DNA of 62,908 nt, the filler included. It is 5 parts of 5 records of this genome, joined end to end, with 100 filler letters (N's around TTAATTAATTAA, not from the genome) between each part and the next. Parts side by side here need not be neighbours in the genome. Positions count along the whole stretch, not along the records: positions 1 to 24,247 come from SRR20825010_2497; 4 more parts are not named here. One strand, 5' to 3'. Position numbers and translations under genes: made by a program. The stretch's first letter is position 1, and every line of letters starts with the position of its first letter. Below, in pieces: positions 1 through 62,908 of the stretch. Under the pieces are notes generated by a model. That model was not told the DNA's origin and did no database searches. It worked only from the letters and a program-made list of their open reading frames with translations.

Positions 1-705
1 TTCCTGCATGTGATAGCCGGAGATGGAGATCGAGTTGAACTTAGGCATATTCTCTGACGTATAGGAGAAGATGTCGGAAATGATCCGCATGGAAGGCGTG
101 GGCGGGAATATATAGGTGTTCCGCACCATAAATTCTTTGAGAATGTCGTTCTGGATTGTGCCCGCAAGCTTGTCTGGGCTCACACCCTGCTCCTCAGCTG
201 CAACAACATAGAGCGCAAGAATGGGCAAAACAGCGCCATTCATGGTCATTGAAACAGACATCTGATCAAGCGGGATACCGCTAAAAAGCGTGCGCATGTC
301 ATAAATGCTGTCAATCGCCACCCCTGCCATGCCCACATCGCCGACCACGCGCGGATGGTCACTGTCATAACCCCGGTGCGTAGCAAGATCGAATGCTACC
401 GAAAGGCCCTTCTGGCCAGCAGCCAGATTGCGGCGGTAAAAGGCGTTGCTGTCTTCCGCCGTTGAAAAACCTGCATATTGCCGGATCGTCCAGGGCCTTT
501 GCACATACATCGTCGGGTAAGGCCCCCTCAGGAAAGGCGCGATACCCGGCCGGGTATCAAGGAAATCGAGGTCTTTGACATCGTCTGCGTCGTAGCTTGG
601 CTTCAGGCTTATGCCTTCGGGCGTTAGCCAATCGCTGTCCGAACGGGCGGCCTCATTCGCAACAGCCTTAAAGGGAACTTGGGTAAAGTCAGGGATGCGG
701 CTCAT
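1..705 (-). CDS. scpA: Methylmalonyl-CoA mutase large (catalytic) subunit, 3' part outside window
   Basis: Manual translation from ATG 705: [80 protein letters not shown] overlap with the upstream small-subunit gene. Confidence 0.95.
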
Positions 706-2558
706 GACTTGCCTCCCAAAAGCTCATAGGCACGGGTAAGAGTGTCCAGCACGTCACAGCCCATATAGATCATTTCACCTACTCCTGCGGCCTCCAGTTT
801 TGTTGGGTCGCTCGGCCGACCGGCCAGATATATACGGCTACAGCCAGCCTCAATCAGCGCCTCTGCAGCTTCCAGTCCCAAACTTTCATACTGAGCGTCA
901 GAACCGCAGATCACCGCAAAAGGTGCCTCACTTGATGAATAGGCGGCCTTCAATGACGCCATGTCTTCAAATCCCTCACTCGGGATGGCTTCGATACCGC
1001 CTGCTTCAAAAAAGCTTCTGGCAAATGTGGCGCGAGCGGTAAAGTCGGCGGGGCTTCCCAAGCCCGCGATAAAGACGCGTGGGCGCATGCCGCCTTCTTC
1101 CAGCATGGCGTCACTCTTCAGGCGCAACACTTCAAACTCCTCTGCCAAACGATGAAACGGCAGTGGTGCGAGTGTTTCGCCTGCAGCCGGAATCTGAGAA
1201 GGAAGTGCGGGTTGTGGGCCGACATCCTTAAGGGGTTTTTCGTTAACATCAGGGAACTCAGATACCCCAGTGATAGCGTCCTTGCGCTTTGCGATATTCG
1301 AGCGACGCTCGCGCCATGACGCCTCAATATCTTTCACGAACGATCCTGATTTTAACACTGGCAATACGCCACCTTCAGATTCAATTTTCTGAAATAAACC
1401 CCATGCCTTATCGCATATCTCTGAAGTAAAAGATTCAATAGCGTAAGAGCCAGCCGCCGGGTCTGCCATGCGCGAGAGGCTGCTTTCATCCGATAAGATG
1501 ATCTGGATATTTCGGGCAATCCGGCGCGCTGACCGGCCACTCATACCCAGTAGCGTATCATGGGGCAGAACCGTGATCGCGTTTGCCCCGCCCACACCTG
1601 CAGCGAAACACGCGGCTGTGCCGCGCAGAACATTCACCCACGGGTCCTTGATGGTCAGCATCCTCAGGCTGGTAACAGCATTGATGCGTATGCCCGTGCC
1701 ACTATCAGCGCCACAGCTTTCAACCACACGGGCCCAAAGCCTGCGCGCGGCACGAAATTTCGCGATCCCGATAAAGATATCCGCGTCGGCAGCCAGGGTC
1801 ATCTCAACCGCAGCAGCGGCCGCCTGCACAGACATGCCTGCCGTCACCATTGCTCTCAAATACGAAACACCTGTCGCCAGCATCATCGCAAGTTCTTGCG
1901 CTTCTGTTGCACCGGCAATGTGATAAACACTCGCATCCACGTTAAAGGTTTTAATATCTTGGTAGGCGGTGTCAGATAGACGAGCCGCGATATTTGCAGC
2001 TTTCTCAAGCGCAATTTCAGCTTTGTCCTTCAGCCTGCCTGTTTGGGCAAGTGTCCCCAGCGGGTCCACGCCGAGAGTACCATTATATTCGGTGCCACCG
2101 TGCCCATCTGACTTGATAAGGCCTAACATGGCTTCCGCCACCTCTTCGAACTCCTCGCCAGGCATCAACTGAAAACGAGCCATATTTAGGTAAACACCGC
2201 TCAGCGCAGCATCCAAATCGCCAACCGCAAGACCCGGGAATGCGCCTGCCTGCATGCGGACAGCGAATGCGCTCGCACCGCGCTCGAGGTCTTCGAGAAT
2301 TTCAGCATTCACCCGCGCAGGATCATCGCTCCAATGCGGTGCTGTAATAAGCCACTCGCCATTTCGGGACGCAGGATGCGCTTCAATACGTGCGTTATCG
2401 CGAGTATATAGTGCTTCAATCGCGATGCCGTCGTAGGTTTTGCTACGCATGACCTTGTCAAACGGCTTGCCAGCCAGCGCCTTCTCCACCAATGCCATCC
2501 ATTGGGCGTCATCGGCGTGAGGGAAGTCTGCGGCAAGGTTCAGTTGTTTATCAGCCAT
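702..2558 (-). CDS. mutA: Methylmalonyl-CoA mutase small (non-catalytic) subunit
   Basis: [47 protein letters not shown] motifs. The C-terminal B12-like domain lacks DxHxxG. Translationally coupled to the large subunit. Confidence 0.9.
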
Positions 2559-2572
2559 CTTAATCCCTTTAC

Positions 2573-3379
2573 TCAAACAGCGGTGACGAGCCGCGCGGTC
2601 GCCAAAACAAGAAATAACCCGAAAGCAATGCTCAAAAGACGCTTCGGCAAACGATGGGCCACTTTAGCACCAACTGGCGCCATAATCACGGCGGCAATGG
2701 CCACAACCACAGCAGACGGCAGGTGGATGAAACCAGCAGAACCCGCAGGCATGCCCTCAACATTCCAGCCACCGAATAGGTACCCGAAACCGGCAGAAAC
2801 ACTGATCACTAGCCCTGCCAGAGCCGCCGTACCAACGGCGCGATGAATGGGAACACCGTAAAGCGTCATGTAGGGGACAGAGAAACTGCCGCCACCAATA
2901 CCCATCACCGCTGAGAAAAAGCCGATAAGCCCCGGCCCAAAAAACCGCAAAATACCGTTTGGCAGTGTCTCGCCAATGCGCCACCGATCCAGCGGCAGTA
3001 ACATCTTGGCGGCAAGGAAGGCCGCGAGCGTCGCAAAAAAATAAACCAGTTCCACGGTTTTCAGGGTTTTGGCAAAAAAGCTACCCAATATGGCGCCTAT
3101 CGCAATGGCCCACCACCAGTCTCTAACAATCGCCCAATCCACCCCACCCTTGCGGTTATGCGCCCAAACGCTTGAAAGGTTGGTGGCAATAATGATGGTG
3201 AGAGACGTGGCAATCGCGACATGCATGCGCCATTCAAGTGGCACATCAATTTCTGCATAGACAAGAAAGAGCGCCGGGATCGTAACGATACCGCCACCAA
3301 TACCCAACAGGCCAGCCAGAAAGCCCGCAACAAGTCCCGCACCAATAAGCGGTAAGCTATGCAACAACACCTGTTCCAA
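2573..3379 (-). CDS. TauE/SafE (TSUP) family membrane transporter
   Basis: Two repeats of GxxGIGGG (GLLGIGGG, AVMGIGGG), AIATSL and AVGTA motifs, hydrophobic throughout. TTG start chosen for its GAGGGAGGG RBS. Confidence 0.85.
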   Translation of the reverse strand: MEQVLLHSLPLIGAGLVAGFLAGLLGIGGGIVTIPALFLVYAEIDVPLEWRMHVAIATSLTIIIATNLSSVWAHNRKGGVDWAIVRDWWWAIAIGAILGSFFAKTLKTVELVYFFATLAAFLAAKMLLPLDRWRIGETLPNGILRFFGPGLIGFFSAVMGIGGGSFSVPYMTLYGVPIHRAVGTAALAGLVISVSAGFGYLFGGWNVEGMPAGSAGFIHLPSAVVVAIAAVIMAPVGAKVAHRLPKRLLSIAFGLFLVLATARLVTAV

Positions 3380-3564
3380 GTGGCCTTCCCTCCCTCTAAC
3401 ACAGATCACACTTTTTGTGCAGCGCGATAACGTTTGCCGCACTTTAGTGCAGTGCAGCAAAATCGCAAGAGAGAAAGGTTATGCTGTTTCGGATGTAGAA
3501 ATTCGCGAACGACTAACTATATTCCCCTGCAGGGGTTCATCAACAATAACTCTAACAAGGAACT

Positions 3565-3936
3565 ATGATGAACTACGATTACGACATCGTACGACAGCCC
3601 CTGCATCAAGGGCTGGACAAAATATCCATCGCCAGCGCCAAGAAACTCGGTGATCCTTCATATTTCAATCGCACACTGTGCTCCGTCAATGAAACTGCGG
3701 TACGCATCAGCGTATTCCTGGGCGAATTTCACTGGCACGCCCATGAAAATGAAGACGAATTCTTCTTTGTGCTCGAAGGTGAACTCGAGCTAGAGATCGA
3801 AGGGCAAGATCCCATAATTCTAAAACCGCAAGAAGGGGTGGTCGTGCCGCGCGGTGTACGGCATTGCCCCAAAGCGCCAGGCGGTGTGGTTCTTCTGATG
3901 GTGGAACCGACAGCAGTAGTGTCTACGGGCAACTAG
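3565..3936 (+). CDS. Cupin-domain protein
   Basis: GEFHWHAHENEDEFFFVLEG and VVPRGVRHCP cupin motifs. AAGGA RBS. Confidence 0.85.
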   Translation: MMNYDYDIVRQPLHQGLDKISIASAKKLGDPSYFNRTLCSVNETAVRISVFLGEFHWHAHENEDEFFFVLEGELELEIEGQDPIILKPQEGVVVPRGVRHCPKAPGGVVLLMVEPTAVVSTGN

Positions 3937-3941
3937 ATCGG

Positions 3942-3985
3942 AAAAGAAAAACCGCTGCATCCACATGGACGCAGCGGTCTCTTTA
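3942..3985. terminator. Probable bidirectional intrinsic terminator between the cupin gene and tRNA-Pro
   Basis: Hairpin ACCGCTGCATCCA/TGGACGCAGCGGT flanked by an A-run on the left and a T-rich run on the right. Confidence 0.7.
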
Positions 3986-4062
3986 TGGTCGGGAAGACAG
4001 GATTTGAACCTGCGACCCCCACACCCCCAGTGTGATGCGCTACCAGGCTGCGCTACTTCCCG
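3986..4062 (-). tRNA. tRNA-Pro (anticodon GGG)
   Basis: Reverse complement CGGGAAGTAGCGCAGCCTGGTAGCGCATCACACTGGGGGTGTGGGGGTCGCAGGTTCAAATCCTGTCTTCCCGACCA: 77 nt, cloverleaf, T-loop GTTCAAATC, encoded CCA. Confidence 0.97.
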
Positions 4063-4150
4063 ATGATAAGATGGTGTTCCATCAGGGGTTTGGGTGGCGC
4101 GGACTATAGCCTTGGCATATCTGGCACGCAACCAGCTTTTTCCAAAAAAA

Positions 4151-5740
4151 TCACCCTTCCCGTTGCACGGTCTCATATGCCTGAAACGCGGTCCGGGCCG
4201 CATGCCGTTTTCGCAATGGGCTCGACAGATATCGGTTCAAGGCAGCAAGGACCAATTCACCCGTCTCTGCTTTCACGAGACCAACAAGCTTTTCGCACGC
4301 AAGGATCATCTTCAACCTGTGTACCGCAAAAATATACTCCCCCTCATCCATGTCGAAGAGACGGGTTTTATGGGTCTGCAAGAATTTATCTGGATCATCA
4401 ACTTTCCAGACTTTTATATCTTCTTCCCCGAGGAACGGTTTATTGCGCCCCACAAAACATGCGAGTTGCATCAAACCGGATTGCCATAGCGCCTCATCGC
4501 CTGATGCGTGGTGATGCACCGCTTCCGCGAAGGTCAGCGCATGGGTAAAATCAAGCCAGCCGATATTCTTTGCTATCGGTTGCTGCACGCCATTCTGCTT
4601 CTCGATGTCAAAATGCAGCATATTGAGGGCGCAAGCCGCCACAAGTGCGTCCCACGTATCCCGCTTGATCGCTGAGGAGGCCGCAGTGAGCGCCATGACA
4701 TGCCGCACACTCTGGCCTGACAAGTTTTCTGCGGCAGGAACAGGGGCCTGCCCTGGCTCCAGTTTGAGATAATCGGAAAAACCACGAAACTCAGGGATGA
4801 GGTCTTCCCTTGCGGCCAAACACAAGTAGCGTGCTATTTGCAACGAAAGCGTCTTGCTTACCTCCTCACCCAACCGGCCAATCAACTGCTCAGCCTTCAT
4901 GATATAAATGGCAGGATGCCCGAACCCGGCATAGTGGTTGAACACCACCTTGAGGAACAAGGGCTTAAGGTCATCAAAACCAAGCTCCGCACCATACGCC
5001 GCGCTTACGAGCGCTAGGGCCAGAGGCTGGTCCATCGCCTCAATGGCAACAACAAGCTGGTCCGGGTTCCAGTTAACCTTGCCGCCTTCCGTCGCTGGCC
5101 TCGCACTATACATACCGTCGTAGGAAAAATGGCCAAGCGCTTCGAGCAGGGCGACAGGCCGCTCCGCCGGATACTCATCAGTCATATCCAGCCAATCCAC
5201 CAGGCCAGCATGAGCGTGCCCAATGCCGCGCTCGAACTTCGGCAGGCTCCAGTTGATGATAAAGCTTGCGAGCTCGTTCACCTCCACACCCGCCACGTCA
5301 AGCCGCGCTATTGAGCGGGCTATGCGGGAATAATCATGCTCCGCGACTGCTTCATCAAGTTCTAGGAACGCTTTTTGGCGGCGCGCCTCAATAGGCTCGG
5401 GTGTTAGGTCTACCCAGATATTCTCCCCGCGGCGCTCGATGGGGTAGGTTTTCACCGCATCCCTGCCCTGTATCGCCTTGCCCGACTTCAAATCAAACGT
5501 CCACCCGTGCCAGTTGCAGGCGAGTTGACAGTTTTTCTTCAGGCTACCCTCGACAAGAGGATAGCCCTCATGCGGACACCGGTTGTAGATAGCATAGAGG
5601 CCGGATTCCGTCTCAAAGAGCGCGATCTGCCGACCGTCATGCTTTATGACAGCGCGACCTTTCTCTTTAAGGTCCGGAAAGCGACCCAGATTGACAAAAC
5701 CTTCATCGTCGGCAGTGATTTTTCCGTTTTGCGCACCCAT
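4151..5740 (-). CDS. Rieske [2Fe-2S] ferredoxin domain fused to a ~400-aa helical His-motif domain (questin-oxidase-like, inferred)
   Basis: N-terminal CPHEGYPL...CNWHGWTFDL Rieske motif. C-terminal GHAH, FGHPAIY, DFTHALT and VHRLK motifs. GAGGAG RBS. Confidence 0.8.
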   Translation of the reverse strand: MGAQNGKITADDEGFVNLGRFPDLKEKGRAVIKHDGRQIALFETESGLYAIYNRCPHEGYPLVEGSLKKNCQLACNWHGWTFDLKSGKAIQGRDAVKTYPIERRGENIWVDLTPEPIEARRQKAFLELDEAVAEHDYSRIARSIARLDVAGVEVNELASFIINWSLPKFERGIGHAHAGLVDWLDMTDEYPAERPVALLEALGHFSYDGMYSARPATEGGKVNWNPDQLVVAIEAMDQPLALALVSAAYGAELGFDDLKPLFLKVVFNHYAGFGHPAIYIMKAEQLIGRLGEEVSKTLSLQIARYLCLAAREDLIPEFRGFSDYLKLEPGQAPVPAAENLSGQSVRHVMALTAASSAIKRDTWDALVAACALNMLHFDIEKQNGVQQPIAKNIGWLDFTHALTFAEAVHHHASGDEALWQSGLMQLACFVGRNKPFLGEEDIKVWKVDDPDKFLQTHKTRLFDMDEGEYIFAVHRLKMILACEKLVGLVKAETGELVLAALNRYLSSPLRKRHAARTAFQAYETVQREG

Positions 5741-5819
5741 TTATCTTCTCCTCGCTTGCGTAACTCGGCCCTGATTTCGCTGTATTCGATCCATGCGAGT
5801 TCACGATTCATCGTGGCCT

Positions 5820-5899
5820 CCTTTTTCTAAAGAAATTTATTTAATAAATGTCATATATGATGCAGCTTGATTTATGCAATATATTTCTTTAGAAAAAGG
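5820..5899. promoter_or_regulatory. Two palindromic operator-like boxes TTTCT-N2-AGAAA (5824-5835, 5884-5895) in a divergent promoter
   Basis: 5820-5836 and 5883-5899 are perfect 17-bp inverted repeats. Each contains a self-palindromic core, and the cores are 60 bp apart. Confidence 0.7.
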
Positions 5900-5927
5900 C
5901 AATTGTAGTTTTAAAGTGAAAGCACCA

Positions 5928-6557
5928 ATGGGAACCACACGCGAAACCATCCTGACTGAATTGAAACGACGTGGGCATGCCCGTGCTGATGATCTGGCCA
6001 AAACGCTTGATCTGACAGCTATGGCGGTACGGCAACATTTGTATCAACTGCAGGACGAAGGTGCTGTTGTGTGTTGCACAAGCCCAAGCGGTCGTGGGCG
6101 CCCGGCAAAACATTGGGAATTAACGGAAAAGGCTGACGTCTATTTCCCGGATGCGCATCGCGAGCTCTCTCTCGACCTTATTGAAAGCATCCGCACACTT
6201 ATGGGTAAAGAAGCGCTTGATAAGCTTGTCGCGCACCGGACAGAGAAACAAGGCGAACGCTATCGCGCTGCCATTGGTGACGGAACACCGCTCAAAGCGC
6301 AGCTGCAAGCAATCGCCAAGGAACGCAGCCGCGAAGGATACATGGCGGAGGTACGTGAGGCTGGAGACGGAGACTTCCTGTTACTGGAGAATCACTGCCC
6401 GGTGTGCGAAGCAGCAAAAGCCTGTAGCGGCCTGTGCCACAAGGAACTGAGCCTTTTTCAAGACCTGATGAAAGACAAAGCAACGGTCGAACGAGAAGAA
6501 CATATCCTCTCCGGCGCCCGGCGCTGTGCGTATCGTATACATCCAAATTCAGATTAA
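5928..6557 (+). CDS. SufR-like HTH transcriptional regulator with C-terminal Cys cluster
   Basis: N-terminal HTH (AVRQHLYQL...GRGRP). C-terminal ENHCPVCEAAKACSGLCHKEL...EHILSGARRCAY typical of SufR-type regulators. Confidence 0.85.
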   Translation: MGTTRETILTELKRRGHARADDLAKTLDLTAMAVRQHLYQLQDEGAVVCCTSPSGRGRPAKHWELTEKADVYFPDAHRELSLDLIESIRTLMGKEALDKLVAHRTEKQGERYRAAIGDGTPLKAQLQAIAKERSREGYMAEVREAGDGDFLLLENHCPVCEAAKACSGLCHKELSLFQDLMKDKATVEREEHILSGARRCAYRIHPNSD

Positions 6558-6571
6558 TCGATAATTAGCTT

Positions 6572-7057
6572 CTAGCTCAAACGGGCCCGGATAGCTTTCA
6601 GCTCTGAAAGCAGTTCCTTGAGCACCTCTTGCTCTGCACCAATATCACAGGCTGGCTCTGTGTTATCGCTGTCGTCCGCGCTTTTTTGCTCAGGTACTGG
6701 CTCAGTGCTGGTTGTGGTCGCGGAAGTCGCACCAATGTCATCCTCAAGGCCTAATGCTTGTGCGACGGTTGAACGTAGCCCCTGCGCCTTGAAAAGCTTC
6801 TGCACACCTTTGATCGTATAACCATCCGAATGCAGTAGAGCCTTGATCGCCCGCAACAGCACAACATCGTCCGGCCGATAATATCGGCGGTTGCCACCAC
6901 GCTTCAACGGCTTGATTTGTGAAAACTTGCTTTCCCAAAAGCGCAGAACGTGCTGCGGCAGATCAAGCTCGTCCGCAACTTCAGAAATTGTCCGAAACGC
7001 CTCGCGACCCTTCTCGCCGCGCGGTCTATCCTGACCGTCGTCTGCTGGCATACTCAC
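6572..7057 (-). CDS. MerR-family HTH regulator (conserved ihfA neighbour)
   Basis: [23 protein letters not shown]...RRYYRPDDV...GYTIKGV. Confidence 0.9.
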
Positions 7058-7076
7058 GCCCTACCCCTCCTGCACA

Positions 7077-7367
7077 TCAAGCGTTGATGTGATCTTTCAT
7101 CACTTGGCTTGGGCGGAAGACAAGAACCCTGCGCGGGTCGATTGGCACTTCTTCACCAGTTTTTGGGTTACGGCCCATACGGCCATTTTTCTGGCGCACC
7201 AGAAAGCTGCCAAAAGAGGAAATCTTGACGTTTTCCCCCGCAACCAGGCAATCAGAAACCTCACCGAGAACGGCTTCAACGAGGTCGGCAGACTCGTTTC
7301 GCGAGAGGCCTACCTCTTCATAAACCGCTTCTGTCAGGTCTGCACGGGTAAGTGTTTTTTCACTCAT
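7077..7367 (-). CDS. ihfA: Integration host factor alpha subunit
   Basis: TLTRADL...VKISSFGSF...[24 protein letters not shown]. Confidence 0.95.
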
Positions 7368-7538
7368 ATCTGCCTCCGCTGCGTGTACGCCCCTGAGGTC
7401 GGAATGGGGCTCTAGCTAAAAAGGCTAGTCGAAGCGAAGCGGGCTGTCAATCTAACAGCAAGCGTTTAGCCTTTATTTTGAATGGTTTACAGACCTTCGT
7501 TGACACAAAACGAGACATTTTCACCACAAATGTAGCAT

Positions 7539-8591
7539 TTATGCCGCGCCGACGGTCTCTGCATCCGTTGAATCTGCAGGGATTTGCTCAAGGTCTTCGC
7601 TGATGAGGCGAATCAGATCATTCTGCGCCATATCGATTGCGGAGGTCACCGCAGAAGCAAAACCGTGCGCATTCGCACCACCATGGCTTTTCATCACCAG
7701 CCCATTGAGCCCAAGGAAAACACCGCCATTATGGTTGTTGGGATCAAGATGGTCCCGAAGCGAACGCAAACCGTGCCGGGACAAGAGATACCCAAGCTTG
7801 GTGGAAATAGAGGACCGGAACGCACGACCAAGTAATTCCGTCATCAGGCGCGCTGTTCCTTCCGCCATCTTGAGCGCCACATTGCCTGTGAAGCCGTCTG
7901 TAACCACAACATCAACAACGCCTGCCCCGATATCGTTGCCTTCAACAAAACCTGTGAACTGGAGTGGCAAGTGCTCAGAGGCACGAAGCACCTCCGCCGC
8001 CGCACGAATACTGTCTTTGCCCTTGAGATCCTCAACACCTACGTTCAGGAGCGCGACTGTAGGGTTTGAGAGCCCGAGCACGGTACGGACGTAGGCCGCG
8101 CCCATAATTGCAAACTGCACAAGGTTGTTGGCGTCGCATTCCACATTTGCGCCGAGATCAAGCATCACACTTTCACCCCGCAATGTTGGTAGCGGTGAGG
8201 TTAGTGCAGGCCGGTCAATACCCGGCATGGTCCGCAGGATAAACTTGGCAAGTGCCATCAGCGCCCCTGTGTTCCCGGCCGATATTGCAACATCAGCTGA
8301 CCCATCTTTCACAGCCTGCAACGCAAGCCCCATGGACGAATTTCGGCCACGCCGAAGCGCCTGAGATGGCTTCATGTCGCTGGTGACGACATCATCGGTA
8401 TGGAACACTTCACTGGCTGCGCTCAGTTCTTTATGAGCCTCAAGAAGCGGTTTTATCCGCGCCTCATCACCATAAATGTGAAAACGAGTTCCTGGAAATA
8501 GTGTGCGCGCCTGCGCGATGCCTTCAATGACCATGTCTGGTGCATGGTCGCCCCCCATGGCATCGACTGCGATCGTTACTTCTTTTGCCAC
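7539..8591 (-). CDS. plsX: Phosphate acyltransferase PlsX
   Basis: IAVDAMGGDHAP, SAGNTGALM, LDLGAN, DVVVTDGFTGNVALK, KSHG. Confidence 0.96.
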   Translation of the reverse strand: MAKEVTIAVDAMGGDHAPDMVIEGIAQARTLFPGTRFHIYGDEARIKPLLEAHKELSAASEVFHTDDVVTSDMKPSQALRRGRNSSMGLALQAVKDGSADVAISAGNTGALMALAKFILRTMPGIDRPALTSPLPTLRGESVMLDLGANVECDANNLVQFAIMGAAYVRTVLGLSNPTVALLNVGVEDLKGKDSIRAAAEVLRASEHLPLQFTGFVEGNDIGAGVVDVVVTDGFTGNVALKMAEGTARLMTELLGRAFRSSISTKLGYLLSRHGLRSLRDHLDPNNHNGGVFLGLNGLVMKSHGGANAHGFASAVTSAIDMAQNDLIRLISEDLEQIPADSTDAETVGAA

Positions 8592-8709
8592 GAATTATTA
8601 TCCAATCTCAAACGTTGGCCCGTGTCTTTATTATACGTGAGATGTGACAGGTAACAAACCTGACACAATTACCCTACTTGGGCAGACCATAGCGAATTTA
8701 ACAGCTACT

Positions 8710-9258
8710 TCAAGATTCGTCGCGTAGCTTCTCAAGAACAGCAAACGGGTTCGGTCGCTTTTCTTCGGGCTCGTTTACGGAGATTCCCTCTTTATTATCA
8801 AGGCTTAGCTCTATACCTTTAGCTCTTGGATACGGGTCCATATTGATTGAAAGTGTTTGTGCGATGATCTCGCCGAGAGGGATTTCCTTGCCCTCAAGAG
8901 CATCATATTCCGGTGCGTTTGGATCAAGATAAACTTCTTCTTCGTCCATACGGTCAGCCATCTCTGGGTCAACCAGCATCAGGGTAAACTCTGTCTCAAG
9001 CTCTTCCGCCACAGGCTCAAGCGTCACCACACAGCGCTGGGTCAACGCAGCTCTAAGCGTGCCAGATATAAAAATACCTTGGGCTTCGCCGCGGTCCTTG
9101 ACCTCAAAATCCGCCCGAAAGCCCGCGATATCGACGAGATCAAACCGTTCCGTTAATGTAGCGCGCTCTGCCTCACTTGCTTCAAAGCTATAGGCTCGGC
9201 CTGTGCGTTCTACCTCGTCCACAGTCAGGACAAAACCGAGGGAAATTTTACTGCTCAT
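8710..9258 (-). CDS. YceD/DUF177 family protein
   Basis: QRCVVTLEPV, DPYPRA and NPFAVL motifs, in the usual position upstream of plsX. Confidence 0.85.
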   Translation of the reverse strand: MSSKISLGFVLTVDEVERTGRAYSFEASEAERATLTERFDLVDIAGFRADFEVKDRGEAQGIFISGTLRAALTQRCVVTLEPVAEELETEFTLMLVDPEMADRMDEEEVYLDPNAPEYDALEGKEIPLGEIIAQTLSINMDPYPRAKGIELSLDNKEGISVNEPEEKRPNPFAVLEKLRDES

Positions 9259-9282
9259 GTTCTTATCCTTCCGAACTGTCTA

Positions 9283-9837
9283 TCAAGTCCCTGAAACACC
9301 CAAGCTAGCCTCGGGAGCGGGGAATTCAAATACTACTTCTTGCATCTCACTGAGCCCACAGGCCTGCAAACCCTCATGGGCAGCCAGCATATAGGCTGCC
9401 ATATGAGGCGCCTTTGAGGCCTCTTCCCGCTTATACAGGTTGCGCCGAATGGCCTCTGTTAGCGCGCCCTGCACATCTTCTTCCTCAAGTGCGGCACCAT
9501 ATGCCTTTAGGCGCCCAAACCAGGCAACACCCATTTTTTTGACCTCACGGCCAATACCCATGTCACCCACGCCCATCTCACGAAGCGAGCGGTCCATGTC
9601 TGCAATCATCGCTTCTTGTAACTGCTGCCGCAGTTTTGCTGTCTCGCTGCCGTCTTTTCCAAGGCGGTTCTGAATCAGGAACATATGCATGAGGATCATG
9701 TCGAAACGACCATCGAGCGTATCCTCGACTTCAAAGTCCGTATAAAAGGCCGGATGACGTGCCTGTTCAACAAGCTTGCTATACAGTTTATACGCAATCT
9801 TTTTACTCGCCATACCTGCGAACAAACGCCCAAACAT
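9283..9837 (-). CDS. Ubiquinol-cytochrome c chaperone (Cbp3-like)
   Basis: QARHPAFY...DTLDGRFDMI...DMDRSLREMGVGD. GGAGGA RBS before ATG 9837. Confidence 0.88.
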   Translation of the reverse strand: MFGRLFAGMASKKIAYKLYSKLVEQARHPAFYTDFEVEDTLDGRFDMILMHMFLIQNRLGKDGSETAKLRQQLQEAMIADMDRSLREMGVGDMGIGREVKKMGVAWFGRLKAYGAALEEEDVQGALTEAIRRNLYKREEASKAPHMAAYMLAAHEGLQACGLSEMQEVVFEFPAPEASLGVSGT

Positions 9838-10014
9838 GTCCTGTCCTCCAAATCGCCGTAATCTGCTTTTAAGGCAAAAACAGCCCACTATTGGTGTGCG
9901 CCGAGCTGATAAATCGCCGTGGCTCTAACACGGAGCCTTGCGCCATGCAATGGTGGCGGTTATTAAGGCAGTGGCAAGTTTTGATCCGCAAGCGACGGAA
10001 AGTAGGTTTACACG

Positions 10015-10506
10015 ATGACGACACGATTTAAAGCCCGCACTTCTACCCCTGTTTTACTGTGCGTTGCAGCGGGCTTGGCCCTTTCTGCCTGTGGTAATGG
10101 CCGCATGGTCCGCGGCTATGTTTTTGACAAACAGCTCGCTGACGCCATCCAGCCAGGCGTTGATAACCGGCAGTCGGTAGAATCAACGCTAGGCACCCCA
10201 ACCGTTCGCGCGGCCTTTGATGAGAACAGATGGTATTATGTGTCAACCACGGTTCGCGTACGCCCTGTCTTCTGGCCCGACCCGAAAGAACACCGCGTGA
10301 TGGCTGTTGCTTTTAATGACAAAGGTGTCGTTACCGACGTTGAAAACTTTGATCTCAGCCATATGCGTAGTGTTGACCCTGTAGGCGATAAAACGCCGAC
10401 GCGCGGCCGTGACCTCAATTTCTTCCAGCAGATTTTCGGTAACGTTGGGCGATTCTCTGGCTCCGCCCCTGTTGGTTCCGGCCCAACCCGCGGCCCGAAC
10501 GGCTAA
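10015..10506 (+). CDS. bamE: Outer membrane protein assembly lipoprotein BamE
   Basis: Lipobox LSAC, then LGTPT...WYYVS...TPTRGR...QQIFGNVG. Confidence 0.9.
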   Translation: MTTRFKARTSTPVLLCVAAGLALSACGNGRMVRGYVFDKQLADAIQPGVDNRQSVESTLGTPTVRAAFDENRWYYVSTTVRVRPVFWPDPKEHRVMAVAFNDKGVVTDVENFDLSHMRSVDPVGDKTPTRGRDLNFFQQIFGNVGRFSGSAPVGSGPTRGPNG

Positions 10507-10530
10507 TCGCCTCGCATAAATCAGCAATAG

Positions 10531-10564
10531 AAAAAGCCCCGGCAAAACCGGGGCTTTCTTGTTT
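10531..10564. terminator. Bidirectional intrinsic terminator between bamE and hppA
   Basis: AAAAAGCCCCGG-CAAAA-CCGGGGCTTTCTT. Confidence 0.85.
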
Positions 10565-10581
10565 GGGCATATGCCCTGACT

Positions 10582-12669
10582 TTAGTGCGCCAGCATCGCC
10601 AGCAGCAGCAGTGCCACGATGTTCGTGATCTTGATCATCGGGTTCACAGCCGGGCCCGCAGTATCCTTGTATGGGTCACCAACGGTATCACCGGTCACTG
10701 CAGCTTTATGAGCCTCAGAACCTTTACCACCGTGGTTGCCATCCTCGATATATTTCTTCGCGTTATCCCACGCACCGCCACCTGCGGTCATGGAAAGCGC
10801 CACAAAGAGGCCGCCAACGATCACACCAAGAAGGAGCGCGCCGAGGGCTGCAAACGCAGCTCCCTGCCCTGCAATAGCGTTGATCACATAGTAGATGATG
10901 ATCGGTGCCGCCACAGGCAGAAGGCTCGGAACTACCATTTCCTTGATTGCCGCTTTGGTCAAAAGGTCTACTGACCGTGCATAATCAGGCTTGGAGGTGC
11001 CCGCCATGATACCTGGATTTTCACGGAATTGAGCCCGAACCTCTTCAACAACCGCACCACCTGCACGACCAACAGCCATCATACCCATGGCGCCGAACAG
11101 ATACGGCAACAAAGCACCGATAAACAGCCCGACGACCACATAGGGGTTGGATAGGCCGAAATCGACCTCCACATGGCTGAAGTAGGTATTAAGGTCAGCT
11201 GTATAAGCGCCGAAGAGCACAAGTGCAGCGAGACCAGCAGAACCGATAGCATAGCCTTTGGTTACCGCTTTTGTGGTGTTACCAACAGCGTCCAGCGCAT
11301 CTGTACGGCCACGGACTTCATCGTCAAGACCGGCCATTTCCGCAATACCGCCCGCGTTGTCGGTAACCGGGCCGTAAGCGTCAAGAGCCACAACCATACC
11401 CGCAAGTGCAAGCATTGCTGTTGCCGCGAAACCAAGGCCAAGGATACCTGCAAAGTTATAGGCAACGATGATGCCCGCGCAGATAACAATGGCAGGCAGC
11501 GCCGTTGCTTCCATGGATACAGCAAGCCCCTGGATAACGTTTGTACCGTGGCCCGTCTCAGATGCTTTCGCAATAGACCGTACCGGGCGATACTCTGTGC
11601 TGGTATAATACTCCGTAATCCAGATGATCAGACCCGTTACCACGAGGCCCACGAGACCGCAGTAATAAAGAGCTTTACCGGTGAACACCGTAGCGCCTGC
11701 CATAAACTCTTTGTCCATGGCACCGCCAAGTGCCCAATCCATAGCAAACCACATGACAATCGCTGAGGTAACAGCGGTCACAACAAAGCCCTTATAAAGC
11801 GCACCCATGATGGACTGGCTTTTACCAAGCTTCACAAAGAAGGTGCCAAGAATAGAGGTCAGGATACAAGCGCCACCAATGATAAGCGGCAACTGCATGA
11901 TCTCTGCGGCCCCAGACGCAATGAACAGTGCCGACAGCACCATTGTTGCACCAATGGTCACCACATAGGTCTCAAAGAGATCAGCCGCCATGCCTGCACA
12001 GTCACCAACGTTGTCACCAACGTTATCAGCAATAACTGCGGGGTTACGCGGATCATCCTCTGGGATACCGGCTTCTACCTTGCCAACAAGGTCTGCACCT
12101 ACGTCAGCGCCTTTGGTAAAGATACCGCCGCCGAGACGAGCAAAGATGGAAATCAGCGACGCACCAAACCCGAGCGACACCAAACCATCAATCACCGGAC
12201 GTGCTGTCGGCTCAATACCCATTGGGCCAATCAAAATATAATAATAGCCCGCAACCGCGAGAAGCGCGAGGCCCGCAACGAGCATCCCGGTGACTGCACC
12301 AGAACGGAACGCCAAGGTCAGGCCTTGCTGCAAGCCAACACTGGCCGCTTGCGTCGTGCGTACGTTGGCTTTCACAGAGATCAGCATGCCAATATAGCCT
12401 GCTACACCGGAAAGCACCGCACCGATAACAAAACCAAGCGTGGCAAGCATGCCTAGCGCGAGGAACAAGCCAATCGCAACCACAACACCAACAACGGCGA
12501 TAGTTTTATATTGCCTGTTCAGATAGGCCTGCGCGCCTTCCTGAATGGCTTTGGCGATTTCCTGCATTTTTTCGCTGCCCGCGTCGGCAGCTAGAATAGA
12601 CTGACGCGTCACAATACCGTAAAGGACGGCCGCAACACCGCATCCAAGCGCGGCGTACAATACTACCAT
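10582..12669 (-). CDS. hppA: Membrane-bound H+-translocating pyrophosphatase (K+-independent type)
   Basis: [48 protein letters not shown]. Confidence 0.96.
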
Positions 12670-12911
12670 GGGATATTCCCTCCCTAAAACGAACCCAATA
12701 GCTCAGGCTTCTACAGGCGGCGATACTCCCCTACAAAAACCGCCCAGCCCTCTTCATTCTAGGCAAACCCCTTACTCCTGACTAACTCGTGACTAGACAG
12801 GGTGGCCATCACCAACCTTAGGAAGCAAAACCAAAGCTTGCAACCGCCAAAAGCAATGCTCATGGCGGTGGCGGTATGTTCACAATCATTTTCTGGCGGA
12901 AAGTGGCGCTT

Positions 12912-13418
12912 CTAACGGTTCAGGCGCATAGCATTTTTTACAAGCACTGCCTCAACAACACCCGGCCCCAAGACCTCATTAGCTTTGGCTTGCAAGACTT
13001 TACCAACCTTGTCGACGTCAAGTTCAAGAGGCGAATCTTCGCGCATCAGGTCAGCGCGAGAGATGGCAGATACAAAAGCGTGCTGAAGCTGAGTTTCTGC
13101 GCGGCGCACCGCAATCTGGCGGTCCTCACCACGTACTTGCACCACAAGATCAATGAAATAGTTACCAAGGAAGCGTGCTCCCGAATCGGATTTAGAGTAT
13201 AGCGGCACCGCGACACGCTCAAAATCAACAGATAGGACTGGTCCCTTCGGCGCCTTCTTCACTTCTTCCTTCTGGGTGTCTGTGTTCCCAGCAGTATTTT
13301 TGGAGTAATAGTACCCAAGGCCCCCGCCTAGGGCCAAACCGCCTAATAGTCCCAGTATAAGAAGCACCTTGCCCGAACCACCACCTTGCGGCTCCATTGC
13401 GCTTGGATCTTGTGCCAT
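12912..13418 (-). CDS. FliL-like single-pass membrane protein
   Basis: N-terminal Gly-rich TM helix (GLALGGGLGYYY), then a FliL-sized domain ending in NEVLGPGVVEAVLV. Confidence 0.55.
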   Translation of the reverse strand: MAQDPSAMEPQGGGSGKVLLILGLLGGLALGGGLGYYYSKNTAGNTDTQKEEVKKAPKGPVLSVDFERVAVPLYSKSDSGARFLGNYFIDLVVQVRGEDRQIAVRRAETQLQHAFVSAISRADLMREDSPLELDVDKVGKVLQAKANEVLGPGVVEAVLVKNAMRLNR

Positions 13419-13435
13419 ATCTGCGCCTTTATCCC

Positions 13436-14395
13436 TTATGTTTCAAAATGTTGAAAGCCTGAACGCCCAGTGTGCACCAGCTTACCGTTTTGATCAACAA
13501 GACGAACACCTGCCTTTTCTGTTACACAGCCAATGGCGGCCAACGGTACGCCTAAGCTCGCGCATAGGGATTCAATATCGTCTTGCTTTGACTGATCGGC
13601 CGTGAACACTAGTTCATAGTCATCACCGCCCGAGTAGATGCAACTTTCAAGCTCAGGTGCCAAAGCAAGCAATTCCCGAACCGTCGGTGAACGCGGTATT
13701 TCAGCTAGATTGACGTCTGCACCAACACCTGAAGCCGCTGTGATATGCCCGAGATCGGCAAGAAGCCCGTCTGAAATGTCCGCACAGGCGTTAGCAAATG
13801 ATGCGAGTTCTATACCGAGCGCCGTGCGTGCTTCAGGGTACCGATAGCGCGCGATTAAGCACTCATCCGGTTCTATCTCTTCTTCAAGGCATTTCAGGCC
13901 CAACGCAGCGTCGCCCAACGCGCCAGTTACAAAGACAAGGTCGCCAACTTGTGCGCTGGACCTGCGAAGCATGCGCCCCTCAGGCACCGTACCCATCGCG
14001 GTAATTGACACAGTGACACCGCTCAGGCTGCGTGTCGTGTCACCACCCGCAAGCCGTATGCCGCTTTGGTCCTGTAGCTTTGCCAAAGCATCCGAAAATT
14101 CCGCTAACCATTCATCGCTGACATCGCTTGGAAGGCTGAGACCGAGGAAATAATGCTTTGGCATTGCGCCTTTTGCCGCAAGGTCAGAAAGACTTGCCAC
14201 AAGAGACTTGTGGGCGATACTGCTTGCCGGGTCATCACCGAAAAAGTGCACGCCTTCAACGAGCATGTCTTTGGTGACAATGAGATCAAAACCGGGCTCA
14301 ACCCTCAGGCAAGCTGCATCGTCCCCCAGCCCCAGCCCTTCCGGGCCAGCTAGCGGGGAAAAATACCGATGAATGAGATCAAATTCGTTCGCCAT
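13436..14395 (-). CDS. thiL: Thiamine-monophosphate kinase
   Basis: EFDLIHRYF, GDDAA, DMLVEGVHF, SDLAAKGA, GGDT, DISDGL, GGDDYEL. Confidence 0.95.
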   Translation of the reverse strand: MANEFDLIHRYFSPLAGPEGLGLGDDAACLRVEPGFDLIVTKDMLVEGVHFFGDDPASSIAHKSLVASLSDLAAKGAMPKHYFLGLSLPSDVSDEWLAEFSDALAKLQDQSGIRLAGGDTTRSLSGVTVSITAMGTVPEGRMLRRSSAQVGDLVFVTGALGDAALGLKCLEEEIEPDECLIARYRYPEARTALGIELASFANACADISDGLLADLGHITAASGVGADVNLAEIPRSPTVRELLALAPELESCIYSGGDDYELVFTADQSKQDDIESLCASLGVPLAAIGCVTEKAGVRLVDQNGKLVHTGRSGFQHFET

Positions 14396-14452
14396 GCCAC
14401 CTCTGGTGGCTGGTCACCATAGGTTCTCCAGCCAGATCACACGCGAATAGCT

Positions 14453-14917
14453 TTAACGAACAGCCTTCGCGATCTTGTCGAGAACGCCGTTTACAAATGA
14501 TGCTTCCGTACGTTCATAAAACGCGTGCGCCACATCAACATATTCATTGATGATCACCGCGGTCGGCACGTCAGGGCGCGCGATAAGCTCATAGGTGCCC
14601 GCACGCAGGATCGCCCGGACGATTGCCTCAATGCGCTCAAGCGACCAATCTTTCGACAGGCATGGCTTGATGGCATCATTCAACTCATCAAGGCGTTGCC
14701 AAGCACCTTCCACAATGTCCGCAAAAAGGTCAGCGTCTGCATCCACATACTGCTCACCTTCGATCTCAGCACCAAGGCGGTGACGAATATACTCCTCGAT
14801 CACCATCTTAATCTTGGGCTCGTCAGACATTTCAAGCTGATAGAGCGCCTGAACAGCGCCAAGGCGCGCTGCGCTTCTTGGGCCGCCAGTTATATTCTTT
14901 TTACGGCGTTCAGCCAT
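14453..14917 (-). CDS. nusB: Transcription antitermination factor NusB
   Basis: RSAARLGAVQALYQ...ILRAGTYEL...VIINEYV...FVNGVLD. Confidence 0.95.
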   Translation of the reverse strand: MAERRKKNITGGPRSAARLGAVQALYQLEMSDEPKIKMVIEEYIRHRLGAEIEGEQYVDADADLFADIVEGAWQRLDELNDAIKPCLSKDWSLERIEAIVRAILRAGTYELIARPDVPTAVIINEYVDVAHAFYERTEASFVNGVLDKIAKAVR

Positions 14918-15357
14918 TATAAAACTCCAAACTCTTTTTTAAAGCCAACCATGGCCAGCGCGGCTTCTGCAGCTCCTGCGCCCTTGTTTTTGTCGCTGCG
15001 GTTCGCGCGTGCCCAAGCTTGCTTATCGTCTTCCACGGTCAATATACCGTTACCAATAGCGAGGTTGTGTTTGAGAGCAAGGTCCTGAAGGCCACGCGCG
15101 CTTTCGCCGCACACATAGTCATAGTGCGTGGTCTCGCCCCGAATGACGCAGCCAAGTGCCACATACCCATCAAAGGAGACTTTTTCGCCCGCGTGAGCAA
15201 ATTTGATCGCCGCCGGTATCTCAAGCGCACCGGGTACAGCAACCCGTTCCCAGGTGGCGCCCGCAGCTTCAATCGCCTCGATCGCGCCAGCAGCCATTTC
15301 ATTGGCCAAGTCTTCATAGAACCGCGCTTCAACAATCAATATGTGGGGCGATGCCAT
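14917..15357 (-). CDS. ribH: 6,7-dimethyl-8-ribityllumazine synthase
   Basis: VPGALEIP, ALGCVIRGETTHYDYVC, NGILT. Confidence 0.95.
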   Translation of the reverse strand: MASPHILIVEARFYEDLANEMAAGAIEAIEAAGATWERVAVPGALEIPAAIKFAHAGEKVSFDGYVALGCVIRGETTHYDYVCGESARGLQDLALKHNLAIGNGILTVEDDKQAWARANRSDKNKGAGAAEAALAMVGFKKEFGVL

Positions 15358-15388
15358 ACTCAATTCCTTAAATCATAAGAAGCTATAC

Positions 15389-16495
15389 TCAAGCTTCGGG
15401 GATTGGCCGTTGTTCTACGACATCAAGGCCGTATCCTTCAAGCCCAACAATGTGGCTTGGTGTATTCGAATAAAGCATCATGTGGCGCACACCAATGTCG
15501 CGCAATATCTGTGCACCAATACCGTATTCCTTGAGCGCGCCCTCTTTTTTCGCGGCGGGTGCTTTTTCGCCCTCAAGGAGCTGTGACGGCCGCATAGCTG
15601 TAAGGCCAGGAAATAACACAACAACACCCGCACCTTCAGCTTCAATAGCATTCAACGCACGCTGCAGTTGGCCCGTGCGCGGATGGTCCATACCAAGGAT
15701 GTCCTCGAACGGATTCAGGGAGTGCATACGCACTGGCGTTGGCTTCTCGGCGTCGATATCACCAAGCACGAGAGCTACCGTTTCCCGCCGGTCTGCCGTC
15801 GCACGATACACGATTACCTTCCATTCCTTACCAGAACTGCGTGGGAAGCTTGATTCTGAAACCCGCTCGACCAACACATCGTTCTTCAGTCGGTAAGCAA
15901 TAAGGTCACGGATAGTCGCAACCTTCAGGCCGTGTTCTTTTGCAAAGTCCACCAGATCAGGCAGGCGGGCCATAGTGCCATCTTCATTCATGATCTCACA
16001 GATCACAGCAGACGGGTTAAGCCCCGCCAGACGTGAAATATCAACCGATGCTTCTGTATGTCCTGCGCGTACGAGCACGCCCCCGTCCTGCGCTACCAGC
16101 GGGAATACATGTCCCGGGCTTGCGAGGTCGTCTTTGCCTTTTGAGGCATCGATTGCGACCGCAATGGTCCGCGCGCGGTCTGCAGCAGAAATCCCTGTAG
16201 TCACGCCTACTTTTGCTTCAATGGAAACCGTGAATGCTGTCTGGTGGCGCGCGTTGTTGTTGCTGCTCATCAGTGGCAGCTCAAGCGCTTCAACACGCTT
16301 GCGGCTCAACGGCAAGCAAATCAGCCCCCGTCCATGCCGCGCCATGAAGTTGACCGCCTCTGGTGTCGCCATCTGTGCCGGAATAATCAGGTCACCCTCA
16401 TTTTCACGGTCTTCGTCATCCACAAGGATATACATGCGCCCGTTGCGCGCATCTTCGATCACTTCTTCGATGGGGGAGAGAAAATCTTGTGGCAC
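15389..16495 (-). CDS. ribB: DHBP synthase RibB fused to a degenerate GTP cyclohydrolase II-like domain (RibBX-type)
   Basis: DDEDRENEGD, TAFTVSI, GVTTGISAADR, RAGHTEA, CEIMNEDG. The C-terminal domain lacks the Zn-binding cysteines. Confidence 0.92.
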   Translation of the reverse strand: MPQDFLSPIEEVIEDARNGRMYILVDDEDRENEGDLIIPAQMATPEAVNFMARHGRGLICLPLSRKRVEALELPLMSSNNNARHQTAFTVSIEAKVGVTTGISAADRARTIAVAIDASKGKDDLASPGHVFPLVAQDGGVLVRAGHTEASVDISRLAGLNPSAVICEIMNEDGTMARLPDLVDFAKEHGLKVATIRDLIAYRLKNDVLVERVSESSFPRSSGKEWKVIVYRATADRRETVALVLGDIDAEKPTPVRMHSLNPFEDILGMDHPRTGQLQRALNAIEAEGAGVVVLFPGLTAMRPSQLLEGEKAPAAKKEGALKEYGIGAQILRDIGVRHMMLYSNTPSHIVGLEGYGLDVVEQRPIPEA

Positions 16496-16498
16496 GGT

Positions 16499-17098
16499 TT
16501 AACCTTTATCCTGAAGGCGCGATACATACCGCGCCAAAATATCAAACTCTACGTTCACCCGGTCACTGCTCTTACTGTTCCTGAAGCTTGTCACCGCTTG
16601 AGTATGTGGGATCAAGTTGATGGAGAAGCAGGTAGCTTCACCACCGTCTTCAACTGCATTGACTGTGAGCGAAGCGCCATCAATGGCAACACTGCCCTTT
16701 TGCGCGACAAAATTCCCAAGTGAGCGTGGCACAGCAATATCCATCACGATAGAGCCGCCAACCTCATCAAAACGAACGATCTCACCGACGCAATCAACAT
16801 GCCCGGTGACAATATGGCCACCAAGTTCATCGCCTACCTTGAGGGAGCGCTCCAGATTGATCTCACTGCCAACCTGCCAGTCACCAAGGTTCGTAACCTT
16901 AAGCGTTTCCGCCGATACATCGGCTTTGAACCAGCCCTTACCCTTGTCAACAACCGTCAAACACACACCGGCGCAAGCGATCGAGGCACCAATCTGAGCT
17001 TTCGCCATATCATATGTGGTTGCGACAGTGACACTGAGGTCGCCTTCACCTTCAAGTGCCGTAATACGGCCTATATCTGTAACAATTCCGGTAAACAT
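16499..17098 (-). CDS. ribE: Riboflavin synthase (alpha chain)
   Basis: MFTGIV, GVCLTV, NLERSL, GGHIVTGHVD, KGSVAIDGASLTVN. Confidence 0.95.
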   Translation of the reverse strand: MFTGIVTDIGRITALEGEGDLSVTVATTYDMAKAQIGASIACAGVCLTVVDKGKGWFKADVSAETLKVTNLGDWQVGSEINLERSLKVGDELGGHIVTGHVDCVGEIVRFDEVGGSIVMDIAVPRSLGNFVAQKGSVAIDGASLTVNAVEDGGEATCFSINLIPHTQAVTSFRNSKSSDRVNVEFDILARYVSRLQDKG

Positions 17099-17107
17099 GG
17101 GCCTCAG

Positions 17108-18202
17108 TTACTCCGGCTTTTCATATGATGCAAGTATATCCGCACCCAGACGGCGCAGTGATGTGCACGTTAGATGGGGCGCATGGTCAAGCGAGGCAAG
17201 TCCCAAATCTCCCACCATTGCCATGCTTTCGCTTCCCAGCAGCTTTGGTGCGGTAAAATGCAAGACCCTGTCAGCTAGGCCTGCCTTGAGGAGTGAGGCG
17301 TGTACACGCCCCCCACCTTCCACCAGCACGCGGGTTAGCCCACACGCCGCAAGACGTCTGGCAATCGCTATCATGTCGTCGAGTGTATCCAACATTTCAA
17401 CCGTCACGCCAACCGCACGCAAAGCATTCACATTTTCTTCATCAGCCTGCCCGCAAAGCACTAATGTAGGTATCTGGCCCGCCGTAGCGACCAGCTTGCT
17501 TTCAAGCGGGATTCGCAAGCTACTATCGAGCACAATACGGGTCGGTGACCTGTCCTCAAGCCCCGGCAGCCGACAATTCAGCACAGGGTTATCTGCAAGC
17601 ACAGTACCAATACCAACAAGAATGGCATCATGGCGCGCCCGCAACATGTGCCCGTAGGCACGCGCTTCACTCCCTGTGATCCATTGGCTATCACCGTTAG
17701 CTAACGCGATCTTCCCGTCCGCGCTTGAGGCAATCTTGAGGGTGAACATTGGCCGGCCTTTGCCAACTTTGGTAAGAAAACCGTGGTTGATGGCCCTGGC
17801 TTCGGCCACACAGATACCTGTCTCAACCGTAACGCCCGCATCTCGCAACATCGCGAACCCTTTACCACAGACACGCTCATCCGGATCGCTGATTGCGCAA
17901 ACAACACGCACAACGCCTGCATCTATCAGGGCTTGCGCACAAGGGCCGGTTTGTCCGGTATGCGAACACGGCTCAAGGGTGACATATGCGGTTGCACCTT
18001 TTGCCTTATCGCCAGCTTGAGCCAGCGCCTCGGTTTCCGCATGCGGTCTCCCGCCATGCTGGGTAAAACCCCGCCCAACGATAACGCCGTCTTTTACAAT
18101 CACACAACCAACTGCTGGGTTTGGCGCAACAAGACCGAGGCCGCGCTGAGCCAAACCCAGCGCGACCTTCATATAGGCTTCATCTTGTCTTGTGGTTGCC
18201 AC
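17108..18202 (-). CDS. ribD: Bifunctional riboflavin deaminase/reductase RibD
   Basis: PNPAVGCVIV, HAE, TLEPCSH...PC, SQWITG, LVEGG. Confidence 0.95.
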   Translation of the reverse strand: MATTRQDEAYMKVALGLAQRGLGLVAPNPAVGCVIVKDGVIVGRGFTQHGGRPHAETEALAQAGDKAKGATAYVTLEPCSHTGQTGPCAQALIDAGVVRVVCAISDPDERVCGKGFAMLRDAGVTVETGICVAEARAINHGFLTKVGKGRPMFTLKIASSADGKIALANGDSQWITGSEARAYGHMLRARHDAILVGIGTVLADNPVLNCRLPGLEDRSPTRIVLDSSLRIPLESKLVATAGQIPTLVLCGQADEENVNALRAVGVTVEMLDTLDDMIAIARRLAACGLTRVLVEGGGRVHASLLKAGLADRVLHFTAPKLLGSESMAMVGDLGLASLDHAPHLTCTSLRRLGADILASYEKPE

Positions 18203-18215
18203 CCTTGGCTCCCGC

Positions 18216-18698
18216 TCAAGGTTCCTCGTGGAAAACCTCGTCTTCTTCCGTACCAGTCATCTTGCCGAGAAATTTTTCAAAGTCTGAGGCTTCCCGGAAA
18301 TTCCGATAAACGGACGCATAGCGCACATAGGCTACCTGATCCAGACTCTCAAGGCCTTCCATGACTAAACGGCCAATCTGGTCACTATCGATTTCGTTTT
18401 CGCCCATTGATTCGAGCCTGCGCACGATACCATTGATCATGCGTTCCACCCGGTCAGGGTCAACGGGTCGTTTCCTGAGCGCAATGTCAAGGGAGCGCTC
18501 AAGCTTGTTGCGTTCAAACGGCACCTTTCGGCCCGTTTTCTTCACAACTGTCAGCTCCCGCAGTTGCACACGCTCAAATGTGGTGAACCTGGCCCCACAC
18601 GCTGGGCAGAACCGACGTCTTCGAATGGCCGACTTGTCGTCAGTCGGCCGTGAATCTTTTACCTGTGTGTCTTCGTTTTGACAAAACGGACAACGCAT
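18216..18698 (-). CDS. nrdR: Transcriptional repressor NrdR
   Basis: MRCPFC...VKDSR...[21 protein letters not shown] cone, [10 protein letters not shown]. Confidence 0.96.
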
Positions 18699-18771
18699 GG
18701 TGCCCCTACTCCCCAATTTTAGCCATTTTTAGGTGCAGGACGCTGGCGTCCCACACCATCTGGTAATGACC

Positions 18772-20064
18772 TTAGCCCAATTCACTATAGATGGGGAAGC
18801 GTTCACAAAGAACAGCTACTTTTTTCCTGACAGATTCTTCTGCCGCATCGTTGTTTTCACCGTGTGCAGCCAGACCATCGAGCACCTCGGTCATCATGTC
18901 TGCAATCTCAGTGAACTCAGCCTCAGCAAAACCACGTGTCGTGCCAGCTGGTGTGCCAACGCGAATACCAGATGTGATAAATGGCTTTTCCGGATCAAAC
19001 GGCACACCATTTTTGTTACAGGTCATGCGCGCGCGCTCAAGCGCTTCATCAGCCGCCTTACCGGTCAGGCCTTTCGGACGCAGGTCAACAAGCACAACGT
19101 GTGTATCAGTACCACCGGAGACGATGTCAAAACCGTTTTCCTTGAGGCGGGCAGCCAACACTTTTGCGTTTTTTACAACTTGATCAGCGTAGTCCTTGAA
19201 TTCAGGGCGCAGCGCTTCACCAAAGGCAACAGCTTTTGCGGCAATCACATGCATAAGCGGACCACCTTGCAGGCCAGGGAATACAGCTGAGTTGATCTTT
19301 TTCGCGATGTCTTCACGGTTGGTGAGGATCATGCCACCACGCGGCCCGCGCAGGGTTTTGTGGGTGGTGGTGGTAACAACATCCGCGAACTCAACCGGGT
19401 TCGGGTGCGCACCACCTGCAACAAGCCCCGCAAAGTGAGCCATATCCACCATCAACAAAGCGTCAACACTGTCCGCGATCTCCCGGAAACGCTTGAAATC
19501 AATGAAACGTGGGTAAGCTGAACCGCCTGCGATAATAATGGTTGGCTTGTGCTCAAGTGCCATTTCGGCGACCTGGTCATAGTCGATCAGAGCATCTTCG
19601 CGGCGTACGCCATATTGGACAGCGTTAAACCACTTACCGGAAAGAGCTGGCGCTGCACCGTGGGTCAGGTGACCGCCCGCATCCAATGACATACCCATAA
19701 TCGTGTCGCCCGGCTTGGTTAGCGCAAGCATCACTGCACCGTTTGCCTGTGCGCCAGAGTGCGGCTGTACATTTACAAAACCAGCATTGAAGAGCTTCTT
19801 TGCCCGCTCGATCGCCAAGCTTTCAGCGATATCGACGTGGTGACACCCCTGATAGTAGCGGCGACCTGCATAACCTTCAGCATATTTGTTGGTCATTACA
19901 GAGCCCTGCGCTTCAAGAACCGCGCGGCTTACAATGTTTTCAGAAGCAATCAGCTCGATCTGATCCTGCTGGCGTTTCAGCTCGCCATCAAGTGATGCAA
20001 GCAAATCCGGGTCAGTTTCAGAGAGGTGGGCGGAGAAAAATCCAGGTTGGGCGAAATTTGTCAT
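18772..20064 (-). CDS. glyA: Serine hydroxymethyltransferase
   Basis: [44 protein letters not shown]. Confidence 0.97.
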
Positions 20065-20122
20065 GAGCGGAAATCCCTAGGCACAGAAATAAGGTGAGAG
20101 TCGGACTGGGTTTGGAATACTC

Positions 20123-20566
20123 TTAAGAGCCGAGTTTGTCGACCCGCCTTTGGTGACGGCCCCCTTCAAACTCGGTATTCAGAAACTCTTCAAGGCAATC
20201 TTTTGCGGTCTCAATACCAATAAGGCGGGCACCGAGCGCCAAAACGTTGGCATCGTTGTGTTGCCGTGCGAGGCGCGCTGCAAGCCCCGTTTGCACAAGT
20301 GCGGCTCGAACCGCAGGGTTGCGATTTGCCGCGATGGAGATACCAATGCCGGAACCGCATACCACAATACCACGTTTTGCTTGGCCCGCCGCTATCGCCT
20401 CACCAATCGCCCTGCCATAATCCGGATAATCAACCGACTGAAGATCGTGGCAACCGAGGTCCAGGACGTCAAATCCACGTGCTTGCAAATCGTTCTTGAG
20501 ATCTTCCTTGAGGTCAAATCCAGCGTGATCGCTAGCGATGGCAATTGTTTCAGCAGTCATCATCAT
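20123..20566 (-). CDS. rpiB: Ribose 5-phosphate isomerase B
   Basis: SDHAG, SVDYPD, CGSGIGISIAANR, HNDANVL, FEGGRH. Confidence 0.95.
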   Translation of the reverse strand: MMMTAETIAIASDHAGFDLKEDLKNDLQARGFDVLDLGCHDLQSVDYPDYGRAIGEAIAAGQAKRGIVVCGSGIGISIAANRNPAVRAALVQTGLAARLARQHNDANVLALGARLIGIETAKDCLEEFLNTEFEGGRHQRRVDKLGS

Positions 20567-20846
20567 GGGGTCCGGTCTTGAGGGTTGAAGCAAGGCATCT
20601 TCTGGTTCCAGCGCGCCAAATTCTGCGCTTGATTATCATAGTTGCCCGACGAACCCAAGCTTCCAGTTGTCTGACACAAGCCATACAAGGACCCGCAACA
20701 ATAGGTACTCTAATTACTTGCTATCTGTATTTATTAACAATTTATTAATAACTAAAATTGCACATCGCAACCATTTGCTGTTGAATTCCTCTATGAAATG
20801 CTGCAATAAACGACGCAAGTTAACTTCCAATCGGAGCGTCGATTTC

Positions 20847-21260
20847 ATGCCCGACAATACAATACATACAAGTGGCGAAGATATTATGCTCGGCCTTGCT
20901 ACGGATATAGTCACGGCCTACGTGAGCAATAACCGTGTCGAATCTGCGCAACTGCCAGAAGTTATCAGGACGGTGTATTCAACACTTAACCAGTTGAATG
21001 GCTTTGCACATTCCAAAGAAGAAGCACTCTCACCCGCGGTGCCTATCAAAAAGTCATTCACTGACGATTATCTTATCTGCCTGGAAGACGGCAAAAAACT
21101 GAAGATGCTGAAGCGTTACCTGCGCTCGCGTTATGGGTTAAGTCCGGAAGAGTATCGTGCCAAGTGGGGGTTGCCTGCCGACTACCCAATGGTTGCACCC
21201 TCATACGCGGCCAAGCGTTCTGAATTCGCGAAAAAGATTGGCCTTGGTAAAAAGCGCTAA
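20847..21260 (+). CDS. mucR: Ros/MucR family regulator
   Basis: DIVTAYVSNN, PAVPIKKS, ICLEDGKKLKMLKR, EYRAKWGLPADYPMVAP. Confidence 0.93.
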   Translation: MPDNTIHTSGEDIMLGLATDIVTAYVSNNRVESAQLPEVIRTVYSTLNQLNGFAHSKEEALSPAVPIKKSFTDDYLICLEDGKKLKMLKRYLRSRYGLSPEEYRAKWGLPADYPMVAPSYAAKRSEFAKKIGLGKKR

Positions 21261-21282
21261 TTACAATCTTTACGGAAAAATA

Positions 21283-21321
21283 GAAAACCCGCACCTGTGT
21301 TTATCACGTGCGGGTCTTTTT
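21283..21321 (+). terminator. Intrinsic terminator of mucR
   Basis: ACCCGCAC...GTGCGGGT stem followed by CTTTTT. Confidence 0.7.
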
Positions 21322-21369
21322 ATGCCTGAAAGCTATATGTCGGATTATGCCTGAAAGCTATATGTCGGA
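21320..21369. repeat. Exact 25-bp tandem duplication (TTATGCCTGAAAGCTATATGTCGGA x2)
   Basis: Copies at 21320-21344 and 21345-21369. Confidence 0.95.
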
Positions 21370-21381
21370 CGCTGACGTTTC

Positions 21382-21600
21382 TTAAACGTCAATACCACGC
21401 CGCCGAGACTGTATTTCAGCGTCTTTCTTCGCCATCACGTATCTGAGCTTGCGCGCGGCAACCATCTCGAGCTCTTTCTGGCTCGCTCGCGGGTCGCCAA
21501 CAATACTGACCTCTATGCCAGTATCCTCACATATAGCGCTTACCTTCAGCACATTGCCGACTGTGATAAATTCGAAAATGATTCTTCTTGGCACCGGCAA
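21382..21600 (-). CDS. Small conserved hypothetical protein (DUF6898-like)
   Basis: IIFEF..VG..LKVSAI...TG.EVSIVG pattern recalled from a small alphaproteobacterial family. Start codon uncertain. Confidence 0.6.
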   Translation of the reverse strand: MPVPRRIIFEFITVGNVLKVSAICEDTGIEVSIVGDPRASQKELEMVAARKLRYVMAKKDAEIQSRRRGIDV

Positions 21601-21617
21601 GGCGTCACCAATTCGGC

Positions 21618-22838
21618 TTAGCCGACCTTTCGCTTAAGGCTCAGGCGCGCCCATACATCAACAAGTGCCTCGACGAGGCTATCCATTACTTTGTCATCAT
21701 GAAGAGGCCCTGGTGTGAAACGCAGGCGTTCCGTACCTCGAGGGACTGTTGGATAGTTGATGGGCTGTACATAGATGCCGTATTCATTCAGCAGAAGGTC
21801 TGAAACATCCTTGCAAAGCACAGGATCGCCAACAAATACCGGCACAATATGGCTTTCAGACTCCATAACCGGGATACCCGCTGTCTTCAGGCGGTGTTTC
21901 AGTTTCGCGGCACGCTCTTGATGCGCGTCACGTTCCGCTGAACTTCCTTTAAGGTGGCGGATGCTGGCAAGGGCGCCTGCGGCCAATACAGGGCTAAGCG
22001 CTGTCGTGAAGATAAAGCCCGATGCGTAGCTTCTAACCACATCAACAAGTGCTTTGGAGGACGCGATATAACCGCCCATCACCCCAAATGCCTTGCCTAG
22101 AGTCCCTTCAATGATTGTGAGTCTATGGGCAACACCATCGCGTTCGGAAACACCGCCGCCGCGTTTGCCGTAAAGGCCAACAGCGTGTACTTCATCAAGA
22201 TAGGTCATCGCACCATATTTGTCGGCCAGATCACAGATCGCACCGATCGGGGCAATATCACCGTCCATAGAATAAACGGATTCGAACGCAATAATCTTCG
22301 GCGCTTTTGGATCAGCAGCCTTCAGAAGCTCTTCCAGATGCTCAAGGTCATTGTGACGGAAAATATGTTTCTGCGCGCCACTGTTCCTGATTCCCTGGAT
22401 CATGGAGGCATGGTTCATCGAATCTGAAAACACGATGCAGCCAGGTAACAGCTTCGCGACGGTTGAAAGCGTTGCTTCATTGGAAATATAACCCGAGGTA
22501 AACAGCAGCGCAGTTTCTTTACCGTGCAAATCAGCAAGCTCTTCTTCAAGAAGAACATGATAATGATTGGTGCCCGCAATATTACGCGTGCCGCCTGCCC
22601 CTGCGCCGGTTTCATCAAGCGCAGCATGCATTGCGCCAATCACCTTGGGATGTTGGCCCATGCCGAGATAGTCGTTGGAACACCACACAGTAATGGCACG
22701 CGCGTTGTCGCCCGCGTCGTGACGAAGCGCCCGCGGATAGTTGCCTCGCTCGCGAGAGATGTCGGCGAAAACCCGGTATCGGCCTTCAGCCTTAACCGCC
22801 TCAATCGCGTCCGCAAAAATCTTTTCGTAGTCCATCAC
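21618..22838 (-). CDS. hemA: 5-aminolevulinate synthase
   Basis: [71 protein letters not shown]. Confidence 0.97.
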
Positions 22839-22912
22839 GCATTCCGTCTTGTGTACAACAGGCCGAGTTTACCGGCGCGGACCTTTTAACGCAATGTTTT
22901 GGCCCGCGTCTA

Positions 22913-22963
22913 GCGGCGAAAATGTCGCACACACAAATCGATTCCATCTATGACTTAAGTCAA
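22913..22963. promoter_or_regulatory. RegA/PrrA-like box (GCGGC-N6-GTCGC) and FNR/FixK-like palindrome (TGACTTAAGTCA) upstream of hemA
   Basis: GCGGCGAAAATGTCGC at 22913-22928. Perfect 12-bp palindrome at 22951-22962. Confidence 0.45.
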
Positions 22964-22975
22964 GTGTGTATCGAT

Positions 22976-23461
22976 TTAAAGACCGAAGTGCAATTTGTCG
23001 GACCAATAGCGCTCAAGATTCCTGAGATTTTTCCGCAGATTCTTCAACTCGTCATGGCTCACGAGATCATCCTGCATCAGCTCTTCGAGGTGCTGCATGT
23101 AAAGATCGTCGATCAGCTTCCTTATTTCATACCCCTGATCGGTTAATGAAATGCGAACGGCGCGGCGATCATAATCAGAACGCTCGTGCCTAAGGTATCC
23201 CATTTCAACCAGCTTCTTGAGGTTATAAGAAACGTTGGAGCCCTGATAATAGCCACGCGTCTTGAGTTCACCCGCCGTCATCTCATGCTCACCAATATTA
23301 TGGAGAAGCAGGGCCTGCACCGGGTTGAGGTCATTGCGACCGATATGTTCAAGGTGGTTTTTGATCACATCAAGAAGCCGCCTGTGAAGACGCTCAACCA
23401 GCGACAGTATGTCGAGAAAGAGAAATTTTGGGTCGTTAAAGTCGTATCCACTCATGGTCAT
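22976..23461 (-). CDS. MarR-family regulator, LdtR-like
   Basis: LVERLHRRLLDVIK...VQALLL.NIG..TAGEL..RGYY.GSNVSYNLKKLV...DRR. Confidence 0.85.
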   Translation of the reverse strand: MTMSGYDFNDPKFLFLDILSLVERLHRRLLDVIKNHLEHIGRNDLNPVQALLLHNIGEHEMTAGELKTRGYYQGSNVSYNLKKLVEMGYLRHERSDYDRRAVRISLTDQGYEIRKLIDDLYMQHLEELMQDDLVSHDELKNLRKNLRNLERYWSDKLHFGL

Positions 23462-23521
23462 TCGCCTGATTTAGTGTGAATTTTCATCGAATCTTCGAGG
23501 AAACACTCTGTTCCATAAGGT

Positions 23522-23536
23522 TTAACGCAATGTTAA
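23522..23536. promoter_or_regulatory. CtrA-type box TTAA-N7-TTAA in the ldtR-like/hemB intergenic region
   Basis: TTAA CGCAATG TTAA. Confidence 0.45.
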
Positions 23537-23710
23537 TGATAAAATTCTAACTAAATTCACGCTATCAGGCACGATAATTCGGTGTAATTTATCACGTTCT
23601 GCGGCACGCAGTCACACGATCTATTGTGACAGGTGACAGCGGTGAGCGAACACAATAAAGTATCGCAACATTATCACTGAGTTAAATCCGAGTTAGATGA
23701 AGGATAGTCC

Positions 23711-24247
23711 ATGACCGCACGTTTTCCCGCCACACGTTTGCGCCGCCCCAGAAGCGAAAACTGGTCACGCCGCCTTGTGCGCGAAAACCAGGTAACAGTG
23801 GATGACCTGATCTGGCCAATCTTTGTGCGCGACGGTAAAGGAGAGATCGAAGCTGTCACATCAATGCCCGGCGTGAACCGGCTCTCTGTCGACAAAGCCG
23901 TTGAAACCGCAAAAGAAGCCCGTAGCCTTGGCATTCCTGCGCTTGCCCTCTTCCCTAATACCCCGGCCGACAGACGTTGCGACAGGGGCGAAGAAGCGCT
24001 TGATTACGACAACCTGATTAATACGGCGATGCGCGCCATCAAGGATGCAGTGCCGGAAATTGGCCTTCTGGCTGACGTCGCACTCGATCCCTACACCAGC
24101 CATGGTCAGGACGGACTGGTGGAAGATGGTAAAGTACTGAACGATGAGACAGTCGGAATGTTGGTGCAACAGGCCGTGGTACAGGCCAAAGCGGGCGCTG
24201 ATATTATCGCGCCAAGCGACATGATGGACGGCCGCATCGGCGCCATC
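23711..24247 (+). CDS. hemB: Porphobilinogen synthase, truncated by contig end
   Basis: FPATRLRR, SMPGV, DVALDPYTSHGQDG, ADIIAPSDMMDGRIGAI. Confidence 0.95.
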
Positions 24248-24347
24248 NNNNNNNNNNNNNNNNNNNNNNNNNNNNNNNNNNNNNNNNNNNNTTAATTAAT
24301 TAANNNNNNNNNNNNNNNNNNNNNNNNNNNNNNNNNNNNNNNNNNNN
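24248..24347. other. Artificial contig linker
   Basis: 44 N + TTAATTAATTAA (stop codons in all six frames) + 44 N. Confidence 0.99.
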
Positions 24348-24692
24348 ATGTGGCAGATGGGCGGTCTCGGGCCGATGGCCGGACAGACGCATCATTTTGT
24401 CCGCTTCAACCCCGGCAAGGCGCCCTATGCGGAGGAGCGCTATCTTTCGGAGGCAAAACGGCTTTACGGGGTGCTCGATACCGCGCTATCGGAGCGTGAC
24501 TATGTCGCGGGCGACTACAGCATTGCCGATATCGCAATCTGGCCCTGGATTTCAAGATTTGAGTGGCAGACGATTGATCTCAATCATTTTCCGAATGTGA
24601 AGGGATGGTACAATCGTATTGCGGGTCGTCCGGCCGTGCAGAAAGGGTATCACATTCCGCATTATGTATCAGACGTTCCAGCTCCGGGCTGA
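24348..24692 (+). CDS. Glutathione S-transferase (YfcG/YghU-like), C-terminal fragment
   Basis: WQMGGLGPMAGQ.HHF...ERY..EAKRLYGVLD...YSIADIAIWPW...RPAVQKG. 5' end lost at the contig edge. Confidence 0.9.
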   Translation: MWQMGGLGPMAGQTHHFVRFNPGKAPYAEERYLSEAKRLYGVLDTALSERDYVAGDYSIADIAIWPWISRFEWQTIDLNHFPNVKGWYNRIAGRPAVQKGYHIPHYVSDVPAPG

Positions 24693-24815
24693 GGCCGAGA
24701 ATAGGATAGAAATATTTCCGACCGTTAAGGGTTAATAAACAGGTTATTTTTATGTTGAGTTCAAGGAGTTCAGTACAACAACAAAAATACGAAGGCGAAG
24801 GACCTGGTTTCAAAA

Positions 24816-27800
24816 ATGAACGGGCTATTCATTGGTGAAGGAACGTTACTTGTTCAATGTGCCGAAGAGTTTCGGCGCGCGGGAGGTGAAATTACCGCAA
24901 TCCTGACCCGCGAACCACGTGTTCGTAATTGGGCGGAGGCCGAAGGTCTGCCGATTTTCGGCGATCCGCAGGACGAAGGACTTAAGGGGCTCGCCTATGA
25001 TTATCTGTTCAGCATCGTCAACCTGACGATCTTTCCGCAGCATCTTCCGGTTCAGCCAAACAAATTCGCCATCAATTTCTTTGACGGACCCTTGCCGAAA
25101 TATACTGGCATCAATGTCACCTCCTGGGCGCTGATGAATGGGGAGACTTCCCACGCGGTCACCTGGCATGAAATGCTCGCCACCCCGGATGAGGGTCGTA
25201 TCCTGAAATCCCGGACCGTTGAGATTGCGTCCGATGAAACGTCCATGAGCCTCAATGCGAAATGTTATGAGGCCGGGCTTGCGTCCTTCGCCGAGCTGGT
25301 CGAAGAACTCAAATCCAATTCAGTCCGCCCGCAGGAGCAGGGCCACGACAAAACCCGCTATAACGCCGAAAAGCGGCCTGCGGCCCTTGGCGCGCTTGAT
25401 TTCACCAAACCCGCCGGTGAGCTGGATCAGCTCGTTCGCGCGCTTGACTTTGGCGCCTATGCCAATCCGCTGGGTGCGGCGAAGCTCTGGACGGGTAAAT
25501 CCATTTCCCTTGTTGGCTCGCTTACCGTTCAGGATGGCCCGGCCACCAATGCGCCGGGGCATGTTGTCTCGCTGGATGACGATGGCATTACGATTTCCGC
25601 AAGCAATCATGATGTAATTCTTGGCGCCTTCCGCTGCCTCGCCGGGGAGCCACGCCATCCGAACGCCGTTGGGCTGCAGGTGGGCGCGCAAGTCCCGCCG
25701 CTTCCGGCGCTTTCCGATGAGGAAATGACGGCCATCGCGAAGGCAGAGCTTTATTGGCAGGACGTGCTCGCGAGCGCCCAGCCACTGCAATCCCCTTATC
25801 CATCGAACCGCGACACAGCGGCGGGCGGAACCTCCGTGCCCGTTCCACTTAGTCAGCCGCTCGACTTGGAAGAGGCCGCTGCCGGTCTTCTCGCCTGGCA
25901 TTCGCTGCTGATGGGGGCGAAGACTGTTTCCTGCGGTGTTGATGCGGGCGTCACGGCGCATCCGCTGATCGCGGAAAGCCAGCTTGTCACCGTGTCGATC
26001 GATGCGGATGTCAGCGTGACTGATACCCTTCAGTCTTTCATCGGGATCAGGTCGGAAGGGGACGCCAAGGGCCCACGGAGCATTGATCTGGTCGCCCGCC
26101 TGCCCGATACGTCGGCGCGCGATGTGGCTTTGCGGGCGTTGAACGTAGCTGTCACCGGGAAAGACGGGACGGATACCGAGCTATTGGGCGATCGCCGGCT
26201 CGTTCTTGCGCTTGGGGATAATCCTCGCTTGATCGCCAAGACGGGGCTTTATGCGCGCGATATCCTCACTGCCATGGGCCGCGATCTTGCCTTTTTCCTG
26301 AATGCGTTTGCTGCCCAAAAAGAGACGGCGTTAAAAGACCTACCGCTGACCAACCCGGATGAGAAACAGGTCGGCATGGATGCAATGGGCATCGATTATC
26401 CACGCGACAAACGCATTCACGACGTCATCCGCGATCAAGTCACCAAGACGCCGGACGCCATTGCATTAAAAGCCGATGAGGATGTGCTTTCTTACGCGGA
26501 GCTGGAAGCGCGCACCGATGCGCTTGCCGCCGCCCTTGCCGCACGTGGCGCAGGACGGGGCGTAATCGTTGGATTATGTCTGGAACGATCGACCGATTTG
26601 ATCGTTTCCCTGCTTGCTATTTTGAAGACCGGCGCGGCCTATCTGCCGCTCGATCCGGCCTATCCGGCAGAGCGCGTCGCCTTCATGATCGAGGACAGCA
26701 ACGCGCCATTGATCGTGGCCAGCCCGACGACCGAGTTTAAATTTCGTCTCGATCCGAAGAAAATTATCTACCCTGACGCGACAGAGGGCGACTTCAGTCC
26801 GCCCGTCGGGAAACCTTCCGATCTTGCCTATATGATGTATACGTCGGGCTCGACCGGCACGCCGAAGGGCGTGATGCTGACCCATCAGAATATTGTCAAT
26901 TTCTTTACCGGCACGGACCTGACCGTCCCCCATGACGAGGAGGTACGGCTGCTCGCGATTACGTCGGTTTCCTTTGATATTTCAGTACTCGAAATCTTCT
27001 GGAGCCTTGCGCGGGGCTTCACCATTGTGCTCCAGACCGACGGTGTTTCCAAGGCGACGGTGCCGGGATTCAGCCTGTTCTATTTTGCCTCTGAAGTTTC
27101 AGGGAGTGGGCCGGAAGCCTATCGCCTGTTGCTGCAGGGCGCGAAATTCGCCGATGATAACGGGTTCGAGGCAATCTGGACGCCGGAGCGGCATTTCCAT
27201 GCCTTTGGCGGCCTGTATCCCAACCCGGCGGTAAGTTCGGCGGCGGTTGCCTCCCTCACCAAGAATGTTGATATTCGTGCCGGTTCCTGCGTGTTGCCGC
27301 TGCATAACCCCGTGCGGGTGGCGGAGGATTGGGCGCTTGTCGATAATATCTCTGCTGGGCGCGCCGGAATAGCCCTTGCCAGTGGGTGGCAGCCAAATGA
27401 CTTTGTGCTGCAGCCGGAGAATTTCGAGAACCGTAAAGATGTGATGCTGGATGGCGTCGATACCCTGCGTAAACTATGGCGCGGTGAGAGCATCAAATTG
27501 CCGAACCACAAGGGCGAAGAGATTGAGGTTTCCACTCTTCCGCATCCGGTGCGGGGCGAAATTCCGCTCTGGCTGACGGCAGCGGGTAATCCCGAAACCT
27601 TTGCGGCGGCGGCGGAAAAGGGCTGCTATGTACTGACCCATCTTCTGGGCCAGAAGTTCGAGGACGTGGCCGAAAAAATCCGCGCCTATCGTATGGCTTG
27701 GCGTGAGGCGGGTCACCCCGGTAACGGCAAGGTTTCCCTCATGCTGCATACATTCGTGGGCGAGGATGAGGATCAGGTGCGCGAAACCGTACGTGAACCG

Positions 27801-29324
27801 ATGAAAGGGTACCTCAAAAGCTCAGTCGATCTCCTGCGCCGCGCCTCCTGGAGTTCTCCGACCTTCAAGCAGAAGGCCGATGCGACCGGTGTGACACCGC
27901 AGGAAGTCTTTGAAAAACAGGAACTCACCGAGGAAGAGACAGACGCCCTGCTTGATCACGCGTTCGAGCGCTACTATCAGACAAGCGGCCTGTTCGGGAC
28001 GCCGGACAGCTGTCAGGAGCTGGTCCGTGAAATTGCCCGCATGGGCGTCGATGAAATTGCCTGTTTGATCGATTTTGGTGTCGATACGGATCTGGTATTG
28101 AAGCATCTCACCTATATCAATGATCTGAAGAATAACCTGCTGGCCGAAGGCGGCGTTGCGCGTCAGGCCTCCGTCGCGGAGCAGATAGTCGAGCATGACA
28201 TCACCCATTTTCAATGCACGCCGTCCATGGCTTCCTTCCTGGTGGCCGAGCAGGCGGGCCGAACCGCGCTTGGCAAGTTGGAGGTGATGATGGTCGGCGG
28301 CGAAGGCTTCCCGCCCGATCTTGCGCGGAATTTGCGCTCTCATCTGAAGGGGTCACTGCTCAATATGTATGGCACGACGGAGACCGCTGTCTGGTCGTCG
28401 GTTGCCAATCTTGAAACGGTGGAAGAAACCATTCCGCTGGGCGAGGCGATTGCCAACACGATCTATTCCGTGCGTAATGAGTTTGGTCAGGCACTGCCGA
28501 GTGGTGTCGCCGGGGAGCTTTGGATCGGTGGCGATGGCGTTGCGGATGGTTACTGGAAGCGCGAAGAGCTGACGGCGGAACGGTTCCTTGATACTGCCGA
28601 AGGGCGGTATTATCGGACCGGCGATCTGGTCCGCCATATGCCGAACGGTAATCTGGAATTCCATGGCCGTATGGATAATCAGGTCAAGGTGCGCGGTCAC
28701 CGGATCGAACTTGGTGAGATTGAAGCAAAACTCGGGGCGCTGGATGAGGTAAAGGATGCCGCCGTCACTGTTTTCGAGACCGGCGATAGCGATAAACGCC
28801 TTGTCGCCTTTGCGACGGCCGCGCCGGGCCACAAGATCGATCCGCAGGAAGTGCGCAAAAAACTGGGTGAGCGTCTGCCCGAATTCATGACGCCGTCGCA
28901 GGTGATTGTGCTGGACGTGATGCCGCAAACGCCAAACGGCAAGATCGACCGTAAGGCGCTTCCTAAACCGCAAGGGCAGGCGAATGCCGCGACGGAGGCG
29001 GCCCAGAGCGATACGGAAGCCGCGATCGCCAAGATCTGGTGCGAGGCGCTTGGTCTTGCCGAAGTGGGCGTGACCGACAATTTCTTTGACCTTGGCGGGC
29101 ATTCCCTGCTGGTGGTGCAGGTGCAGCGCCGGCTGAAGGAGCTGTTCGACAAGGAAGTGGCGATTACGGATATGTTCCGTTTCTCTACCATTCAGGCACT
29201 GGCCGGTCATCTCGATGGTGACGGTAAGGCAGATGGGGAGTCGTCGGCGGCCAAGCGCGGGGCAGAGCGTGCCGCGGCGCGGCGCGCCCGGATGACGAGA
29301 AGAACGGGCACGACTGTACAGTAA
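24816..29324 (+). CDS. NRPS starter module: formyltransferase-like domain, degenerate linker, adenylation domain interrupted by a luciferase-like monooxygenase (MupA/Atu3671 type), PCP
   Basis: F-like INFFDGPLP...TWH...DEG. A3 YTSGSTGTPKG, A4 FDIS. LLM FSLFYF...WTPERHFHAFGGLYPNP...RAGS...GW..NDF (~27069-28140). A5-A10 YGTTE, GELWIGG, YRTGD, GRMDNQVKVRGHRIELGEIE, NGKIDR. PCP NFFDLGGHSL. Confidence 0.92.
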   Translation: MNGLFIGEGTLLVQCAEEFRRAGGEITAILTREPRVRNWAEAEGLPIFGDPQDEGLKGLAYDYLFSIVNLTIFPQHLPVQPNKFAINFFDGPLPKYTGINVTSWALMNGETSHAVTWHEMLATPDEGRILKSRTVEIASDETSMSLNAKCYEAGLASFAELVEELKSNSVRPQEQGHDKTRYNAEKRPAALGALDFTKPAGELDQLVRALDFGAYANPLGAAKLWTGKSISLVGSLTVQDGPATNAPGHVVSLDDDGITISASNHDVILGAFRCLAGEPRHPNAVGLQVGAQVPPLPALSDEEMTAIAKAELYWQDVLASAQPLQSPYPSNRDTAAGGTSVPVPLSQPLDLEEAAAGLLAWHSLLMGAKTVSCGVDAGVTAHPLIAESQLVTVSIDADVSVTDTLQSFIGIRSEGDAKGPRSIDLVARLPDTSARDVALRALNVAVTGKDGTDTELLGDRRLVLALGDNPRLIAKTGLYARDILTAMGRDLAFFLNAFAAQKETALKDLPLTNPDEKQVGMDAMGIDYPRDKRIHDVIRDQVTKTPDAIALKADEDVLSYAELEARTDALAAALAARGAGRGVIVGLCLERSTDLIVSLLAILKTGAAYLPLDPAYPAERVAFMIEDSNAPLIVASPTTEFKFRLDPKKIIYPDATEGDFSPPVGKPSDLAYMMYTSGSTGTPKGVMLTHQNIVNFFTGTDLTVPHDEEVRLLAITSVSFDISVLEIFWSLARGFTIVLQTDGVSKATVPGFSLFYFASEVSGSGPEAYRLLLQGAKFADDNGFEAIWTPERHFHAFGGLYPNPAVSSAAVASLTKNVDIRAGSCVLPLHNPVRVAEDWALVDNISAGRAGIALASGWQPNDFVLQPENFENRKDVMLDGVDTLRKLWRGESIKLPNHKGEEIEVSTLPHPVRGEIPLWLTAAGNPETFAAAAEKGCYVLTHLLGQKFEDVAEKIRAYRMAWREAGHPGNGKVSLMLHTFVGEDEDQVRETVREPMKGYLKSSVDLLRRASWSSPTFKQKADATGVTPQEVFEKQELTEEETDALLDHAFERYYQTSGLFGTPDSCQELVREIARMGVDEIACLIDFGVDTDLVLKHLTYINDLKNNLLAEGGVARQASVAEQIVEHDITHFQCTPSMASFLVAEQAGRTALGKLEVMMVGGEGFPPDLARNLRSHLKGSLLNMYGTTETAVWSSVANLETVEETIPLGEAIANTIYSVRNEFGQALPSGVAGELWIGGDGVADGYWKREELTAERFLDTAEGRYYRTGDLVRHMPNGNLEFHGRMDNQVKVRGHRIELGEIEAKLGALDEVKDAAVTVFETGDSDKRLVAFATAAPGHKIDPQEVRKKLGERLPEFMTPSQVIVLDVMPQTPNGKIDRKALPKPQGQANAATEAAQSDTEAAIAKIWCEALGLAEVGVTDNFFDLGGHSLLVVQVQRRLKELFDKEVAITDMFRFSTIQALAGHLDGDGKADGESSAAKRGAERAAARRARMTRRTGTTVQ

Positions 29325-29397
29325 CTGTGATTTTTGGCAGGATGAAGACCTGCCACCATAAGTGGCACCGCCGGGCACGGCGGAAATGAGCGGGAAA

Positions 29398-30352
29398 ATG
29401 ACAGACAGCATTGAGGGAATTCAGGCTTCTGAGAGGATTGCTATTGTCGGCATGGCCGGACGATTTCCGTCTGCGCGTTCGGTTGCGCAGCTCTGGAACC
29501 TGCTGGCGACTGAACGCATCGGCACGCGCTGGTTCACCGATGAAGAAATGCTCGCCAATGGCGTCAGCCCGAAGGAGCTGGCGGACCCGAACTATGTCCG
29601 CGCGGCGAACTACCTCTCCGATATGGAATGCTTCGATGCGGGCTTTTTCGGCTTTTCTCCGCGAGAGGCGTCGATCCTCGATCCACAGCACCGCCATTTC
29701 CTTGAATGCGCGTGGGAGGCGTTGGAAGACGCGGGCCATATGCCCGAGAATTTCGATGGACGGGTCGGCGTTTTTGCGGGCTCCGGTATGCAGGCCTATT
29801 TGCCGTTCAACCTGCTGACTAATCCGGACCTGGTCGAGGAAATCGGCCTGTTCCTGCTTCGCCATACGGGCAATGACAAGGATTTTCTGACCACTCGTCT
29901 TTCCTATATCCTGAATTTGCAGGGCCCATCCGTTGCGGTCCAGACGGCCTGCTCTACCTCGCTCGTTGCTGTTCATCAGGCGGCGGCCAGCTTGCTCTCC
30001 ATGGAATGCGATATGGCGATTGCCGGCGGTGTCACGGTCGAGCTGCCGCATCGTCATGGTTATAAATTCGTTGAGGGGGAAATCCAGTCACCGGACGGCC
30101 TTTGCCGTCCTTTTGATGATGACAGCGAGGGGACCGTGTTTGGCTCGGGTGCCGCGCTGGTTGTCTTGCGTCGGTTGGAGGATGCGCTGGCCGATGGTGA
30201 TGATATCAAGGCGGTGCTGATCGGTTCGGCGGTCAATAACGACGGCGCGCAGAAGGCGGGCTATCTCGCCCCCAGCGTTGACGGCCAGGCGGAAGCCGCG
30301 GCGGAAGCTCTCGCCATTGCGGGTGTCCCGGCGGATACCATCAGCTATATCG
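29398..30352 (+). CDS. Type I PKS, N-terminal ketosynthase of NRPS-hybrid type, truncated by contig end
   Basis: IAIVGMAGRFP, FDAGFFG, DPQHRHFLE, GNDKD, GPSVAVQTACSTSLVAVH. Confidence 0.92.
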
Positions 30353-30452
30353 NNNNNNNNNNNNNNNNNNNNNNNNNNNNNNNNNNNNNNNNNNNNTTAA
30401 TTAATTAANNNNNNNNNNNNNNNNNNNNNNNNNNNNNNNNNNNNNNNNNNNN
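30353..30452. other. Artificial contig linker
   Basis: N-TTAATTAATTAA-N spacer. Confidence 0.99.
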
Positions 30453-30453
30453 C

Positions 30454-30942
30454 ACGATCAAGGCGAACTTCCCGACACGTATTTCGTTTCAGGTGACATC
30501 AAAGATCGACAGCCGAACCATTTTGGGCGAACAAGGTGCCGAACAATTGCTTGGACAGGGCGATATGCTCTACATGGCCGGCGGCGGACGCATTCGCCGT
30601 GTTCACGGACCTTTTGTCTCCGATGATGAAGTAGAAAAAGTTGTGACCTTCCTGAAGAAGCAGGGAGTTCCCGAATATCTTGAAGCCATTACCGCCGAAC
30701 CGGAAGAAGGCGGCGACATATTCGGTGCCGATGGAGATAGCGGTGGCTCGGGCGACGAACTCTATGATCGCGCAGTTGCAATTGTTGCACGCGACAAGCG
30801 AGCTTCAACCAGCTATATCCAACGCCGATTGCAAATTGGCTATAACCGCGCCGCCCGCATCATTGAAATGATGGAAGAGCAAGGCGTCGTAAGCGCACCC
30901 AACCACCAAGGTAAAAGAGAGGTTTTGGTCGGCGAGCATTAA
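30454..30942 (+). CDS. ftsK: DNA translocase FtsK, C-terminal fragment
   Basis: [35 protein letters not shown], gamma domain [21 protein letters not shown]. Confidence 0.96.
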
Positions 30943-31094
30943 GCGCCTAAGATCATAAATCCGAAAGGCTTATGGCCATAAGCTGGCAAAATGTCCATTT
31001 ACAGCGTTTTTGCGCCCATCTGACCTCCAAAACACCTTGTGCATGCCGCACCTCATCCACGTTTCCGCCACAAAGGCCACCCATGCTTTTCCTC

Positions 31095-31805
31095 ATGAGA
31101 GACCTTGAACAAAGAACCCGTTTTCGTCAGATGATGCTGGCTGCAGCCGCATTATTGGGGCTTGGCATTCTGGCATTTGCCGTCGCAAGCGCTGGGTCGA
31201 CGTCGGCCCACGCAGATGATCGGGCCGCCTCTATAACTTCTTTACACATCGACCAACTAACCCCCGAGGATCGTGCCGACCTCAACCGCGTAAGCACCTA
31301 TCTTTCAGCGATGACCGATATGCAGGGTAATTTTCTGCAAGTCGGGCCGGATGGCTCACTAGCCGAAGGCAAATTCTACCTTCGCCGTCCCGGGCGCCTG
31401 CGCTTTGAATATAAGCCACCGGAACAGATGCTGGTTGTCGCCGACGGCACTTGGGTCGCGGTAAAAGACGGGTTTTCGGCAGCCCAGCGCTATCCGCTTG
31501 GCGCTACACCACTTGGCCTTTTGCTTCAGGACCATGTTGATCTGGCGAAAGAGGTCAAGGTTCTGGCCGTCGAACGCCAGCCTGGTGCCTTACGGATCAA
31601 GCTTGCCGATAAGTCGGGAAATGCCCCCGGCGATATCACCCTTGTGTTCGATGAACCAACGCTTCAGTTGCGTCAATGGGTCGTAACCGACGCTCAGGGA
31701 CTTCAAACCACAGTAGCCTTGCGCAACATCCAGAGCGGCATTCGAGCCGATAATGCCCTTTTTGTGGTCAAGACAGAACAGCGCCCCGGTATTGGCACCC
31801 GCTGA
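31095..31805 (+). CDS. lolA: Outer-membrane lipoprotein carrier LolA (alphaproteobacterial type)
   Basis: Signal peptide, then GNFLQ...GKFYLRRPGRLRFEY...VADG...YPLGATPL...LRQWVVTDAQG. Follows ftsK. Start uncertain. Confidence 0.88.
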   Translation: MRDLEQRTRFRQMMLAAAALLGLGILAFAVASAGSTSAHADDRAASITSLHIDQLTPEDRADLNRVSTYLSAMTDMQGNFLQVGPDGSLAEGKFYLRRPGRLRFEYKPPEQMLVVADGTWVAVKDGFSAAQRYPLGATPLGLLLQDHVDLAKEVKVLAVERQPGALRIKLADKSGNAPGDITLVFDEPTLQLRQWVVTDAQGLQTTVALRNIQSGIRADNALFVVKTEQRPGIGTR

Positions 31806-31927
31806 TGCCCAATCAGGCAAATTCCTGCCTTACGGATACCTAAACCGCTTAACCGGGCATTTATGCTCATCCTGCAAGTCGCCATGGCTTGACCATGACG
31901 GGGGGGGCCGTGCTACCTCTTAAGGGC

Positions 31928-32743
31928 ATGAGCCACACGTTCAAAAAGCGACCCGTAATAGGCATTCCCTGCGACGTCAAAATGCTGGGACCACACCCCT
32001 TTCACGCGGTCGGTGAAAAATATATTGAAGCCGTTGAAGGCGGAGCCGGGGGAAAACCCGTGTTGCTCCCCTTACCGCGTTTCACTTCCCATGCAGTGCC
32101 CTTCGACAAAGCAACCGAGATCGAGGAAATACTCTCTCTGTGCGACGGCATTTTCCTACCAGGCTCCCACTCCAATGTGCATCCCCGCCATTATGACGGG
32201 CCAGCGCCGCGGGAAGATGTGTTGCTGGACGAGCAACGCGATGATCTGACGCTTGATCTCATCCGCACTTGTGTCGAACGCTCCGTGCCACTGTTTTGTG
32301 TCTGCCGTGGCTTTCAGGAGCTGAATGTCGCTTTTGGCGGCAGTCTGCATCAGCATATTCAGGAAACTCCGGAAGAACCAGGCTTTGAGCCTCGCTTCGA
32401 CCACCGCGAAGACAAAGATGCGCCCCTTGAGGAGCAATACGCCGATGTGCATGAGGTCATGCTGACTTCCGGCGGCCTGATGGAAAAGCTCATCGGCCGC
32501 ACCACCATCAGCGTCAATTCACTCCATGGACAAGGTGTGGCAAGACCCGCAACACGATTTATCGTGGAAGGTCGCGCCAAGGACGGCACTGTAGAAGCCG
32601 CCACCATTCGCGACGCAAAGGGATTTGTCCTCGGCGTCCAATGGCATCCCGAATGGAAATATTGGAATAACCCGGTCTCGCAAATTCTATTCCGGGCCTT
32701 TGGTGACGCGGTCCGCGAGGCCACCGCTGTTTCCGTCTCCTAG
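31928..32743 (+). CDS. puuD: Gamma-glutamyl-gamma-aminobutyrate hydrolase (peptidase C26)
   Basis: HAVGEKY, GSHSNVHP..Y, CRGFQELNVAFGGSL, VNSLHGQG, GVQWHPEW. Confidence 0.9.
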   Translation: MSHTFKKRPVIGIPCDVKMLGPHPFHAVGEKYIEAVEGGAGGKPVLLPLPRFTSHAVPFDKATEIEEILSLCDGIFLPGSHSNVHPRHYDGPAPREDVLLDEQRDDLTLDLIRTCVERSVPLFCVCRGFQELNVAFGGSLHQHIQETPEEPGFEPRFDHREDKDAPLEEQYADVHEVMLTSGGLMEKLIGRTTISVNSLHGQGVARPATRFIVEGRAKDGTVEAATIRDAKGFVLGVQWHPEWKYWNNPVSQILFRAFGDAVREATAVSVS

Positions 32744-32764
32744 ACAACAAAGTGATGGTGCCCC

Positions 32765-34135
32765 ATGACGGGCAACAATGTAGTCAAAAACAAAGACGAT
32801 CTGATCAAATGGCTGAAGGATCGTCGCATTACCGAAGTTGAGGTCATGGTGACCGATATGGCCGGTATTGCCCGCGGAAAGATCCTGCCCACCAAGAAAT
32901 TCATTTCAGGGCTTAGCGAGCGGACATTACGGCTGCCAGAATCCATTTTTGGCCAGACCGTCACCGGCGACTTCATCGACTCCAGCGTATTGCCCGACAC
33001 TGAACCAGACTGCGTACTTGACCCAGATCCAAGCACCGTTCGTGTCGTACCCTGGTATGACGAACCGACAGCGCAAATCATTTGCGACGCCAATTATCGT
33101 GACGGCTCCCCTGTACGTGTCGCACCGCGCAATGTACTTCGCCGCGTGCTCGGCCTGTTTGAAGAGCGCGGCTGGCAGCCCGTGGTCGCACCCGAAGTCG
33201 AGTTCTATCTCGCCGATAAAAACATTGATCCCGACTATCCGCTAGAACCTCCGATCGGCACCAATGGCAGACGCGAGAACGCCCGCCAATCCTATGGCAT
33301 CGACGCGGTCAATGAATTCGATCCAATCTTCGAGGACATGTATGATTTTTGCGAAGCTCAGGATCTAGACATCGATACGCTGATCCATGAATCCGGCGCA
33401 GCGCAGGTCGAAATCAATTTCGACCATGGCGATCCGCTGGAGATTGCCGATCAGGCATTTCTCTTCAAACGCACAATGCGTCAAGCCGCGATGAAGCACG
33501 GCGTCTATGCAACCTTCATGGCAAAGCCATATGAGGGAGAGCCTGGCTCTGCCATGCATATCCACCAATCGCTTATCGATGTGGATACGGGTGAAAATCT
33601 TTTCTCGACCAAACAAGGCCGCGATACAAAGCTCTTTCTGTCCTATATCGCCGGCCTGCAAAAACACCTTCCAGGTGCAATGGCCCTGATCGCGCCAAAC
33701 GTCAATTCATACAGACGTATTGTCCGTGACCTCGCCGCCCCCATCAACACACATTGGGGTCACGAAAACCGAACAGTCGGGCTGCGTGTACCCGAATCCA
33801 AACGCAATGCCCGTCGTATCGAAAACCGTGTGCCCGGCGCAGATGCCAATCCATATCTAGCCATTGCCGCGTCACTGGCATGCGGCTATATCGGTATGGA
33901 AGCAGGTCTTGTCCCGACAAAAGAAATGAAGGGCAATGCCTATGAAAGCAAACGCTATGCGCTGCCCCGTCATTTGCTGGATGCGCTCGACCACTTGCGC
34001 ACGGCTTCCGATCTCAAGGAAGTTCTCGGACAGGATTTCGTGACTGTTTATCTCGATGTCAAACACACAGAACACGAGGCCTATCAGCAGGTCATCTCCG
34101 CTTGGGAGCGCGAGCATTTATTGCTGAACGTCTGA
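32765..34135 (+). CDS. puuA: Glutamine-synthetase-like gamma-glutamyl-polyamine synthetase
   Basis: DMAGIARGK, APEVEFYL, HESGAAQVEINF, ATFMAKP, GSAMHIHQS, NSYRR, IENRVPGADANPYL. Lies between puuD and a class III aminotransferase. Confidence 0.8.
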   Translation: MTGNNVVKNKDDLIKWLKDRRITEVEVMVTDMAGIARGKILPTKKFISGLSERTLRLPESIFGQTVTGDFIDSSVLPDTEPDCVLDPDPSTVRVVPWYDEPTAQIICDANYRDGSPVRVAPRNVLRRVLGLFEERGWQPVVAPEVEFYLADKNIDPDYPLEPPIGTNGRRENARQSYGIDAVNEFDPIFEDMYDFCEAQDLDIDTLIHESGAAQVEINFDHGDPLEIADQAFLFKRTMRQAAMKHGVYATFMAKPYEGEPGSAMHIHQSLIDVDTGENLFSTKQGRDTKLFLSYIAGLQKHLPGAMALIAPNVNSYRRIVRDLAAPINTHWGHENRTVGLRVPESKRNARRIENRVPGADANPYLAIAASLACGYIGMEAGLVPTKEMKGNAYESKRYALPRHLLDALDHLRTASDLKEVLGQDFVTVYLDVKHTEHEAYQQVISAWEREHLLLNV

Positions 34136-34165
34136 CGACCTCTAAAAGAATTCGAGCTAAAGAGG

Positions 34166-35080
34166 CTATGCTTTTTGCGTGGCCTCTTTTGCTTTGGCCT
34201 GCATCACACGTGTCGTCTCGCCTGTGCCATCTGCTCGCCAACCGGGAGGACCGAACATAATCCCTAGAAATTCATAGGCCGAGTGAGCCGAAGCAAGATC
34301 ACGCGCGAGTGCCACCCATTCATGGAACATGGCCGTCAAAGGATTATGGCTTTCGAGTTGATGACGAATACCAAATACCGGCTTTTCAATCTCAGGTTCG
34401 AAAGTGCCAAACATCCGATCCCAAACAATAAAAGTGCCAGCATAGTTGCGATCACAATATTGAAGGTTCGATCCATGGTGCACGCGATGATGGGAAGGGG
34501 TGTTCATCATCCACTCTATCGGCCCAAGCTTTCCGATATGCTGGGTATGTAACCAGTATTGATAGAGGTGATTAAGCGACATCAGGGCAACCGCCATGAT
34601 TGGATCGATGCCAAGTAGAACAACCGGCACCAACATCAATGGCTCAAGCCACGTCTCGACGAAGGATGAGCGTAAAGCTGTGCCAACGTTGAAATACTGG
34701 CTTGAATGATGGCCGACATGCGCCGCCCAGCCAAACCTCACTTCATGGATGGCTCGGTGATACCAGTAGAACGCAAAGTCGATGATCACATAGGCGCCAA
34801 GAATGAGTGCAATGCTGGAACTCCAATCGGTTTCAAAAAATGCAAACTGATGAACCCAGTAAAGCGAAACCAAAATTGTCCCAGCTGACAAGGCAATCGT
34901 TGCCGCATAGGTCAGTGCCAAAACGACAGAGCACAGTGAATCTGTTGCCGCATAGTATTTTTTCCGCAAGAACCAGGTCAGACCAATGTCCACACCGATC
35001 AGGGACAGAAGCAACCAGATCTGGTCCACATCGCGAATGGCCAGCAAGCTCTGCAAAAATCCATAGACGGTTTCGTACAT
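34166..35080 (-). CDS. Fatty acid hydroxylase/sterol desaturase family protein, alkylglycerol-monooxygenase-like
   Basis: His boxes YWYHRAIHE, WAAHVGHHSS, WLHT, NTPSHHRVHHG, then NYAG...WDRMFGTF. Confidence 0.88.
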   Translation of the reverse strand: MYETVYGFLQSLLAIRDVDQIWLLLSLIGVDIGLTWFLRKKYYAATDSLCSVVLALTYAATIALSAGTILVSLYWVHQFAFFETDWSSSIALILGAYVIIDFAFYWYHRAIHEVRFGWAAHVGHHSSQYFNVGTALRSSFVETWLEPLMLVPVVLLGIDPIMAVALMSLNHLYQYWLHTQHIGKLGPIEWMMNTPSHHRVHHGSNLQYCDRNYAGTFIVWDRMFGTFEPEIEKPVFGIRHQLESHNPLTAMFHEWVALARDLASAHSAYEFLGIMFGPPGWRADGTGETTRVMQAKAKEATQKA

Positions 35081-35099
35081 GCAGCCCCCCCTAAAAGAA

Positions 35100-35148
35100 T
35101 AAAAAACAAATGTTATGTAAATATTTAATACAAAACATTTGTTGTGTA
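35100..35148. promoter_or_regulatory. Tandem palindromic operator-like boxes between the desaturase-like and TetR genes
   Basis: AACAAATGTTATGTA (35105-35119) and TACAAAACATTTGTT (35129-35143) are inverted with one mismatch. Each has an AACA-N2-TGTT core. Confidence 0.6.
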
Positions 35149-35176
35149 AAGACAGAATGATGTGTAATCTACCATC

Positions 35177-35767
35177 ATGCCTAAGCTGATAGACCACAAC
35201 ACCCGTCGCCGCGAACTCGTTGAAGCCAGTTGGCGTGTAATAGCCGATGAAGGGTTGGACGGGCTCACCATGCGAAAAATTGCGGCGGCGGCCGATTGCA
35301 CAACCGGTCGACTAACGCATTATTTTGCAAATCGCGAAGAGCTAGTGCTTGCCGCCTTGCGTGCGGTCTATGAAGCGGCAGGAGCCCGCATGGCGTCAGC
35401 CCTCGAGATGCACCGCAACGCTCGCGATCAATTGCAGCTCATGCTAGAAGAGTGCCTGCCTCTGGATGCAGAACGACTTCAAGAGTGGAAGGTGTGGATA
35501 GCCTTCTGGAGCGCAGCAGCGAGCGACAAACGATTGGCCTCTGAGAATGACTTGCGGCATGACCGTTGGCGAAAAGCGATGATCCCACTCATAAAATCCG
35601 TATCGCAAGCGACAGACCCGGTCTTTGAAGCAGATTGCCTTATAGGCCTTGTAAACGGCCTTGGTCTGCAAGCAGCCATTGCACCCGGTAAAGCCAACCG
35701 CAATCGAGCAAAAACCATTTTATCGCGTCATCTCGATGCGCTTGCAGCTCAGAAAACCCTTCGCTAG
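35177..35767 (+). CDS. TetR-family regulator (BetI-type C-terminus)
   Basis: MPKLIDHNTRRRELVEA...GLTMRKIA...LTHYF HTH, VWIAFW. Confidence 0.9.
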   Translation: MPKLIDHNTRRRELVEASWRVIADEGLDGLTMRKIAAAADCTTGRLTHYFANREELVLAALRAVYEAAGARMASALEMHRNARDQLQLMLEECLPLDAERLQEWKVWIAFWSAAASDKRLASENDLRHDRWRKAMIPLIKSVSQATDPVFEADCLIGLVNGLGLQAAIAPGKANRNRAKTILSRHLDALAAQKTLR

Positions 35768-35962
35768 GGACTGGTTTCCATCCGGTACATTCGATAGCAT
35801 CAACTCATGTTGCACAACTGGTCACAAATCACACGACCTGAGAAGCGAGAGCTTCTCATTCTATGCGCGCGTATCGGCTACAATCCCTAGCCGCTCCAAA
35901 CTGCATGCCTTCAAGCAGCAGAGAATTCCGCAATTTGATTTTCCGGAAAATGGAGACGACCT

Positions 35963-37334
35963 ATGTCCGATACACAAACAACCAACACAATTGCAAAGTC
36001 CAACCAGACCAAGCGCTGGCAGGAAATGGATGCTGCCCATCATCTGCATCCTTTCACAAAACACAAGGAACTGGCTGCTGATGGCGCCCGCGTCATCACC
36101 AAAGCCAAAGGCGTCTATATCTACGACAGCGAAGGCAATCGTCTGATCGACGGAATGGCGGGCCTTTGGTGCGTGCAAGTAGGCTATGGCCGTGAAGAAC
36201 TGGCTGAAGCTGGCTACAAGGCTTTGAAGGAGCTTCCCTACTACAATGCCTTCTTCCAAACAACCCATCCCTATGCTGCCGAGTTGTCACAAAAACTTTC
36301 AGAAGTGACGCCCAAAGGTATCGAACGGTTCTTCTTTGCCAATTCGGGTTCGGAGGGAAATGACAGCGCGGTCAAAATGATCCGCTACTACTGGAACCTA
36401 AAAAAGCAGCCGAAAAAGAAAGTCATCATTGCTCGCGATAAGGCCTATCACGGCGTAACAATGGCGGCAGCGTCCCTCTCAGGCCTCACCTCCATGCACC
36501 CACAGGCCGATTTGCCCCTGCCCGGATTTGTGCATATCGCCTGCCCCTACTGGTACGGCCTCGGCGGCGATATGAACCTTGAGGAGTTCGGACTGAAGAC
36601 CGCCCGTGCGCTAGAGGAAAAAATCCTCGAGCTCGGTGCCGAAAACGTCGCAGCCTTTGTTGCAGAGCCCTTGCAAGGCGCAGGCGGCTTGATCATTCCG
36701 CCAGCCAATTACTGGGGTGAGATCAACCGTATTTGCCAGCAATACGATATTCTCCTGCATGTCGACGAAGTGATTTGTGGCTTTGGACGCACCGGCAAAT
36801 GGTTCGGATCAGATACATTCGGCATCGAACCAGACATGATCAATATGGCTAAAGGCCTGTCTTCCGGTTATCAGCCAATCGCTGCCGTCGGTGTCGGCAA
36901 CAAGATTGGCGAGGTCCTTTTTAATTCCGATGAGGAATGGTCCCACGGCTTCACCTATTCCGGCCATCCTGTAGCCGCGGCTGTGGCACTTGCAAATCTA
37001 GAGGTCATGGAAAAGGAGCGCCTCGTCGAAAAAGTCGGTGGCAGCACAGGTGCCTATTTCCAGAAAAAACTAGCAGAATTGGCAGAACACCCTTTGGTGG
37101 GCGAGACGAGAGGTGTCGGCCTTCTTGGGGCAATCGAACTTGTGAAAAACAAGAAAACCCGCGAACGCTTCGATGAAAGCCTCAATGTTGGCTATCGCTG
37201 CCGAGTCCATTGTTTTGCCAATGGACTGGTCATGCGAGCAATCGGCGACACAATGGTTTTAAGCCCGCCGCTAGTCATTTCGGAGGGCGAAATGGACGAA
37301 CTCTTCGGCCTGGCTCGCACCTGTATTGATCTCG
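35963..37334 (+). CDS. spuC: Class III aminotransferase (putrescine/polyamine:pyruvate, SpuC-like), last codons lost at contig end
   Basis: [60 protein letters not shown]. Confidence 0.82.
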
Positions 37335-37434
37335 NNNNNNNNNNNNNNNNNNNNNNNNNNNNNNNNNNNNNNNNNNNNTTAATTAATTAANNNNNNNNNN
37401 NNNNNNNNNNNNNNNNNNNNNNNNNNNNNNNNNN
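37335..37434. other. Artificial contig linker
   Basis: N-TTAATTAATTAA-N spacer. Confidence 0.99.
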
Positions 37435-37485
37435 TCGGTCGCGCCATCCCTGGCGCTCCACGGTCCTGAACAGTGCCTCCCGCCC
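37435..37485. repeat. Probable truncated intergenic palindromic repeat (GCCAGGGATGGC core) at the contig edge
   Basis: Reverse complement TTCAGGACCGTGGAGCGCCAGGGATGGCGCGACCGA contains hairpin GCGCCA-GGGA-TGGCGC. It resembles elements I recall from Marinobacter intergenic DNA. Single copy in this window. Confidence 0.45.
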
Positions 37486-37526
37486 GGCTTCGTAAATATC
37501 TCAGATATCGCCGGGGCTCAAGGCGA

Positions 37527-37892
37527 TCAGCCTTGTTTCAATTTATCGGTATACGGCGGCCAACCGAGGGGCTTGCCGGCTAGCAGGTGCAGGTGGATGT
37601 GGAATACCGTCTGGCCTGAATTTTCGCCGCAGTTCATGACGACCCGATAGCCATCGTCGGCGAAGCCCATCTCCTTCGCCAGCTTGGCGGCAACCCAGTA
37701 CAAGTGGCCCACCAACTCCCGGTCTCCTTCCTCAATATCGTTGATTGTTGCGATTTCCTTTTTCGGGATAATCAGCAGGTGCACCGGTGCCTGTGGGTTA
37801 ATGTCCTTGAACGCCAGGCTGATGTCGTCTTCGTAAACGATGTCCGCCGGGATTTCCCGGTTCATGATCTTGGTGAAAATGGTTTCCGCCAT
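37527..37892 (-). CDS. hinT: Histidine triad nucleotide-binding protein
   Basis: TIFTKI, FKDINPQAPVH, GQTVFHIHLHLL. Confidence 0.93.
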   Translation of the reverse strand: MAETIFTKIMNREIPADIVYEDDISLAFKDINPQAPVHLLIIPKKEIATINDIEEGDRELVGHLYWVAAKLAKEMGFADDGYRVVMNCGENSGQTVFHIHLHLLAGKPLGWPPYTDKLKQG

Positions 37893-37931
37893 GATGATTC
37901 CCTGTTGATGAGTTGAGGCTTGTGAAACGCT

Positions 37932-39218
37932 TTACAGTTGCTTTATCCCCGGCAGCCGCTCCGCCAGTTGGCGAATCAGCGGGGGCAGTTCGTCGTCGAT
38001 GCCCATAGCGTATTTGGCCACCCGGTTTCTGGCAAATGGCATTGCTTTCGTGGCGCCCAGGCCCAGATTGCGCAACAAGTGCAGAGGCGGCGTGCGGTTG
38101 CTGAACAGGTGGTAGAACACGTCCATCGCCATCATCATACGGCGGTTGGCCGGGCGGCGTTGTCGCTCGTATTTGGTCAGCCACGCCGGATCGGCCAGGT
38201 CGCAGCCTGCGCGTTTGGCCTCGCGGATGACGGTCTGCAGGCAGAGGGCGTCCTGGAAGCCCAGGTTGACGCCCTGGCCAGCCAGCGGGTTGATCGTGTG
38301 GGCGGCGTCACCTGCCAGCACGACACGATGGTTCACATAGGTTTTGGCGTGCTGGCGGGCAATCGGGAAGCTGGCTTTGGCTTCAATGTGCGTCAGCAGA
38401 GGTAATTCCGGTGGGAAGGCGTTCTGTATTTCCGCCATCAATGCACGGTCGTCCAGTGATTTCAGGCGCGCTAGTTGCTCCGGCGAGTCATACCACACCA
38501 GAGAGGCCCAGCTTTCGCCATTGCCCGCGGAATGCAGCGGCAGGAAAGCCCGTGGGCCGGACGGGTAGAAGCCCTGCCAGGTGATGTCCTCAACCGCGCC
38601 CTGGTAGCGAACCGAAATGACCATTGCCTGTTGCTGGTACTGGTCCCGGGTTACGCCGATGCCCGCCAGTTCCCGGACGCCGGAGGCCGCGCCATCGGCG
38701 CCCACCACCAATTGGCACTCGAGTTCGGTGCCGTCCTCCAGGGTCACGGCAGCGTGGTTGTTGCCGTTTTCGAGGTGACTGACGGCGTTGTCGGGAAACA
38801 GGGAAACCGAGTGCAGAGCCGCGGCGCTGTTCCACAACGCCTGCTGGGTAATGCGATTCTCCACGATATGCCCCAGGTGTCGGGCGGACAGGTTGCTGGC
38901 GTCAAACACCACATCGGCGACCTTGCGGGGCAGCAGGTTGCTGAGTGGGTGGCGGGTTTCGTCCCAGACTGCCAGGCGGGCGTAGGGTGTGGCACGCATG
39001 GCGAGCATACTGGGCCAGACGTCAAGATCGTTGAGGTAGCGCTCACTGCCGGCGCTCAGGGCTGACACGCGGATGTCTGGAGGCAGCGAGGGATCGAATT
39101 CGGGGGCGGAGCCACGGTCAACCAGGGCCACGCGGAAGCCACTGCGGCCAAGTCCGGTCGCGAGGGCAGCACCGACCATGCCGGCACCGACAATCACAAT
39201 ATCAAAGGCTTGAGTCAT
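37932..39218 (-). CDS. ubiF: FAD-dependent ubiquinone biosynthesis hydroxylase, UbiF-like
   Basis: GAGMVG, DIRVSAL, TWQGFYPSGPRAFLPL, ASLVWYDSP, GDAAHTINPLAGQGVNLG. Confidence 0.82.
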   Translation of the reverse strand: MTQAFDIVIVGAGMVGAALATGLGRSGFRVALVDRGSAPEFDPSLPPDIRVSALSAGSERYLNDLDVWPSMLAMRATPYARLAVWDETRHPLSNLLPRKVADVVFDASNLSARHLGHIVENRITQQALWNSAAALHSVSLFPDNAVSHLENGNNHAAVTLEDGTELECQLVVGADGAASGVRELAGIGVTRDQYQQQAMVISVRYQGAVEDITWQGFYPSGPRAFLPLHSAGNGESWASLVWYDSPEQLARLKSLDDRALMAEIQNAFPPELPLLTHIEAKASFPIARQHAKTYVNHRVVLAGDAAHTINPLAGQGVNLGFQDALCLQTVIREAKRAGCDLADPAWLTKYERQRRPANRRMMMAMDVFYHLFSNRTPPLHLLRNLGLGATKAMPFARNRVAKYAMGIDDELPPLIRQLAERLPGIKQL

Positions 39219-39304
39219 AAGGGGTTCCTGTCTGGTACGCCCAGTTTACGCGATGGACGCATCCAGACAAGCCGTCCGGATCAAGCCTGGGCCGGTTTTT
39301 GGTA

Positions 39305-39862
39305 TCAGTAACCGGCCAGGTTGGCGGTGGGGCTGCCGGTCAGGGACTCAGCCCTGCGGGCGCGGCCCTTGAGCCAGGCTGGCTTTTGCGCGCCTGGTTT
39401 TACAAATCCCTGCTCCAGCACCATCGGATGCACCAGTTCCAGGAAATCTGACGTTTTCATGTGGATGGATTCGGTGTGGCTGCCAGCGGCAAAGGCGAGT
39501 TCCGGTTGCCGGGTCAGAGCCTCTGCGCAATACACGGACATATCAAACAGGTTGCCGAATGGCGGCATGGCGCCCACTTCGCACTCGGGGAAGCGGTCCT
39601 GAAATTCCTGTTCGTCCGCAAGATCGACAAAATCGGTATCCAGGATGTGGGTCAGTCGGTCCCAACGGATACGCCAGGTAGCGGGCATGACCAGCATGGC
39701 CATTTTGCCATCCAGTTCAATAATGACGGTTTTCACCACCCGGTCGCCGGCGATTTTGACGTGATGGGCGAGTTGCTGGGCGGTAAACGCAGGGGGGTGA
39801 GACAGGCACATGTATTCCACGCCTGCCTGATCAAGGTATTCCTTCAACTGCTGTACCGGCAT
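39305..39862 (-). CDS. YbaK/ProX-type aminoacyl-tRNA deacylase
   Basis: HPPAFTA, VVKTVI, CEVGAMPPFG, AGSH. AGGAGG RBS. Confidence 0.85.
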   Translation of the reverse strand: MPVQQLKEYLDQAGVEYMCLSHPPAFTAQQLAHHVKIAGDRVVKTVIIELDGKMAMLVMPATWRIRWDRLTHILDTDFVDLADEQEFQDRFPECEVGAMPPFGNLFDMSVYCAEALTRQPELAFAAGSHTESIHMKTSDFLELVHPMVLEQGFVKPGAQKPAWLKGRARRAESLTGSPTANLAGY

Positions 39863-40031
39863 AGTGACAACCTCCTACCAGCAATGACAGCGGTACTGGA
39901 ACCGGTGATATTCCTGAACCGGTTCCGGTGACTGGCGGTGACGCCGCTAATGCGACTGCACCGCCATTACTGGTCAGCTTAGTTGAGGCTGTACAGAATG
40001 CGAGTAACAGTGTGTGTTAATGAGATACCAA

Positions 40032-40865
40032 TCACTCGGATTTGTAGACATGCACATCCCGCTGTGGGAACGGAATGGTAATGCCCTCGGCGTCGAACGC
40101 CTTCTTCACTTTCTCGTGCATGTCCCAGTAGTACGGCCAGAGGTCATCGGTGGCGACCCAGGCCCGGAACATCAGGTTAACGGAGTTGTCGCCAAGACTG
40201 CCCACGCAGATACGGGGTTCCGGATCCTTCAGTGAACGTTCGTCCTCGTCGAACAGGCGCTTCAGAATGGCCTTGGCCTTGTCGATGTCGTCGTCGTAGT
40301 GAATACCGAAAGTCATGTCACAGCGGCGCTTGTCGTAGATGCTGACGTTCACCAGGGTGGCGTTGGACAGGCTGCCGTTGGGAATGACGATGCGGCGGTT
40401 ATCGAAGGTATTTACCACCGTGTAAAGAATCTGAATCTCCGCGACGGCACCCAGGTAGCCCTGAGCTTCGATGGTGTCACCGACTTTGAATGGCTTGAAG
40501 ATCAGAATCAGTACGCCGCCGGCAAAGTTGGCCAGGCTACCCTGCAGCGCAAGGCCGATGGCAAGGCCAGCAGCACCAATAACAGCGATAAAGGACGTCG
40601 TAGCGATGCCGATCATCGACGCGACGGAGATCAGCAGCATCACCTTGAGGATGGCGCTTATCAGCCCACACAGAAATTTGTTGAGTGTCGGGTCTTTTGC
40701 GCCCAGCTTTTTATCGAGAACCCCGATGCAACGATTGATCAGCCAGAGGCCGAGTACCAGCGTGATGATGGCCAGGACGACCTTTGGGGCGTAGGTCATG
40801 ATCAACGAGAGTGCCTGGTCCCATAGCTCCGAGGCATTAATGTCGGTTCCCAGAAGATCTTCCAT
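40032..40865 (-). CDS. mscS: Small-conductance mechanosensitive channel
   Basis: GAAGLAIGLALQGSLANFAGGVLILIFKPFKVGD, IPNG, IPFPQRDVH. Confidence 0.93.
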   Translation of the reverse strand: MEDLLGTDINASELWDQALSLIMTYAPKVVLAIITLVLGLWLINRCIGVLDKKLGAKDPTLNKFLCGLISAILKVMLLISVASMIGIATTSFIAVIGAAGLAIGLALQGSLANFAGGVLILIFKPFKVGDTIEAQGYLGAVAEIQILYTVVNTFDNRRIVIPNGSLSNATLVNVSIYDKRRCDMTFGIHYDDDIDKAKAILKRLFDEDERSLKDPEPRICVGSLGDNSVNLMFRAWVATDDLWPYYWDMHEKVKKAFDAEGITIPFPQRDVHVYKSE

Positions 40866-41024
40866 TCAGTGACTCCTTGTTCGGTAGTAGTGGCTTATTA
40901 CTTTAAATATGACAGGGACAACGGCTGTTCAATTGATATTTGCCTGCGTTTTGTTATAGCAGAGGTTTGTGGCAAACGTACAACATGCGCGTCCAGTTTG
41001 GGTGGGAGCGTTGTACGTTGTAAA

Positions 41025-42116
41025 TCAACGACTGGCCCACCCGATGATGGTTTCCGGCCCGCCCTTCACAATAATGCGGCCTTCCTTCTGGCTGAGCTGG
41101 TAGTCATACATGGGGTCGTAGTAGTCCTGCAACAGTGCCTCGATCCATTCATGGTGCGCACCGGTCTCCCCGGTTCGGTGCTGGCGGTCGAGGGCATCCT
41201 CCATCATCTGCCGTAGTCGGCTATGGCGCTCACCGCCGAGGCGTTTCCGGATTCTGTCGAGGGCGCTGAGAAGGTAGTCGCGAAAGTTGAGCCAGCCTGC
41301 TTCTGTGCCGTCGCGTTCCACGTAGTCGTCCGTCATCTGGTCAACATAGTCTTCGCGGATGATTCGTACTCGCTCCTCGATCGGTTGATCCAGCACCATC
41401 AGGGGTGCTGCTGCCATTCGGTTTCTGAGGCTTTCCGGCAGGGCGCATCGGCCCACCAGTCTGCTTTCATCTTCCAAATACACCGTCCCGCCGACGTGAT
41501 GATGGGCCTTGAGCATGGCCACGGCCAGGCGGTTTTCGAAATCAATCTGTGACGGTTGGGACGTTACCTGACGACCGAAGCTGGAGCCACGATGGTTTGC
41601 CAACCTTTCAAGGTCAACAGGATTGGGCAATTGATTCAGCACGCGGGTTTTGCCGGTGCCGGTGCGGCCGCTGAGAATAACGAACTCGGACGATGCCGTG
41701 AGGGCTTCCAGGCTGTCGATCAGGAAGCGGCGCATGGCCTTGTAGCCACCCTGGATGAGCGGAAACTCGATGCCAGAGTCTTTGATCCACTGCCGGGTCA
41801 GCCGCGAACGCAGGCCGCCGCGGAAGCAGAACAGGTAGCCGTTCGGGTTTGTGGCGGTAAATCGCTTCCAGGCTTCGATGCGTTGCGCCTTGATATCCCC
41901 GGAAACCAGTTGGTGGCCCAGTTCAATGGCCTTGTCCTGACCTTTTTCCTTGTAGCAGATACCGACCCTGTGGCGTTCCTCGTCGTTCATCAGGGGCGCA
42001 TTGATAGCATTCGGGAAACTGCCCTTGCTGAACTCGATCGGGGCCCTTACGTCCATGAGCGGAACGTCGTTCAGGAACAGGGAGAGATAGTCGCTGGTAT
42101 CAGGTCTGGACGGCAT
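41025..42116 (-). CDS. mnmH: tRNA 2-selenouridine synthase
   Basis: Rhodanese DVRAPIEF...CFRGGLRS...GGYKA. P-loop GRTGTGKT, DLE.LANHRGSSFG, EDESRLVG, YYDPMY. Confidence 0.94.
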   Translation of the reverse strand: MPSRPDTSDYLSLFLNDVPLMDVRAPIEFSKGSFPNAINAPLMNDEERHRVGICYKEKGQDKAIELGHQLVSGDIKAQRIEAWKRFTATNPNGYLFCFRGGLRSRLTRQWIKDSGIEFPLIQGGYKAMRRFLIDSLEALTASSEFVILSGRTGTGKTRVLNQLPNPVDLERLANHRGSSFGRQVTSQPSQIDFENRLAVAMLKAHHHVGGTVYLEDESRLVGRCALPESLRNRMAAAPLMVLDQPIEERVRIIREDYVDQMTDDYVERDGTEAGWLNFRDYLLSALDRIRKRLGGERHSRLRQMMEDALDRQHRTGETGAHHEWIEALLQDYYDPMYDYQLSQKEGRIIVKGGPETIIGWASR

Positions 42117-42250
42117 GGCAGGTTTGGGTTCGTACGGGAAATGAGGCAGCAGTATAACGAACATGCTGGTTTTTTGCTCGCCTGCGGGTGTGCCGCCGCG
42201 CCGCTGCCGCTACAATGCGTGCCTTGCCATGCCTGTGTTCCGGAGTAACC

Positions 42251-42916
42251 ATGACCCCCGACATTCTAGATCAGCATCTTGGGAAAACCCTCAGCCGGGG
42301 GCAGGTTGCCGTTACAGCCCCGGCGGGTTGCCCCGACATCGTTCTCTACCTGTTCGACCCAGGAGTACTGGAAGGCCCACTAAGCCATGAAGAGGCGCAG
42401 GCGGTGGTTGCTGAGCCGGCGTACTGGTCGTTTTGCTGGGCCAGTGGACAGGTATTGGCGGCCTATATCCTCGCACATCCACATCTGGTGAAAGGCAAAA
42501 AGGTGTTGGATTTTGGATCCGGTTCCGGGGTGGTGGCTATTGCTGCCGCAATGGCCGGGGCGAGGGAGGCCATCGCCTGTGATATTGACCAGGCTGCACT
42601 GGATGCGGCAGCGGCGAACGCCAGGTTAAATGGCGTGTCGGTGACCCTGAGCGCCGATTGGGCAACGCGGCCGAGCGATGTGGACGTTGTGACCGCGGCG
42701 GACGTGTTGTATGACCCGGAAAATCGCCCGCTGCTGTCCGAGTTCAGGCGAGCCGCGCCTTTGGTGATACTGGCGGATTCTCGCTTGCGGAATCTGGGTG
42801 ACGACCACTACCGGCAGCAGGACGTAATCGAAGGCCGCACCTGGCCAGACCTGAATGAGTTTGAGGAGTTTAATCGGGTGCGGGTGTACCTGGCAGGCCA
42901 GAGCTCGATGACCTGA
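42251..42916 (+). CDS. Class I SAM-dependent methyltransferase (PrmA/METTL20-like)
   Basis: PAYWSFCWASGQVLA, VLDFGSGSGVVAIAA, CDID, NARLNG, ADVLY. Confidence 0.85.
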   Translation: MTPDILDQHLGKTLSRGQVAVTAPAGCPDIVLYLFDPGVLEGPLSHEEAQAVVAEPAYWSFCWASGQVLAAYILAHPHLVKGKKVLDFGSGSGVVAIAAAMAGAREAIACDIDQAALDAAAANARLNGVSVTLSADWATRPSDVDVVTAADVLYDPENRPLLSEFRRAAPLVILADSRLRNLGDDHYRQQDVIEGRTWPDLNEFEEFNRVRVYLAGQSSMT

Positions 42917-42925
42917 GAGCGGGCG

Positions 42926-42958
42926 AAAAAAAAGGGCAACCTTTCGGTTACCCTTTTT
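42926..42958. terminator. Intrinsic terminator of the Csr-type sRNA (also usable by the convergent methyltransferase)
   Basis: Minus strand AAAAAGGGTAACC-GAAA-GGTTGCCCTTTTTTTT. Confidence 0.9.
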
Positions 42959-43155
42959 CGGAACAGGTGTCGCGTCCCTGCGCTGTTGGCAACTACCTTG
43001 TTGCCGATTTCCCTTGCCAGTCCCTGGTGCCGGCGTCCGAGCCGGCGATCCGAAGAGGTCTCCCTTAAGCGAGCCATCCCTGTGTCCCTGCTTCTCCCTG
43101 CATCCAATTGCCGGGGTGCATCCAGTGCGTCGTCCATTTCCCTGTCATCCTTGAT
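42926..43155 (-). ncRNA. CsrB/RsmZ-type CsrA(RsmA)-sequestering small RNA (~230 nt)
   Basis: 14 GGA motifs, many as CAGGGA/AAGGA and several in short hairpin loops. Extended -10 upstream and a strong U-tailed terminator downstream. GacA and IHF boxes further upstream. Confidence 0.88.
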
Positions 43156-43161
43156 GTAAAC

Positions 43162-43341
43162 ACTATACCAACCGCAGTTTTACAAACATGTGAACTGTGC
43201 ACGCCAGAGCAGCTGTGCTGGTAGTGGTTTTGTTATAAGTTCTTTAATATCAGTTAATTGAGATATCGGCGGGTATTCCTGTCGGGGAAACCTACGCTAT
43301 GTCGCAGCAAGATCTTACGAGTTTGTAGGATATATCTCACA
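43162..43341 (-). promoter_or_regulatory. sRNA promoter: extended -10 (43162-43170), IHF-like site (43248-43260), GacA/UvrY box (43324-43341)
   Basis: TGGTATAGT. TATCAGTTAATTG fits WATCAR-N4-TTR. TGTGAGATATATCCTACA fits TGTAAG-N6-CTTACA with two mismatches. Confidence 0.75.
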
Positions 43342-43380
43342 CAAGTCCGGGTTGATGTCTCAAGTCCGGTGGGTGGTGCT

Positions 43381-43794
43381 TTATTGACGGCTGTTGGCGT
43401 GAACGATGGGCCGGTCGTTTTGCGTGTGTGGCCTTATAAATCCGGGACACGGTAGTAACCCGATAGCAATGCCTGCAGCGTCGGCGAGAATATCGGCAAT
43501 GGCAAAGGTGCGGTAGGGTAGCTGGGCCTGGACAAGCTCAATGCCCAGCCCGAACGCCAGCAGGCCGATGACAATCCACAGTTTCCTCAAGCCCGGCCAG
43601 GCCAGCCGGGTAACCACCGCCAACTGCAAGAATGCCAGCAGGTGATTGACTTTGTCGCTGGCTGCCGAGGGAATCGGGTAGGGCTGGCTGGTGGTTGCAA
43701 GGTAAATGATGGCGGCGGCCGAAAGAACCAGTATTGCCCGCCAAAAAGGCTGATACTCGAGCAGAATCAGAATGCGTTGCCTCAGGAATGCCAT
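43381..43794 (-). CDS. VanZ-family membrane protein
   Basis: DKVNHLLAF, GIELVQ..LPYR, DILADAAG. Confidence 0.85.
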   Translation of the reverse strand: MAFLRQRILILLEYQPFWRAILVLSAAAIIYLATTSQPYPIPSAASDKVNHLLAFLQLAVVTRLAWPGLRKLWIVIGLLAFGLGIELVQAQLPYRTFAIADILADAAGIAIGLLPCPGFIRPHTQNDRPIVHANSRQ

Positions 43795-43878
43795 GGTCAC
43801 CGTCGGGCTGTGGTGGAGTTTGCAACATGATATGCTTTGCGCCCCGTCACTGTCATCGAAGCTGAGGTGCTGCGAGGT

Positions 43879-44634
43879 ATGTTGAAAGGTAATTTTTTCC
43901 GCGGCCTGGGTTACCTTGGAGAAGGGTTCCGGCTGATACGGCAGCCTGGACTGAGATTGTTCGTTGTTATCCCCCTGGTTATTAATATTCTGTTATTCGG
44001 CCTACTGTTCTACTTTCTGGCTGAACTCTTTGCAGCGATGATTGCCACAGCCATGAGCTGGTTACCGGATTGGGCGTGGCTACAAAGCCTCGACTGGTTG
44101 TTCTGGATTCTCTACGGCGCCGTCATCCTGTTGATGTTGGCTTACGGGTTCGTGATCCTGGCGAACCTCATCGGCTCGCCCTTCTACGGTTACCTCGCGG
44201 AACTGACGGAAAAGCACCTGACCGGTCAGGAGGTCAGCACCGATGATGGCTGGAGCCAGATCATACGGGATATTCCCCGCTCTCTCTGGCGGGAGGTGCA
44301 GAAAATCCTCTACTACCTGCCCAGGGCCATTGGCCTTTTCATCATCGGTGTTATCCCGGTGGTCAATCTGGTGGCGGCCGTGCTGTGGTTCGTCTTCAAT
44401 TGCTGGATGATGTCGCTGCAGTACGTGGACTACCCGGCGGACAACCATCGGGTCAGTTTCCCGGCCTTGCGGCGGCTACTGGGTGACACTCGCCTGTCGG
44501 CCCTCGGGTTTGGCCTGCCGGTGGCATTGGCGGCCATGGTGCCGGTGCTGAACCTGGTGGTGGTGCCTGCCGCGGTTTGTGGTGCCACCGCCTATTGGGT
44601 GCGTGAGAACGGTCCCTCGAACACAGACGTATAA
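43879..44634 (+). CDS. cysZ: Sulfate transporter CysZ
   Basis: PGLRLFVVIPLVIN, ANLIGSPFYGYLAE, WMMSLQYVDYPADNH, PAAVCGAT. Confidence 0.92.
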   Translation: MLKGNFFRGLGYLGEGFRLIRQPGLRLFVVIPLVINILLFGLLFYFLAELFAAMIATAMSWLPDWAWLQSLDWLFWILYGAVILLMLAYGFVILANLIGSPFYGYLAELTEKHLTGQEVSTDDGWSQIIRDIPRSLWREVQKILYYLPRAIGLFIIGVIPVVNLVAAVLWFVFNCWMMSLQYVDYPADNHRVSFPALRRLLGDTRLSALGFGLPVALAAMVPVLNLVVVPAAVCGATAYWVRENGPSNTDV

Positions 44635-44669
44635 AGCAGTTACGGTGATTTAAATCTGTCGGAGGTTTC

Positions 44670-47534
44670 TTGGATACATCGGAATTTGTAATTGGTCAGC
44701 GCTGGGTCAGCCACAGCGATACCGCGCTCGGCCTTGGTATTGTCACGGACATCTCAGGCCGCCGTGTAACGCTGGGTTTCCCGGCGGCGGATGAGGAGCG
44801 CACCTACGCCATCGACAATGCTCCGCTGTCGAGGATCATCTACCAGATTGGCGAGGCTATCGAAACCTTCGATGGCGAACGTTACATCGTGAGGGCCGTG
44901 GAGGATATCGGCGGTGTGCTGATGTACCACGCCGATGACGGCGGAGAGAACCTGATCCATGTTTCCGAGGTAAAACTCAGCAGTTCCGTGGACTTTTCCG
45001 CCCCCCACCAACGGCTGTTTGCCGGCCAGTTTGATCGCAATGGTGCGTTTCGCCTGCGGATGGCCACCGCGCAACACCTTGACCGGTTACGTGCATCCTC
45101 GGCTCAGGGCCTGATCGGTGCGCGCACGCAGCACTTGCCACACCAGATTTACATTGCCCACGAAGTGGCAACACGATACGCCCCCCGGGTTCTGCTGGCG
45201 GACGAAGTGGGGTTGGGCAAAACCATTGAGGCCGGCCTGATTCTTCACTATCAGCTGCACACCAGTCGTGCCCGTCGGGTGCTTATCGTGGTGCCGGATT
45301 CATTGATGCATCAGTGGTTGGTGGAAATGCTGCGGCGGTTCAACCTGCGATTCTCGATCATTGATCGCAGCCAGTATGAGGCCATGGAGGATCTGGAGGG
45401 GTTGTCGGAAGAGGATGACGACCTGACCGATGCCGATGAAAACCCGTTTGAGAGTGAACAGCTTGCACTGTGCAGCCTGGATTTCCTGATGACCAGCGAA
45501 CAGGCCCAGGCGGATGCCATTGCCGCCGGTTGGGACCTGATGGTGGTGGATGAGGCCCATCACCTGGCCTGGAGCCCGGAGGTGGCGAGCCCTGAATATC
45601 GGCTGATTGAGCAGCTTTCAGAAGCCAGCAATGGCTTGTTGCTGTTGACCGCAACCCCGGAGCAGGTGGGGGTGGCCAGCCACTTCGCTCGCTTGCGGTT
45701 ACTGGACCCGGCACGCTTTCACGATCTGGAGACTTTCCGGGAAGAGGAAAAGCAGTACGAAGTGATCAATGGGGTGGTTTCCCATATCCGAGAGCAAGGC
45801 ATAACCGCTGTCTCCGACACGGATCGGAAAGCCCTCGAGGGCTGGCTGGGTGATGAGCTGGAAGGTTTGATGGCGTCCCAGGAGCCGGCACAGGCCGTGG
45901 TTGATGCATTGCTGGACCGTCACGGTACCGGTCGTGTGCTGTTCCGGAACACCCGCGCCGCCATCAAGGGGTTCCCGGAGCGCCATCCGCTACCGGTTGC
46001 GTTACCCTGCCCGGAACTCTACCAGCAGGGAGATGTTTGTCAGGGGGTAGCCGGGTTAACGCCCGAAACGGCTGTGGACGAAGAACAATGGCTGGCGGAA
46101 GATCCCCGTGTCGCCTGGCTGGAGAAGACCCTGACCGGCCTGAAGCCGGCCAAGGTGGTGGTGATCTGTGCCCACGCCTCGACCGCCATGGCTCTGGAGC
46201 ACTACCTGCAACTGCGTGCCGGTATCCGCAGCGCTGCCTTCCATGAACATCTGAGCCTGATCGAGCGGGATCGCGCCGCAGCTTACTTCGCTGATACTGA
46301 ACAGGGCGCCCAAGCACTGATCTGCTCGGAAATCGGCAGTGAGGGCCGCAATTTCCAGTTTGCCCATCACCTGATCCTGTTCGATCTGCCCGCCAACCCG
46401 GACTTGCTGGAACAGCGCATCGGCCGGCTCGACCGAATTGGCCAGACCGACACCATCGACATCCATATCCCCTACTTGCAGGGAACGGCCCAGGAGGTCC
46501 AGTACCGCTGGTTTGAGGAAGGCTTGAACGCGTTCAATGAAAGTTGCTCCGTGGGTGTCGCGGTCCACGATCATGTGGCCGCGCAGTGGCAAGCCGTCAT
46601 TGATGGTGCGACGGATGACCTGCCGGCGCTGGTGGATGCTTCGCTGGCTGAGGCCCAGCGCCTGCGTACGTTGCTGCGCAACGGTCGCGACGCGCTCATC
46701 GAGCTTAACTCCTGCCGTCCGGACGTGGCAGAGGCGTTGATCAGCCAGATTGAATCCGAGGAAGAATCCGCCCAGGTCCGTGACTATATGATCGAGGCCT
46801 GCGATATCCTCGGCGTTGATGTCGAGGATCATTCCGAGCATGCCGACGTGCTGAGACCGGGCGAGCAATACCAGGCCGGACATGTGACCGAACTGCCGGA
46901 AGACGGCCTGACCGTTACCTGGAGTCGTCAGCAGGCCCTTGAGCGCGAAGACATGGCCTTCATGAGCTGGGAGCATCCACTGGTGACCGGCATCATGGAA
47001 TCGGTCACCAGTTCCGGGCTGGGTAAGGCGGCCCTGGCCAGTATGGCGGTCAAGGCGCTGCCACCCGGCACCCTGTTGCTGGAGGCCCTGTATACCGTGC
47101 ATTGCCCGGCGCCTGAATCGCTGCAGTTGTCCCGTTACCTGCCAGTCTCGCCGTTGAGGCTGCTGGTGGATGTGAACGGGCGTGACTTGTCGGCAACCCT
47201 GCCGCATGACCGGCTCAACGATATGTGCTCGAACATCCGCAGGCGCACCGCCCAGGCCATCGTGCCGCAGATTCGCCCGCAGGTGGAAACCATGGTCGAT
47301 CATGCCGAACGCCTTGCCGAGCCGCACCTGGAACCTCTGAAGACGTCGGCCCTGGCCCAGGTCAGAGACGTGTTCGGCCCGGAAATCCAGCGTCTTGAGG
47401 CGATGAAGAAGGTCAATCCGACCATTCGTGACGACGAAATCGATTTCTTCTGTAAACAGTTGGACGCCGCGGAGACGTTACTGGGGCAGGCCAGCCTGTC
47501 CCTGGAAGGCATTCGCGTGATTGTAACTGCCTGA
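44670..47534 (+). CDS. rapA: RNA polymerase-associated SNF2-family ATPase RapA
   Basis: GQRWVS, PRVLLADEVGLGKTIEAG, DEAHHL, LTATPEQ, DRHGTGRVLFRNTR, CSEIGSEGRNFQF, LEQRIGRLDRIGQ. Confidence 0.96.
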   Translation: MDTSEFVIGQRWVSHSDTALGLGIVTDISGRRVTLGFPAADEERTYAIDNAPLSRIIYQIGEAIETFDGERYIVRAVEDIGGVLMYHADDGGENLIHVSEVKLSSSVDFSAPHQRLFAGQFDRNGAFRLRMATAQHLDRLRASSAQGLIGARTQHLPHQIYIAHEVATRYAPRVLLADEVGLGKTIEAGLILHYQLHTSRARRVLIVVPDSLMHQWLVEMLRRFNLRFSIIDRSQYEAMEDLEGLSEEDDDLTDADENPFESEQLALCSLDFLMTSEQAQADAIAAGWDLMVVDEAHHLAWSPEVASPEYRLIEQLSEASNGLLLLTATPEQVGVASHFARLRLLDPARFHDLETFREEEKQYEVINGVVSHIREQGITAVSDTDRKALEGWLGDELEGLMASQEPAQAVVDALLDRHGTGRVLFRNTRAAIKGFPERHPLPVALPCPELYQQGDVCQGVAGLTPETAVDEEQWLAEDPRVAWLEKTLTGLKPAKVVVICAHASTAMALEHYLQLRAGIRSAAFHEHLSLIERDRAAAYFADTEQGAQALICSEIGSEGRNFQFAHHLILFDLPANPDLLEQRIGRLDRIGQTDTIDIHIPYLQGTAQEVQYRWFEEGLNAFNESCSVGVAVHDHVAAQWQAVIDGATDDLPALVDASLAEAQRLRTLLRNGRDALIELNSCRPDVAEALISQIESEEESAQVRDYMIEACDILGVDVEDHSEHADVLRPGEQYQAGHVTELPEDGLTVTWSRQQALEREDMAFMSWEHPLVTGIMESVTSSGLGKAALASMAVKALPPGTLLLEALYTVHCPAPESLQLSRYLPVSPLRLLVDVNGRDLSATLPHDRLNDMCSNIRRRTAQAIVPQIRPQVETMVDHAERLAEPHLEPLKTSALAQVRDVFGPEIQRLEAMKKVNPTIRDDEIDFFCKQLDAAETLLGQASLSLEGIRVIVTA

Positions 47535-47634
47535 TGGTGAACCAGTTGCTGGTCAGGATTCATCTGATCAGGTAGGTTGAACGTAACAGAATGTAGTTTT
47601 TGACATTCAAAACCACGGACGACAGAGAGTATCC

Positions 47635-50091
47635 ATGATGACTTTCATACTGTTTCTTGCTGCTGTTACCGGCCTTCTTGTTGTGATGCGCAAGGAATCC
47701 GGTGCCAAACCCGCTATCGGGGTGATGGTGGTAACAGGCGTGCTTTCGCTTTTCCTGGCGTCGGGATTGCTCGCGCTCATACTGTTTATCGGCGCCGCCG
47801 TTACCGCCGCTGCAGGTCTGCCGGGATTTCGCCGGAGCTGGCTGACCCCGCGGGTATTCGCCATGTTCAAGAAAGTGGCTCCCAAGGTGTCCGATACCGA
47901 AAAAGTGGCCCTGGAAGCGGGGACCGTCAGTTGGGATGGCGAGCTGTTTACCGGGCGCCCCGACTGGCACAGCCTGCTGATCAACCGCAACACGGGCCTG
48001 TCTGAGAAAGAGCAGGCCTTTGTGGACAACCAGTGCACCCAGGCCATTTCCATGTGTAACGCCTGGGACCTGGCCGTTGAACGTGCTGATCTGCCGGCGG
48101 ATTTGTGGGAGTTCCTCAAGAAAGAGAAATTCTTCGGCATGATCATTCCCGAGGAATACGGCGGCCTGCACTTCTCCGCCAAGGCCCAGACAGCGGTGTT
48201 GCAGAAGCTGGCGGCCAACGAAATGCTGATGGTCACCGTGGGCGTGCCCAACTCCCTCGGCCCTGGTGAGCTACTGGTCAAGTACGGCACCGACGAACAG
48301 AAGAACCACTATCTGCCCCGGTTGGCGGATGGTCGCGAAATTCCCTGCTTCGGCTTGACTGGCCCCCGCGCCGGTTCCGACGCCACCTCGCTGCCGGACA
48401 CTGGTGTGGTCTGCAAGGGCGAGTTCGAGGGCAAGGAAGTGCTGGGCCTGCGTCTCAACTTCGAGAAGCGCTGGATTACCCTGGCGCCGGTTGCGACTGT
48501 GGTTGGTCTCGCCTTCCGCATGTTCGACCCCGACGGGCTGCTCGGTGACACCAAGGACTATGGCATTACCTGTGCGCTGATTCCCCGCAATACCAAGGGC
48601 ATGGAAATCGGCCGCCGGCATTGTCCCATCGGCACACCATTCATGAACGGCCCCATCAAGGGCACCGACGTGTTCATTCCGCTGGATTACATCATCGGTG
48701 GCCAGGAAATGGCGGGGCAGGGCTGGCGCATGCTGGTTGAGTGTCTGTCCGTCGGACGCTGCATCACCTTGCCATCCGGCGCGGCCGGAGCGGCTGCCTA
48801 CTCCGTGGGCACCGCTGGCGGCTTCACCCGCATCCGTCGCCAGTTCAATACCCCGGTGGCAGACATGGAAGGCGTGCAGGAGCCTCTGGCCCGCATTGCT
48901 GCCAAAACCTACATCGCCCAGTCGGCAGTGAACCACACCGCGAACATGATCGACAAAGGCGAAAAACCGGCGGTGCCGTCGGCGATTCTCAAGTACCACC
49001 TGACCGAATTCCAGCGCGGTGTCCTGACCGACGCTATGGATGTGCATGGTGGTAAGACGGTCACCCTTGGCCCCCGCAACTACCTGGGTATCGGCTTCAG
49101 TGGTGCGGCGGTTTCCATCACTGTGGAAGGCGCCAACATCATGACCCGCAGCCTGATGATCTTCGGTCAGGGTGCAATACGCTGTCATCCCTATGTACTG
49201 AAGGAACTGGCGGCCAAAGACAACGATGACATCGACGCGTTCGACGATGCCTTTTTCGGCCACGCTGGCCTGATCTTCGGCAACGCTGCTCGTGCGTTCA
49301 CCCAGGCTCTGGGTATCGGCAAACCCGACGTGCCGTTTGACCACAATGCACGCAAATACGCTCAGGGTGTGGCCCGCTTTAGCGCCGCCTTCGGCCTGTG
49401 TGCCGACGCCGCGATGACCACGCTGGGGTCGGAACTGAAAATGCGTGAGCTGATTTCCGCCCGCCTTGGTGATGTGCTGGCCAATCTTTACCTGGCCTCC
49501 ATGGTGCTCAAGAACTGGCATGAAACCCAGCCGGTTGACGGTGAGCGCGACCTGATGGAGTACAGCATGGCGCTGTTGCTGAACCGAGCGGAAACCGCCA
49601 TGGAAGAATTCCTCCAGAACCTTCCTAACCGCCCGGTCGCTATGGCCTTGCGTGCCATCACCATGCCCCTCGGCCGTCGTTGGGACCAGCCCCATGATGA
49701 TCTGGCCCGCAAACTGGCAAAAGCCATCTCCACCGACAGCCCCGTGCGGGAGAAGCTGTTGGCCGGCGCCTGGACGACGGCTGGAGAAGGCAAGGGTGCG
49801 GTTGAGAATCCCATTGCTCAGTACAACTATTTGCTGAAGGATTACGACAAGGCCGAACAGCTGTATCGCAAAGTCACCAAGGCGTATGCCAAGGGCCAGT
49901 TGCCGATGGACGCGCTGCATCCGGAAGAACGCTTCGAAGCCGCACTGGAAGCGGACATCTTCACCAAGGAAGAGGCCGAGTTTATGCGCGAGTACGAAGC
50001 CGTGGTCCTGGAAATGCTGACCGTCGACGACTTCCCGTTCGACGAGTTTGCTCGTAACAAAGACACGCTGATCGACCACAACCCGGCCTGA
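47635..50091 (+). CDS. fadE: Acyl-CoA dehydrogenase FadE (long, membrane-anchored type)
   Basis: VPNSLGPGELL, CFGLTGPRAGSDA, KRWITLAPVAT, ECLSVGR, ITVEGANIMTRSLMIFGQGAIRCHPY. Confidence 0.94.
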   Translation: MMTFILFLAAVTGLLVVMRKESGAKPAIGVMVVTGVLSLFLASGLLALILFIGAAVTAAAGLPGFRRSWLTPRVFAMFKKVAPKVSDTEKVALEAGTVSWDGELFTGRPDWHSLLINRNTGLSEKEQAFVDNQCTQAISMCNAWDLAVERADLPADLWEFLKKEKFFGMIIPEEYGGLHFSAKAQTAVLQKLAANEMLMVTVGVPNSLGPGELLVKYGTDEQKNHYLPRLADGREIPCFGLTGPRAGSDATSLPDTGVVCKGEFEGKEVLGLRLNFEKRWITLAPVATVVGLAFRMFDPDGLLGDTKDYGITCALIPRNTKGMEIGRRHCPIGTPFMNGPIKGTDVFIPLDYIIGGQEMAGQGWRMLVECLSVGRCITLPSGAAGAAAYSVGTAGGFTRIRRQFNTPVADMEGVQEPLARIAAKTYIAQSAVNHTANMIDKGEKPAVPSAILKYHLTEFQRGVLTDAMDVHGGKTVTLGPRNYLGIGFSGAAVSITVEGANIMTRSLMIFGQGAIRCHPYVLKELAAKDNDDIDAFDDAFFGHAGLIFGNAARAFTQALGIGKPDVPFDHNARKYAQGVARFSAAFGLCADAAMTTLGSELKMRELISARLGDVLANLYLASMVLKNWHETQPVDGERDLMEYSMALLLNRAETAMEEFLQNLPNRPVAMALRAITMPLGRRWDQPHDDLARKLAKAISTDSPVREKLLAGAWTTAGEGKGAVENPIAQYNYLLKDYDKAEQLYRKVTKAYAKGQLPMDALHPEERFEAALEADIFTKEEAEFMREYEAVVLEMLTVDDFPFDEFARNKDTLIDHNPA

Positions 50092-50119
50092 CAGAGGGTA
50101 TAGGGGTTTGGATTGAGGA

Positions 50120-50141
50120 TGCCGGATGGCAACATCCGGCA
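50120..50141. other. GC-rich hairpin between fadE and crcB (terminator or mRNA stabiliser)
   Basis: TGCCGGATG-GCAA-CATCCGGCA, with no U-tract. Confidence 0.5.
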
Positions 50142-50168
50142 GACACCAAATCATGAGGTAATTTGGGA

Positions 50169-50549
50169 ATGTGGCTATCAATCCTGGCCGTAAGCGCCGG
50201 AGCCGTCATCGGCGCTAACCTGAGATGGGCACTGGGCCTTTGGCTCAACAGCAGCTACCACGCCATTCCCTACGGCACCCTCGCCGCCAACCTCTCCGGC
50301 GGCTGGCTTGTTGGCCTGCTTATTGGCTATTTCGTTCATGGCACCTCGTTGGCACCGGAGTGGCGCCTGTTTGCCATTACCGGCCTTTGCGGCGCCCTGA
50401 CCACCTTCTCCACCTTCTCCCTGGAAATGCTTTCCACTATCCAGGAAGGCAAATGGAGCATGGCTCTGGCTGGAATTCTGGCCCATGTTGTTGGCTCTAT
50501 CCTCATGACAGCACTGGGAATTTACACCTTCGGGCTGGTCCGGGGATGA
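50169..50549 (+). CDS. crcB: Fluoride channel Fluc/CrcB
   Basis: GAVIGANLRW, PYGTLAANL.G, TGLCGALTTFSTFSLE. Confidence 0.93.
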   Translation: MWLSILAVSAGAVIGANLRWALGLWLNSSYHAIPYGTLAANLSGGWLVGLLIGYFVHGTSLAPEWRLFAITGLCGALTTFSTFSLEMLSTIQEGKWSMALAGILAHVVGSILMTALGIYTFGLVRG

Positions 50550-50586
50550 TGGGTAACACTACGTACGGAATAAATGAAAAATACGC

Positions 50587-50788
50587 TTGGCAATCCCAAA
50601 AACAAAGAGTAGAGTTATTTACGTAGGAAAGATTCAGTAAAGCTTTCATGAATAAGACGTACCTCCGCAGTTAGTAGTGACCGTCCTGTTTTTGATTCCG
50701 CGAATTCTGTATTTCCGTAAACGCTGATCAGGCATCACGACGATGGCCTGGCGGCAAGATAAAATGATTGATTTCAGGAAGTTTAAGT
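50587..50788 (+). promoter_or_regulatory. Sigma70-like promoter and long (~165 nt) 5' UTR of a cold-shock gene
   Basis: TTGGCA-N17-TAGAGT at 50587-50615, then a long leader before the ATG at 50789. Confidence 0.5.
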
Positions 50789-50888
50789 ATGTCTACTACT
50801 ACCGGCACTGTTAAGTTCTTCAACGAAGCAAAAGGCTTTGGCTTTATCACTCGTGAAGGCGGCCCGGACGTATTCGTTCACTACAGCG
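50789..50888 (+). CDS. cspA: Cold-shock protein, truncated by contig end (absent from the ORF track)
   Basis: [33 protein letters not shown] contains RNP1 KGFGFI and RNP2 VFVH. Confidence 0.92.
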
Positions 50889-50988
50889 NNNNNNNNNNNN
50901 NNNNNNNNNNNNNNNNNNNNNNNNNNNNNNNNTTAATTAATTAANNNNNNNNNNNNNNNNNNNNNNNNNNNNNNNNNNNNNNNNNNNN
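50889..50988. other. Artificial contig linker
   Basis: N-TTAATTAATTAA-N spacer. Confidence 0.99.
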
Positions 50989-50989
50989 T

Positions 50990-52468
50990 TTTCTGTTTGT
51001 CCTTTTCGACGGTTTGCGCCGCGACATGGTGCGGCCCGATACCGCGCCGGCAATTCATGGCTTCCGCCAGTCCTGGACCGATTTTCCGAACAGCGCCTCG
51101 GTTTTTCCGGTGGAGACGCGGGTGCAGGTCTCCAGCTTCGTGACGGGGGCTTTCCCGGGGCCGGCCGCGCAGCATCCGGCGGGCGACGGCGTACGGCCGG
51201 GCCATGGCATCATGGGGAATACCTTTTACGATCCCGCGCTTGGCCTGGATGGCCCGATGGATACCTCGGACGATGCCAAAATGGCCGAGGCTGCACGCCG
51301 TTACGGACGGCTGCAGGGAGCCCGTAATACGGGGGAAATCCTGCATGAGGCAGGCCTGAAATACGGGGTCGTGACCACAGGCAAGATCGGCAATGCCCGT
51401 TTGCTCAACCTCAACGCAGCGGCACAGGACCAGCCGGTATTCTCGATCTGGGGGAGCGATATCTCCAGCCCGGCCGCCGATTTCGACGGTGTGGTCGCGC
51501 GGTACGGACCGGTGCCCGAACAGCAATTACCGAATGTGGCCGTGCAGAATTATGCCGCGACTGTGCTGCTCGAGGAATTCATCCCGAAGCATGATGCGGA
51601 CATCCAGGTGATCTGGTTCAATGAGCCGGATCTGAGCTTCCACTACAAGGAAATCGGCTCGCCTGACTCCCTGGCCGCGATCAAGGCTGTCGACGATGCG
51701 TTCCAGCGCATTCTTGACTGGTGGGAGGCAGAGGGCCGGGAGGACGGCTGGCAGATCATTGCGGCCTCCGACCATGGTCAGATCACGGCAACGGGGCAGA
51801 TAAACGTCGCCGAAGAACTCACCAAAGCCGGCTTCAGGGTCGGCAAGGTGATCGGCCCGGACGTGGATGTCGTGGTGAAGCGCAGCTATGCGGGCGGCAT
51901 CAGCATTCGGGATCGTGACCCGGCCATGACCGAGAAAGTGTTCCATTGGCTTATCGAGCAGGAGTGGTGCGGACTGGTGTTCAGCCGGGCTGACTTGCCG
52001 GGCGCGCTGCCGATGAGCGCGATTAACGTCGCGAACGAGCGTGCTCCGGATCTCTACATGGTTCTGCGGACCTCTGATGGCGCAAACGCGCACGGCTATC
52101 CGGGGCTTTGCTATGTCGATAACGGGGATATCCCGGATGGCGGCGGTATGCATGGCGGGCTGCACCAGCATGAGATCAACAATCTACTGACAGCCGGGGG
52201 CGACCTGTTCCGTCAGGATCACATCGTCGAGACACCGACCGGTCTGGTGGACATCTTGCCGACGATGCTGGCTGCTCTTGATGTCGAGGCGCCGGAAAGC
52301 ACCACCGGGCGTGTGCTTGCCGAGGCCTTCCGGATTGAGACACCGGCACCGTTCTGGAAGGAGATGCTGATCCGGGCAGAGCACGGCGGCTTTGCCCAGG
52401 AACTCCGTGTGGCGCAGATCGAAGGCGTCCCGAACCATTATCTGCGGGGCGGACGGCGCACCGCCTGA
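50990..52468 (+). CDS. Alkaline phosphatase superfamily protein (NPP/phosphonoacetate-hydrolase-like), 5' partial
   Basis: LFDGLR, FP.ET....SFVTG, HGIMGN, EPD..FH, SDHG, GMHG, DILPT. Confidence 0.85.
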   Translation, partial: FLFVLFDGLRRDMVRPDTAPAIHGFRQSWTDFPNSASVFPVETRVQVSSFVTGAFPGPAAQHPAGDGVRPGHGIMGNTFYDPALGLDGPMDTSDDAKMAEAARRYGRLQGARNTGEILHEAGLKYGVVTTGKIGNARLLNLNAAAQDQPVFSIWGSDISSPAADFDGVVARYGPVPEQQLPNVAVQNYAATVLLEEFIPKHDADIQVIWFNEPDLSFHYKEIGSPDSLAAIKAVDDAFQRILDWWEAEGREDGWQIIAASDHGQITATGQINVAEELTKAGFRVGKVIGPDVDVVVKRSYAGGISIRDRDPAMTEKVFHWLIEQEWCGLVFSRADLPGALPMSAINVANERAPDLYMVLRTSDGANAHGYPGLCYVDNGDIPDGGGMHGGLHQHEINNLLTAGGDLFRQDHIVETPTGLVDILPTMLAALDVEAPESTTGRVLAEAFRIETPAPFWKEMLIRAEHGGFAQELRVAQIEGVPNHYLRGGRRTA

Positions 52469-52470
52469 TA

Positions 52471-53865
52471 TCAGGCGGTGGCGCCGCTCTGGCGGATGGC
52501 CCGGTGCATCAGCAGCTCGAAACGCAGGATCAGGGCAAAACAGGCGGCGGTCAGGCCGACCGCCAACCCCATCCAGACCCCGGCGCCCTGCAATCCGTAG
52601 CTGAAGGCAAGATAGGCGCCGGCCGAAAAGCCGAGCACCCAGTAGCCGATGAAGGCCAGGATCGCCGGGATCGTGGTGTCTTTCAGGCCGCGCAGGTTTC
52701 CGGCGCCCACGGCCTGTCCCGCATCGACAATCTGAAACACCGCGGCAATCCGGATGAAGTCGACGGCGAAGGCGATGGCGACGGCATTTTCCGGATCATC
52801 AAGCCGGAGGTAGAAGCCGACAATGGGCTCGGTCGCGAACCAGAAGACAAGCGCGGTCAGCGTGGCGATGCCGACGCCGACGAAGGTTGAGATCCGGCCA
52901 GCCAGCAGGGCATCAGCAAGCCGGCTCCGTCCCATGGCAAGCCCAACCCGGATGGTCGCGGCCTGGCAGACCCCGAGCGGCACCATGAAGGCGATCGAGG
53001 TACACTGGATCGCCACGGCATGTGCCGCTAGCTGGTCCGGTCCGAAAAGACCGACCATGAAAGCGCTGGCGGCAAACAGGCCTGCTTCGGCGAGTACGGT
53101 CAGGCCGATCGGAATGCCGATCTTCATGATCTCGACATAGCGTGCCCAGTCCGGGCGCCAGAACCTGCCGAACAGGTTGTAACGGCGGAACTGCCGGTCG
53201 GTGACCACGAACAGGGTCTGTGCGAGCAGCATGAAGGCCTGCACGATGACGGTTGCCACCGCAGCGCCTTCCAGGCCGAGGGCCGGAGCGCCGAAATTTC
53301 CGAAAATCAGCGCGTAATCGGCGACGGCGTTCACGCCGATGGCGATCAGCAGGATGATCATGGACGAGCGCGGCCGGGAATGGGCGGTGACCAGATTGCG
53401 CAGCACCGTGAAGCACATCAGCGGCAGCAGACCCCATTTCGCCCAATCGACATAGCCTATAGCCATTGCGGCAAGCCTGGGGTCCTGACCGGTGAGCAGC
53501 ATGATGCGCTCTCCGTTCCAGAGAAAGATCAGGCAGGGAATGCAGAGCGTGATCGCGACCCAGAAGCCCTGGCGCAGGGTTCGGCGCACACCGCGCAGCC
53601 TGATGGCGCCGATCTCGTGACTGAACATGGCGGCGGTCGCGGCCAGCAGGCCGATCCCGAAGAATGTCAGGGGGAAGATCAGGGAGGTTGCGAGGGTCGC
53701 AGCCGCCAGCTCATCCGGGCCGAGCCAGCCGATCATGATCACATCGACGGTATTCAGGGCGATCGTGGCGAGCTGGGTCAGGACCAGAGGCCAGGCCAGC
53801 TTCAGGGTGGCGGCCAGCTCATGGCGCCAGGGAATGGAGGCAGATCGGGAGTGAGGAACAGACAT
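52471..53865 (-). CDS. MATE family efflux transporter (NorM-like)
   Basis: KLAWPLVLTQ, VDVIMIG.LG, GAAVAT, IGIPIG, AAHAVA, FQIVDA, LRGLKDT. Confidence 0.92.
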   Translation of the reverse strand: MSVPHSRSASIPWRHELAATLKLAWPLVLTQLATIALNTVDVIMIGWLGPDELAAATLATSLIFPLTFFGIGLLAATAAMFSHEIGAIRLRGVRRTLRQGFWVAITLCIPCLIFLWNGERIMLLTGQDPRLAAMAIGYVDWAKWGLLPLMCFTVLRNLVTAHSRPRSSMIILLIAIGVNAVADYALIFGNFGAPALGLEGAAVATVIVQAFMLLAQTLFVVTDRQFRRYNLFGRFWRPDWARYVEIMKIGIPIGLTVLAEAGLFAASAFMVGLFGPDQLAAHAVAIQCTSIAFMVPLGVCQAATIRVGLAMGRSRLADALLAGRISTFVGVGIATLTALVFWFATEPIVGFYLRLDDPENAVAIAFAVDFIRIAAVFQIVDAGQAVGAGNLRGLKDTTIPAILAFIGYWVLGFSAGAYLAFSYGLQGAGVWMGLAVGLTAACFALILRFELLMHRAIRQSGATA

Positions 53866-53925
53866 GAAAACAGCTCAGGCTCAAAAGGAAGCAAAAATGG
53901 ATGACGGCGCGGGCTGGAGGGCCAG

Positions 53926-53970
53926 CTACGCGGTCATTCGTTCCGTTAGAGCCTGCAAGTGCGTTTCCAT
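53926..53970 (-). CDS. Putative leaderless leader peptide METHLQALTERMTA upstream of the MATE gene
   Basis: ATG lies 7 nt after the -10 of TTGACC-N17-TAAAGA. The ORF overlaps the 5' arm of a long hairpin. Confidence 0.45.
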   Translation of the reverse strand: METHLQALTERMTA

Positions 53971-54035
53971 GAGATGTCTTTAGCCGTCATGGGTGAAGGG
54001 GTCAAGGCGAACCCGTGTAGGTTCGCCAAGCGCCA

Positions 54036-54968
54036 TTATTTGTTGAGAAAATTCAATGGCAAACCGGGGCGGGGCCACTCCACCGCAGCCAGCTGTCCGG
54101 CCCATGAAAGCGTGAGATACGCGGTTTTCAGATCAGGTCCGCCAAAACAGATGTTGGTTGTATAGGGATCGCCGGTCTCGAAAAATTCGACTGTGCCGCC
54201 ATCCGGATGGGCAACGGTGATACCGCCGGTCATCAGGGTGGCGACACAGATATTGCCGTTGGCCTCTACCGCCAGTGAGTCGAAACGCCGCCATCCGGCC
54301 TCGGCATTGACCAGGACACCTCCGTTTATCGATGGCGGGAAGCCTACCTTGGAAACTTCCCCTTCGCCTGTAATCGGATAGGACCAGAGCCGACCGCTTT
54401 CCGTCTCGGCGACATAGAGCGTTTTCTCGTCCGGGCTAAGACCGATCCCGTTCGGGGTCATGAAGGGCTGGATGACTTCCTTGATCAGACTGCCGTCCGT
54501 TTTCGCGTAATAGATGGCGCCGCGATCCATGTCCCGGGCACGGACCTTGCCGAGATCGGTGAACCAGAAACCGCCGCTCCGGTCGAACACGATGTCGTTC
54601 GGGCCTTTCAGCTGGTGACCGCCGCAGCTCTCGTAAAGCCGCTCTACCTTGCCGGTTTTCAGATCGATCCGCTCAATGCGTCCGGTCTTGTAATCCGCCG
54701 ATTGCGCGATTGGCCGCATGTTTCCGGTCTGGGCTCCGCGCTCGAAGGCGAAGCCGCCATTGTTGCAGACATAGCAGAGACCGTCCGGCCCGATGGCCGC
54801 GCCGTTCGGTCCGCCGCCCGGCTCTGCCACGATTTCCTTTGTGCCGTCCGGAAAGACGCGCGTGAGAGTGCCCCGCCCGATTTCGACAAGCACCACGGAG
54901 CCGTCCGGCATGGCTATCGGCCCTTCCGGAAACATCAATCCGTCAGTGATGACCCTGATTTTTGACAC
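54036..54968 (-). CDS. SMP-30/gluconolactonase family protein
   Basis: FPEGP, GGPNG, GPNDIVFD, PNGIGLSPD, FDSLAV, TTNICFGGPD. Confidence 0.9.
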   Translation of the reverse strand: MSKIRVITDGLMFPEGPIAMPDGSVVLVEIGRGTLTRVFPDGTKEIVAEPGGGPNGAAIGPDGLCYVCNNGGFAFERGAQTGNMRPIAQSADYKTGRIERIDLKTGKVERLYESCGGHQLKGPNDIVFDRSGGFWFTDLGKVRARDMDRGAIYYAKTDGSLIKEVIQPFMTPNGIGLSPDEKTLYVAETESGRLWSYPITGEGEVSKVGFPPSINGGVLVNAEAGWRRFDSLAVEANGNICVATLMTGGITVAHPDGGTVEFFETGDPYTTNICFGGPDLKTAYLTLSWAGQLAAVEWPRPGLPLNFLNK

Positions 54969-55075
54969 GTGTACTTCCTTCCCCAACACTTGTTATGGTT
55001 TTGGAAGGGAGTATCTGTCAGTGCCGACGGGCCTTGCAATCAGGCAAATACACTTCTTCCGACAGGAACCAGATC

Positions 55076-55687
55076 ATGACACTGGAAACCGCGTTCGCTT
55101 TTGCGCTTGGCATGGTCATCCTGATGCTGACACCCGGGCCATCCATGCTGACGACCATTGCCAAATCTCTCGCCTCTGGGTTCTGGACGGGGTTCCAGTA
55201 CAATCTCGGTGTCTGTATCGGGGATCTGATCTTCCTGATGCTGGCGATCTTCGGGCTGCAGATCATTGCCGAGTTGCTTGGCGATATATTCATCGTCGTG
55301 AAATTCGTCGGGGCGGCCTATCTGCTTTGGCTCGGCACGAAATTGTGGCTGGCCAAACCGGAGCCCCTGGATGCCCGGCCGCAGGTCTCGAAAGGCATGT
55401 TCCGGGAGATTATGGCGGGCATCCTGATCACGCTGGGGAACCCGAAAGTGATCCTGTTTTACGGAGCGCTGTTGCCGACCTTTGTCGACCTTGAGTTGCT
55501 GACCGCACCGGATATCACCATCCTTGCCGCCATCGTCGTCTCGGCGGTTCTGGTAGTGAATAATTTTTACGGGTTCATGGCCGCCAGGGCGCGCAGGATC
55601 TTCCGCTCAGGCAGGGCGGTGAAGGTGCTGAACAGAAGCGCGGGAAGCGCGATGATCGGCGCCGGACTTTATATCGTCACCCGCTGA
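55076..55687 (+). CDS. LysE/RhtB family exporter
   Basis: TPGPS, KFVGAAYLLWLG, LGNPKVILFY. Confidence 0.9.
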   Translation: MTLETAFAFALGMVILMLTPGPSMLTTIAKSLASGFWTGFQYNLGVCIGDLIFLMLAIFGLQIIAELLGDIFIVVKFVGAAYLLWLGTKLWLAKPEPLDARPQVSKGMFREIMAGILITLGNPKVILFYGALLPTFVDLELLTAPDITILAAIVVSAVLVVNNFYGFMAARARRIFRSGRAVKVLNRSAGSAMIGAGLYIVTR

Positions 55688-57145
55688 AGGATCGGTGTCC
55701 GGTGTTTCCGTCACGCGTGACGGCGGCAGAAGGAACGATACGGCCGAACCTCCTGCTGGCGGATTCGTGATTTCGAGTGTGCCGCCATGCATTTCCGCCA
55801 GGATTTTGCAGATAGGCAGGCTGAGCCCGGTACCGTGGAACCGGCGTTCATCAAGCTCATGGGACACGGCAAGGGGAATGAGCAGACGCTCGATTTCCGC
55901 TTCGGGAATCGTGTTGCCGCTATCGTGTACCGTGAAGGACGCGGTGCCTCCCGGGGAGACGGCGAAGGTCAACTCCACCCGTCCGTCTTCGGGGGTGTGG
56001 CTGAGTGCGTTCTCCAGCAGCTTGGAGAGCAGCGTGCCGGTCAGTTGTGCATCGAGATTGAGCACATAGCCGGGCGTCGGATGATTGACTATCAGACGAA
56101 CGCCCTTGTTGCGCGACAGGGACGCAGCGGTATCTTCCGCGCGCCGCAAAATCATCTCGACCTTGACCGGGGCAAAAACAGGTTCGACTTCGCCGCCTTC
56201 CAGCCGGGTCAGGTCCAGAACGTTCTCGATCAGATACAGCAGATGCCGCGCCGCCTGGTTGATGTTACCGGCATAGCTGAGATAGCGGTGGATCGTATCC
56301 GGGCCGAACCGCTGGCTGCTGACAATCTCCGAAAATCCCACGATTGAGTTCAAAGGGGTACGGAGTTCTTCGATCACGCGACCGACGAAATCTGATTTGG
56401 ACTGGTGCGCGCGTTCGGCCTTGAGGCGCAGCCGGGTCAAATCGCTTTCCGTTTTCGTCTGCCGCAATTGCAGGGAATTATAGGCGGAAACAACCTGACC
56501 GATCTGATCCCTGCTATCCCAGTCGATCGGAATACGCGCGCCACTCTCCCGCTGGATGCGGATGGCTGTCAGCATCTTGTCGAGCGGTTGGCTTACCGTT
56601 GTCCGTAATACGAGATGCGCGGCGACGGAAGCCGCGGCAAGCAGGGCGGCGCCAAGCAGGGTGATGCAGAACAGGGTATATGTCAGCCGTTCTATGGCCG
56701 GCTCTTCACTCATGCTGATGATGAGGGTGCCGACCCTGTTGTAGCTGTTTTCACCTATATGGTTGATGGCGACAGTGCGGGTCAGGGAGCCCTTGGGATC
56801 AGGCATCTGGCCATACTGGTTCAGCGGGGCGCCAGTATTGTCGAGCACCGCGATGGTGGCGACATCCCGGTCTGCAATGGTCTGTGCGACAAGCAGCCCG
56901 ATCCGGTCGTTCCGGCCTTCCGCGACGGCTTCGCCCATCAGCAGGGATTGCCGGGAAATCAGGGTGTCGAGCTTGGACTCGAGGCTGCTGAGTGCTTCCC
57001 GGTAAGCGACCGTGCCGTAGATGGAAATCAGGATTGTGAAAATCACCAGGATGATCGGCACAAAGCGCGTGAGATAGCGCGCACTGATCGATGTCAGGCG
57101 AACGCTTTCCAGAGTACGGTGCTGATGGGAGGGCGGATTACTCAT
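55607..57145 (-). CDS. Membrane sensor kinase-like protein (TM-periplasmic-TM-HAMP-HisKA-HATPase) lacking the phosphoacceptor His
   Basis: H-box reads KSDFVGRVIEELRTPLNSI. N-box LLENAL, G1 DSGNT, G2 GTGLSL. Confidence 0.85.
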   Translation of the reverse strand: MSNPPSHQHRTLESVRLTSISARYLTRFVPIILVIFTILISIYGTVAYREALSSLESKLDTLISRQSLLMGEAVAEGRNDRIGLLVAQTIADRDVATIAVLDNTGAPLNQYGQMPDPKGSLTRTVAINHIGENSYNRVGTLIISMSEEPAIERLTYTLFCITLLGAALLAAASVAAHLVLRTTVSQPLDKMLTAIRIQRESGARIPIDWDSRDQIGQVVSAYNSLQLRQTKTESDLTRLRLKAERAHQSKSDFVGRVIEELRTPLNSIVGFSEIVSSQRFGPDTIHRYLSYAGNINQAARHLLYLIENVLDLTRLEGGEVEPVFAPVKVEMILRRAEDTAASLSRNKGVRLIVNHPTPGYVLNLDAQLTGTLLSKLLENALSHTPEDGRVELTFAVSPGGTASFTVHDSGNTIPEAEIERLLIPLAVSHELDERRFHGTGLSLPICKILAEMHGGTLEITNPPAGGSAVSFLLPPSRVTETPDTDPSAGDDIKSGADHRASRASVQHLHRPA

Positions 57146-57647
57146 TCAGGGCTGCCGCCGGGATCGGCTTGATGACGGGCCATGTGCGGTCGGCAATCGC
57201 GATGTTCTTGTCCAGCTCCGATTTCCACAAGGTCTGTGTGGCCCTGTCCAGCTGCAGATAGAGTTTGCCCTCGACGACCATGAAGACTTCCGGATCACCG
57301 TCGAACTTCTGGCCAACGGCAACGCCGTAAGCACAAAAACCGCCATAGTTAGCCTCATAGAGCCGCGGCTCCTGAAGAAATTCCTCGCGATGGGCCTCGC
57401 TGGCGAAATAGTAGGTGGCACCGCCATGCTCGGCAGAAATACCGGATTTTCCGCGCTCCGCCTGATTGTTCGAAAAATAGGACACGGGATCGTAACCGCG
57501 CAAAGCGAGGCCGTTATCGTCCAGGTTTTGATCGGGAGAGGCGCCGAACGCCTGTGCGCAACAGAACAGGGCCGCGAAGACAAATGCGGCTATGAACGGC
57601 GCAATTCGAGGGTTTCGGCGGGTTATGCTCTGGCTTCGATACATCAT
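57138..57647 (-). CDS. Secreted YHS-domain protein (Cys form of the YHS (seleno)protein family)
   Basis: Signal peptide, then GYDPVSYF, YYFASE, YGGFCAYG, DP....VEGKLYL. 8-bp overlap with the kinase-like gene. Confidence 0.85.
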   Translation of the reverse strand: MMYRSQSITRRNPRIAPFIAAFVFAALFCCAQAFGASPDQNLDDNGLALRGYDPVSYFSNNQAERGKSGISAEHGGATYYFASEAHREEFLQEPRLYEANYGGFCAYGVAVGQKFDGDPEVFMVVEGKLYLQLDRATQTLWKSELDKNIAIADRTWPVIKPIPAAALNE

Positions 57648-57835
57648 TGGGGCTCGCGAATTATTATCAAAATCAGTATCCGGAAAATGTCTTACCAATT
57701 CCTAAACATTTGTTCCGTCTCCGGGTTACGGAACAGGATTTGTTCCGACACGGCGGCTGGTACGTGTCGTCGAATTGGCTAGGATGCCCTCGAAATGCTA
57801 ATGCGTCGTAAATGACACTCAACAGGAGCAAAAAA

Positions 57836-58774
57836 ATGGCAAGGCCGACACGGGTGGAAATTACTGAGGTCGGACCGCGGGACGGGCTTCAGGCAGAGCC
57901 GAAATTTGTTCCGACGGAACTGAAGATCAAGCTGATCAACGATCTGGTGGATGCCGGCGTCAAGCGCATGGAGTTTTCTTCCTTCGTCTCGCCGCGCGCC
58001 GTGCCGCAGCTGGCGGACGTGCTTGATGTCCTGAATGGCGTCGACCGGTCCAAGGGCGCTGTGATGGCCGCTCTGGTGCCGAACGTGAAGGGTGCGATCC
58101 GTGCCGCCGAGGCCGGTGTCGACGAGATGATCGTCTTCGTCTCCGCCTCAGAGAGCCACAATAAGAAGAACGTGAACCGGACGGTTGACGAGTCGCTAGC
58201 CGGTTTCGCACAGGTGGCCAAGATCGCCGAGGAAGCGAAGATCCCGGTCTCCGCCGCGATTGCGACCTCTTTCGGATGTCCGTTCGAGGGGAACGTCCCG
58301 GCCGAACGGCTTGGCTATGTGGCCAAGCATTTCGTCGATTTCGGCTTCAAGAGCGTTGCGCTCGGCGATACCACCGGTATGGCGACACCTCCTTTGGTGA
58401 CCCGCAACGTGCGTTATCTGAAAGAGCATGTGCCGAGCCTGCCGATCCACCTGCATTTCCACAACACGCGCGGCATTGGTCTGGTGAATGTGGTTGCCGG
58501 TCTTGATGAGGGTGTCACCCATTTCGACAGCTCCTTTGGCGGCGCTGGTGGGTGCCCGTTCGCACCGAAGGCGACCGGAAACATCTGTACCGAAGATCTG
58601 GTCTATCTGATGAACGAGATGGGGATCGAAACCGGTATCGATCTCGGCAAGCTGATGAAGATCGCCAGCATTGTGGAAGAAGCGCTGGAGCATCCGCTGC
58701 CGGGGCAGGTGATGAAGGCCGGGCCGAGGCTCGACCTGCATGACATGGGGGATGTGCAGACGGCGGTGGGCTGA
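57836..58774 (+). CDS. HMG-CoA lyase family protein
   Basis: EVGPRDGLQ, SFVSPRAVPQL, FGCPFEG, LGDTTG, LHFHNTRG, GGCPFAPKATGNICTEDL. Confidence 0.92.
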   Translation: MARPTRVEITEVGPRDGLQAEPKFVPTELKIKLINDLVDAGVKRMEFSSFVSPRAVPQLADVLDVLNGVDRSKGAVMAALVPNVKGAIRAAEAGVDEMIVFVSASESHNKKNVNRTVDESLAGFAQVAKIAEEAKIPVSAAIATSFGCPFEGNVPAERLGYVAKHFVDFGFKSVALGDTTGMATPPLVTRNVRYLKEHVPSLPIHLHFHNTRGIGLVNVVAGLDEGVTHFDSSFGGAGGCPFAPKATGNICTEDLVYLMNEMGIETGIDLGKLMKIASIVEEALEHPLPGQVMKAGPRLDLHDMGDVQTAVG

Positions 58775-58778
58775 TCCC

Positions 58779-59930
58779 ATGCCGCTTTCCGACATCAGGG
58801 TTATCGATCTGACGCGCATTCTTGCCGGGCCGTTCTGCACGCAGATGCTGGCGGATATGGGCGCGGACGTTATCAAGGTCGAACCGCCCGCAGGCGATCC
58901 GGTGCGCGGTCAGGGGATAGTCCGCAACGGGGTGAGCTGGTATTTCGCCCAGTTCAACCGGAACAAAAAGTCCGTGGTTCTCGATCTCTATAAGGACGAG
59001 GGGAAAGAGACCCTCGCCCGGCTGATCGAGGGCGCTGACGTGCTGGTGGAAAATTACCGGCCGGGTGTGCTGGACAAGATGGGGTTCGATCAGGCGCGTC
59101 TCGATGCGCTGAACCCCGATCTGGTCGTCACCAGCGTCAATGGCTACGGCTCCACGGGACCTTATGTCGACCGGCCGTCCTTTGACTTCATCGCCCAGGC
59201 CATGAGCGGGTTCATGAGTGTGAACGGCGCGGATGGCGGCGATCCTATGCGGGCCGCACCGCCGATGAGCGACCTGATCGCGGGCCTCTATGCCGCGTTC
59301 GGCACGCTTGCCGCACTGCATGCCCGGAAGAGGATCGGCAAGGGACAGCGGGTGGAATCCTCCCTTACCGGCGGTCTGATCAGCATGCTGGGGTATCTCT
59401 CGGCGGAATATTTCGCCACCGGGGAAGTGCCGAAGCGAACCGGAAACGATCATCCGATCGTTGCCCCCTACGGCCTGTTCACCGCGTCCGATGGCCAGGT
59501 CGCCGTGGCCCCGTCGAACGATGCGTTCGTCGTCCGGTTTCTTGAGTGCATCGGGCTCGGAAACTTGCTGGAGCAGCCGGATTACGCGACGAACGAGCGC
59601 CGGGTGCGGAACCGTCCAGCCCTGAACGAGCATATCAATGCGCGGATGTCGGAAGAGCCGGTTGATCACTGGATCGAGGCGATCAACAAGGCTGGCTGTC
59701 CGTGCGGCCGGGTGATGGACCTGCAGGAGGTGTTCACCGACCCGCAGGTGCTGGCACAGGATCTGGTCTTGGATGTGCCGCAGCCGGATGGTACGACCAT
59801 CCGCATGACCGGGTTCCCGGTCAAACTCTCGGACACACCGGCACAGCTACGTCATCCTGTCCCGTCTCTTGGCGGGGATACGGATCAGGTGCTGGCGTCG
59901 CTGAGACCATCGGTCAAGAAAACAGGATAA
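58779..59930 (+). CDS. CaiB/BaiF (family III) CoA-transferase
   Basis: DLTRILAGP, GADVIKVE, NRNKKS, DVLVENYRPG, catalytic D in PMSD. Confidence 0.92.
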   Translation: MPLSDIRVIDLTRILAGPFCTQMLADMGADVIKVEPPAGDPVRGQGIVRNGVSWYFAQFNRNKKSVVLDLYKDEGKETLARLIEGADVLVENYRPGVLDKMGFDQARLDALNPDLVVTSVNGYGSTGPYVDRPSFDFIAQAMSGFMSVNGADGGDPMRAAPPMSDLIAGLYAAFGTLAALHARKRIGKGQRVESSLTGGLISMLGYLSAEYFATGEVPKRTGNDHPIVAPYGLFTASDGQVAVAPSNDAFVVRFLECIGLGNLLEQPDYATNERRVRNRPALNEHINARMSEEPVDHWIEAINKAGCPCGRVMDLQEVFTDPQVLAQDLVLDVPQPDGTTIRMTGFPVKLSDTPAQLRHPVPSLGGDTDQVLASLRPSVKKTG

Positions 59931-59937
59931 ATCAGGC

Positions 59938-60900
59938 ATGAGTGATCGTAAGGGGCTGTTCAATACGTCGGCCTATGGCGGGCCGGGCTGGTCCGGGCGG
60001 GAACGTACCCATCGCGAGGAGATCGGCGATCTCTGGGCGCCGTCGGGTATCGATACAGAATGGGCACCGCTGAAAAGCGTGATCATGCATCGCCCGGGTG
60101 CCGAGCTGGATATTTCCCACAACGATCCGGACGCCGTGCAGATGCTGGCGCCGGTGGACCTCGGCCTGGCCCGTGCCCAGCATGACGGGATCGCGGAGGC
60201 CTACCGGGCGCAGGGCGTCGAGGTGCATTACGTCGACCCGCCTGCAACCCCGACGCCGAACCAGATGTTCTGTGCCGATCTGTTCGTGATGACACCGGAA
60301 GGCGCCATTCTGGCCCGCCCGGCATCGACGGTGCGGGCAGGCGAGGAGCGTCTGATCGCGCGGCGGTTGGCCGATATGGGCGTGCCGATTCTGCGGACCC
60401 TGCGCGGCATGGCTCTGTTCGAGGGCGCGGATGCGATGTGGCTTGATCCGGAGACGGTGATGGTTGGCATGGGGCAGCGCACCAATGCCGAGGCCGTGGC
60501 CCAGATCGACGAGGCTCTGATCGAGATGGGCGTCGAAGTGCTGCCGGTCGACATGCCGTTTGGCTGCATGCATTTCATGGGGCTGCTGCGGATCGTCGAC
60601 AAGGATCTTGCCGTTTGCTGGTGGCGCCGCACGCCGCATGCCACGGTGCGGGCTCTGGAAGAGCGCGGCTATGAGATCGTCTGGCTGCCGGAAGGCCCGG
60701 ATCTTGAGCTGAACCGGGCGATGAACATCGTCACCCTGGCACCGCGCAAGATCCTGATGTGTGCCGGATATGACAGCGTGCAGAAGACTTATGAAGATGC
60801 CGGGATCGAATGCGTGACGGTGGATTGCTCGGAACTGGTGAAAGCCGCCGGGGCCATGGGCTGTCTCACCGGCGTGGTTCACCGCGAGGCGGTTTCCTGA
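59938..60900 (+). CDS. Amidinotransferase/DDAH (pentein) family protein
   Basis: HRPG.E, PNQMFCAD, R.GE, FEGAD, RTN, MHF, KAAGAMGCLT. Confidence 0.85.
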   Translation: MSDRKGLFNTSAYGGPGWSGRERTHREEIGDLWAPSGIDTEWAPLKSVIMHRPGAELDISHNDPDAVQMLAPVDLGLARAQHDGIAEAYRAQGVEVHYVDPPATPTPNQMFCADLFVMTPEGAILARPASTVRAGEERLIARRLADMGVPILRTLRGMALFEGADAMWLDPETVMVGMGQRTNAEAVAQIDEALIEMGVEVLPVDMPFGCMHFMGLLRIVDKDLAVCWWRRTPHATVRALEERGYEIVWLPEGPDLELNRAMNIVTLAPRKILMCAGYDSVQKTYEDAGIECVTVDCSELVKAAGAMGCLTGVVHREAVS

Positions 60901-60926
60901 CGCTTTAACGGCAAAGGCCGCGTTGC

Positions 60927-61151
60927 TCAGAAGTCGGTGACGCGGCCTTTATGTTCCCAATCGCCAAACCGGGTCGGCTCGGGCCCGTCATAGCCGCCGA
61001 ACTCTTCGGACTCTAGCGGGCCTTTCGTCTCCGGCTTCAATTGAGGCGGTGTGACGAAGGTTCCCGCATCAACAGATTTCGGTGCCTTGTCCGGTGACGG
61101 TTTCGTGCCGCTGACGGTGACTTGCGTGAAAGTGCGTTTGCTCTCGCTCAT
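60927..61151 (-). CDS. DUF1674 / SdhAF4(Sdh8)-like small protein
   Basis: C-terminal GG.DGPEPTRFGDWE.KGRVTDF signature. Confidence 0.88.
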   Translation of the reverse strand: MSESKRTFTQVTVSGTKPSPDKAPKSVDAGTFVTPPQLKPETKGPLESEEFGGYDGPEPTRFGDWEHKGRVTDF

Positions 61152-61188
61152 GGAGCATATATGCCCCTTCGGAAGCGCCGCGCCAAGT

Positions 61189-61217
61189 CTTGATACGCTC
61201 CCCGTGATGCCCATTTA
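61189..61217 (+). promoter_or_regulatory. RpoH (sigma32)-type promoter of htpX
   Basis: CTTG-N17-CCCATTT matches the alphaproteobacterial heat-shock consensus. Confidence 0.65.
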
Positions 61218-61268
61218 ACATTCGTTCCGGCTGCGTTGCCGGATAATGGAAATCTTCAAGAGGGATCG

Positions 61269-62132
61269 ATGGGCTACGCTCGTACCGCTTTGCTTCTGGC
61301 CGGAATGACGGCGCTGTTTCTCGGCGTCGGCTACATGCTTGGCGGCGAGGCGGGAATGATGATCGCGCTGGTCTTCGCGGCCGGCATGAATCTCTTCACC
61401 TACTGGAATGCCGACAAGATGGTGCTCGGCATGTATGGCGCGCGGGAAATCAGCCGCGCCGACCTGCCATGGTTCCATGACATGATCAAGCATCTAGCGG
61501 TCCGGGCGGAATTGCCGATGCCGAAGGTCTATCTGATCGAACAGGATCAGCCGAACGCCTTCGCTACCGGACGGAACCCGGAAAACGCGGCGGTGGCGGC
61601 AACACGCGGCCTGCTGCAGCGGATGAGCCATGAAGAAGTCGCTGGTGTGATGGCGCACGAGCTGGCGCACGTGAAGAACCGCGATACCCTGATCATGACC
61701 ATCACGGCGACTATCGCCGGTGCCATCTCCATGCTGGCCAATTTCGCGCTGTTCTTCGGCAACAACCGGAACAACCCGCTGGGCCTGATCGGCACGCTGG
61801 CGATGATGTTCCTGGCGCCGATGGCGGCGATGCTGGTGCAGATGGCGATCAGCCGCTCACGAGAATACGAGGCCGACCGGATCGGTGCGGAAATCTGTGG
61901 CCGTCCACTCTGGCTCGCTTCTGCCCTGGGCAAGCTGGAGAAGGGCGCGGCGGCAATCGACAATCACGCCGCCGAACGCAACCCGGCGACCGCGCATATG
62001 TTTATCATCAATCCCCTGCATGCGAACGCGGTGGACAGCCTGTTCTCCACTCATCCGAACACGCAGAACAGGATCGCGGCCCTGCAGCGGATGGCGGGGG
62101 CGGCAAATACCAGCAGAGGGCCGTGGGGCTGA
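61269..62132 (+). CDS. htpX: Zinc metalloprotease HtpX
   Basis: [31 protein letters not shown]. Confidence 0.95.
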
Positions 62133-62137
62133 ACCGC

Positions 62138-62908
62138 TTAAGCTGGTGTGTCGGTCATGTGATCGGACAGCTCGTTCAGCAGGCGCATGACCTCCTGTGA
62201 CGCTTCCCCGGCATCCCAGACCAGACGTATTGCCCCATCAAGATCGCCCGTCATAAAGGTTTCGGCGGCGGCGATGCCCGCGCGGTGGACTTCCTTGTGA
62301 GGCGCAATAAGGGCCGCCCATGCAGGATGGCCGGTCAGGCGTGGGTCTTTTTGTGAATCGTACCACTTACCCAATCTGCAACTATGGTGATCCGCAAGCT
62401 CATCGGGTTTGAGGAACGCGCGCCCGGCGAGCATCTGGGCAAGCCGGCGCATCCAGATCATATGGTCCGACTTCGCCGCATGGATCGTTGCATTAGGGGT
62501 TCCGTCCTGCACGAATGCATCGATGCTGGTTGAGATGATCGGCGCGGTCCGTTCGAGCGATGTAATGGCGCCGTCGATCAACGACACATTCTCCGCACTC
62601 ATCCGGGCGATAACGCCGATGCCACCCGCAATTTCCTCGGTTGCGGATTGTTGTTCGATCAGAATGCCGGAAATCTCCTCCATGCGGTCCGTAACGGAGC
62701 TGATGCCGACAGCAAGGCGCTCCATTTCCGAGCCTGCGGTCTCGATGGACTGCCGTCCGGTTTCCACCGTTTCCGCGCCTGATTTCATGACGGTGACAAT
62801 TGTGTCCATCTCCGACCGAAGATCGGTGATGCGTGAGCGGATATCGTCCGTGGCTTCGGCCGTCTGGTTGGCGAGGGTCTTGACCTCGCCCGCGACGACG
62901 GCAAATCC
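62138..62908 (-). CDS. Methyl-accepting chemotaxis protein with C-terminal CZB zinc-binding domain, 5' part outside window
   Basis: GFAVVAGEVKTLANQT signalling hairpin. CZB motifs DHMIW...DHHSCRLGKWY...HKEVH. Confidence 0.9.
   Translation of the reverse strand, partial: GFAVVAGEVKTLANQTAEATDDIRSRITDLRSEMDTIVTVMKSGAETVETGRQSIETAGSEMERLAVGISSVTDRMEEISGILIEQQSATEEIAGGIGVIARMSAENVSLIDGAITSLERTAPIISTSIDAFVQDGTPNATIHAAKSDHMIWMRRLAQMLAGRAFLKPDELADHHSCRLGKWYDSQKDPRLTGHPAWAALIAPHKEVHRAGIAAAETFMTGDLDGAIRLVWDAGEASQEVMRLLNELSDHMTDTPA

Follow-up and report, generated by a model that had tools for sequence, protein, structure and literature searches.

The gene at positions 4151..5740 (minus strand) of the window, by which we mean the whole analysed stretch of 62,908 nucleotides, joins a Rieske domain to an all-helical domain with a BTG13/questin-oxidase-like fold, and its product is probably a Rieske-fed non-heme iron oxygenase with a four-histidine/carboxy-lysine site, induced by redox stress and most plausibly acting on redox-cycling quinoid compounds. 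Part of this reading, and sharing its likelihood, is a very distant kinship of the helical domain with the 'questin oxidase' dioxygenases BTG13, GedK and PaD. The combination of the two domains is uncharacterised so far: no description of such an architecture was found in the literature searched, in keeping with an earlier interpretation of the DNA letters alone (the sequence-only reading), which knew of no characterised enzyme built in this way.

What can be discerned from the protein itself? The reading frame is open and encodes 529 residues and a stop, and the AF2 model of the full-length protein has a pLDDT of 92.8 and a pTM of 0.89. The Rieske [2Fe-2S] domain comprises residues 12-114 (5399..5707, minus strand), with its ligands within 5507-5578: C55 and H57 of a CPHEG motif (codons 5576-5578 and 5570-5572) and C75 and H78 of a CNWH motif (5516-5518 and 5507-5509), all on the minus strand and located by script. 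PF00355 at residues 22-99 (E 2e-16) is the sole Pfam match of the protein and bears out the N-terminal Rieske domain (CPH...CNWH) recognised in the sequence-only reading, while NCBIfam returns just Rieske-ferredoxin-type matches, every one under its cut-off. Equally borne out is the statement that no ring-hydroxylating catalytic domain follows, as neither Pfam nor NCBIfam finds one in the 529-residue protein; residues 115-529 (4154..5398, minus strand) are predicted to be all-helical in the structure model and have no Pfam match at E<=1. Free ferredoxin components, and not Rieske oxygenase alpha subunits, are the nearest match of the Rieske domain; the weak sequence matches to alpha subunits, PDB entries included, cover the Rieske part only. 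As a separate observation, a small frame upstream of the gene (5644..5811, minus strand; 55 residues) has its own AAGGAGG ribosome-binding site and overlaps the start of the main frame in a different frame; 10 of 11 Kordiimonadales loci keep its N-terminal peptide xxELAWIEYxxIR while differing by synonymous changes.

By sequence search the family has more than a thousand members, which Pfam and NCBIfam models recognise as no more than 'Rieske protein'. Among the matches listed, PF00355 is present in all 120 proteobacterial relatives and in 118 of 120 relatives of a second, Acidimicrobiia-type clade; the Rieske fusion is therefore obligate and old. Two candidates for a stand-alone helical domain were rejected, P0170 being a fragment that begins in the linker and P0261 looking like a mis-called start, with 118 of 120 listed relatives measuring 510-618 residues and carrying the Rieske domain. 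Conservation was counted over 175 full-length members. Each of the four Rieske ligands is kept in 174, and in the helical domain H175, H275, H400 and I278 are found in all 175, H269 and H474 in 173, and T403 and K477 in 172. A divergent alignment of 106 sequences from the two clades, 22-39% identical to the 529-residue protein, retains 21 invariant columns, among which are all Rieske ligands as well as H175, H275, H400, T403, H474 and K477. The conservation of four histidines and a lysine among homologues, a check set beforehand, was thus found both in the large sample (172-175 of 175) and in the divergent one, and conservation of the motifs is far greater than chance would produce.

The motifs lie on the minus strand at GHAH (H175 of a G-x-G-H motif, 5216..5218), FGHPAIY (H269 and H275, G-x-G-H-P-x-I, 4916..4936, with the H275 codon placed by script at 4916-4918), FTHALT (H400-x-x-T403, 4532..4543) and VHRLK (H474-x-x-K477, 4310..4321). 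The positions given for these four motifs in the sequence-only reading agree with the codon script and their principal histidines are the conserved ones, but the second histidine of GHAH, H177, is variable (present in 77 of 175 members). H269, a further invariant histidine, was missing from that list. Also highly conserved in the helical domain are the acidic residues E170, D182, E200 and E312.

Structure comparison was run with the helical domain folded alone, since the match list of the full-length model was swamped by Rieske proteins. The only whole-domain Foldseek matches, occupying the top six rows, are BTG13, an AflY-like dioxygenase and PaD (TM 0.42-0.49, prob 0.85-1.00, E 0.013-0.31), and the prob falls to 0.11 at rank 7; the domain therewith shows the all-helical fold of BTG13 and not an unrelated one. 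The Foldseek scores are modest, so that the domain has a structural core in common with the BTG13-type proteins while much else differs. Other routes to relatives were less informative: solved structures, searched with the protein or with a 40-sequence profile, yielded just Rieske proteins, and the best look-alikes in the ESM Atlas scored 0.80-0.84, under the useful range, the top three being unnamed clusters and the sole named one a Rieske-protein cluster. A complex prediction of the Rieske domain against the helical domain with Fe and 2Fe-2S, run without alignments, scored 0.09 against a mark of 0.34, a value that speaks neither for nor against.

In BTG13 the crystallographic ligands are H55, H158, H296, H374 and Kcx377, accompanied by T299, which holds the lysine carbamate (roles from PMC12173810, numbering from our alignment), and in PaD they are H63, H166, H317, H394 and K397 (PMC11371914). 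The corresponding spacings are 103/138/78/3 and 103/151/77/3, compared with 100/125/74/3 in the protein described here, which has the local motifs HP.I, HxxT and HxxK in common with BTG13. Profile alignment with hhalign against bacterial PF14027 proteins places HxxT and HxxK in register, both with the full profiles (Prob 11%, E 0.0028) and with the C-terminal halves (Prob 56.8%, E 1.1e-4), and the same motifs of bacterial DUF4243 proteins align with H296/T299 and H374/K377 of BTG13. With modest alignment support, H400, T403, H474 and K477 can thus be matched to the third and fourth histidine, the threonine and the lysine of BTG13. The N-terminal halves gave nothing against bacterial PF14027 proteins (Prob 0.2%). 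H175 and H275 are invariant, collinear with H55 and H158 and similarly spaced, and H275-P-x-I resembles the H158-P-L-I of BTG13 (YHPLI); their proposed equivalence as ligands 1 and 2 comes from collinearity. Two further comparisons with bacterial DUF4243 proteins were negative, one other alignment giving Prob 0.24% and the 175-sequence helical-domain profile Prob 0.5% in the wrong register, also in global and low-mact modes. PF14027 itself matches none of 47 members (the 529-residue protein at E<=1, 46 diverse relatives at E<=10), while the same model does recover true bacterial members in 3 of 301 genomes. The questin-oxidase likeness initially proposed is supported by the fold and by the order and spacing of motifs, although by sequence the family lies outside PF14027.

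From the collinear spacing, the shared motifs and the hhalign register of the last two of them, we infer that the four histidines and the lysine meet at one site. It is conceivable, if rather improbable, that the fold likeness is real and the metal site nevertheless unlike that of BTG13, with another metal or a Kcx-bridged two-metal centre using H269 together with E170, D182, E200 and E312 for hydrolytic or other non-oxygenase chemistry. The BTG13 ligands indeed include nothing that corresponds to H269 or to several of the conserved acidic residues, sequence alignment places just two of the four histidines, and carboxy-lysine-bridged two-metal sites with four histidines are classic in amidohydrolases. 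However, a Rieske domain makes little sense on a hydrolase, and the mononuclear site of BTG13 is matched in the order and spacing of the ligands and in the threonine partner.

BTG13-type enzymes work without an electron donor, so homology does not tell what the Rieske domain does. The helical domain could be a cofactor-independent hydroquinone ring-cleaving dioxygenase like BTG13 or PaD, in which the Rieske cluster, rather than acting as a stoichiometric donor, re-reduces accidentally oxidised iron, in the way that XylT-type ferredoxins serve catechol dioxygenases, or reduces a quinone substrate to the cleavable hydroquinone. All characterised relatives are dioxygenases that act on hydroquinones and draw electrons from the substrate (PMC12173810, PMC11371914), and no reductase is genetically linked. 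Yet practically no member in either of the two phyla lacks the Rieske domain, which argues for a core catalytic rather than an accessory role, and the substrate-contacting loop of BTG13 is not conserved: H53, its substrate and proton-transfer residue, has no conserved counterpart here, position 177 being variable. We thus consider a donor-independent dioxygenase unlikely, and retain the Rieske-fed oxygenase as the preferred reading. The term 'self-sufficient', used in the sequence-only reading, was overstated, since the protein has no reductase domain. Across the loci examined, neither a reductase nor a catabolic operon shows consistent linkage to the gene; the nearest genome has one ferredoxin reductase with a Reductase_C domain, unlinked to the Rieske gene.

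The only recurrent neighbour of the family genes is a divergent Fe-S redox sensor, either SufR-like or SoxR. In the window this is a SufR-like winged-helix regulator (5874..6557, plus strand; likely true start ATG 5928) with five conserved cysteines, C175, C178, C184, C188 and C218, kept in 27-28 of 28 sequences. It aligns with the SufR model TIGR02702 over positions 1-208 of 208 (E 4.3e-35), but its 121.3 bits are under the equivalog cut-off of 178.8, and because of this score it is, as judged by profile, a SufR-like paralogue rather than SufR proper. Of 80 genome loci, 34 have such a gene upstream of the Rieske gene, 33 of them in divergent orientation; among 80 metagenome loci, 3-4 have one upstream. 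The divergent control region here (5820..5899) is a 30-nt inverted repeat with arms at 5820-5849 and 5870-5899 that are 90% complementary, and it carries conserved TAAAG-N6-CTTTA-type sites; this pattern occurs once in the window, and sites of the type recur in intergenic regions of SufR-linked loci from several orders.

The company of a SufR-like protein raises a further alternative, namely that the fusion is no enzyme and instead, as a member of a SufR-type regulon, senses redox or iron status or helps to handle or repair iron or Fe-S clusters. SufR proper controls Fe-S assembly genes, and two metal sites would be present in the protein. A search of the nearest genome for a wider regulon, with the site-1 operator pattern and one mismatch, yielded 34 matches against 20 for the control, and only the cognate site looked real. 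As the operator is convincing at the cognate locus only, the regulator looks local and not like a suf regulator, which counts against this alternative. So does the use of SoxR in other lineages, since its known targets are redox enzymes and pumps (PMC4146615), and so does the Thr-Lys-His constellation, which is that of a catalytic site (PMC12173810). We regard a non-enzymatic role as very unlikely.

SoxR is upstream and divergent in 21 of 160 loci, 19 of them among the 80 metagenome loci and 2 among the 80 genome loci. One such neighbour, in a related locus, scores 192.2 bits with TIGR01950 (cut-off 116.9), and the cluster motif CIGCGCLS is found in 19 of 20 aligned neighbours, the twentieth being cut by a contig end. 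Promoters consisting of TTGAC, a palindrome and a -10 element face the Rieske gene in these loci, with a spacer of 19 nt in one of them. By motif and promoter, these neighbours qualify as bona fide SoxR acting on a canonical SoxR-box promoter. Outside the enterics, SoxR regulons comprise a small number of transporters and redox enzymes that deal with redox-active metabolites (PMC4146615). Control by SoxR or a SufR-like protein fits quinone stress, which would also suit a donor-independent dioxygenase. Of the 144 loci whose upstream DNA is long enough, 87 have neither sensor.

Beyond the sensors, no conserved metabolic neighbours are consistent across the loci examined. TauE, methylmalonyl-CoA mutase, plsX and ihfA were rejected as functional partners, their proximity being Kordiimonas synteny. 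One subclade has ccmABC, BCCT, GcvT, pirin and FMN reductase genes nearby, and Acidimicrobiia-type loci have SDR, 2OG oxygenase, amidohydrolase_2, SRPBCC and luciferase-like genes. OsmC-like genes lie near the Rieske gene in 3 of 80 loci. A single-gene unit without pathway neighbours, under dedicated Fe-S redox-stress regulators and here and there close to these OsmC-like genes, would fit a protein with no organic substrate at all, a reductase of superoxide, peroxide or NO in which the Rieske domain relays electrons to an iron with four histidines and an anionic ligand; two-iron superoxide reductase, with its site of four histidines and a cysteine, is a functional analogue. Against this stand the structure and sequence searches, which found no kinship in fold or sequence to known superoxide, peroxide or NO reductases, the binding of aromatic substrates by the known fold family, and the size of the domain, whose 415 residues include many invariant non-ligand positions and so suggest a substrate pocket. 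We deem the reduction of a small oxidant a rather faint prospect.

The Rieske-dependent oxygenase that we favour would operate as follows. The N-terminal domain, a low-potential, ferredoxin-type Rieske [2Fe-2S] protein, would be reduced by an NAD(P)H:ferredoxin reductase encoded elsewhere in the genome and pass the electrons on to the iron of the helical domain. This domain would keep a BTG13-type mononuclear site with H175, H275, H400 and H474 as ligands, K477 being expected to be carboxylated and T403 to hold the carbamate, and its iron would activate O2 for the oxidation or cleavage of an organic substrate. The enzyme would thus be a Rieske-dependent oxygenase on a scaffold other than that of the classical ones. 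Expression would be set by the dedicated divergent Fe-S redox sensor, SufR-like here and SoxR in other lineages; from this control we propose that oxidative or redox-cycling stress brings about synthesis of the enzyme, and that redox-active quinone, hydroquinone or phenazine-type compounds are its likeliest substrates. A more far-reaching possibility, which we put forward tentatively, is that the family represents a second, independently assembled class of Rieske oxygenases, built on a BTG13-type helical 4-His/carboxy-Lys module and serving marine Proteobacteria and Acidimicrobiia as a dedicated effector of SoxR- and SufR-type circuits that destroys or modifies redox-cycling quinones or phenazines.

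First reported in 2022, the 4-His/carboxy-Lys iron site is, to our knowledge, known only from stand-alone, donor-independent dioxygenases, mostly of fungal biosynthetic pathways. Its fusion to a Rieske domain in bacteria, if true, would widen the range of non-heme iron coordination chemistry, provide a second route to a 'Rieske plus mononuclear iron' oxygenase, and offer a compact two-domain system in which to study how a carbamylated lysine tunes O2 activation with external electrons; the supply of such electrons to a Kcx-ligated iron could permit chemistry beyond either parent family. The pairing with SoxR or SufR-like sensors is a testable physiological handle, namely induction by redox-cycling compounds, and would add a new enzyme type to the SoxR regulons of poorly studied marine lineages.

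How does the protein compare with known systems? One comparison is with SoxR regulon enzymes of non-enteric bacteria, such as the monooxygenases PA2274 of P. aeruginosa and SCO1909 of S. coelicolor: 21 of 160 loci have the Rieske gene behind a canonical SoxR-box promoter and divergent from soxR, an arrangement like that of the known small SoxR regulons of redox enzymes and pumps (PMC4146615). The protein families are unrelated, though, and the sensor in the window is SufR-like and not SoxR. Rieske-type ferredoxins such as the NDO ferredoxin (2QPZ), T4moC, BphF and CarAc are free shuttles of 100-110 residues, unlike the Rieske domain here, which is covalently joined to its presumed acceptor. 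With the alpha subunits of Rieske oxygenases (naphthalene, carbazole, carnitine) the protein shares an N-terminal CxH...CxxH domain and, after it, a domain with a predicted mononuclear iron; in the classical enzymes, however, the catalytic domain is beta-rich with a 2-His-1-carboxylate site, whereas here it is all-helical with four histidines and a lysine. The closest likeness is to BTG13, GedK, AflY, PaD and OzmD (DUF4243, PF14027; PDB 7Y3W, 8YXS, 8Z4Q), in which the four histidines, HxxT and HxxK follow in the same order and at similar spacing, at an identity of about 10%. H53 and H58 of BTG13 are not conserved in the Rieske-fused family, which has the invariant H269 in addition. The listed PF14027 proteins are single-domain, of 323-420 residues, whereas the family described here is always Rieske-fused; and while the characterised BTG13-type members belong to secondary-metabolite pathways, mostly fungal, their Rieske-fused counterparts are bacterial single genes under redox sensors.

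What does the Rieske gene of the window encode? Translation of 4151-5740 on the minus strand yields an uninterrupted Rieske/helical fusion ORF of 529 codons, in which Pfam finds a Rieske [2Fe-2S] domain alone (PF00355, residues 22-99, E 2e-16) and, at E<=1, nothing within residues 115-529. NCBIfam matches are exclusively to Rieske ferredoxins, all sub-threshold, and PDB sequence searches with the protein or a 40-sequence profile retrieve Rieske proteins and nothing else, as does Foldseek with the full-length AlphaFold2 model (pLDDT 92.8, pTM 0.89). For the helical domain modelled alone (pLDDT 94.9, pTM 0.93), the top six Foldseek rows all belong to the BTG13 family, namely wild-type BTG13 and two mutants, the AflY-like 8yxs, and PaD twice (E 0.013-0.31, prob 0.85-1.00, TM 0.42-0.49); rank 7 falls to prob 0.11 and TM 0.16. 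The predicted fold supports the BTG13 kinship that a sequence-only reading had proposed.

The available text of the BTG13 review describes an iron bound by four histidines, the carboxylated Lys377 and a water, with Thr299 hydrogen-bonding the carbamate and carboxylation abolished in T299V (PMC12173810); for PaD, the accessible part of the paper gives H63, H166, H317, H394 and K397 (PMC11371914). We fixed the BTG13 numbering via a PDB alignment to a profile of true bacterial PF14027 proteins, which equates H55 (GHNH) with bacterial H30, H158 (YHPLI) with H122, H296-x-x-T299 with H235/T238, and H374-x-x-K377 with H312/K315. In our protein, the script-checked codons of H175 (5216-5218), H275 (4916-4918), H400/T403 (4532-4543) and H474/K477 (4310-4321), as well as of the Rieske ligands C55/H57/C75/H78 (5507-5578), all on the minus strand, lie where the earlier reading had placed these motifs. 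The ligand spacing is 100/125/74/3, next to 103/138/78/3 in BTG13, 103/151/77/3 in PaD and 92/113/77/3 in bacterial PF14027, and the offsets to BTG13 are monotonic across the structurally aligned range. In profile-profile comparisons with bacterial PF14027, an alignment of 40 relatives (A1) gave Prob 0.24% and a 175-sequence profile 0.5% in a wrong register; a two-clade alignment (A4) reached 11% (E 0.0028, 105 columns), placing H400-x-x-T403 on HxxT and H474-x-x-K477 on HxxK, and the C-terminal halves alone reached 56.8% (E 1.1e-4) in the same register, with no match for the N-terminal halves. The PF14027 model itself matched none of 46 further family members at E<=10. Judged from its model, the helical domain is a remote, structurally supported relative of BTG13 with the full ligand set, in a family that by sequence lies outside PF14027 as that family is defined. 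The five ligand side chains would meet at one predicted site; a metal site differing from that of BTG13, possibly with two metals, appears quite improbable.

A word-indexed search scoring 7998 candidates found 1140 relatives at E<=0.001; the 120 listed all measure 514-764 residues and carry PF00355, their fullest name is 'Rieske (2Fe-2S) protein', and those named come mostly from Kordiimonas and other Alphaproteobacteria. With the helical domain alone as query, an exhaustive HMMER search returned 429 cluster representatives at E<=0.001. Two apparent stand-alone helical domains were rejected: P0170 is a fragment beginning inside the linker, and P0261 draws 715 relatives at E<=0.001; of the 120 listed, 118 bear a Rieske domain, and those with names belong to Acidimicrobiia/Actinomycetota. 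We therefore recognize at least two deep clades, each with an obligate Rieske fusion. The distribution is patchy, with four of 401 sampled Pseudomonadota genomes, in four different families; as one of the four is unpublished, the figure depends in part on unpublished data.

In A1 (39-78% identity to our protein), the four Rieske ligands, H175, H269, H275, H400, T403, H474 and K477 are invariant. Among 175 full-length members, H175, H275 and H400 are each universal, H474 and H269 each occur in 173, K477 and T403 each in 172, and every Rieske ligand is kept in 174. In the motifs picked out by the sequence-only reading, H175, H275, H400, H474 and K477 are thus conserved; the second histidine of GHAH, H177, is found in just 77 of 175. 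Across both clades (A4, 106 sequences, 22-39% identity), 21 columns are invariant: C55, P56, H57, G65, C75, H78, G87, R142, G172, H175, H269, G274, H275, I278, P316, L396, H400, T403, A407, H474 and K477. A non-enzymatic role is the least probable of the alternatives weighed here. H269 (4934-4936) and R142 (5315-5317) have no counterpart among the BTG13 ligands and are candidates for an electron-transfer path or substrate binding.

High-potential bc1-type Rieske proteins contain a disulfide-forming cysteine pair. In our protein, 17 residues separate H57 from C75, and the first Rieske box, CPHEGY, has no second cysteine; therefore the bc1-type pair is absent. Also absent is a reductase domain, and the suggestion of a self-sufficient enzyme therefore goes too far. 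In the nearest genome examined, which also contains the locus, we count four Rieske genes and, unlinked to the locus, a single ferredoxin reductase bearing a Reductase_C domain. An unlinked reductase could hand electrons from NAD(P)H to the Rieske cluster, whence they would travel, within or between chains, to a 4-His/carboxy-Lys iron, which would activate O2 for oxidation or cleavage of the substrate. Like its fold relatives, the protein might instead be a true dioxygenase whose Rieske domain, obligate as it is, merely maintains the iron or reduces a quinone, which we deem unlikely; that the cluster's electrons serve a reductase for small oxidants is harder still to credit.

The gene is flanked on one side by a convergent cupin gene, TauE and methylmalonyl-CoA mutase and on the other by a divergent gene for a 227-residue regulator, a MerR-family gene, ihfA and plsX. 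Positions 1-3460 and 6572-12669 hold ordinary housekeeping genes, including methylmalonyl-CoA mutase subunits and a TauE-family exporter, and what we take to be the MerR-family gene adjoining ihfA, plsX, a YceD-like protein and a proton-pumping pyrophosphatase. The sole recurrent neighbour across 80 genome loci is the regulator, matched by HMM directly upstream in 34, on the opposite strand in 33 and on the same strand in one (L071). By its full-length alignment to TIGR02702 (E 4.3e-35, 121 bits versus a cut-off of 178.8) and with five conserved cysteines, it is SufR-like. SufR-linked intergenic regions from Kordiimonadales, Thalassospira, Kiloniellaceae, Rhizomicrobium and Gammaproteobacteria have in common two TAAAG-N6-CTTTA-type sites, one merged with CTTG-N7-CAAG; in the window, a 30-nt inverted repeat built of such sites occurs at 5820-5849 and 5870-5899. 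A search of the nearest genome for the operator pattern found no second convincing site, and the regulator thus looks dedicated to this locus. In 80 metagenome loci of the Acidimicrobiia-type clade, a SufR-like gene lies upstream and divergent in three (L096, L097, L114) and is partial, at a contig end, in L098.

A different regulator fills this divergent upstream slot in 19 of these metagenome loci by cysteine motif, or 20 by clustering, and in two of the 80 genome loci (L047, L077). With 192 bits against TIGR01950 (cut-off 116.9) and the motif CIGCGCLSLxxC, its sequence identifies it as SoxR. Where at least 900 nt upstream were available, 34 of 75 genome loci have the SufR-like gene, 2 SoxR and 39 neither, and for 69 metagenome loci the figures are 3, 18 and 48. 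Different lineages have thus enlisted two Fe-S redox sensors, unrelated to each other, for this one gene. SoxR-linked intergenic DNA holds textbook SoxR-type promoters directed at the Rieske gene, with TTGAC, a palindrome such as TTCAAGTGCACTTGAA or CCTCAACATTACTTGAGG, and a -10 box; in L118 the spacer is 19 nt, an overlong spacer being a MerR-family hallmark, and the start codon ATG comes no more than about 10 nt later. Some SoxR boxes (L047, L077, L155) read TTAAAG-TTAA-CTTTAA, with half-sites nearly those of the SufR-type sites and a spacer of 4 rather than 6 nt, a likeness that may be fortuitous or may record the replacement of one regulator by another.

Upstream of the main ORF, and overlapping its start in the -1 frame, lies a small ORF (5644-5811, minus strand) served by a strong ribosome-binding site of its own. 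The N-terminal ~22 residues of its product (xxELAWIEYxxIRxEL) are kept, the codons differing synonymously, in 10 of 11 Kordiimonadales loci (L001-L011); in the eleventh, L010, a similar peptide escaped the search pattern, and SufR-linked loci other than Kordiimonadales have none. The product may act as a leader peptide or be a small protein. Some sensor-less loci (L016, L042, L070; metagenome L096-L175) have neighbours of aromatic/heterocycle type, among them amidohydrolase_2, molybdopterin hydroxylase, luciferase-like monooxygenase, SRPBCC, 2OG oxygenase and SDR, counts that may reflect synteny among close relatives. In one alphaproteobacterial subclade (L012, L018, L035, L038, L073) the gene is divergent from ccmABC, Pfam-checked in L012 and L035 and for CcmA alone in L038; on the downstream side, L035 and L038 carry a BCCT transporter and a GcvT-like protein, L012 and L035 a pirin, and L012 an FMN reductase.

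How does this compare with known systems? As far as the available text of PMC4146615 goes, SoxR of Pseudomonas aeruginosa and Streptomyces coelicolor responds to phenazines or actinorhodin and governs just a few pumps and redox enzymes, among them a monooxygenase, a quinone oxidoreductase and a flavoprotein reductase. The characterized fold relatives BTG13 and PaD act on hydroquinones, according to the accessible parts of PMC12173810 and PMC11371914. Because the fold relatives use hydroquinones and the gene is coupled to redox-cycling stress sensors, the substrate class may, by analogy, be a redox-cycling quinone, hydroquinone or phenazine-like compound, the weakest link of our proposal. Literature searches whose coverage ended short of subscription journals and bioRxiv supplements found no paper combining 'questin oxidase' with 'Rieske' and nothing relevant on Rieske, four histidines and carboxylated lysine, and 'Rieske' appears nowhere in the available portions of the BTG13 review (PMC12173810) or the PaD paper (PMC11371914). 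The predicted type of iron site and the fold are already known from these systems; apparently new are the obligately Rieske-fused, sequence-distinct family and its regulatory context.
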